Positions 1-64,000 of a stretch of DNA of 64,000 nucleotides are shown piece by piece (the first letter of the stretch is position 1; each line of letters opens with the position of its first letter). The stretch covers positions 4,030,001 through 4,094,000 of the forward strand of contig CM007991.1 of NCBI GenBank assembly GCA_002189035.1. The letters are read 5' to 3'. The notes beneath the pieces were generated by a model. It was not told where the DNA came from. It saw only the letters and a list, made by a program, of their open reading frames with translations, and made no database searches. A program made the position numbers and the translations under genes. The stretch is from Utricularia gibba. Its lineage: Eukaryota; Plantae; Magnoliophyta.

Positions 1-1761
1 TATTATTTAGATAAATGTGTATTATATGATTAAGATAAAATTTTATTTAGTACATAGATTTTGAATATATGTGTTTAAAATAATATTACATGTGATAGAT
101 TGGGTTGTTTAACAAATCCACTTAAAAATGATTCTGAAATACCTAATTCGGAGTGCCTTACAATAATTTTGCAAAATACTCATGTATTGTTAACAAGTAT
201 ATTTAAATACTCAAATCAACCTACCAACATTCCTTATGAGAAAGATTAATGTAAAATAATTATTTTTTTATATAATATTTTGACTAATAGTATTAAATAA
301 AAACAAGGGAATTGAAGTTTAAATAAACTTTTATTAGGTTGTCTTCAGTAAACTTTTACAAAAATTTCTTTTGTATACATATTATTTAATAATACATAAT
401 TTGTAAAACAATTATATATATTTTAAATTATCTATCAAATACGATATTATTTTCATAAAATTTAAACAAATATATCTAACATACTTTTAATTTTAACTAT
501 ATTACACACATATTTATTTAAATATATTATTAATTAAATTATTCCATTAAACCTTCCTCAAATTAAAAAAAAACTATTCCACTTCCAAATTTATTAATTC
601 TATTTGAAATCTATTTAATCACACCAGCAAAATTAATAAAAATGGTGGTTTCTTTCATCTAGTTATATTTATAACTTTTTAATAATTTATAAGTAAAATC
701 ATATTCTAAATTTTGTACTTATAATTAAATTTAGACTGTGACAAATACATTGGGAAAATCCTTAAATTCAGTATTTTATTTTGGTAATTTATTAAATGAT
801 TTGTTCATGATATTTTTCTCCTATTGGGGTGACGTCAATTATTTAATTTTATATTTAAATTAATTCTCGAAAACGGTTTTTATGATAAATAATTACTCAA
901 TAATTAATAAAATTATATTCAATTAACCCTGCAACGACCCCACATTAATTTTTTAATGCCCGAAAATTAAAATGACATGATATTAATAAAAAATCAATAA
1001 AAATAATTTAAAAAACACTGTTCACCAACCAGCGATATCTGCCACCTATGAACCTTTCTTCCTCCTCAGTGTAATGGTGGAGAGGACAAAAAGCAGACAG
1101 AAAAACAAATGTCCGTGAAGTTTTTCTTCACATTGCGTTAAAGCTTTGCTTTGATTTTCCTTGGAAGGACTTCCCATTTGCGTTGCTGTCTCTGGGTCAG
1201 CATCTGGATTACGCGTAACCTTCCTTAACTTCCACTGCACACGCATTCGTTTGTGGGAAACTCTGGGAACGGGAAGCGAACTTTTTCTACTGTGCGCCTG
1301 GATGGTTGTTGCCCAGGGCCTGACGCAAGCAGAGAATTTAATAAATGGCAGGCAGTACATTCCTTCTGGGCGGCTAAGGTGGGAGAGAATCTTTGATCTG
1401 GGTGTCCAGAGAATGGGTTATTGTTCGCGAAGTATTTTGCGGGGTTTCGGATTCTTAGATGAATATGGAAGTGAGATTTGCTGGAGAATTGTGAGCGAAT
1501 CCTCTCTGCTGTTTTTCTTTACTATGCTCTGTGACTCTCATCTTTAGTGTGCTGTTTTGCCACCGATTACGAAATGCATTGTTTGTGTATGTATCCATAG
1601 TTGCCTCTTCATGGCTCTCACACTTCCGGTTTTTTCAGGAAGGTTTCCTCGTTAAATTTCAGATGTTCGTGTTCTGTTCTTGATAGTTGTGTTTGATAGT
1701 CACTCCAAATATCCACAAACCTTGATAATCGGAGACTGAATTCCCACAGAAACAACCAAGA

Positions 1762-4190
<2,429 letters not shown>

Positions 4191-5735
4191 CAACACTCTG
4201 GAATCAACTAGAAAGAATCTCTGCATACTCAAAAACAAATGTATCTCATCTTATTTTGCTGAACATTTCATACTGCCAAATCATTTCTGATTTTCAGGGA
4301 ATAAAGGAATCATCTCTGAAGGAATTCATATTCTCTTTTTTTGAGGAATCAAACATCATTTGAGTTAGGTGTAAGATCGATTCAAATTGCTTGAAGACTC
4401 CTCAAACTTGCTGCTCTGTCTGCAAAAAGATGACAATCATTTTTTTTGCCATTGAAGGTGGAATCTTTCACATTGATGAGCAGCCCCAACTCCATCATTA
4501 AAAACATGTATCCATTCATGTTTCTTCGATTGAAAGCTCTAGATCCATAGCATATAATATATTAATAGGACATTATTGTGCACTTGAAAGATCGTACCTG
4601 TAAAGAGTAAAATACTGAAATTTGATTGCTCACCGTTTTGCATAATAAATCTTCACCGCTGGGCGGTTATGATGAGATCCTGATTACCCTTTAAGCGTTA
4701 GACTAACAACATCGAAACACACAAATCATGGGCAAAAGAGCTCAACTTTACATGGGTTGGTGGCATCTTCACAGAAATTTGATGGCTCGAGTAATTTTGT
4801 TTGGTGTCATGGTCTTTGTGGCTCGAAATGCGGAAATAGTACGCAAATCACAGGTATTGAATGACGAAATATCCATGAAAAACAAGTTAAAAGGAGGAAC
4901 TTTGTGGGCTATGATCTATGGGCTGGAGGGAAAAACAGGGATATTAGGGTGCTTTCATAGGTTAGAAACTAGAGGAAAGACAAAAACTTTTAAATGCTCC
5001 TGTGAAGTTCCAGTCGCAGCTTCAAATTCCAATGGTTGTATAAGAGCCCCAACTCAAAATGGTGATCATCACACCCAAGGAATGAATACAGGAAATCTTT
5101 GGTGTTTTGATCTGATCCGTAGAGCAAAATCCCACAAGTACACGTGCTGTCCATCTCAGAATCTTACTGTTTAGCACTCGACAGTGGAGCAGTTTGGTTT
5201 CATGCATGGAATTATGCCTCGCTTCAACAACAAACCAGGAACAATAGATACAGAGAGAGAAGAAGAGGTGGTTACTGTGTGTGTATAGGAAGAGGAGAAA
5301 CATAGGGAAGCAAGACTCTCTTTTTGCTTGGGTTCTGGCTAGTTCTAGCCTATCATTAGAGACCCCTCTCTCTAAAAGTTTGATTCTTTCCCAACATTAT
5401 TTCTTTTATTGGATCATGACTCCTTGGGTTGGGAATATTTACGCCTTCCTTCTTTTTTTCTCTCTTTTTCAGTAATATGGAGTGAATTCAGGAGAGTTAT
5501 AGCGTGTAACTTCCATTTTACTTGCCCCAAATCCCCAAGTTTAGCGATTCCTCTTCGTTTGTTGCTGGTTTTGTGCAAAACCCAAGTATCTGATTGATGT
5601 TTTTCCGATCTGGGTTATGTTCTTTATATCTGTTTCTGGGATGGGGGATTGAGAATTATGTTGCATTTGAGGAACAAGTAGAGCTCTTTTCTATTTGAGT
5701 TTTTTTTTATTGATTTGACAGTTGAAGAATCAAAG

Positions 5736-6668
5736 ATGGAAGAGTTTAAATTTGTTTGCAAGCTGTGCAACAAGAAGTTTCCCAGTGGGAAATCCCTCGG
5801 TGGGCATATGAGATCTCATGTTGATTCCAGAAACATGAAAAGTTCAAAAGGTTCCCAGTTTAAGAAGAAGGTTGCAGTGAAAGTAGCAGAATCCTGGGGT
5901 TCTGATGATGCAAAGAGGATTTGTGATCATTGTGGAAAAGAGTTCCAGTCTCTTAAAGCTCTTTGTGGGCATCTGGCTTGCCATTCTGAGAAGGATCTTA
6001 GAGGCTTGAAGAGTAGAAAGGTAAACAAATTTGCAGAAACTTCATCGTTTTCATCTGTTTCTGAGAATAATTTGGATGAACAAGAACAAGTTGCAATGTC
6101 TTTGATGCTTCTGTCTAAGGATTATTATGCGAGTAAGTCAAATATGGAGTCTTCGGACAACAACTCTGTTAGATCTTCATCAAGTTTCATAAAAAAAACT
6201 TGTTCCAAGATGGAAGATATCCCATTTGCTGCTGCAATGGAGGATTCAGATTCAGGGTATTTCTTGGATCACTGTGATGATTCAGAATCAGATGTGGAAG
6301 TCAGAAACAAGAGCTTGAAAAGCGTCAGCAAACAAGAGACAGTGAAAACTGAAAACAGTATGCATGTCAGCAAGTACTCTTCAATGTTCAGCAACTCAAA
6401 ACCAAGTGGTTTGCGTTCTTATCAAAAGCTGAAAGCAGATCTAAAGAAGAAAAAAGGTCATCCCTGTCCATTCTGCAGCCGCATCTTCAAGACCGGACAG
6501 GCGCTGGGTGGACACAAGAGGTCACATTTTCTCATTGCCTATCGCGAAACTCAGAATACAACTCCCTCTATTAAACCCGAGCTTCCTGATCTGCTTGATC
6601 TCAATCTTCCTGCTCCTGAGACAGGTGAAAATGGTCTCGGGAATCATGATCAGCTCTTTTCCTGGTGA
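5736..6668 (+). CDS. C2H2 zinc-finger transcription factor (ZAT/C1 type, three dispersed fingers, C-terminal EAR motif), intronless CDS
   Basis: Fingers CKLCNKKFPSGKSLGGHMRSH, CDHCGKEFQSLKALCGHLACH and CPFCSRIFKTGQALGGHKRSH; EAR motif LLDLNLP. The first ATG is at 5736. The ORF track's 5715 start is a TTG inside a splice acceptor (ttgacag), which implies a 5'UTR intron. Confidence 0.92.
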   Translation: MEEFKFVCKLCNKKFPSGKSLGGHMRSHVDSRNMKSSKGSQFKKKVAVKVAESWGSDDAKRICDHCGKEFQSLKALCGHLACHSEKDLRGLKSRKVNKFAETSSFSSVSENNLDEQEQVAMSLMLLSKDYYASKSNMESSDNNSVRSSSSFIKKTCSKMEDIPFAAAMEDSDSGYFLDHCDDSESDVEVRNKSLKSVSKQETVKTENSMHVSKYSSMFSNSKPSGLRSYQKLKADLKKKKGHPCPFCSRIFKTGQALGGHKRSHFLIAYRETQNTTPSIKPELPDLLDLNLPAPETGENGLGNHDQLFSW

Positions 6669-9357
6669 ATCCAAAGATAAATCAAGGTTCCTTTCTACTT
6701 ACTACTCATCCTAGCTAAGAAATGCGGCAGCTATCTGATGTCTCCTCTATCCTTGTCAGTGTTTTCTTTTTTACAGACCCCAGGGAGTGATCTTTCTCCT
6801 TCCCATACCTTCGAGCTGCCATTGAAGCAAAACCAGAGGATCATGGAGCCACTAAAGTGATGTGATGTGATGAAGATGAGTCACAAAAGTAAACCAGAAA
6901 ATGGGCTTGGCTTGATACTCTTCCATCAAGTTCTCTTTTCTATATACAAGTTTGAAGTCTGTGCTAGCAAAACAAGTAATACCCTGCTCCTTGGGATTCT
7001 CAAAGCTCGGTTTCCATGAAACCAAATAGTAGAATTTCTATCATTTGTCCAACAGACGCCAATTCGATCAATGGAGCAGAAGAAGGATGCATCAAGAGTT
7101 AAGGTAACTTGTTGTCTAATTACGGCTGTGGGTTGTGAGTAGAAAAACACAGTGAAGGAGATGCAAGTGCCCAAACAGTTGATGATAAATGAAGCCACAT
7201 TTAATAGGATTCCTACCTTGGAATAAATGAGTGAGCGCTTTCACTTCCCCTCCAAACATGAGTTAATGTCTCAAAACCACTCACATTTCATTAAAATCAA
7301 TTCTCCTTCTATACAAGTGATTCTATATCAGTGTTTTGTAAAATTTTTGAAACATGTTTTTATTTTTAAAATTATTTTATAAAAATACAAATAAGAAGTA
7401 AAAATAATAAACTCACTATCTTTTTAAAAAATAGCTTTTGTATTATAATTTTAAAATTATTTTTGATATAATTAGTTTTATAATTAAAAATGTTTTAAAA
7501 TAAAATTATTTTTAATTATAAAAAATATAAATACGTTTTAAATTTTTTTAAGAATATTATTATATATTTCAATTTTATAGTTAGACAACCTTTGGAAACA
7601 ATCATTTTGGATAGAATTGATTCTATTTTTTAAATATATATTAAATTCTATTCTATGATAATTAATTTTTTAGAATTATTTAGCTTCTATAAAAAAAATT
7701 TCAGATGATAGTTTCTTTATAAAAATTGAGTTTGGAAAATTGATTGTATAATTGAAATTATAGTTATATCCTTTTTATAAATAATTTAATTACTTTAATT
7801 TTTAAATTGTAATTTAAAGAATAGAATATAGATGGAATATAAAAAATATTTTGGAAAATAATATAATATTGTTATAATATAAATAGAATATAAAAAATAT
7901 TTTTAAATTATAAATTTGTAAAATATAATTATTAATAAATAGAGATAAATTTTATGTCATTTACTTATAAAAATTAATTTTTATTTTTTATATTTCAAAT
8001 ATGAATTCATTTAATAATAATTATTATTAAAAAAATTATGAACGCACCTCAATTTTCATTGTATAAGAATTTTTAATTTTAATAAAATTAATTCTAGAAT
8101 GATTTTTTTTTCCAAATGTAGCTTTAATTATACTCTACAAGAATTGATATTTGAGAATAACTTTTATAAGAATCATAGATGGATAGCTTTTAATGCAAAT
8201 TGTTTTCTAAAATTAAATTTACTAATATATTCATTTATTTAAAACTTAAAGTTGTAGAAAATAGTTTCTTTTCCTTAACATCTTTTACCAAAGATCCTTT
8301 ATCTTTTTTGCTCAATGACTTTGAGCATGAGCATAATCTATTTTTTGTATGAACGTAATTGTAGCCCCTACTAAATAAAAAAAAGTAGGCTATGTTTTAA
8401 TCATTTTTATTTAATGATTCTATTGACGTTAATCAATTTTTTTCCATAGTATATCAAAAAAATGTTATTTGAGTTTTATGTAAAAATGTAATATCAACTA
8501 TAGAAGGGGTTTATTATCATTACTAGATGCTATTGATGAATTTTTTGAGTTTTATGATAAAGTAAACATTTTTGTGATTGATTTATAAAAAAAAAATACG
8601 ACTTTGTAAGGAAATCACAAAAAAATGAGCTCATGGACCGAATATCTGAGTTTTAGAGGGGTCGATTGCAATTTCGAGAAAAATTCGTGATAATGATTGG
8701 GAAGGGTAATTTGGGAACCACGCTTGAAAACTCAGGGGTGAAGACGTCAACGAAAATGCTCATCCTCACCGAAAACATGACGAACTAGAAAATCCAACAC
8801 AAGCCCGTCCATATGCCGGGGCGTCATCTCGTTGTTCCTGTCTCCCGTCGAGATTCTGTATCTGAGCGTAGAAATAGGCACTGCATCTTCGTACCCCAAG
8901 GTATTAGGCTTTCCAATTTTACATTTTCCTGTGACTGGCCATCTCTGAGGGTTGTGGGCAATTGAGCACCGGTTTTTTGCTTTTGCTGAGGCGTCTTTGA
9001 GCGAGATTTATGCTCTCTCTCTTTTAATCATATTTACATATGACGCGTGAGCATGTGATTTCTGCGCACTTGGTGTGTTATGTTGAATTGATTCTTGATC
9101 TCGGCTACTTCAGTTCATCATCATCAGAGTTAGGTGGTTCATGAATACTTTCTGGGCCGGTAGAGCGGAGTGGAGCGATTGGGAAGGCAATGATCCGGTG
9201 GTGAAAAAGAAGGTGAAGTGGAGCTGAAAAAAATCCTTCTAGTGTATCAGCTGATCTTTTTGTTGTTTTCATGGCGTATGTGTGGGGTGATGGTTAAGAG
9301 GTATATGTTAATTTTGCAGATTGGGAGAATTGGGTGTTGAAGATCTAGTGCAATTTG

Positions 9358-12300
9358 ATGAATATGTTTAATTCCGGGGTTTCTACAGCTGACCGTGGTG
9401 GTTCCCCCACAGAGAGTGGAGATTCGGTGGTGACTCTTGATCAAATTCCATGTTGGAGTGATTCAGAGTTTAGATACTTTTATGACAATGAAGATCTTAC
9501 CAATGTATACGACCCTTTGACATCTGCTCCTGAGGTTGAGGGTAGTGGAGATGCCGTCTCAAGGTTCCCTGTGGATAAAGAAATAAACTCAAAAATCTAT
9601 CTATGGAGGGGTGATCCTTGGAATCTTGAGGTGGATGCTGTTGTCAACTCAACCAATGAAGTAAGAGTTTCGTTCATGATGGGAACCCCTATGGGTTGGT
9701 TGTAGGAATCTGCAGTTAACATGATCTTCCATTCAACATTATTCTCTTGTGTGCCAACTGAATATTTGAAACTCTTCACCCTTCACAGTGCAAGCTCATT
9801 TTTTCTTATTTCGATTTTGTAATTGGTTGAACCAATTCTCAACTTTTGGATGTTGACTAAAGAAAATTGCCCGTGGCTTCTCATTTACAGAGTTTGGATG
9901 AAGCACACAGCAGCCCAGGTCTGCATGCAGCTGCTGGGCCTGGTCTTGCTGAAGAATGTTTGACACTGGTACGCTTTATTGTTGTTTGCTTTTGTGAAAA
10001 ATAGTGCATGGATGGTTACTGTATCTCTGGTACTCGGTTTTGATCGCAAATCTTGATATTGGACCATTATGTAGTTTCATGGGTGTTGTATGTTACACAC
10101 TTTTTAGTTTACTGAGGGCAGGAAAACCCTAAAACATAATCCAAACGACATGACGATGATGATTATGTAGGGTGGTTGCAGAACAGGGATGGCTAAGGTT
10201 ACGGGTGCATATAATCTTCCATCACGGTACTGCGCTAACTATGTAATGTTGGCACACTAGCTTGTCTTTCATCGTGCGCTAAGCCCAAGCATATATTTTC
10301 GCAATTCTTCATTTTCTCCTTTGGTAAAACTCGAGTTCTTGATCCTAGAGAGTATTGGCTGTAAATATCTACACAATGTATATACTTCATCAGCTTGTTG
10401 TAAAACTGAGCCGAGTATGTAGCATGTCAATGGCCATCCACTCATATAGAGAGTTCATTGCATTTCGCAGAAGGATAATACATACTGTTGGTCCCAAGTA
10501 TGCTGTAAAATACCATACTGCTGCTGAAAATGCTTTGAGTCACTGCTACCGTGGTTGCCTTGAGCTTCTTATTGAAAATGGGCTGCAGAGGTTTGTTAAA
10601 TATTTGATATTGCAGATCAATGTCTCTTATCCATGCAATGGAGTTTTAATTGAATTTCCTGGTTTGAGATTTTTTTTTATTGGTTAATGCAGTATTGCTA
10701 TGGGTTGTATATACACTGAAGCCAAAAATTATCCTCGAGAACCTGCTGCACATGTTGCTATACGTAAGATTCGATTTTGATCTTTATTTTAAAAATGTAT
10801 TGGATTGCTTTGTTGATTTCTTAATGTTCACATATTTGTGGAGAGAATAATTCCTTTTCTTCCATGAAACTGGTTGCTGTTTATTTCCTTTGGCTGCAAC
10901 TTACAATGTTTTTCCTCTTGTGTTGATTAGGAACTGTGAGACGGTTTCTTGAAAAACAAAAAGATAAGGTTCATGCGGTTGTGTTTTGTACAATCACAAC
11001 ATCTGATACTGAAATATATAAAAGGTTTGCTGGCTGAGGTATCATTCAGTTTAACTTCAAGAATTAGTTTGTCAAATTTTTGCTATTCCTCAAGCAGATT
11101 GCTCCCCCTATACTTTCCCCGGGACAAACAAGAGGAATTGATTGCTATTTCCAAACTCCCTGCTGATGTTGGTGACGAATATGGTGGCACAGTCATAGAT
11201 GAACGGAAGATCAGAATACAGCCTTTACCTAATAAAAGGATTATTCCTAGGGTTCCTGAAATCTCTAATGATCTCCCAGTCTCCAATGTTCCTTTGGATC
11301 GAAGGCCAGTTTCATGCATCACTTCTCCACCTAATATCCCATTGTTTTTGTCATAGCAAACCATGCAGCCCGTGTGTTTAAATTATACTTGCAATTCTCT
11401 AGCTGCATGCTCAGATTCTCTTCTGTGGTCACCTGAATAATGTGTCCATTATGCAGAAACTCCTCTTACTTGGATTCATATCTGGATCCTGCATTTATGT
11501 CCTTGATCAAAGATCCAGACCAGAGACGAAGAGAACAATGGGAAAAAGCTGCTGAGGCACGAAGCGGATGGAATTTAGCCAAAATGCTTGGCTATGGAAA
11601 CCTTGGTGGCCCTCCTCTGACTGTTGCTGAGGAATATTCGCTCCATTCTCGCTATCTTGCTAAAGCAGGTTCAACGAACCTTTCAGAAATTGCTGAAATG
11701 AAAATTGTGTAAGATATGAAAATAATGCTTCTCTGGATGCCGAAGTCTTTGTGTCATGGGAAATAGCAAGTTTCATTTGCATGCGTATTTCCTGTTTCAG
11801 TTACAGAGGTGGGGTTGATAGTGAAGGTCGCCCTGTGATGGTGGTGGTTGGGGCACATTTTCTATTACGGTGCCTTGATCTGGAACGGTTTGTTATGCAT
11901 GTAGTAAAGGTGATTAGCCATATCCACTTCATGAGGATCCCTCTAATTTCAATGCGAACTCATTTTTTGCTTGAACATGTGCTAATCATCTTGAAGTTTA
12001 AACTTTTCATTTCAGGAGTTCGAGCCATTAATTCAAAAGCCATATACCATCGTCTACTTCCACTCTGCGGCATCCCTTCAAATGTGTGTGCATCCTTCTG
12101 GTTGTGTGAATACCTGAAGCTCTGAGTTGCACCTTTCCTGATCACTAATGACTCTTGATAAATCAACAGGCAACCTGATCTGGGATGGATGAGGAGATTG
12201 CAGCAAATACTTGGTCGTAAGCATCAGCGCAATCTTCATGTACGACTGATTCTTCTAGTTGAGCTTTAATCCACTAAGCCTTCATAATAGCTTCCCTTTT

Positions 12301-12730
12301 GCAGAAAATCTATGTACTTCACCCAACTCTTGGGCTGAAAGCTGCAATCCTAGCATTGCAAATGTTCGTAGATAATGTGGTGAGACCAGAGTTACCTTCT
12401 ACTATATACATCACCATAAATAATTCTTGCAACTCTGAAAAACACCAAACTTGGGTTTATAGGTATGGAAGAAGGTGGTTTACATGGATCGACTTCTTCA
12501 GCTCTTCAGATACGTTCCTCGCGAGCAGTTAACCATTCCAGATTTTGTGTTTCAGTGAGTGTACAAAAGATCCATCCATCCATCCATCCAAGTTGCAAAT
12601 GGTGACCTTTCTCCTCAACTGATTAACTGGAATCCTGTGCAGGCATGACTTAGAAGTGAACGGAGGAAAGGGGGTGATCGTAGACCCCAGGACAAAGTAT
12701 ATTTACCAGAGAGTCAATGAACAAAGGTGA
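9358..12730 (+). CDS. GDAP2: GDAP2 homologue (macro/Appr-1''-p processing domain + C-terminal CRAL-TRIO/BNIP-Sec14-like domain), multi-exon
   Basis: Exons give RGGSPTESGDSVVTLDQIP, SKIYLWRGDPWNLEVDAVVNSTNE, LHAAAGPGL, IHTVGPKYAVKYHTAAENALSHCY, RLLPLYFPRD, YRGGVDSEGRPVMVVVGAHFLLRCLDLERF, YFHSAASLQ, IYVLHPT and HDLEVNGGKGVIVDPRTKYIYQRVNEQR* (TGA 12728-12730). Confidence 0.93.
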
Positions 12731-13002
12731 TGGTTTCACCTCCGCTCTCTACCACCTCCTACTGTTTGGTAACTGATCCTCGCTTCGCTCTGTCGTTTTG
12801 TATATTCGTCTCCATTTTTTTCATATCTTTCTGAATGATTTTCTTGTTCTCCATTCGTCCAGACAAGAAATCAAATAAAAAAAAAAAATCTCCCTTCCAT
12901 CATCTTTTCGAGTCCTCATAGGAAAGTTGTGCATGAAACTGATGAGGCATGGATGAAACTTCACTACGTCGGTTATCTGTCAAAGCATGCCGCAGCCTTA
13001 AG

Positions 13003-13383
13003 TAGAGGTGGGTACAGATACGGGTCGCTGGTGACCCGGTGAGTTGAGATCCGTGATGGGTTGGATGCATGACGTGTGTTCGTAAAAAAGCAGATACGAG
13101 TTGAGTCGATAGTTAACGGGTATGGGTTCGACTCATGGGTCAAAATGAATTGGGGCTACAAGTCAATCCATAATGTAAATTTTGCAAATTCGTAGTGTTT
13201 GAAATTTTTACTTATTGATACAAAAGTAAAATCTAGGTTGGTTAAATAAGTATCAAACACTTAATACAAACAGTAAACTAATTTCAGGGGACATATCAAC
13301 AAAAGCTTGCACTTAATACATATTTAAAAAAATGCAAAGGTAATCCATATTAAAAAAAATGGGATTTAACGTGTCCACCTCTA
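13003..13383. mobile_element. hAT-type non-autonomous element/MITE (~381 bp)
   Basis: Left end tagaggtgggtac; right end gtgtccacctcta (reverse complement tagaggtggacac, 11/13 match). Subterminal gggtc/gacccg motifs. Flanks gccttaag and gcctttgc share the first 5 of 8 bp (eroded TSD). Confidence 0.6.
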
Positions 13384-13909
13384 GCCTTTGCAACTGTTGA
13401 TGACGCTGTTTCTTGCATTGTGATGTTGTCCCTCAAGAAAATGGATCTGTTACTTCCCTTGGAAAGAAGAACCCAACAGCAGCCCCTGGTCTCGAAGGCA
13501 GCTGCAGAAGGCAAACTAACTGGACGAACATCATCTTCAGATCCAACCAACCTGAAAGAAGCATTGAGTGCAAGCTCTGGTTGATATGCACTGTTCAAAG
13601 AAAAAAAAAAAACATTATAGGCTTTTGTAATGTTTGCAGTTTGATGAAGGGACAGATTTTGTGAGCAGACCCACGACCCAGGTTCTTTTCATTAAGATCA
13701 ACAAAAGAACCAATCTCTAGAAAACAACAACAAAAGCAGGGAGCTCAAATGCTATCTGTCAAGAAAGGAAAGGCTATGATTCATGGACTGGTTTAATTTC
13801 ACTGCTACAGCTTTTTAATATTCCTGTGAATCTGCAGTGTTACAGCTTGTTAAGACTCCTCATTCCCAGTGGTATCCAAAGATAATAGTCTCATTGAGAA
13901 TTTGCTACT

Positions 13910-14935
13910 TCAGCTGCAACATTCTGAATCTGGTTTACTTTCTTCAGCACTTGGAGTCTCCCTGTATTTACAGCTGAAGTAGAAAAGGGTGTTCATCAAA
14001 GAGTCTATCAACAGAAGAAACGAGTACATAACCACCAAAATTGGCGTCTCCCAGATTCCTAAAAATCCTTCTCTGTTACTCTGCGTCCTCACTCTCTGTT
14101 CAAAGAAATTCTGGACTAAATTCATTGCAACAGTTGATCCCAGAAACATCAACAGATCAACTCGGTTTTTTCCTCTAAGCAGAGAAGCTGATCCTAGAAA
14201 TGCCTGTGTGGCTGAGACTTTCTCATGAATCGATATCACGATAGAAATGTTGCATATGATCATAACATTTGCCAAAACACTTTTGAATACTAGTTCAATG
14301 ATGAGTACAGGAACCTCAAGAACGCAAGAAAAGCACTCCATGACGAAGAAGAACCTGCTGATCACGTCCAAGATGGCAATGAACGAAAAGAATCCACTAG
14401 AAATAAGTCCACAGGACAACAAAAATGTGGAAAGAGTGCACCTCCAAATCTTAGAAATGAATGTTGAAAACATTGATAGATGAAATCTCTTTCTTGAATA
14501 AGTGCATTCCACAAAATATACAACCGTGGCCTTTGACATAAGCAATAGGGTCATGTATAATGGGAAACACATGGCATTCGAAACAGCAATCTCTGAAAGC
14601 GTATGGAAAAATGGCTTGAATAATAGTTCGAGGGGAAGCCCATTTGAGTTAGCAAGAAGTAAGAAATGTCGAGCCAACCACTTAACCACGGACTGATGAA
14701 CCAAACCATTTGACAAGAAAACAGCAGAAACAGGAATGATCAACACAACCGCAATGAAGAGTAATCGCGATGCATTATGTCGAAAAATCCTCACATTTTC
14801 TCTAAAGATCTCCAAAGATTCCATAGAAAGAGACTCCAACTGAGAGGTCTGAATATCACCGATTTCGATTTCATCACTGTTTCTGTTCAACGCACGCGCG
14901 TTGGTCCTTGTACTCAACCCAGTAGATACCTCCAT
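13910..14935 (-). CDS. Intronless plant multi-pass membrane protein of unknown function (At1g69430/At1g26650-like family)
   Basis: 341-aa ORF with about 6 hydrophobic segments. Motifs MESLEIFRENVRIFRHN, AMCFPLYMTLLLMSKATVVYFVECTYSR, LLMFLGST and VMYSFLLLIDSLMNTLFYFSC match the family as recalled. Confidence 0.82.
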   Translation of the reverse strand: MEVSTGLSTRTNARALNRNSDEIEIGDIQTSQLESLSMESLEIFRENVRIFRHNASRLLFIAVVLIIPVSAVFLSNGLVHQSVVKWLARHFLLLANSNGLPLELLFKPFFHTLSEIAVSNAMCFPLYMTLLLMSKATVVYFVECTYSRKRFHLSMFSTFISKIWRCTLSTFLLSCGLISSGFFSFIAILDVISRFFFVMECFSCVLEVPVLIIELVFKSVLANVMIICNISIVISIHEKVSATQAFLGSASLLRGKNRVDLLMFLGSTVAMNLVQNFFEQRVRTQSNREGFLGIWETPILVVMYSFLLLIDSLMNTLFYFSCKYRETPSAEESKPDSECCS

Positions 14936-16271
14936 TCCAGCACCTCCTTCCCTTGATGATCACCCGGACAAGAATGGATCAACAAGAGAAGATACAAACC
15001 CTATCCAAGAAACAGCATGCTACACGGAACTCCCAACCACCATTTCCAAGAACCCTGAAATCACAGAATAATTTCCAACAACACGACTGCATGCACCAAA
15101 AGATTTCACCTGGATTTCAAAGAAGGGTGGTTCTCCTTGAAGGAAAAAAAAACGATGGCAGATAGTGAGTGGCGTCGAACAAGCCAACGATTCTCAATAA
15201 AGGAACATGGATTCTGGATATCCAAGAAGAAGAGCGACGACCCCATAACTACCAGTAAACGAGAGTCACCGTTTGAGTCGAGGTGTGGGCACTGGGCAGT
15301 TCGATTGATAATTTTGGCGGCATTTTCTCACATCTCAACGGTCACCTTACCGGGCCGGATTCATCAAAGCCTTCGAATTGGCCCGATTTTTTTTTTCATA
15401 TTATTTCTTAAATTTTAAAAATCATAGACATAATTTAACAAGCATGTATCCCATGCTAGTTGAGATGTTTTTGAGTCTTTTATAGAAATATTATCTGAAA
15501 ATTTTTTTTTATGAATTTGTTGTATTGAGATCCGATGACAATATACCATATTGGTTACATACAAGAAAAGATAATTATTTAAATAGATGTACATATCTAA
15601 TCTTATATAATGGTTTTTGTGGATTTGTTGTATTAAGACTTTATAATATAATTTCACATTGGTTACAGATAAAATAAAAAATATGTTTAAATATATAGAC
15701 ACTCTTAATTTTATATAAGTTCTTTTTCTTGAAAGTAAAAAACATAAAATAATGAGGATTAAATGATTGAAATAAGCAATATCATACAAAATGAAAATGT
15801 GTTGTAACGGTGATGTTTGATAATCAATCTTATCCTTTTGTTCGTGTATCATTATTACTGAAATTTAATAATTTTTTATAATATAATACCTTTAAAATAA
15901 ATATAATTTCATATATATTTTAATTGGTTTAAAATTGGGATAATATGATTTCCTATCAATAAAATGAATAATATGATTGATATTTAATCGTTCCTATTTC
16001 CATGCGGTCACTTAAAATTTGTCGTTTAATGCTGGAGAAAAATTAGGGGTTGATTAGTTTAAGTAAATGGCTGATTAATGAGTAACCACGATTAACTATA
16101 AGTGGCATGTTCTGTGGCCGGTAGGATGGGACCCCATAGCTCAAGGTTTGAAAGAATAAAGGATGGATTTCTATATTTGGAAACTCTGAGAAAACGTTGG
16201 GTTGACAAAGACGGTTATCTCGGTTACAGGTGTAGGAAGAGGACGCGAATGGGGGTGGAAAAATCTGATCT

Positions 16272-18486
16272 ATGAGCGGGAGTGGAGGAAGCTCGGAGAG
16301 CTCCTCCGGCGCGTCGGAGGAGAGGAGGAAAGGAAGGGCGCGGGCGAGCCGTACGTCTCAAATCTTGTTTTACGCCCACCAGAACGATCCCGCTGCTGTC
16401 AAGAAGCTTCTGGAGGAGGATCCTTCTCTCGTGAATTCCCGAGACTACGATAATCGGACTCCGCTTCACGTCGCGGCGATCCACGGGTGGATTGGAGTTG
16501 CCAAGTGTCTTCTCGAGTACCAAGCCGATGTCAATGCTCAGGATCGATGGAGAAACACGGTAGTTGCTTTATTTGTTTCTGCATGAATCAATTCGTCTAC
16601 GCTTGATCGAATCGAATACCGGTGTTTTTTTATTACTTCTACTGGACAAGCCTTTGGCTGATGCTGAAGGATCTCATAGATCTCGGATGATCGAGCTGCT
16701 CAAGTCCTATGGCGGGCTTTCTTACGTACGTTCTGTTCACGCTCTCCGCTATCAGCTATCTTCTCTCCTGGATGATTTTGTTCATCATTGCCCTGTAATT
16801 TGGTACCCCCTTCCTCTGTTATTTTTGAAATCTTCTCGCGCAGGGCCAGAATGGAAGTCACTTTGAACCAGGCCCGGTTCCTCCCCTTTACCGAACAAGT
16901 GCGATTGGGAGATTAATCATTCCGAACTCGCCTTCTCAAGCTCTACGGTCATAGGGAAGGCTAGGATTCCATCCTTTTTCTGTCACTCAATTTTTGCTAC
17001 TGATCGTCTCAAAAAGCAAAAAACTAGATATTTTGCTCCATGGTGGTTTCAGGGTTCCTTCGGCGAGATACTCAAGGCTTCCTGGCGTGGTACACCTGTG
17101 GCTGTCAAGCGCATTCTGCCGAGTCTTTCAGACGATAAATTAGTCATGTGAGTACCTTGCTTTTCTGGCGGCTGACTTTCTACACACGTGAACTATGAGA
17201 AGGAAAAAAAAGTACTAGCAGACTCGAAGGAATGGCTATAGCTCATCTTTCTGACTAGTAAGTGTTCATTGGCAAGCCAGTCAGGACTTCAGGCATGAAG
17301 TGAACTTGCTGGTAAAGCTTCGCCATCCAAATGTAGTGCAATTTCTGGGAGCTGTTACTGAAAAGAAACCACTGATGCTAGTAACTGAGTACTTAAGAGG
17401 GGTGAGGGCATGTATTTGGAATCTCTCTATGTCAACGTTTGCACCTTCTAATGTGGTTGGTACAGGGAGACCTCCATCAATACCTGAAAGGAAAAGGGGC
17501 ACTCAATCCATCAGCGGCTATAAATTTTGCACTGGATATTGCCAGGTGAGAAAGTCTCACCAATTACTGCATGTAAGATACTTATACGACACTGAGGAGT
17601 TTGCCTTGGCCAGAGGCATGGCCTATCTTCACAGTGAACCAAACGTCATTATACATAGAGACCTTAAGCCTAGGTGAGTTTGTATGAGTTCGTAACCATA
17701 TGGGAAAAAATCATAATGCTCTATTCACTTTCATCTCTTTAACAGCAGCAAAGCCATTTTTCATGTACTTCCAGGAATGTACTTCTTGTCAGTGAAGACC
17801 ACTTGAAAGTAGGCGATTTCGGCCTCAGCAAGCTCATCAAAGTACAACATTCTCATGATGTTTACAAAATGACTGGAGAGACAGGAAGCTGTGAGTAACT
17901 AACTGTCGTTAATCTGGCACACAGCAAGGGTTATTTCTAATAAAGTTATAAATTTTTTTTAAAAAAAATCTCGAAGATTGTTACATGGCTCCCGAAGTGT
18001 TCAAGCACAGGAAATATGATAAGAAGGTGGATGTTTTCTCATTTGCAATGATCATGTACGAGGTAAACCTTTTTCCTAACTTTGGGGCATAAAACTGAAA
18101 AGTGATTTCGCAAAGGCAAGTAGAATCACAAATAACTCACTGCTGCTCTTGCTACAGATGCTTGAAGGCGAACCACCATTTTCGAACTGCGAACCATACG
18201 AAGCAGCTAAATATGTGGCTGAAGGCCACAGACCAATGTTCAGAGCTAAAGGTTACATCCCTGAATTGAGAGAGTAAGCAGCGCCAATAAGATGTCTTGA
18301 ACTTCAACAAATCCCAATTCATGATAAACGATATACTAAGAGGGAACTTACTTGATTAGGCTGACGGATCAATGCTGGGCAGGCGACATGAACAACAGGC
18401 CACCGTTCTTAGAGATTCTGAAAAAACTAGAGAAGATCAAGGAAATGCTACCTTCAGATAACCACTGGCACATATTTCCATCTTGA
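16272..18486 (+). CDS. VIK: Ankyrin-repeat Raf-like kinase (VH1-interacting kinase / integrin-linked kinase family)
   Basis: Ankyrin exon DYDNRTPLHVAAIHG...NAQDRWRNT. Kinase motifs IGKGSFGE, VAVK, HEVNLLVKLRHPNVVQFLGAV, HRDLKPRN, GDFGLSK, YMAPE and VDVFSFAM. Stop TGA at 18484-18486. Confidence 0.93.
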
Positions 18487-18755
18487 AGGATCAGCTTTCA
18501 GTATTTCAATTCTTTGTTTGGTGTAACGTCAGATGACAGAAACAGTTACCACATCCTGTGTAAAATGCTCATTCACAAAATCTTGAATTCAAAAACACAG
18601 ACAGATATGAAGGAAACCTGTATATGATCAGGAACTTTTCATTAAGAATAACACAACACTTTCTGAAATTTATTACGGTTCATGGAAGCAAAAGTGAAAA
18701 TTGATCTCCAATCCTTGATAATATTACAGTAGCCATGGAACCAAGAAAGAAAAGT

Positions 18756-20134
18756 TTAGATGAGCTTCTTCTTCTCAAAGAAAGTCTTCAAATGCCATAG
18801 CTGAATGCCGGCAACGGAGAGAGCAAAAATAATAGAAAAGAGTCCCAGCCAGAATAACTTGGAATTGGTGGAGATATTCAGCTGCTGCATCTCTTGTTCC
18901 CTGAGAATCAGGATTTGGTTTCCATCTAAGAGCAGGGCTCAAAAATTTTCTAGTGACTTTAAGTTTCATTACCTCTCGCGTAGATAATACATATCTTCGT
19001 TAATCGTTTGCACCGTGTCAAACATTTTCTTCAGCTCCAGTTGCATAAGCTGGTGAAAATAAGGAGAAGGTCCATGTATCAATAACAAGAGCGATGATGT
19101 AATGGCTACTAGAAAAAAGAGTAGAAAACACATACAACTACTTTCTGTCAATCCAACAATCTTTATTCAGAGGAGAGTGCGCAGATTCTGGTTTAGTAAA
19201 AGATGGTAAAAAAAAATGGAGCACCAAAGAATACATTTTCACATATCATTCATTGCTGAACAAATCGCATTGGAGATGGTGAATGCTTACTTCGACAGAG
19301 CCCTTTTTGGCAACGTTTCCCCAATCCTTGGCAGCAATACCAGATTTCCAATCAAAGTCGACGGTCATTGTAGAAGATGGCTGATGATCAGAAGCAAAAA
19401 AGCAGGCCATGTAGTCTCCTGCCTCAACCGCTTGGAAGGCAAAATTACCCTCGCTTACATGGTCTGAATAGTGATAGCTACTTCCACTCGCAGAGGTAAC
19501 CTGCATATTCCCCCCAGTCAAAGATATTTGTATGATACAAGAGGAAAACAAAAAAAAAAAAAAGAAACTCATTTTCAGATATCAACACAATAAGCGATAC
19601 AGTTAATCAATGCATTGCTAAAATATTCAGTAGCACACGTGATTAGCAAAATGCATCCACAAACATGAGCTAACAGTTATCAAAAGAGGGGAAGATCGAT
19701 ATTTTCTACATACCCAAAAGTATGAAATAAATAACAAGCAAGTTATTAACCAACAGAAAATGGAGAGCATATTGAAACAAAAAAAGCTAAGATTTTTCTT
19801 TGCGGGTGTTAATTTTTACAAAGGACCGCATGATTCATTAGCACAAAAGAAAGAAAACCCAAACTCCTAACACTGCTGAAAACGCGGAAAAGAAAAACAA
19901 AGGGATTCAAAGGATAACTACCCGAACTGTGACTTTATGTGAATCAGGCAAAGGGGTCCCTTCATTGGGATTAACAATATGATACTTTCCCACACTCATA
20001 GCATTGCTCTTGATATCCTCTGATATACATTTCGTATGACCCGGCTCCAGATCAAATCTGATCGATTCAACCCGGCTCCATAGCAGGAAGCATGTGACCA
20101 AAACAACGAAGACGCCGCACCTTTGGAATTGCAT
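18756..20134 (-). CDS. p24/emp24/gp25L delta-subfamily ER-Golgi cargo receptor (GOLD domain), 4 exons
   Basis: Signal peptide followed by IRFDLEPGHTKCISEDIK; GNFAFQAVEAGDYMACF; DWKSGIAAKDW; coiled coil; TM segment; C-terminal FFEKKKLI* (di-Phe plus dilysine retrieval signal). Confidence 0.92.
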
Positions 20135-20517
20135 ATTCGTACCACAAACAACAGCAATAAGAAATGACAATACCAAAAAAGAAAGCTCCAATTTTTTCGA
20201 CCGCAACTGGATTCAGGGTTCCAGTGAAGGGGTTTTCTCGTTGAAATTCCTTCTCTGATTACAAAATCGCAGAAGTCAAAGACCACACGAGCAAATCCCT
20301 ACGCCGCCAATAAATCCCGTTCCTCCTCGGATTCAACCCCTGACTCCTAACATCGAGCATCCATTATTTCAATTTCCGTAAGAAAATTAAAACGTCATAT
20401 AATCGTGTCAGAAAACAACCGACCTCCAATCAGAAACATCCACGTGTGCTCCGAGACGACCGAGTCGCCCCGCCTAAGTTCCTCAATTCTCTCTGTCCAC
20501 TCAGAAGAATGACGCAA

Positions 20518-21012
20518 TTATGAAACCACCCCTCAAGAATGCATAATTATGAAATCACACCACAATAAGCCTCAAAATATGGTCACGTCTACAAAATCCA
20601 AAAATTATGTAACCGACCTTAAGAATCCATTTATCATGAAATTACTCTTAAAGGATCCGTATTATGAAACCAACCCTCAAGAGTCCATAAATTAGGCAAC
20701 CATCCCTCTATAATCCATAATGAAACCACCACTAAAGAATCCATATATCAAGAAACCACCCATCAAGAATCAATAAATTATATATATATATTATGAAAGC
20801 CACTCCTCAAGAATCCATATATCAGGAAACCACTCATCAAGAATCAATAAATTCTATATATTCTGAAAGCCACCCCTCAAGAATACATACATATATTACG
20901 AAACCACCCCTCAAGAATCCATAACTTATGAAACCATCACTTATGAAACCATCACTCAAGAAAGCATAAATTTTGAATCCAGCCCTTGAGAATCCATAAA
21001 ATTATGAAACCC
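20518..21012. repeat. Degenerate minisatellite, ~16 copies of a ~29-bp unit (consensus TTATGAAACCACCCCTCAAGAATCCATAA)
   Basis: Units read directly, e.g. ttatgaaaccacccctcaagaatgcataa, ttatgaaaccaaccctcaagagtccataa and ttacgaaaccacccctcaagaatccataa. Includes a ~70-bp two-unit higher-order duplication at ~20737-20885. Confidence 0.88.
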
Positions 21013-21360
21013 CTTTTAAAATCCCTAACTTTGGTTGGTTCCATGTGGGCCAACAGGTTGTACCGGGCCTGATTCTGGGCTTGGGAACAGACACAGAAAA
21101 CGAATTTGGACCACATTATCCAATCGGAATACGTAGCCCGAGTCATCGCATTCGAATCTCTGAATCCTAAACTGTAGGCTTTGCAACTTACAGATTATAT
21201 TGAATTTTTTTAATTACATGGATTTCTAAAAGTGGAAACTAGAGAAAAAAAAAACACTCGGAAGCTTCATGGCAGTTATTGGTAATCTTTTGGTACATGT
21301 GGAAGTGACAACTTCTTGAATTTGCCACATTAGCTGAAACATATCCCGTCATCGCCGCCG

Positions 21361-22572
21361 TTAGAATCCCGGCAGCTCCATCGGCGAGCTCACCATACTC
21401 AGCAACTCATTCCAATAGTTCCTCGTATCCTCCATCTCAAGGAACGCCGGAGTCTCCCCGACTGAGGGGATCCCGTTGTAGCAGTCGCCGCTGCTGTTGT
21501 TGGGGACAGCGAGGTCCACGGCGTCGCTGATATAACCGCCGAAATCGAGTTGCTGAAAGGACCCCAGTTCGTCCATGTTGCCGCCGCAGCTCAAGCTTCC
21601 GATCTCGCATGAACCCGTGCTCGTCCCCGCCGCGGCTGCGGCCATCACATCGTTGGCGATAATTGTCGGAACCACCGCCGCGGAGGGGAAGTTGAGCGTC
21701 GAGGTTGGTGACTCCAGCACCGTCTGCGACGAGAAGAAGCAGTTACTCGAGGCACCGCCGGTGGCCTGCCACACCTTGAGCACGTCCAGGCACGGCGGCG
21801 ACGACACCCTAAGCGGCGGCGCCGGCGGCATGATGGACTTGTGTAGCAACTGCAGATTCGAGATAATCTTCGATTCTCGAGCCAGGCGCGCCTCCGCTTC
21901 CAGGCGCGCCGTCTCCCACTGCGCCATGTGGCTGAGATTAGCCGCCTGCTTCGACTGCGCCACCCCGCCGGAGTTGCTCTTGGGCTTATGTGTCACCGGG
22001 TCGATACCCATTCTCGTTAATCTCTTCTTCAGACGCGTGTTCCAGTAATTCTTGATCTCGTTGTCGGTCCTCTTGGGCAGATGAGCTGCTATGGCGGACC
22101 ACCTACGACTAATCCGAATTAATTAATAAACATAATCACAATTATCCCTTAATCACACTCCCAGACTCTTTCCAATTAACCAATCCATACAATGTGGGAC
22201 AAAATGTTCACCTGTTCCCTAGCAAAGCATGCAGCCGGATAATCGTCTTCTCCTCGTGGGCACTAAACTTCCCTCTCTTGATATCCGGCCGGAGGTAGTT
22301 CGTCCACCGCAGCCTGCAACTCTTCCCACACCTCTGCAACCCTGAAACCACACACACACACACCATGCTCACTCGCTCCAGCCTGATTCAAGCTGTTAAA
22401 CACAACAACAGCACAAAAGATGGGCGCGCGAGAGGGAACCTGCTTTAGCAGGGAGGGAGCGCCAGCTTCCATGTCCGTTCTGCTCGATGTACGCGAGCAG
22501 CTTCTGGTCTTCTTCTCGAGTCCAGGGGCCCTTCTTGAGCTCCTCCTTGGCCGGAGAGTCGGGTGTCCCCAT
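21361..22572 (-). CDS. R2R3-MYB transcription factor, MIXTA/subgroup 9 type (MYB16/17/106-like), 3 exons
   Basis: Exon 1 22572-22440 (133 nt), exon 2 22341-22212 (130 nt), exon 3 22102-21361: the canonical R2R3-MYB exon sizes. LKKGPWT...[20 protein letters not shown]...[12 protein letters not shown], then [10 protein letters not shown] and the subgroup-9 motif [22 protein letters not shown]. Confidence 0.93.
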
Positions 22573-22930
22573 CGGAGCGGCCGCACAGATGATGTCTCTC
22601 GGGAGGATGAAATGAGACCGTTGTAGTAGAGAGAGGGTCTTGGTGGGGGAGATCCAGAGTGTTGGGGTGGTGTGTGGGGGCTATAAAAAGTAAGAAGACA
22701 CCATAAATAGGGTTAGTCTTGTGGGGGAACCATATTATGGGACATTGTAAATACTTTACCTAAATAGATTTATGAAGGAAAAATGCCCTCCCGAATCATT
22801 ACACATTAAAAAAAATGCACTTTTATTTCTCGATGCGGGCTACAAGAATTGAATGCCCCAAATAAATTTCCCATAAGTCGATAACTATCTATCTATCTTG
22901 GCGTTCCGGGAAGCGTCGCGCCTTAAATAC

Positions 22931-22951
22931 GCATGCAAATGCATTGCATGC
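22931..22951. promoter_or_regulatory. Near-palindromic double RY (CATGCA) element upstream of the MIXTA-like gene
   Basis: gcatgcaaatgcattgcatgc is nearly its own reverse complement and carries inverted RY motifs, ~360 bp upstream of the MYB ATG. Confidence 0.45.
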
Positions 22952-24417
22952 ACCCCTACCATGTATGTGGGGTTCGGCCTCTCCAGGGGAAGCTGGCGCA
23001 GGGGCGACGGAATCTGCTGGCTTCCCCGGCGGGGCTGCCGGAGGCCACTCTGCAGAGGTGAATGCACTCGACACGATTCAGAGTTGGGTCCAACGTACCG
23101 CAATGCAGACAGCCGAATTCAATTTCCGGGGTGACTTTCGACGATGAAACGTACAGTATGGATCCCGGGTCGTACCCGGATTTTTAAAAATTCTCCCCTG
23201 GTCGGCATTTTCAACAAAAAAAAAACAAGAGTTACACAAAGTAATTGTTATGAATCACACGGCTCCCATACCCCATGAAACCCGGTTGCATCCACACAAC
23301 CAACCATTTGGTTCCAAACCGAAACCGAAACCGTATATTTACAGAATTGGACCTATAGTATTGCCAAATGCAGAAATATCTTTTTTTTTTTCAATTAGTA
23401 CCTAATCAGGGAGCGTGTTGGTGGGAGGATGCATTAATCCAACAAACACGAATGGAGGAGGAGGAGGAGGTTCGTGGGGCTGAAAGCCGGTAAGAATTAA
23501 TCAGGAGATGATCTCACGGTTTTCAGTGCAAGAACATTCGTTCCCCACATTTTACACGAGGGCATTTATTAAAACGGGGGCTTCCTCAACTGGAATTTAA
23601 GGGGAATGCCGTTGATGTCTTAATGCTAATGTTTATATATACTACAAGTGGAAGCAGTGGCCGGACCCCCCTCCACCTCCGCCGTGTACTAATTCATTCA
23701 ATTTCGCCCTAATTAAGACAAGAGTGGCCTCCAGGGCGCACGTTAGCCTCAGGTCATTAGATGGGAGCAGAAGAAGAACCCCACCGAATCGCAGACCCAA
23801 TCTTACAATTTTCGAAATGGGCAATAAAAAAACATATCCAGCGTCGGAACCCTCCGTTTTCCCTAATTTTATAATTTCCCAACCATCGATTTCATGGGTG
23901 ACGCTCCAAGGAAACAAATATTCTACGAAATTAAAAAAATATTATCAGTAAAAAAATAGTAACACAGTGCCCCCATCCTTAGATTTAATAACCATAAGAA
24001 TAGAAAAATAGGAGGAATTAAATGCGCACGATCGGGACACTGTTCGGACATGGGGGGTGCGGGGCCTGACGTAGGGATGACGCCTGGATGATGCGGGGAA
24101 TTTAATTATCAACAAGGTTTTGGGGCCCACTACCTCGTCGTCTGCCTCCCGCCAGCGGGGCTTTCATTTCAGTTGCAGGGAAATCAGGTTTTTTAGGTGC
24201 ATGGATTATTGCTCCATTTGGTATTTTAATATGAGTGCGTAGAGTACCATCTTTTTCTATTACCATTTATTGCATTGTGTGTTGTTACTGCAGACACCCT
24301 CAGTTCTTCTTCAAGTGAAGCCAGCCACATGTGGAGAGGATGATCCGAGGATGGTGCGGAAAACTCTACTGTAACAGCGCCGGAAGTCGGACGGGAATGG
24401 CCGGCCGCGGCGGCGGA

Positions 24418-24440
24418 GGGAGGGAGGGAGGGAGGGAGGG
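24418..24440 (+). repeat. (GGGA)n tract, six GGG runs; G-quadruplex-forming motif
   Basis: gggagggagggagggagggaggg, with single-A loops. Confidence 0.8.
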
Positions 24441-26936
24441 AGGCGGTCTGTGTTCTCGTCTTCCTTGTATTGAATGAAAAGGGAGGGGAAAGGACGGGGA
24501 GTAGGTGATGTATTTTGGACCTGGCGCAGAGAGGCAGAGTCTTATCGCCAACGACATTAAAGCCTGCGATCCTTCTTCCACCTTCCCTTCTGCAAAGCCA
24601 TTCAAGACAAGAGGAGGTGCTCAGATTCAACATTTAATTCAACACTTCTCCTCCTCCCTTTTGTTAACTCTAAAGCCGTATAACTGCAAACCAATTAATT
24701 TTACTGTGCTGATGATGAACCAGCAGAAGGATACTTCAATCTCTCACCACTGATTCCCATGCAGCACCAGCAGCAGCAAGTAAAGAAAGAAGAACTGACT
24801 ACGCTTCTACTGTTATCGGCCTCTGTAAGTACTCTGAGAGTCAGACCAAAAAAAAAAGGAAACCATAGCTTTTACTGCTGATGCATCCAGCGTTCCCCTC
24901 TTCGTTTCTTTATCTGTTCCTTTAAAGTGGAAGCAAATGGGCTGAAAACTTCTGTTACCTTGAGGTTTCCATGTGTTCGTAGCCACTGCCCTCCAGACAC
25001 ACACCCCCTTGCAGCCATGCAACAATTACATTACATGCAGTTTCATTACAAGATGATGTAGACTTTGATTAAATTCATACAATTCATAATATTAAAAGTG
25101 ATTTAGCTAGTACATTATACAAGATTTATATTCAAATTTACATATATATCATTAATTAATTAATTAATACATGTATATCATTTATATATTTATTTTTTTG
25201 AATATATGGATAATGTATACTAATGGAATAAGTAAATAATTATATCTATAACACTAACTTACTTAAATTTATATTTTCGTATATAAAATATTATACAATA
25301 ATTACAATATACTTAAATATATTAATATCAAACCAATTTTAATAATATTAGACCTTGTTTTAAATGAAGGTATAAGGTTGCTTTATGACAGATTTAATAA
25401 AATTATATTATTTGATATCTACGTATAATTATACTTTACATATGAATATAATAATTATTATATTCATATAATACCTTCATATATACCATATATGTATACC
25501 CAAGTAAAGATATGAGTATTTTTATATTCACATATTTGAATTTAACTAAACTTAAACAATTTAAATCCACTAATACCTTAAACACATCGACCAATCAAAC
25601 ACATCAACCAAACAATCCATTATGATTGAGGAGGGAGGTGTAAAGAGGGAGCACCAAATAAATTACACCATTTGGTTCCAATTATTACTGGTGTAAAGAG
25701 GAGAGATGTAATAACCCACTCGGCTGGTCCCGTCCCGTAAACCAAAAGCTGTTAGAAATGTCTGTGCCGGCAGTACAGTTAATACGGTTGACTGTTTCCC
25801 CACATAAAACACCAATACCAGGCGTCTTTTCAAACAGCCAAAAACGCATGCATTGTGCACACATTTATTGTTTTGGGGGACTCCTGAACCGGGAGGGGGC
25901 TCGGCCCATCGAGCCGAACCGAACCGAACCGCACCACCTGGTTACCTGTCTGCCCTCTTTACTGCATGCACTAGGGCGTCATCATTTTGTCGTGGCTAGC
26001 AGCTGTCTCTCAGGGGGGTCTCCGCTTGCCCGCTTTTGGCCCGGCCGACTCAGCTCGCCATTCCGATCGATCGGAATGGAATATTTTGGGAGGGCGGTGT
26101 GGTTGCGACTTGCGCCTACCTTATTTATGTGATATAATTGGGGAATTATTGGGCTAAATGTAATGGTGCATAATTGAGACATGGGCACGCATTAAACCAA
26201 CACAGAGTTAAGGTATGGCCTTCCATCTCCAATTACCAAAATGCCTATCACTCTTGACCTACGCACCGCACCCCTTTGGAAAATAAAGGGGTAACGTCGA
26301 TTATAATAGAATTGAAATTTCTGATAAAATTAAAATTTGTATATTTTCGGAAGTGTGTTTTTTTTTGGAAATTATTATTATTAGATTTATTTTTTTTTAC
26401 ATATTTAATTATATTTATTAACAGTTGTATTTTATAAATATATAAATAAAATATGGTTTTTATAAATTATTTATATTATACAAACATTATATAGATTTAT
26501 AAATTATATTTTATATTATTAGTATTTTTTAAAAAAATAAAAAACACAATATATATTATTGTAAATTTAATTCTTAAAATCAGTTTTCGAAAATCATTTT
26601 TCGTTGAAGAAAATTTGATATATATTTAAAAGGTACAAGGTATTTTGGAAATGAGAATTAATTCTATAAGGAATCAATTAGTTTTTGAGACATTGCAAAA
26701 GCTTATTTTACTTCTTCAAGAGATAGAAGTGAAGCAAAGAAAAAGCACATAAATATTATTTTTTGGGAAGGGGAAATTATTTCTATTGTGTTGGGCCGCG
26801 TTTTGGAGGAAAATGGGACGAGTGTTGGATCTCTTGCTCATCGTGCAGGCCCATTTTTTCTGTGTTATCTTTCCTTGATTTTTTGTTTTGGATTGAGAAG
26901 TGGTTGGGAATTTTTCGCAGAAGGATTGCGCTTGGG

Positions 26937-28221
26937 ATGGCAGTTTGTGCATCAAGCATCTGTTTTTCAAGGTGTTACTCGATCCCCAGCAGGGTAAGAT
27001 CAAGCAATGGAGGTCGCGCTACCATGGATACGAGTAGGAGGGATTCGGGAGGTCGCAGAAGTCGATATTGCCCTGTTTGTGATAGACGGCATTTCCTTGG
27101 CTCTGTTGTTGGAAATAGGCTGTTGCCCCTTCTTCATTCTTCTGCTTCTGATGAGGGCGGCTTCGGGGACCCCGTTGTAAGATCCTAATTTCTGCTCCTG
27201 GTGCCCTGATTAATTTGTATGATGATTGATGCTGCAAACTGCTGTTGAATCGATAGGCGGTGATGAATAGAATTCATCCTCGAAAGCCGGATTGGTACAA
27301 TGAATTTTATGCATTGGTGATGAACAAACTGATGGAATCGTATGAAGGAGCGGTGAGTGCTTTTCATGCGTTTTTCTCCACTAGATACATCTCCATGCCT
27401 GAAGCTGCTGTTGGTGACATTGAAAGATTGCAGCATACAAATCACAGCTTTTTGCTAACCTGAAAGGAAGATCAGACAATGTTCTGGAAATTGGAGTTGG
27501 GACTGGTCCAAATTTCAGATACTATGCTGACTCTCCCGGCATCAAGGTTGTTGGAGCCGATCCGAATCCCCAAATGGAGAAGTATGCGCTTGCAGCAGCT
27601 GAAAGGGCGGGACTTCGGCCCTCCGATTTTGGCTTTGTCCAAGCAGTATGCACCCTTTGGCATCATTAGCATGCCCTGAGATTCACCGAAGTAGACACCT
27701 CCCATGAACTGTGTTCTTGGAGCAGGTTGCAGAAGCGTTGCCACTGGCTGATGCTTCCTTCGATGCTGTTATCGGAACTCTTGTCCTCTGCTCAGTCAAA
27801 GATGTCGACAGAGCTCTGGCCGGTATCCCATCACATAAGAATCCCTAACAATCTCTCCTTGCTGCACTCAACCTGATTCTCTCCTGGTGCAGAGGTGAAG
27901 AGAGTTCTGAAACCAGGGGGAGTCTACTTATTCGTGGAGCACGTCGCTGCCGACGGTAACAAAACACTCACTGCATTCCGCTTATTGGCATCCTTCTCAG
28001 ATGAGCGATACCTCCTGCAACTCGCAGAGGGAACAATCCTGAAAACCGTGCAGCAGATTCTGGATCCACTGCAGCAGATTGTAGCGGATGGATGCCATCT
28101 GACCAGGAACACCTCAAGCAATATTGCTGGAGCAGGATTCTCCAGCTACGTTGTCAATGAAGCGCATCTTTCCAACTTCTCAGTGATCAGTCCCCATTTC
28201 TATGGAACAGCTTACAGGTAA
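26937..28221 (+). CDS. SAM-dependent methyltransferase type 11 (METTL7A-like), probable plastid transit peptide, 6 exons
   Basis: Ser/Arg-rich N-terminus MAVCASSICFSR...; IHPRKPDWYNEFYA; motif I VLEIGVGTGPN; SFDAVIGTLVLCSV; EVKRVLKPGGVYLFVEH; DGCHLTR; SPHFYGTAYR*. Confidence 0.9.
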
Positions 28222-28863
28222 GTGAAATCTTCCCATCCACATGGGAGAATGATTGACATGTTTTGATTTAGTTTGCAAAATGTCCCATTAAAAATATATG
28301 ATCCCAAAATTCTATAGGGAAGTTTAGTAGATGTTCTAAAGTTGGGTTTGAAGGGATTTTATTTAATAAGAGTATTTAGTAAGAATTTTTAAATTAAACT
28401 GTAATTTATTGTAAATACATTTAAAATTGTCTATCAAATTCATTTTAAAATTTAATTATGTAAAATTTGTTTCATCCATATAAATAATCCTGTCATTGAC
28501 AAAAAACATTAAATCATATAAATAAAATAAGGTACTAGATTACCTCCAATAACTAAAAACAAAAAAATCATTTTTTCCTTATTCATTCGAATGATAGAAT
28601 ATTTTTTAAAACTGAAAAAAAAGTAGGGATATTTTGCAAATACATTTTAAAATGAGAGTTATTATGTTGATTTTATCAAGTTTTCCCATTGTATGTACTT
28701 TTTTTGGGAAGTTTTCCCAAAAAAAGTTTTCATTAATTTATAAAAGTACCCCATATATGTGACCATCTTCGCATTTCCATTGCTTGGAGGATCAAAGAAA
28801 AGTATGAAAAAGATTTGGGGGCAAACGGCAAAATAACTCCTCCCTTTCTTTATTTAACCTTCG

Positions 28864-28872
28864 AAACCCTAA
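28864..28872 (+). promoter_or_regulatory. Telo-box (AAACCCTAA) in a promoter-like GC-rich patch
   Basis: aaaccctaa at 28864-28872, followed by a GC-rich 5'-exon-like stretch and a cag|gttatt donor-like site. Confidence 0.4.
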
Positions 28873-29669
28873 AATCATGAAACAAGTGTAGCGCGACGCC
28901 AGTCCCCACGTCGCCGTGCTCCCGCCCCTTCAGGTTATTATCAAAATGTGGGAGCTACAAGATATACAATCAATTTGGTTCTCATTCGTTGATGATTGTT
29001 TGGATTTTCTCTAGTTTTTGGTTTTCCAAATTTTCGATCTTGGCGTTGTTCCCGTATATTGCAAGAATGTGAATTTATGGATTGGAGTTTCATTTGGAGC
29101 CTTACGTACTCTTTCACCGTGGTTTCGTTGATTACTGGGGGTTCGGAATTGTTAACTGTGAATTACGTCAAGGGCTCAATGTAGAATGGTGGAGCTTGAA
29201 TGTTGTAAACATGTATTGCTCTGAATTTGCCTCAGGTTCTCTGTCGCATGCCAGTACATTGTAGCCCATATATCAATTCTTTGGCATCATAGTACAGGCT
29301 CGTGTTTCAGGGGCACCCTTTGGGTTCCTGCATCCTCTTGCCTGTCTCCAATTGCCACTACATTTGTATATCCCCACATTCTTCACTATCACTGCAATCT
29401 TGTTCACTCGGATTAAGATTTTGTTGTTCAGATACAAAGTGTCATTTGGCGTGTTGCCTTATCGTAGACATTCCTTTGAGTTGCCTAAAGAGATTGTCAT
29501 TTGCTTATTTTTTTTTTCTCTTCACCTTCTTGTGCATAACTGCTTAGAAAGAGGCTTGTTGCATATTGTCCTTGGCTAAGAACTTTGTTCTTTATTACAT
29601 AAAGTATATGCCAACTAAAGGGAAAGGAATATCAAGGAGAATCTTGGTACCTGGACACTCGTAAGAAAT

Positions 29670-30414
29670 TTAGATGCTCTCGTGGAAGTTAGCTGATCTT
29701 GATGAAGCTGCTGGATTTGCCATGAGAGCAGCCATCGATCCATCCATGGTTCTACTTCTCTTACTATAGGGATCAGTAGCCTGAGAGAAACCAGCAAATG
29801 GCATCATCTTCTCATTCTTGATTCCCATTGTATGCCATACAGAACTATTTGCTGCTTCAATGGGATCATCAATCTTCATCGGTGGAGCTTTATCCTTAGA
29901 AGCGCAGTGTGATTGAGACAAGAACAACCAATAAAACAAATGGCTTAGAAAATGGACATGGAAACAATGACTTCGGAAGAGCCTGGAATAGTGAACTTTA
30001 CTTCATCTTTTCCTTGATCTTGGGCTAACATCCATAATCTTTTGCAGGTCTTTGCCTTTATGTTGTTACTACCCACAGGTGGAAGACTTTTGCTTTTGGA
30101 TTTTTGCTCATTTCCACCAGTGAGTTCAAATCCATCGTCCTGCGAAACCAAAACTTGAATCAGAAACAGAGCCTCCCTCCTCGCCCTTTGGATCAAAATG
30201 TTCTTTTTTTTTTACAGCTCGCAGGAAACTAACTCAGCCCATGACCGTCAAGAGGGCGAAGGGGTTAATCTTCACAGTATCCCAATTCAGAAAGAAAGAA
30301 ATTCAGAGTGATCTACAACCTTCCCATTTTGTTGAACTGCTCCAGTCTCTGAAACATCTGCATCGCCGATCCCGCGAATAGCTTGATTGAAGAATCATTC
30401 AACGCCTTGGGCAT
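29670..30414 (-). pseudogene. CDF (Cycling Dof Factor)-like gene lacking an intact Dof zinc finger; microProtein or pseudogene
   Basis: N-terminal MPKALNDSSIKLF (cf. DPAIKLFG). C-terminal exon MKIDDPIEAANSSVWHTMGIKN...LMANPAASSRSANFHESI* (cf. LRIDDPxEAAKSSIWxTLGIK...NPAALSRSxxFxE). Where the Dof domain belongs there is only KSLPPVGSNNIKAKTCKRLW. A probable extra GT-AG intron at 30001-29895 joins in frame. Exon 1 phase does not fit the best acceptor unless 1 nt is added near 30372-30378. Confidence 0.72.
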
Positions 30415-30838
30415 TATTGATCAGATTGCTCGGATCACCGTGCGGCTCCGCTCCCCCCACATCGGTTCTTTATTCAGAGGGTCGGTGGGGTCCACAACGC
30501 CGGCGCAATCTTTAAGTTCGTGGATGTCCTCCGCCGAGTCCAGATCCGCCTACCCCCGATCACTGACACGTGCCGGGAATGGGACCATCACCATGCTTTT
30601 ACACGACGGATAGACGTCATCATCCACGGCCATTGTTGGTTCCCATTTCTTGATCCCACGGCTCCCCTTGATCGGTCTCCCCTCACCACAGACAAGCTTG
30701 TCGTGTCCTAAAAATCTCGTGTCTTAGGCTTCACATTTGAGGAAATTTGCTTTCGTGGTTTGTAAGCGAGTCAAGCGTGTGGTTGGTGTGTTGCTTTTGC
30801 TTGCTTTGTGTGGAGCAGTAGTTAACTTGGTCGGAATT

Positions 30839-31873
30839 CTAAAGAAAGATGGATTGGATGGTTGGTCGGAATTCTAATCTTGAAGCACAGTAATTGATTT
30901 GGATAACCGGAGCTTCAGATGGATGCCGCCGTTGGAAGTAGAGCTGAAGTCTGGGAGTGGAAGCCTTGAAACAGGACTCGTGGGCCGCAGCCGCGTCCGC
31001 GGGGAAGACAGGACACGCGATGAACTTGGAGGCGGACGTGTCCACGCACAGGTAAACCTGGTAGAGCTGATAGTTCCCCTGTGTGTCCACATTGCATTCT
31101 ACGTACGGCAAGTACCCCAGTCCTTGCTGAATGGCCTTCCTTATCTGGTTCACCCCGTAAAACTCCCCTGGAATAATTCCTATCATGCCAAAGAGACACC
31201 CAAATCTGAGTTGGAATGAGTACTCAGAAAATGCGCTAAGGTTTCCTGTCTGCACCTGCGGTTTTGAGTGTTGTGAGAAGATTCGCTTTGTCTCTGAGGT
31301 CGAGGGCGGCCTGGAAGTAAGCGTGCTGATTCAGGGAGGAGCAGGTGCCGTGCTTCTGCCACTCGTGTCCCCAGAAACTCATCCCGTCGGCAGACGGACA
31401 CGCCAGTGTCGGCCATTCCGTTCGTAGCCTTGGCAACAGATCTGATATCTGGAGTCCAACACCACCAGGAATACTTGCAATTAGCTGCATTGCGACATCA
31501 AAAAGAGAAATTCCACTGACCGACCTGTTTCGGGTCTATCCTATCGCCCTGCCGGCAATTGTCCGGGTACTCGCCGGAGTTGTAGTCGGGCCAAAGGCCG
31601 TGGATAGTGAAATCTTTAGCTGGGGTTCCTGCCGTCGGCAAGCAGCAACTTTGCGTTGTCTCGCAAAGGGCCGGCGGCCACTGCACAAGAAAAGAAAACG
31701 AGCCACCGTCCCACCGGTAAACTCAAGAGTCGGAGATTTTCTAGACATTGAACCAATGACTTGCAGGTTACCTGCTGCACCAAGTAGAAGAAATCAAAGC
31801 TCGTAGAAGAGCAGATTGTGGATGACGACAGCAGCACAAAAAGCAAAGACGCGAGTCCCTCCCTTCTCTTCAT
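30839..31873 (-). CDS. Ribonuclease T2, class I (RNS1/RNS3/S-like), copy A, 4 exons; apparent 1-nt frameshift near the C-terminus
   Basis: Signal peptide, FDFFYLVQQWP, CAS I FTIHGLWP, CAS II FWGHEWQKHGTC, YQLYQVYLCVD, IACPVFP. The conserved ending RGRGCGPRVLFQGF lies in another frame (stop 30915-30917). As read, the ORF runs on to 30839. Confidence 0.88.
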
Positions 31874-32692
31874 CACTGCGTTTCTATCCAAATTCCAACC
31901 CTACGCTGCAACACCACACAAGTTTCCGTATTTATAGGGACTTAGCCTATGATTAGTTTCAGTGAAGTAAATAGAATATTATTAGAATAAACACTTATAT
32001 TTGATTAATTTTAAATTGAAAAAAATTGGAATAATATATTTGACCATTCAATTATTTTTAATTATTATTTTGCAAACAAATAAATAAATTATTCTGTAAA
32101 TATGTAAGGATTGGATTGAGTTATTCATTTTGTAGACCTCTTATATTGGGCATGTTATATTTCAATAATTTACTGAATTAATTCTGTTTAATTTTTAAAA
32201 ATTCTAATTTTAATCATTTTATAATAAAATAAAAAATTTTGATCATATGATTAACTTCCTAAATTATTAAATTTCTCAAATTTCTATTTTAATGATTAAA
32301 TAATAAATTAATTATAAAAATTATATTATTAATTTTTTATCTTCTAAAAATATATTTATATTATAATATTATTAAAAATTATAATATATAGTTTATGTTA
32401 TTAAATTTTATATCATCACATAAAACAGTTTTATAATAATAAATTAATTTTATTAATATAATTTTAAAAATAATTCTATTTTACATAATTTTAAACATAA
32501 ATAGTAGTTTCACTTTGTATTTTATTGTGTTTGTTTATTTTGCATTGCATTTATTGAAAAAAATAACAATACAAAATACAAAGTGAAAGCACAAGCTTAT
32601 TGTGGCAAGGCTTGATGTGATTGGACCGAGGTGGCCGGAACCTTTCCTTATTGGCTATGGCGATCCGTGAAGTATGGTGACGACGACGTCGT

Positions 32693-33771
32693 TTAAAAGG
32701 AGGGGAACGATATGCTTGAAGGGCAAGGTCCCTCGGTTGGGAAAATGGGGCAGTCGATGAACTGGGTACCGGAATGGTCGACGCAGAGGTAAACCTCGAA
32801 CAATTGCTCGTCGCCGTAGGAATCCTTGTTGCATTGGATATACGGGAGATGCCCAACTGCACTCTGTATCGCGCTTGTCACGCTGCTCAGACTGTAGGAA
32901 TTGCCATTGGGTTGGATTCCTGAATCAAAAGGTAATGGTCGTTGGTAATGTGTAATCGCGGGGTTTAGAGTTGGAAGACTGTCTCACCTGCTTGCGCGAG
33001 AGCTTGGAGGAGGTTGCTTTGGCTTTTCAGTGTCAGGGCTGCGTTGAAGTAGGCGTGCTCATTCAACACCGACTCCGAGCATGTCCCGTGCTTGTCCCAT
33101 TCGTGCGTCCAAAAGGATGTGTCGTCGCTGCTGGGGCAGGAAAGGGAAGGCCATGCGCTTTGCAGTTGGGTTAACAGGTCTGAAATCTGCGTATTCTCTC
33201 AAGGTGTTAGATTATTCGCTTCAATGGCGGGTAGTGGTTCATTGAAATTGTGGTTACCAGAGATGGATCAAAAGGGTTGCTGGGATCGCAGTTTGAGGGG
33301 TATGTGCCATCATTGTTATTTGGCCAGAGGCCGTGAATTCCGAAATCCGATGGTGGCTGCCCTGTTGTGGGGTAGCAGCATCCTTGGCTAGTGTCACAGT
33401 ATGATCCAGGCCACTGTAGTCATCATCAAACTCAACGTGACTTTCTGTAAACTGAACCATTGGCCCTTTTTTTTGTTTTGTTTTGACAGCCATATTACGA
33501 GCAGCAATTGCTTATTATACCAGAGAAAAAACATGTCGACACCGAGCAAAAGAACTATTACGAAGGCTGATGGTTTTTCTTTGTAAAATGCTAGCTCAAT
33601 TCCATGTGTATTTACTTCATGTGCCAATGAATGACTGTGAGACTGCTTATTATGAAAAGAACTCATACATACCTGTTGAACGAAGTAGAAGAAATCATAA
33701 CCCTGTGCAGCGGAGAGAAGAGCAAGAGACTGCAAGAGAAGCAGTCGTAGGAGCAGGGAAGAAGATGACAT
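32693..33771 (-). CDS. Ribonuclease T2, class I (RNS1/RNS3-like), copy B, 4 exons, intact
   Basis: MSSSSLLLRLLLLQSLALLSAAQGYDFFYFVQQWPGSYCDT, FGIHGLWP, FWTHEWDKHGTC, QLFEVYLCVD and CPIFPTEGPCPSSISFPSF*. Confidence 0.93.
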
Positions 33772-33903
33772 GTTTATTCTTCTTCTGATTCTTCACTGTT
33801 ACAACAAAGCTTGCTCATTTTATAGGCGGGAGCCATCCAAAACTCAACAATGGCATTCCCTTCTGATCATTAAGAGGAGGTGGAAGCAGGTGGACTTTGC
33901 CAG

Positions 33904-33911
33904 GCATATTC
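33904..33911. promoter_or_regulatory. P1BS (GNATATNC) phosphate-starvation element upstream of RNase T2 copy B
   Basis: gcatattc at 33904-33911, ~80 bp upstream of a TATA box (ctataaaat on the minus strand at ~33817-33825) and ~133 bp upstream of the ATG. Confidence 0.55.
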
Positions 33912-35253
33912 CCAGAGCTTGAATGCATGCGGTACGGTCAAAGCTTGATGGTCGCGCAGTATACATTATAGACAGAAAGTTCTTCCCGAGACTAGGGTGA
34001 AAATCAAATGCTAAAATTCCAAGTTTCTTTGGACAGTTAAGGAGTTGCATTCTGTACCAGTTAGACTCGGTGTTGCATTTAAAATAAGGATTTTTTTTTT
34101 TCATTCTAAAAATAGATTATTGCCCCAGGCCCATTTTCGTAATAAATGCATCTGTAGGCAGGGATAATGGTGTTAGTGAATGTTTCAAAATATGTGATCC
34201 AGACCTATGTTTTCAAATTGGTATTACAAACCGAACCGGGACTGATTCGGTTCAAATTTTGGTTTTGATAATTTAAATCCAGTTTAGATTTGATCGATTT
34301 AAAAAAGATGATAATTTTAAATAAAAGTAAACTATAATAATGATAACTTGCTAAAAACCGGACAGGTTTGAAAACCCAGATGTAGACTCAAATTTTATGA
34401 TTTTTTTATAAAAATTAAAAAAAAATCTGCTTTTAAAATAGTACTTTTAGTTTTCTTGTATTAATTATTAAGGTAGAAGAAAAATGGTTAGAGAATGAAT
34501 TCTAAAACGTGAATTGAAGGTACCCGTGACTAAAACCGAGCCCGAGCGAAGCCGCGTTCAGACTTGGTAAAGGTATGAACTTTCGTAGAGGGGTTCTTGG
34601 CTGCGCTACAAGTTCGCCGAATTCGTCGCCTTTGTTGATTTTCGGCCGTTTTTTCTTCCTCTTTCCGTAGGTGGGTTTCGTTGGTTTGGTCTCTCTCTCT
34701 TTTCCTTTTCCCCCTTTTTTTCGTGCAGCCATGTTTCTTTTAATTAGGGTTTGTTTTGTTCTGATCTGCCATAGATTGGGTATTAGTTGCTTGCTTGATT
34801 CTTGAATTGCAGAAAATTTCTGATCTCGCTGCAAATGGCAGCGTGATCAGCGGTTTCCTACCTCTTTTGTTTTTATTGTTATTGAGGGATTAGAAATTTA
34901 GTTTTCAGCTCATTTTGTTTATGGGCTTTATTGGTTGGGTGGACACTTTTGGATTGCGTTGGTGGATCCTGTTTTGTTGACCCTCGTAAGGTGGGTTCTT
35001 TTATTTATTTTTGTTAAAGATTCCTTCGTTGCTTGTTCGACTCGTCTGGAGTAGAAAAGGGAAATTTGCATTTCCTGAAACTTTTTTTTGAAGTCATTTC
35101 CCTGTTATTTATCTTTAATTATTGTGAAGTGGCTTAAGTTTGTTTTGTCTTGAGATAGCTCCTTTTCATATGTTGTGTTCAGGGATTTGTCTCTTGTTAT
35201 TACTGTTGATTGTGGTGGAGGCCGTTTGAAGAGCTTTGCAGTGTGTGGCGAAT

Positions 35254-37069
35254 ATGAATCTCTTTTCAAAGCCTCAATTTATTGAGCCTGACCAGCCAGG
35301 GTCATATGTAAAGAAGCCTGAACTGGCTGGGTCCTCATCTGGGTGTTCAGTAGAAGACGGGAAAGTGGTGATCGTAGTGGATAATGAGGCTGGTGAAGAA
35401 ACTCCCTTGATTGGAATTGGGGAGTGCCGAATTTGTCAGGAGGAAGATTCCCTCAAGAATTTGGAAAGCCCCTGTGCGTGCAGTGGGAGTCTTAAGGTAG
35501 CATCTTGTTTTTATGCATACAGTGTTTATTCGAGCATTCCATTTTTATGTTTCAGTGTTTGTACTTTTCTGGATGTTATATGCTTATCGTGTTTTTGATA
35601 ATTGTTATATACTTAGCGTTTTTGTTTTCTGAATTCTTTGTATGCGTCCTGTTCTTTTTCTGACTGATGTATATTTCCTTTTCTCCCAGAATCAAAAGCT
35701 TCTTCTCTCTTAATTTCATAATGAAAAGTATAAATTTATAATCTATCTGAAGCCCATATTGTTGTCTTTAAATTTTCTCTGCTCATCCAATTTCTGATAC
35801 ATATTGTTTCACAGTATGCTCATAGAAAATGTGTTCAGCACTGGTGCAACGAGAAGGGTGACATTACTTGTGAAATTTGTCATCAGGTACAGTCATTCAG
35901 CTTTTGTTTAAGCGTCCTGATTTCTGATCCTCTTGCTTCTTATGGAAGGTTATTATGCCTCTAACTTTTTCGTGGCCTTTGTTGATCATTTTACGAAAAC
36001 TGATGTCGTTCATGTTGTGCCAAGGAATTTCCGTTATGATCTTTCTGAAGTTTTTTTACTCCTTGTTTACATAGTAAAATATGCAAAATATCATCGAATG
36101 CAGTGCACCACTTGTTTGACCTTAACATTATTTTGACGTGTAGGTATATCAGCCTGGTTATACTGCTCCTCCACGCCCCCCTTCTGATGAAACAAACATA
36201 GATATTGGGTGAATTAATATGTCTTATTTATGTATTTTGTTTGTGAGTGTGTGTGTGTCTAAGCTTCTGTGTTTTATGATATATTTGACCTCTAGCGTCA
36301 GACCTATAGATTCCTTCCCTTTCTGCTTCCAGGGGAGTATGGCAGATTTCTGGTACCCCATTGGATATGAATGATCCCCGTGTTCTTGCAATTGCTGATG
36401 CCGAAAGACATTTATTTGAGGCTGACTATGATGATTATAATGGTAGCAGTAGCAGTGGTGCCGCATTTTGCCGTTCAGCTGCCCTTATTGTAAGTTATTT
36501 TTCCTGCATATTGAGGATTTCGTTGTTCTGTTGCTCTGGATATAGGTTTCTTTTGAATTTGCAAGTAATGTTATTTTTTTTCTTAGTTGATGGCTCTCCT
36601 GCTAATGAGGCAAGCAGTATCCATCACAGATGATGGAGATACAGAAGGGGAAGATGGTGCTGCAACGTTCTTATCAGTAAGTGATCAACCAACCGTTTCA
36701 TTGCTTTCTTATCTCTTCACTTGCATGAACTCGCTTTATTCCTTTACGACACAGCTATTCTTGCTTCGAGTTGTTGGCTTTCTTTTGCCTTGCTACATCA
36801 TGATGTGGGCCATTAGTATCTTACAGCGCCGAAGGCAAAGACAGGTACTTGTGAATTCTAGTCAAAATTGCCTATGAGCCATCAGGATGATGCCTATTCT
36901 TTTGCAACAGGAGGCAGCAGCACTGGCGGCCACGCAGTTTGCAATTGTTGTTCAATCTGCACAAACCCGAGGCCTTCTTGTTGCCTCATCTGCCCCAGCA
37001 GTAACTCCTCTGGCCACTCCTACGCATGCCACTTCCTCTCAAGTGCCTCCTCAGCTGGAAAATGCTTGA
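35254..37069 (+). CDS. RING-CH (MARCH-type C4HC3) membrane E3 ligase with DUF3675-like region, 7 coding exons
   Basis: ECRICQEED...ESPCACSGSLK|YAHRKCVQHWCNEKGDITCEICHQ|, GAAFCRSAALILMALLLMR, LLRVVGFLLPCYIMMWAISILQRRRQRQEAAALAATQ. The exact start codon is uncertain. Confidence 0.9.
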
Positions 37070-37970
37070 TCCACGTTCGTGATCAGAATCTCATATCCAA
37101 GGACCACCTAGTCCAAAAGTTAGTAGCCGAATCAAATGTTTGCAGTGAGTGCCGTCATTCCCTAACGTTCAGAACGTCACCATGTGATAATATGTATGTA
37201 TATATACTCTGGCGGACCTCACCCTGGTGGGCACTGTCAACTAATTTTACATTATGTATCATTGCTAAGATACCAGGGATCAGGAGCTGCTGTGTACCCA
37301 TGTGATTCTTGTACCCTTACCGTTGTTAACTCATCTTCTTTCTTATTTTTCTCTTGGCGAAGCATCATGTTCTTGATCCGTTTGTACTCTTTGGTTTGAC
37401 TAGCAGCTAACTAGAAACGCGGTGGTCAACCCTATGAGTTTGCATTACTGGTGTGACAAAATCAAAACCATTTAATTTTGTTTCAGGATATGACTCGGCT
37501 GTTTGCAGCTGCCTGTTTTCAATTATCATCTTGATGGGATAAGGAAGAAGAGGGTATACGTGTGCTGCATATCACCATCCATGCACAGGGTTACTGATAA
37601 ACCGGGAATGGGATCTTGTTTCTTATGACTGGTTGTGATTCCTGCCATGTGAAATGGTTGAACAGACCATCAGCTTGCGATATTCTCTTCGATAAAGCCA
37701 TATTTTTGCATATCTGCACATGCACTCTACGCCACACAAGCTGCATGAGCACCGAAAACTCACTTCCAAAATGCTGATCAGATTTGGACCGCCCCACAAT
37801 CTCTGTCTTTGATACTGTAGAGTACGGACGCACGCTATGGACCACTCCGTTGGGGATCCATAAAGGTCATTGTTGAATCAAGAAAGCTTTGAAGCGTCCG
37901 AGTGTGAACGTGAAGTCATTGTCTGAACTCTTGTTCTCTTCTTTTTGTTCCCTCCCTGCAACAAAAAAAA

Positions 37971-39158
37971 ATGTTGACACCTGTTGTTTCCCCACGTTGT
38001 CCAACCCCCAAGAGAAGCGCTCAAAACAGCACCGTGGTTTCTCCGTTAACTGATGGGGAAGAAGAGAGCAAGAGATGCGACCAGGAGCTCGACATTTTCG
38101 ATGCCGAGAGGTACTTCAAAGAGGATCTGAATCCTGCTGCTGCTGTTCCTGATATTGGTGGTGGTGGTTTTGATTGTCGGAAGAGATTATCGCCATCCCT
38201 TCTTGCCAACAAAAGAAAGCTGCTGCCTTCGATATCCGGCGCCAGCGTTTCTTCAGGATCAAGTATCAATAGCAGGAGCATTTTGCTTCATACAAGAAAA
38301 TCAGACAGGAAGACGATCGTTGACTCCGCCGCCGTGATTTTCGGAAGATGTTGCTGTACAGGTGAGACGCTTCTGTCTCCTTTAAACTTGGGTTGGTCAA
38401 AATGGAAAACGACGGATTCGATCTTGTCCAAAGCCACAGTTCTATACAACGTCAGTAAGTCATTTTCGTTGGTGGATGCGCAGGCACGAATTCTGTTGAG
38501 ACTTTGACCGGAAAGTCCAGTAAGGGATCGGGGACGAAAACCCATGTCGACTGTTTAAGCAGCAAGATGGAATACAGATTTCAAGACCCGAAGTTGAGAA
38601 TGAACTCCTGCCGCTATTTCAGCTTCCCAACTCAGAATCCCACCACCGGAAATCAAGCAGACTGCGTGGGGATACGCCGGAAAATACGGTCTCATGTTCC
38701 AGAGCATGAGAAGAAACCTGCAATCTCCGCGGGGAGAGTGAAAGTGATTCGAGTTCCGATTTATTCGAAATTGATATCCTTTCCACTGGGAACGGATTCT
38801 CAACGCCCCGGAACTGTTACGCGCCCAGTGAAGCGAGTATACAGTGGAGTATCATCACCGCAAGCGCCGCGGAGATCTCCGTCGCATCGGACTCCGACAA
38901 GCTTACACACAAACCAGGATTCAAGCCGACGGCCAAGCCCGGAGGACCAAAAAGCTTTCTTTCAGGTTCGTCACCTCAAGCAACTTTAACAAGGTTTAGA
39001 AGACAGAGACTCATGCTTATTAACTTTCAGGCTGCAAGAGTGACAAAGCAGTTGGGGTTGTCGAAGACGCACACAAAGAGCAGTCTTTGAGAAAGTCACG
39101 AGAAGAGAAGCAACACCACACGCAGAAGCACAATCCTTCGGTGCATTACACAATATGA
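37971..39158 (+). CDS. PKS: PHYTOCHROME KINASE SUBSTRATE (PKS)-like protein, 3 exons, with an apparent internal 1-nt frameshift
   Basis: PKS motifs in order: ELDIFDAERYF, SVSSGSSINSRSILL, FGRCCC|TG-TNSV, YFSFP, SDSSSDLFEIDIL, CYAPSEASIQWSIITASAA, LSG|CKSDKAV. Introns at 38362-38483 and 38966-39030. Frame change between FSFP and SDSSSDLFE at ~38690-38715. Confidence 0.82.
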
Positions 39159-39552
39159 TTCTGTGACAATTCTGCTCATGGATTCATTTTCATTTGTTTC
39201 TGAAGTATATCATCGAGGTTATAGTATCAAAACTGACCTGAAAACCGAACCAGAAACCAACCACAGAACACTCTCAATGTTTACCATCAGGAAGAATCCA
39301 AAATCAATAACAGATAACTTGAAAAACAACAGTAAGCACAGGGTATTGCATCTCAGAGCTCACGAACAAAGTAGAGAGGGGGGATAAGGTGTTCCAAAAA
39401 AAGTGTGGGTCTGAATTTCAGGCTGCAAACTCGAATCTAGTATACAACAATACGCCACAAGGAAACATCTTGATATTTACAACTCATCAATCTCCGCATG
39501 AAGCCGAGTTAGGAATGTAAAGGCAAAACCTTTTGTTCATGAGTACTATCAA

Positions 39553-52444: not shown

Positions 52445-55393
52445 TAGGGCTGTGCAAAATTAATGAAACTCCAAATACTGAATTGAATTTTATGTTATTT
52501 GATATTTGGAATACAGTATTCGGTATTTGGTATATACTTTGTAGATTATTCTTAAAAATTTTGGATTTTGGTTTCGTATTTAAAATAGGAACTATAATTT
52601 GGTATATATCGAATAAGCCAAAGGTTTATATTATTATTTAACTATATATTCTTTAATATCTAAAATATTATATCTTTTAGAATCATTAATAAGAAAAGCC
52701 TTCGCTATTCTTCGTTCTTGAACACACTTTGACTTTAAGAAATCTAGTCCAAATTCAACCACCACCGTTCTTATCTACCATGGATAATGATTCAATTTAG
52801 CCATTATCCATTGAGCAATCTTCTAATCACCCACCTCCTCCACCACTTTTTGGGCAATTTGCAACAACTTCAGTGTCTGCTATTGATAGATCTAGCAGGA
52901 AGAAAAAGGAAACAAATGGCTTTGAGATCACCTTTATAGTCTGATTATAAAAGATTTGAAGGTTCTGATGGAACAATGAAGGCCCAATGCAAGACATGTG
53001 GACTTAAAATAAGAGCTAATACTACGAATGAGATGTATGCACTGAAGAGTCATAATACAACTTGCAAGGAAATGATATAATATATTGATAATGATTAAAA
53101 GCAAACATCTATCACATTTAATTCTAGAGTGAATTCTAATATGACTATTATCAGGTGCGATAGAAAGACTTTGATACGATTAATAATATATGTCGAGCTT
53201 TCTTTTTTATTTGTTTCAAGGCCTGAATTTGCCTATTTTATATCTATTGTTTGTCTTAAGTTTAAATTTTCTTCAAGATGGACAATGCAATGTGATATAT
53301 ATGACTTGTTTTACTTTGAAAATGAAAAATTGAAATAGTATTTTAGAAGCTCACATCAAAGAGTAAGTTTAACTATTGATAGTTGTACTTCGATTCAAAG
53401 AGTGAATTATATGTGCTTGACTGTTCATTATATTAATGAAGATTGGATATTGCACAAACGATTGTTGAGTTTCTGTCCAATTTCATCTTACAAGGAAAAA
53501 GACATTGGTGTTGCTATTGATAGATGCTTATGTGATTGGAGATTGAATAGAATTTTTACAATTACAGTTGATAATGCTAGTTCAAATGATATTGCTATTC
53601 AGTTTTTGAAAGAGAAGTATTGTAATAGGAAAGAAAGTGTGATTAAATGTGAATTACTTCATATGCGGTGTGTTACTCACATAATTAATTTAGTTGTGAA
53701 GGATGGTTTAAAATTGGCAATGGATTATGTGAAGAAAGTTAAAGAAGTGGTAACATATATTAGAGAATCTCCTCAAAGATTGCAGAAGTGTAAAGAATTT
53801 GCAGTGGCTGAAAATATTCAGTGTAAATATTCATTGACATTAGATGTGCTAACTAGGTGGAATGCTAATTATCTAATGTTAGAAACTGCACTTAAATTTG
53901 AGAAATATGATGATGAAAACACCACCAACTTTAGGAAAGATCTTTAAAATGATACATGAATATGCATGATATCAAATGCGAGTAATTGAGATGACGTGAA
54001 AAGACTTATCAAACATCTTGAACAGTTTTATCAACTTATTTTGAAAGTCTCTACTTCTAATTTGGTCACTGCCAATTGTTTTTTCCATGAGATTACAAAT
54101 GTTGATGAAGCTTTACGTGAATGACAAAACTCTAGTGATGTGAACTTGGTTGAAGTGACAATAAAAATGAGAGAAAAATATTTGAAATATTGGGGTGATG
54201 CAGAAAAGATGAACAAGTTGATATTCATTGCTGTTATTTTTTATGCTCGTCAAAAATTTGAGTATTTAGAGTATTGCTGAAATGATATTTATGGTAAAAA
54301 GTCAGTTGACATAATTTTTGAGATTAGAAAAACTCTCTACACTTTATTTGAAGAGTATAAAAGGAAGTTGATGACGGAAAATATAGAGGATGTAATTAGC
54401 AATAATGCAAGTGATGGTAATTGTAGAGACAATGGTCACTTGTCAAAGCAACCCTATAATGAGATTGACAGTGATACCAAATTATTGGAAAGGTTGAATC
54501 GATAGAAGAAGAACAAAGGTATGGGTGCTAAAGTTGATAAATCAGAATTGGATAAATATTTGAGTGAAAATATAGAAACAATCATGGCCAATTCTAAGTT
54601 TGATATTCTATCATATTGGAAAGTAAATGCTATTGGGTTTCATGTGCTTGCTCAAATGCCTCGTTATGTTTTATCAGTTCTTATTTCTACTGTCGCATCT
54701 GAGTCGACATTTAGTACATGTATCACATATTTTTTTCATAAACTATTCTAATTTAATATACAATCTTTCAATTTTTATTTAATATATGATAGATGGTAAA
54801 ATTCTAAATACTTTTAGAAGTTCTTTGAGTCCCAAGAGTATAGAATCACTCATATGCACCCAAGATTGACTTAGAGGATTATATGATCTAGGGAACACTG
54901 AAGAAGATCCTTTGAAACAAGTGAAATTTGAGAATGATAATTATCACATTATTGACGATATTTTTATAATTATATATTATTATTATTTTTATATTATCTA
55001 TCTAAACTAATATTATATTTATTAAATCTTATTGTTTCAGAGATAACATGAATTTCTTCCATCACTTTAGAATAGGAAGTTATGAATTTTTCGTAAAACC
55101 TAAATTATTGTATTTTATTTTATGGAATGAAATTAAGATTTTTTTATATATTATATTTGAAACACTTTTGACATTTTAAATATATGATAAGTATTTTACT
55201 ATTAATATTTAATGAAATAAAAAATTTGGAATTTAATGAACCAAATATTGAATATCGAAATAATTTTAATATTTGATATTTAAATTGACACCATATCTGA
55301 TTTGGATTTAGAATATGAATTTTTACAAATTTTAGTATTTGGAAGTTCCGTATTTAATTCAATATACTGAACACTATCGAATGCTCACCCCTA
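52445..55393 (+). mobile_element. Degenerate hAT (Ac/Tam3-type) DNA transposon, 2949 bp, non-autonomous
   Basis: TIRs tagggctgtgca and tgctcaccccta (10/12 inverted match). 8-bp TSD gtagaaag / gtaggaag (7/8). Transposase remnants: BED finger KAQCKTCG...KSHNTTC (~52980-53070), YMCLTVHYINEDW, ITVDNASSND, LTLDVLTRWNANYLML and dimerisation domain STVASESTFS; many stops. Confidence 0.93.
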
Positions 55394-56379
55394 GTAGGAA
55401 GTTCAAACTAGAGAAAACATTAAGCTTTAATTTGATAAATAGACTTATAAGAGATTGCTGCTGAAAATGTTTTATTAAATATTCATAAACAATGAAATAG
55501 TTATTAATAAAATCAGAAAGGTTAGGGATGGCATGCGGATATGAAAAACCATGTGAAGATCGGCGGTTAGAGATCATGCGACTACATAACTTTAGAAATT
55601 TAGTAAATACTTACAAAGATTGTTATGACTATAAAAGGTGACTAACTAAGATGAATATTGATGTAAATGAAAAGTTTTTAATAGAACAAATAACAGTCAT
55701 ATATGACTCACAATAAAGGAAAATGTGACGTGTCAAATGTAAAATATTAATTGGAATAAATTGTGTCAATAAAAATTAATATGATGAGCAATTAATATAT
55801 AATACCAATTGTGATGAATATAAATCAAGGACATATTTTACTTTTGTTTTGTACAAAGAATATCCGTGATGTATGCTTTGATCGAATGCAATGATATGAA
55901 GATCTTTTAAAATCATGTGAAATAATGTTGTGGTGATAGTTTGGGTAATCAACGAATCAATAGAAAATCTGAATCTGATCACATGTTCTTATACAAAAGA
56001 TATTGAAATATAAAAATGCTATAAATCTGATATTGTATATTGCTGTTTGGTATATTTGAAACTCTTAGAAAACTGTATTTTATAAGGTATCAAAGAATAC
56101 TAATGTGAATACAAATAATATGTTTAATGATTTAAAATGATAAAATTGGATAATTAATCTATGGAATAATTTAAAATTATATGAGACTTATATTCAAACT
56201 TTGTAGTAAAGGTAAATATAATTAACTGTTTTATTTTTTAAAAAATAAATATATTTATTGATAATAAAATAATCTAAAATCGATTGTCAAATAATTACAG
56301 TTTCATTTATTTTCAGAAATAAAAATAACTCATGAAAACATTAGACCCAAGGGCTGGACTGGATCCATCAAGAGGATGT

Positions 56380-56500
56380 GATGGCCCAACCCAAGTACCC
56401 GAAGAGCCCATGAACTGACCGTTACAAGCTATCGTTTTGTAGATTATGCACCACGCGTTGGATCTGGTAGGCCCCATGGATTAATGGGCCTCGGCCCATA
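56380..56500. promoter_or_regulatory. Cluster of site II (TGGGCY/RGCCCA) elements, promoter-like
   Basis: ggccca at 56383, agccca at ~56405, tgggcc at 56485 and ggccca at 56493, just before a GC-balanced, T-rich transcribed-looking region. Confidence 0.45.
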
Positions 56501-59500
56501 ATTAATCAAGTTCCATGCTGTTAACGGCTGCCACCTCGCGCGTGGTGTCCACGTTGGAAATTTAATGATATTTTAATTTTTTAAAAAAATAAAAAATTAA
56601 TAAAATAAAAAAAATTATTTTTGGAGTATTAGAATGAATGGTAAATTGAATCTCTAATTTTAAAATATTGATTGTCCCCATGTAAGGTGTGTGAAGATAT
56701 TTCATTGTTGATCGATCCTGCGCGAATCGGCGGCACTTGCAGTCAGTGAAGAGAATTGGGGATTTAATCCCTGATCAGTCATGCTTGTCTCTTCAATGAT
56801 ATAGAGCAATTGATGTGGTAGTTTCTCCAGCAAATATGTGTTTTTTGGTCTATTTATTTCATTGAAGAAATGGCCATGCTTTGTTTTTAGGCCCCATGCG
56901 AATGCCTGCTCGCACCCTTACCGCTGCCAGGGAGATTGTATTAATAAACTAGGACCCTGTGTCAGATATTGCCTCCTGCATGATTGAATTACCTGTTTCG
57001 GAACCGTGTTCTTGAGAGCACAATAGGCGTGGCGGGAATGGCTATGCTTTTTCGATGTTTTATCATGTCATTGTTCTTGAATGTAAATTTTTGGGACATT
57101 GTTGTAAAGTAAGGTGTAAGGGCTTGATCTTAATGGGGCCTTACTGTGGTGGATATGATCCCCTTCTCTACTGCAGTAGTTATCCGCATCATAATAATTC
57201 ATTTGTTGCTGTTTCTTCTAGATTTTAGAAACATTAACTTGTGTTGGACTGGAAAAGAAACGAATTTTTGACTGGTCAATCTCTATTCCTCACTCATGTG
57301 ATGAACAGGCAGTAGAGGGTGAGTTAAATGATGATGGAAAAAAAGTGAAGAATTTTTCACTGCTTGTTCTCAGCACTGCATCTGGCATGAATGAAATGGC
57401 CATGCTGGCCTACACATTTTTCCTCGTGTGCAGTATAAAACTAGCAGTTAATGCCGGTAGATGAAACCAGATGATAAGGAGTTTATCTGAAACAGGAACT
57501 TGAGAATACAAACGCTTCACGTGATTGGAGGGATGATACCACAGAGCCTTGGATACTGTACTAGGTGTGTGTCTGTTCCCATTTCTGGTGGCTGGGAAAG
57601 AAAGCAGGCTGGTTCATGTTGCAAGATGTGCTGTGCTTTTAACTCTTTTTTTTTTTTGAAATGCAACAGGAAAAAGGATCCGAAGATGGAAGACAATGGA
57701 CACCCCACCACAAAACCTTCCTATCAGGTATGCAGCATCTGTCTTTTACCAATTTCCCCGAAATTCAACATTAGATGAACTACAAATCACCGGCTCCGAC
57801 ATGGCATCCGCAGTGGGGTGTTCGTGCATTGTCACAGCTCATACTCTCCCATCAAGTGACATTTTCTTGTCCTTGAAGTTGTAAATGTTACACTTATGTC
57901 CTATCACGTGTCTGGTATGTCGAGGAAAACAGTGTTGAATAATCAGGTTTGTGTGTGAAACATAGCATTGCCTGATTGAAACAAGGCATTGAGTTTTGCT
58001 TGCTGTTGCCTCCATCGATTTATTTCCCTCCCGAAAAAGTCTCCAACTGCTGACAGGTGCTCTTATTTCTATCCACCAAGCAGCTGCTCCCCCCTCCAAC
58101 CTCCAATTATTGCTGTCCCACCCTGGCCTTCCTCCATCTTCTGCGTATAAATGTAACCCTCTCTCCCTCTTCTCAAATGGGATCCAACCTCTTAGCATCT
58201 TGATCATGTAGTTAGTGCATATACGCCCTCTTGACTGATTTACTTCCTTGCAGAAGAGCTGTTTCAAATGCTAGAGCATGTCTGATACAGAGGTTAGCCC
58301 ATGTGATTCCTCAAGTGCTGCCTGGCTGGTTGGCTGGTTTTGATGCAACCTGAAAGGTTGGGTCTTTTCAAGAGGCATCACAGGAGACATTCATTGGCTT
58401 GAGAGATGATTGGACGGCTGGGAGTGGCAGTGGGAAAACGAGACACGCATTAAATGGTGTTTGTCCTTTTCCTTCGCAACAATGCCTGAGCAAGGCATCT
58501 CGTACATGAATGAACACGGCTCATCGGCGATGCCTGTGTACGGATGTTTTCAATATTTTTCGCTTTGAAACCGGCTATCTTCTTCAAAATCACTCAACGA
58601 AAAATGTAAAAGTATTTCTTTTTTGAAAAATTTATATATTTCTAAAATAAATATAATTTAAGTTTTCTGAAACTTTGAATTTATAATTTATTCAAAAATG
58701 TATAGTTTTAATTTTTCTTGAAATTTATTTAACTAGAATGTTGGTTTTTTTGTGATTGTGAATGCAGCAGCATTTAACCCCCCTCCGAAAAAAAAAACGT
58801 GTTTCCCCACCGTCCAACTGAAAGATCGTTTTCAAGCATTGATTACATATAAAATAATTTATTTATTTTTTAAAATTATTGTTTATATTTCATACCTGTG
58901 TGCTACCTATTCGTCAAGTATGATTTAAAATTTTAAAAATATTATAAAAATAGCTCAAATCCGAATTGAAAATGAAATTGGGAAAGGTTGGTTCTGATTG
59001 GAAATCTAAAGCAGAACCAATTACTACGGGCTTGTTCTTCATAATTTTTTGAAATGACAATGTTTAATTTTTAAATATTTAAATATTTAATTTTTTTATA
59101 GTAAAATAAAAAATTGAGATTCTATAATTGATTTCAGAAATTATTTAATTTCTCGAATGTATATTTCAACCATTAAATGATATATTAATTTTAAAAAATA
59201 TACTATTTATTTTTTATCTATTCTAAAAATATATTTATATTAGAATATTAAATTATATAATAGTTTAATACATTAAATTTTAAATATCTATATATATATA
59301 TTATTCTATTCAATTTTATAATATAATTTTATGTTATTCCATAAGACATTTTTATAATCTCAAATCGATTCTATTTACACATTCTTAAAATTGATTATAT
59401 TCTACATAATTTGATTCATGACTTTAAATTACATAATATGCCATGGATAGCTAAGCTCTCTAATGGCCCCCTCTAGAGAAAGCGTTATAATTCAATAAAT

Positions 59501-60327
59501 TTCAATAAGGTGATAGATGATAATTTTATTCTAAAAAGGTATTTAATCCCAGTGGCACGTGTTGATTATAATTGACTCCACGTTTGCATAAAATAATTCC
59601 GCCTTTAAAAAAAGAGGAAATGAACATTCTTTTTCCGGAGGTACTAAGTGCTTTTGTGATGTAAGTTTTAATTTGTTGAGGGTTAATTAAAAATCAGATT
59701 AATTTATACAAAATAAATAAATTAAAAAATATGAATGCTTTTTTTTTGTAGAAAATATTATTTCAATAAGTATTATTAAAATATTTATAATAGATAATTG
59801 AAATATTTTTTTGAAATAATAAGGATAATAAAGTATTATTATTATAGGATTAATTAAACACCTAATTAATGAATTTGTGTTTTATATGTGATTAACAAGT
59901 ATTACTTAACTCAAAGTAATCTATAATATCCTACCAAATAAGTTTTAATTATCAATTATGTGATGGAACCAGGGAAGAAAGTATTTACAAAATTAATTTT
60001 TATAATGAGTTCAATTGAATTTAATAATTTTTAGTTACATTTATTATAAATTTAAAATATAATTAAATTCAAAATTATTATTTATGTTAAGACGTTCAAA
60101 TTTTTAAGATTTTTTTAAATCTAAATTTAGAAACCCAAATGAGAAGTATTGCTATTGTATGCATGAATTTTATATACAATTTGGGGTTGCACGGACAGCC
60201 ATCCCCCGGTTGTCCGAAATGTGGATTTATAAAGACGCACGTATGCTCGCTGTTTTACTTGCTTGTTTCTCTGCATCCATTCATTCTTCTTCTGCTGCAT
60301 CTTTTCCTCTCTTTTGTGACCTACTCC

Positions 60328-60860
60328 ATGGCAATGTCTGAAAGAAGAACACGCTCCAGGGAACCTACTGCTGTCTCCAGAGTCAACGAGCAGCAGGTGA
60401 CTGATCTCCTCGCCAGATTGCAGGAGATCCTCCCGGAGATCCACCGTCGCCACCGCCGGCGCCGCTCCGAAAAGGTGAAGTGAAAACTGCCAAGTATCAG
60501 AAAGCGCTGTTGTCGAAATTTTATCTTGTTTAATGTAAAGTTGGTGTTTTTCCATGCTTATCCGGTTATGCATCTTCATGCACACTATTTTCCTTTTATG
60601 GGGTGGGGTGGGTTGGGGTGGGACTCATCGTTTTGCTAGTCGCTGACAACCCATGCTTTAAATGTTTTCGAGTATCGAGACCTAGAATCGAAATGGCGCA
60701 GGTTTCGGCTTCAAGAGTGCTGCAGGAGACCTGCAACTACATCACAATTCTGCACCGTGAAGTTGGCGATCTCAGCGACCGGCTGTCGTACTTGTTGGCG
60801 ACGCACGACGTGGAAAGCGATGAAGCAGCCGTGATCAGGAGCTTACTGATGAGAGATTAG
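60328..60860 (+). CDS. PRE: PRE/ILI/KIDARI-type atypical (non-DNA-binding) HLH protein, 2 exons
   Basis: Exon 1 60328-60474, exon 2 60702-60860: (MA)MSERRTRSR...[20 protein letters not shown]...RRSEK|[34 protein letters not shown]...[12 protein letters not shown]. Confidence 0.94.
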
Positions 60861-61497
60861 AAAACTGGCAGTTAGAATGTGGTGCTTTTGAAGTTTATGT
60901 TTCATGGCTACTCGTACTGTGCTGTCTACCATTTATTCATAGCAGATTCTGCCTTCTTTCCATGCGATTTTGTTTTCGTATCCGGGATTCTTTTTCTTTT
61001 GTACCAATCAGATTTCCCTAAGAATAATCAAATCCATCAATCATGAAGATGCAAACTTTTTCCGTTCAGAAAGAAGCTCGCTTTACCCAATGTTATTCCT
61101 CGGAAGTCGGAAGGATTAGCAGAAACAGAATGATGACCGGTAAATTTGTTGGGCGTTCGGAAAATATTGTCGCGCGTGGGATCATATGATTGTGCGGAAA
61201 CTGGTGTGAGAATCTCCACTAGGGTTTCCGCAAGCTCGATAAGTCCATGAAAAAGTTTAGAAGGCGTGATAGAAAATGTATCACTAAAGTAAGGAAGTAT
61301 TGGAGCCGAAGCCGCAAGTGAAAAAGGCGGAATCGGAAAACTCCAGACGGAAATTGACACGAACTTTGATAAACACAGAGTAGAAGTGAAGGGTAAGTAG
61401 AGAAAATAGAGATAACTTCCAGAATGCCTGGCCATTGTAACATTGGGTCTTACTCAAGAGGAAAATTGACCTAATGCCATGAATTGAAAGTGCGGAT

Positions 61498-62348
61498 ATG
61501 GAAATCGAAGAGGAAAATGGGCTTACCCAAGAGGCTTCTGTGCACAAACTCCATTGGGAACCGGGTGTAGGAGGAAAATGATGCTCGTGTTTGTGCTGTG
61601 TGGGCTCCTGATTTTCCTCGGCAGGCTGTTGCAGCTGTGCTCTCTTTGTATCCATGCGTGTACTCAGTTGTATTCCACGGCTTCATAATGAATTGACCAG
61701 GAGGTTTACCAGGTTCTGCCACTACATCAAATACTACACGAGTCAAGCAGCGGCGGTTCGGGTGTACAAGAACACTGTGCTGCAGTGCCCGAGTGCCTAC
61801 ACCGGGGAAGATGAGCGCCGAGGAATCGGACAAACGGCGGTCTCTGGTGTGCCCTACGGTGGAAATCGATACATCGATTTTGATCAACTCCGGGATTACT
61901 GCAGCTTTTGGAAGCATGTTTAGTTTTAGGTAGGTTTGCAAGCTTGATGTTAAGCCCGTTGGTTGACATAGATGGATCAGTGTGATGGGCCCGGAGTGAG
62001 ATGAAGGGCTTGTGTTTGAGCTATGTGGTAGTCGAGCTTCCCCTGTATCGCCTCTTTCAATTATTCTGGGTATCTGTTCTTTCTTTGTCGAGCCAGTGTG
62101 CCAATTCATTGGACCAAGGCTGGTTTGGGCTAGTAGCAGTGGTTTTCTGTTTGTTTGCATGGTTGGGATTACTAGCTTCATAATTCATATCTTCAAGAAG
62201 GGAAAAAATCTCAAATTTCACAAATGATGATGAAAATCCAGGCCATTGTCTATTGCTGTCAGACGTTTTTCTGTGGATCTTCACGAATGACACTCAGATT
62301 GTAATACCCCTTGTGCAGATCCATGGGAGCCCTCGAGTTGATCCCATG
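61498..62348 (+). pseudogene. Decayed sucrose transporter (SUT2/SUC3-like) remnant
   Basis: 62054-62183 reads LSIILGICSFFVEPVCQFIGPRLVWASSSGFLFVCMVG (cf. SUC3 NSVVLGISSFLIEPMCQRMGARVVWALSNFTVFACMAG, from memory). Weaker echoes: FLGRLLQLCSL (cf. FGWALQLSL), QEHC, and an exon-like SMGALELIP at 62319-62348. Stops and frame breaks throughout; the extent is uncertain. Confidence 0.55.
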
Positions 62349-64000
62349 GTAACATGTGCTGGACTTAAAAGTCAGGAGTTTCTGTTCATGTTCTGTTGGA
62401 ACTGGTTACTCTGTAAAGTAACAAATTCACATCTCAAGATTCCCGTTTCTGCAGAATGGTTCTCTGTAGCTTTCACTTGCAAAACTCATTGGTGAATGAT
62501 ATTTCTCAAATCTTCAGAAAAGAAAAAAGGGGTAATGAAAATGGGTGATTTGAAAACCTGAAGGAAAGTGGTTAGCAAGTTGCTTTCAAGTGGAAGAAAA
62601 GGATGAAACTGGGGTGTCAGTTAAGAGGCTGCTGTCACATGGCCTTTCCCCCCTTTGTCATTAACTCGCGGTGCATTGAAACAAGTGGAGCGGGAATAGC
62701 ATCCATACCTGTCTGCTGCTTGTCTATATTGTACGCGCTCCCAGCTTTTATCTTTTGTTCTTGCCGCACCCCATGCGCACCATATCATGTCTAACAGAAG
62801 CCCTTTGAGTAAGGTGAACAAAACAATACCAGGCTTGCTATATATTCACTCAGTCGAGTGGTGAGATGTCAATATTCAGTGTTTCAGCCCGTGATTCATT
62901 GATGGCACCCTGTTACATATGGGGGTCATTCAGCTATCTTGGTCTTGTGTGTAGTTGCCGAGACCAATTGAACCATCCACCAACCTTGGTAAATGGTTAG
63001 AGGACAGAAGTGTACTGTACACAAGGGAAAGAAAGTGAGGACAAACGACAAAAATGAAAAGGTCCCTCCAAGATAGGGATATATGGAAGAAAGCAAGGCA
63101 AGCAAAGGAAAAAGACACTTGGAGGGGGCCGCCATCACAGGAAATAGAAAAGCTGGGTAATCCCTGTGCAGACAGATTCTTTTCCAATACAAGAGATGAA
63201 TACATTTCTGATGATAGAATGTATTATTCATAAAAGATGGTTTTTTATGCTCCATTCTTTTTGGTTTGTGGGGAATGGTATTGGGGATAGTGAATGTGGA
63301 ATGGTCTCAGGCACGATGGCTGTTGGTGGATTAGTTAGCAATCCCTGACCCCTCACTTTCTGATCCACACATATTCCCATATGGGGTTGTACCCTGCAAT
63401 AACTTGCCCTCTATTAGATTTTCTTTAATGAATCTTACGTGCGTTTGACTCTGTGAAGGCGCCTTCATTCTTCCTGCATGTGAGATATGTAGGTATATGT
63501 AAAGGTAAATGCAGTGATGCACACGAGTTGAATGAATGCATTAGATTGGCCCCATGTTGACAATGAGTGAATGAAGTTGATCCAGACATCAGGTTTAGAG
63601 ATGAAAAGGACATGTCACCATGAAATATGAATTGAATGAGATTAGATTCCTTCTTTTTCTTACAAATGCTTCAACCTTTCATGTCTACTGATGTTCTGAT
63701 TGCTGAGAATGAATTGTAACCTGAATGACTTGACGAGGCTGGGTGGTATATATCCACCAGAGGTATGAATGTGTCTCCCTCTAAGGCCAGCTCACATCAT
63801 TGTAATTTAGTTTTCTCTGTTTTGTGTAGGACAAAAAATGATGGCCCTTTTCTATGGTTCTTGGATATAATATTTACTCCAATCGTGACTATTTCTTCTT
63901 TCATCAGTTTTCAGTCTCCATCTCCAGAACTGGCATGATGGGTGCTGATAGATCATCTTCACACAAATTGTTCATTGATGATCTGCAGTTAGCACTGATT

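Follow-up and report, generated by a model that had tools for sequence, protein, structure and literature searches.

Kloosterman et al. reportedly described in 2013 truncated natural alleles of a potato CDF gene, StCDF1.2 and StCDF1.3. MicroProteins of plants titrate the proteins with which their larger relatives interact; among them, the B-box proteins miP1a/b engage both CO and TOPLESS. Furthermore, an N-terminally shortened isoform of CDF1 is produced from an alternative start site, and LITTLE NINJA and the short isoform of AFP1 are known as plant microProteins (PMC9252474). Within the CDFs themselves, the IKLFG motif binds TOPLESS (PMC11588431; PMC9252474, citing Goralogia 2017) and the C-terminal domain binds GI and FKF1 (PMC11588431; PMC9252474). 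The first-pass annotation of the DNA presented here relied on these motif roles, and both papers establish them.

The window, i.e. the whole 64-kb stretch of DNA that we analysed, carries on its minus strand a CDF-derived locus (29670-30414) that has kept exon 1 and the last 74 codons and from which the DNA-binding part is gone. Judging from the C-terminal profile match, the alignment of exon 1 at the DNA level and the neighbouring RNase T2 gene, its ancestor is a CDF gene. We lean towards the view that the locus is a deletion-eroded CDF relic that lacks the DNA-binding domain, most probably a gene copy disabled not long ago. Like the truncated StCDF1 alleles and the short CDF1 isoform, it is devoid of one of the three CDF modules, a loss that is expected to change regulation. 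However, these alleles and this isoform keep the Dof finger and have lost an interaction motif (either the C-terminal FKF1-binding part or IKLFG), whereas the locus has lost the finger and its interaction motifs remain. Moreover, they have been shown to be expressed, whereas the locus is known here from its sequence. It also shares with these plant microProteins the concept that an interaction domain is retained in a small protein without the functional domain, and possibly a link to TOPLESS and photoperiod control. However, these microProteins are known to be expressed, to be translated and to bind their partners, whereas the ORF of the locus would yield such a protein only via a candidate splice. 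A third comparison is with the deletion-eroded, unprocessed pseudogenes that fractionation leaves behind after a genome duplication. As in these, the neighbourhood is conserved, exon 1 survives together with a portion of the last exon, there are internal deletions and a frameshift, and no gene product is on record. The locus differs from them by its C-terminal block, which is still a clean open frame with a selection-like substitution bias.

The last 74 codons of the locus (29673-29894, minus strand) correspond to the GI/FKF1-binding domain of CDFs (…MKIDDPIEAANSSVWHTMGIKNEK…ANPAASSRSANFHESI), as identified by HMMER and by a CDF profile. The frame 29894-29673 reads DKAPPMKIDDPIEAANSSVWHTMGIKNEKMMPFAGFSQATDPYSKRSRTMDGSMAALMANPAASSRSANFHESI and is closed by a TAA stop codon (29670-29672, minus strand) that is placed as in intact CDFs, one residue past HES. 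About 75 nt past this stop, an AATAAA read from the sequence (29591-29596, minus strand) may be a polyadenylation signal. A HMMER search of 1.84 billion representatives gave 117 matches at E<=1e-3 (best E=5.7e-10, identity 40-57%, the best match having only 57%), nearly all of which align at the extreme C-terminus of Dof/CDF proteins; the majority of the matched proteins have a Dof finger and an N-terminal IKLFG. Moreover, a profile built from 46 full-length CDFs detects the block with E=2.1e-21 at profile positions 359-428 of 429. The C-terminal CDF signature, which the first-pass annotation had described as free of stops, is thus confirmed by both searches. The CDF consensus of this domain is …PKTLRIDDP.EAAKSSIW.TLGIKN…ANPAALSRS..F.E. 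Its PKTLR part, which is 94-99% conserved, reads PPMK here, four positions being changed, and the change from L to M creates an ATG exactly where the conserved domain starts. Over the whole block, 9 of the 34 highly conserved columns (>=80% consensus) are broken, whereas 112 CDF representatives from angiosperms and gymnosperms deviate at 2.2 of them on average and at no more than 7. On the plus strand of the same region (29806-29874), the antisense frame of IDDP...GIKNEK also matches orthologue loci in tblastn, on their antisense strand. These matches merely mirror the conservation of the sense strand, and a second gene at this position was rejected.

The closest named proteins, both from Lamiales, are those of Rehmannia glutinosa (KAK6139350.1, P0001, 357 aa, starting with ...KDSSIKLFGKTIA) and Castilleja foliolosa (KAL3631170.1, P0003, 294 aa). 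The locus shares with these two CDFs a homologous exon 1 including ...DSSIKLF and a C-terminal domain that is 58-62% identical over the 63-64 aligned residues and ends at an identical stop position. It differs from them, as from Arabidopsis CDF1-6 and potato StCDF1, by the absence of the Dof finger, of the acidic pre-finger region and of the central region. It also differs from intact CDFs by the frameshift in exon 1, the replacement of LFG by LFA and the degraded PKTLR.

The locus and the Castilleja CDF also have a neighbour in common, since an RNase T2 gene adjoins both. In Castilleja, the CDF is located 440 nt from the RNase T2 gene. The window harbors a tandem pair of RNase T2 genes on the minus strand: copy 1 (30839-31891), used as synteny anchor, lies upstream of the CDF-like ATG and stops some 420 nt short of it, and copy 2 is found at 32696-33771. 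Their exons share 40-68% identity with the RNase T2 gene beside the Castilleja CDF, which supports the existence of a common ancestral CDF-RNase T2 neighbourhood, as far as can be judged from these alignments. The proposal of the first-pass annotation that the locus occupies a syntenic CDF position therefore fits what is seen in Castilleja. However, the RNase T2 gene is in the opposite orientation in Castilleja (L003:10001-12723, tail-to-tail) compared with the window (29670-33771, head-to-tail, with RNase T2 upstream on the same strand), which points to a local inversion in one of the lineages. Comparisons by tblastn with the window ORFs of at least 40 aa, in part covering the window outside 32401-32520, revealed nothing else in common within 10 kb of the CDF loci of Rehmannia, Sesamum, Rumex and Pistacia. 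The surroundings are those of an ordinary gene-dense plant region, with a methyltransferase gene converging from downstream and, 8 kb from the locus, an R2R3-MYB gene (21364-22650, minus strand). This MYB is MIXTA-like (MYB16/MYB106 type), its assignment to the LOF type having been rejected. The Genlisea contig that carries the orthologous MYB ends short of the CDF locus. The best relatives of the MYB protein belong to Lamiales, with about 50-59% identity (53-59% for the C-terminal exon), and partial matches from Genlisea reach 64-65%; together with the closest CDFs, these values point to a fast-evolving Lamiales lineage, possibly Lentibulariaceae, for the window.

The loss of the Dof zinc finger, which had been proposed from a reading of the sequence, is borne out by all searches. 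The motif C-x2-C-x19-23-C-x2-C occurs in none of the six frames across the 64-kb window, the pieces of the locus give no match with the Pfam Dof domain (PF02701; C-x2-C-x21-C-x2-C), and the CDF profile run against 305 ORF pieces yields no match for the finger region, whatever the frame. The first-pass annotation had also recognized an echo of the finger, reduced to LPPVGSNNIKAKTCKRLW within a 46-aa segment. This supposed remnant does not rise above chance level in three tests (Smith-Waterman, CDF profile and DNA alignment). Its Smith-Waterman comparison with 47 full-length CDFs gives z=1.4, with 16 of 200 shuffles equalling it, and the local alignment of the DNA from 30312 to 29895 with exon 2 of the orthologues does not exceed the level of shuffled sequences. 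In a MAFFT alignment, the middle segment began on the end of the Dof domain, a placement that was rejected since the other similarity tests gave it no support. The middle segment as a whole (29895-30319, minus strand) has no detectable CDF homology. It includes the 'exon 2' of the first-pass annotation (30139-30002), two acceptors at 30139 (cag|GAC) and 29983, and the proposed intron (30001-29895), and about 420 nt separate the ATG ORF from the C-terminal frame. Its longest open frame has 88 codons, which is no remarkable length (P=0.12), and was rejected as a sign of coding. The segment may simply be the old intron, a large deletion extending to just before the C-terminal domain. Measured on the shortest orthologue, the loss from exon 2 amounts to at least about 520 nt.

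The other end of the locus is also damaged. The start codon and the N-terminal motif region MPKALNDSSIKLF (30376-30414, minus strand), a remnant of the TOPLESS-binding IKLFG, were delimited by DNA alignment with exon 1 of the Rehmannia CDF. The ATG at 30414 opens MPKALNDSSIKLFAGSAMQMFQRLEQFNKMGRL, followed by a stop, and the stretch 30414-30376 runs from this ATG to ...DSSIKLF. The local alignment of the two exons has a score of 35 (shuffle maximum 27, z=8.7). Among the 305 ORF pieces searched with the CDF profile, exon 1 is the sole other piece at the top of the ranking; it matches the profile where it should, although E is 3.1. The codon after IKLF specifies Ala (LFA), whereas LFG is found in 64 of the 64 CDF representatives that have the N-terminus. 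Furthermore, a four-species alignment reveals a gap directly after ...ATCAAGCTATTCGCGG, of 16 nt versus Rehmannia and 13 nt versus Castilleja and Sesamum, three Lamiales orthologues; its junction lies at 30371-30372 (minus strand), a position that may vary by a few bases with the alignment chosen. Since neither 13 nor 16 nt is a multiple of 3, the reading frame shifts right after IKLF(A). Hence, the statement that the IKLF motif is well preserved holds for IKLF itself, which is present and homologous at the DNA level, but not for its context, which is IKLFA rather than IKLFG and is immediately followed by a frameshift. In the remainder of exon 1 (30320-30370, minus strand), the frame that matches the orthologues after the gap, i.e. 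the ancestral one, reads IGDADVSETGAVQQNGK (the Rehmannia counterpart being KLGDEVVSDVTVTEQRQ), whereas the ATG frame reads SAMQMFQRLEQFNKMGRL and then stops. The donor at 30319 (AAG|GTTGTA) is in phase 0 in the ancestral frame only and in phase 2 in the ATG frame; that of the orthologues (AAG|GTTTGT) is in phase 0. The orthologues consist of two exons, with a phase-0 intron after an exon 1 of 46-48 codons, and form one continuous ORF, a structure that the locus does not fit.

The consequences for splicing are as follows. The five GT donors within the ATG ORF (30403, 30355, 30337, 30319 and 30316) are all in phase 2. The sole strong acceptor ahead of 'exon 2' is tttcgcag|GAC at 30139, which is in phase 0 for the frame DDGFELTGG.... 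Splicing from 30319 to 30139 would give MPKALNDSSIKLFAGSAMQMFQRLEQFNKMGRTMDLNSLVEMSKNPKAKVFHLWVVTT, a product of 58 aa terminated by TAA at 30060-30058. Because of the gap in exon 1, use of the best splice sites thus brings the ATG frame to a stop at 58 aa, before the C-terminal domain. The 107-nt GT-AG interval that had been proposed as an intron (30001-29895) does exist and joins the two named frames. However, the fused product of about 170 aa predicted from it does not hold, since the ATG/IKLF frame cannot join the frame of 'exon 2' via the good acceptor at 30139 and leads to the 58-aa ORF instead. The chain made of exon 1, 30139-30002 and 29894-29670 comprises 145 open codons, only in the post-gap ancestral frame; it has no ATG and is preceded by a TGA. 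A Dof-less ORF in three exons would thus be continuous if the gap in exon 1 were absent, and it is broken by this gap. Joins in the ATG frame that retain LPPVGSNN... require purine-rich acceptors at 30093 or 30087 (aaaatccaaaag| and aaaagcaaaag|). There is also a candidate in-frame splice, from 30319 to 29983 (acceptor ttcactattccag|G), that would give a protein of 135 aa with both motifs.

Compared with intact orthologues, the locus thus carries disabling lesions, namely the frameshift gap in exon 1 and the loss of the Dof finger and central region, within a neighbourhood whose RNase T2 gene is common to Castilleja. The relic would be what is left of a two-exon CDF gene, the counterpart of the Castilleja CDF adjacent to RNase T2 and, more generally, of the closest protein matches from Rehmannia and Castilleja. 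Its acidic region, its entire Dof finger and its central region have disappeared with no detectable remains, and the gene would probably no longer produce a CDF. A pseudogene resulting from gene loss in a deletion-prone and fast-evolving Lamiales genome appears most likely, and its transcription may persist. If so, the locus would be a further case of deletion-driven gene erosion in a compact, fast-evolving plant genome, and a CDF copy would have been lost from a conserved CDF-RNase T2 neighbourhood, which helps annotation and is unsurprising.

The timing of such a loss can be approached from the substitutions in the C-terminal block. At sites where the three intact orthologues agree, change in the window lineage amounts to 0.19, 0.25 and 0.47 at codon positions 1, 2 and 3, respectively, based on small counts (25/112 and 15/32). 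The replacement-to-silent proxy is about 0.35 by a rough Jukes-Cantor estimate and ranges from 0.26 to 0.40 among the intact orthologues themselves. Hence, the block does not display a neutral pattern, i.e. an absence of codon-position bias and a dN/dS near 1. The values for protein divergence are about 0.53 for the block versus other Lamiales and about 0.73 among those Lamiales, and they are likewise 0.56 and 0.70 for the intact neighbouring MYB protein. Several features may be taken as signs of constraint: 74 codons without stop or frameshift, the canonical stop, AATAAA, the MYB-like divergence and the bias towards third positions. The broken conserved columns, including those of PKTLR, appear as signs of relaxed constraint. 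Since the substitutions are biased to third codon positions, any decay would be recent, and by rough reckoning neutral evolution during up to about half of the branch is compatible with the small counts. Taken together, these sequence data are consistent with an inactivation that is recent or with continued use, and not with decay of ancient date. Because the C-terminal block is open, its change biased to third positions and its divergence ordinary for the lineage, either the inactivation was probably recent or a Dof-less form may have been intact for some time before the frameshift in exon 1.

Continued use is what would be expected if the locus encoded a working Dof-less small protein derived from a CDF, i.e. 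a microProtein or decoy, an alternative that we regard as doubtful and nevertheless as the best placed after gene loss. Such a protein could be the 135-aa product of the splice from 30319 to 29983, whose acceptor ttcactattccag|G is reasonable, or a peptide restricted to the C-terminal domain, with either the Met of MKIDDP (69 aa) or that of MLAQDQ (84 aa) as its start. Such a product would not bind DNA, but it would bind the kelch repeats of FKF1/ZTL as well as GI, and perhaps TOPLESS, and would thereby be a competitor of full-length CDFs in degradation or co-repression. The intact C-terminal ORF with its canonical stop and poly(A) signal, the third-position bias, a divergence typical of the lineage and the ATG that the L-to-M change places at the very beginning of the conserved domain are all in favour of this explanation, as are the literature-established assignments of the TOPLESS and GI/FKF1 domains (PMC11588431; PMC9252474). 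However, the TOPLESS motif has lost its invariant Gly and continues with out-of-frame residues, the PKTLR part is altered at four positions, the 135-aa model contains a 30-residue linker without homology, and the peptide-only models lie downstream of the 58-aa ORF. Moreover, in a collection of 5.8 billion clusters, no protein of 49-192 aa shares words with the C-terminal block, and our literature search found no paper on a Dof-less CDF. The decoy is therefore less likely than the gene relic, because the exon model fails, exon 1 is frameshifted, the Gly of the TOPLESS motif is replaced and 9 of 34 conserved columns are broken. That a finger-less derivative, of 135 aa or restricted to the C-terminal domain, titrates FKF1/ZTL-GI and perhaps TOPLESS from full-length CDFs is, in our opinion, unlikely; if true, it would be a photoperiod-pathway microProtein of a type so far undescribed. 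Should the finger-less form be both expressed and translated, it would represent the first case in nature of a decoy that derives from a CDF and is directed at the FKF1-GI degradation machinery or at the TOPLESS co-repressor, and it would make day-length signalling accessible in a simple way.

'Dof-less' CDFs from other species do appear among the matches, and they are of two kinds. Some are ORFs beginning at the internal Met of MRNVPVGAGRRK, and others are gene models from the draft genomes of Coptis, wild Sesamum, Cucurbita and Pistacia. For instance, P0022 and P0087 (Coptis), P0026 and P0027 (Sesamum), P0095 (Cucurbita) and P0046 (Pistacia) keep IKLFG and the C-terminal domain and skip the Dof finger. 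Since all these finger-skipping entries come from draft-genome gene models, they probably result from mis-predicted introns. Hence, neither kind is evidence for real finger-less proteins, and these entries do not argue for a working protein at the locus.

Some of the public sequencing data bear on transcription. Among 105 words sampled from 29450-30480, a share of 0.43-0.72 is present in nine runs from three studies, and four runs from one study plateau at 0.69-0.72. The small size of the contig sets (7-86 Mb) suggests that they are transcriptomes, and the presence of up to 0.72 of the words in such probable transcriptome sets would be in line with a working protein. The share expected is 0.63 if the 337-nt intron is removed, 0.65 if both introns are removed, 0.79 if only intron 1 is removed and 1.0 for identical DNA; for a transcript with ends at about 30440 and 29570, it is 0.70 if only the 107-nt intron is removed and 0.84 if unspliced. 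With a sampling error of about 0.045, and as a sequence difference of about 1% between samples would yield an equal plateau, these models are not separated. The data would also agree with a transcribed relic acting, if at all, as RNA, either as an expressed pseudogene or through read-through from RNase T2, with no role for a protein. The RNase T2 gene is immediately upstream on the same strand and ends about 420 nt away, the shares of 0.43-0.72 fit no single spliced model cleanly (models 0.63-0.84), and the main ATG ORF has merely 58 aa. However, no feature of the sequence indicates an RNA function and this explanation overlaps with that of a pseudogene, so that we consider it improbable as a separate one. 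An assembly artefact, through collapse or omission of the Dof-coding part of an intact CDF or through an erroneous 13/16-nt gap, could account for the fact that no run exceeds 0.72 of the words, as could sample differences. However, it is very improbable, since at least three separate differences would have to be wrong, namely the exon-1 gap, the more than 500 nt that are missing and the numerous point changes at conserved sites. Moreover, a 13/16-nt gap in non-repetitive sequence is atypical of long-read error, and the flanking genes are contiguous and orderly.

Two other observations concern the rest of the window. The last exon of RNase T2 copy 1 encodes, beyond the conserved ...CPVFP, an unusual tail of 55 residues (ADAAAAHESCFKASTPRLQ...), which may be due to a frameshift or be a real extension. 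Furthermore, the region 48000-60000 is AT-rich (GC 0.27-0.29) and contains fragments of hAT-type transposases, for example at 53402-53947 on the plus strand, for which there is a matching fragment in the Pistacia locus as well (L005:4660-5886).
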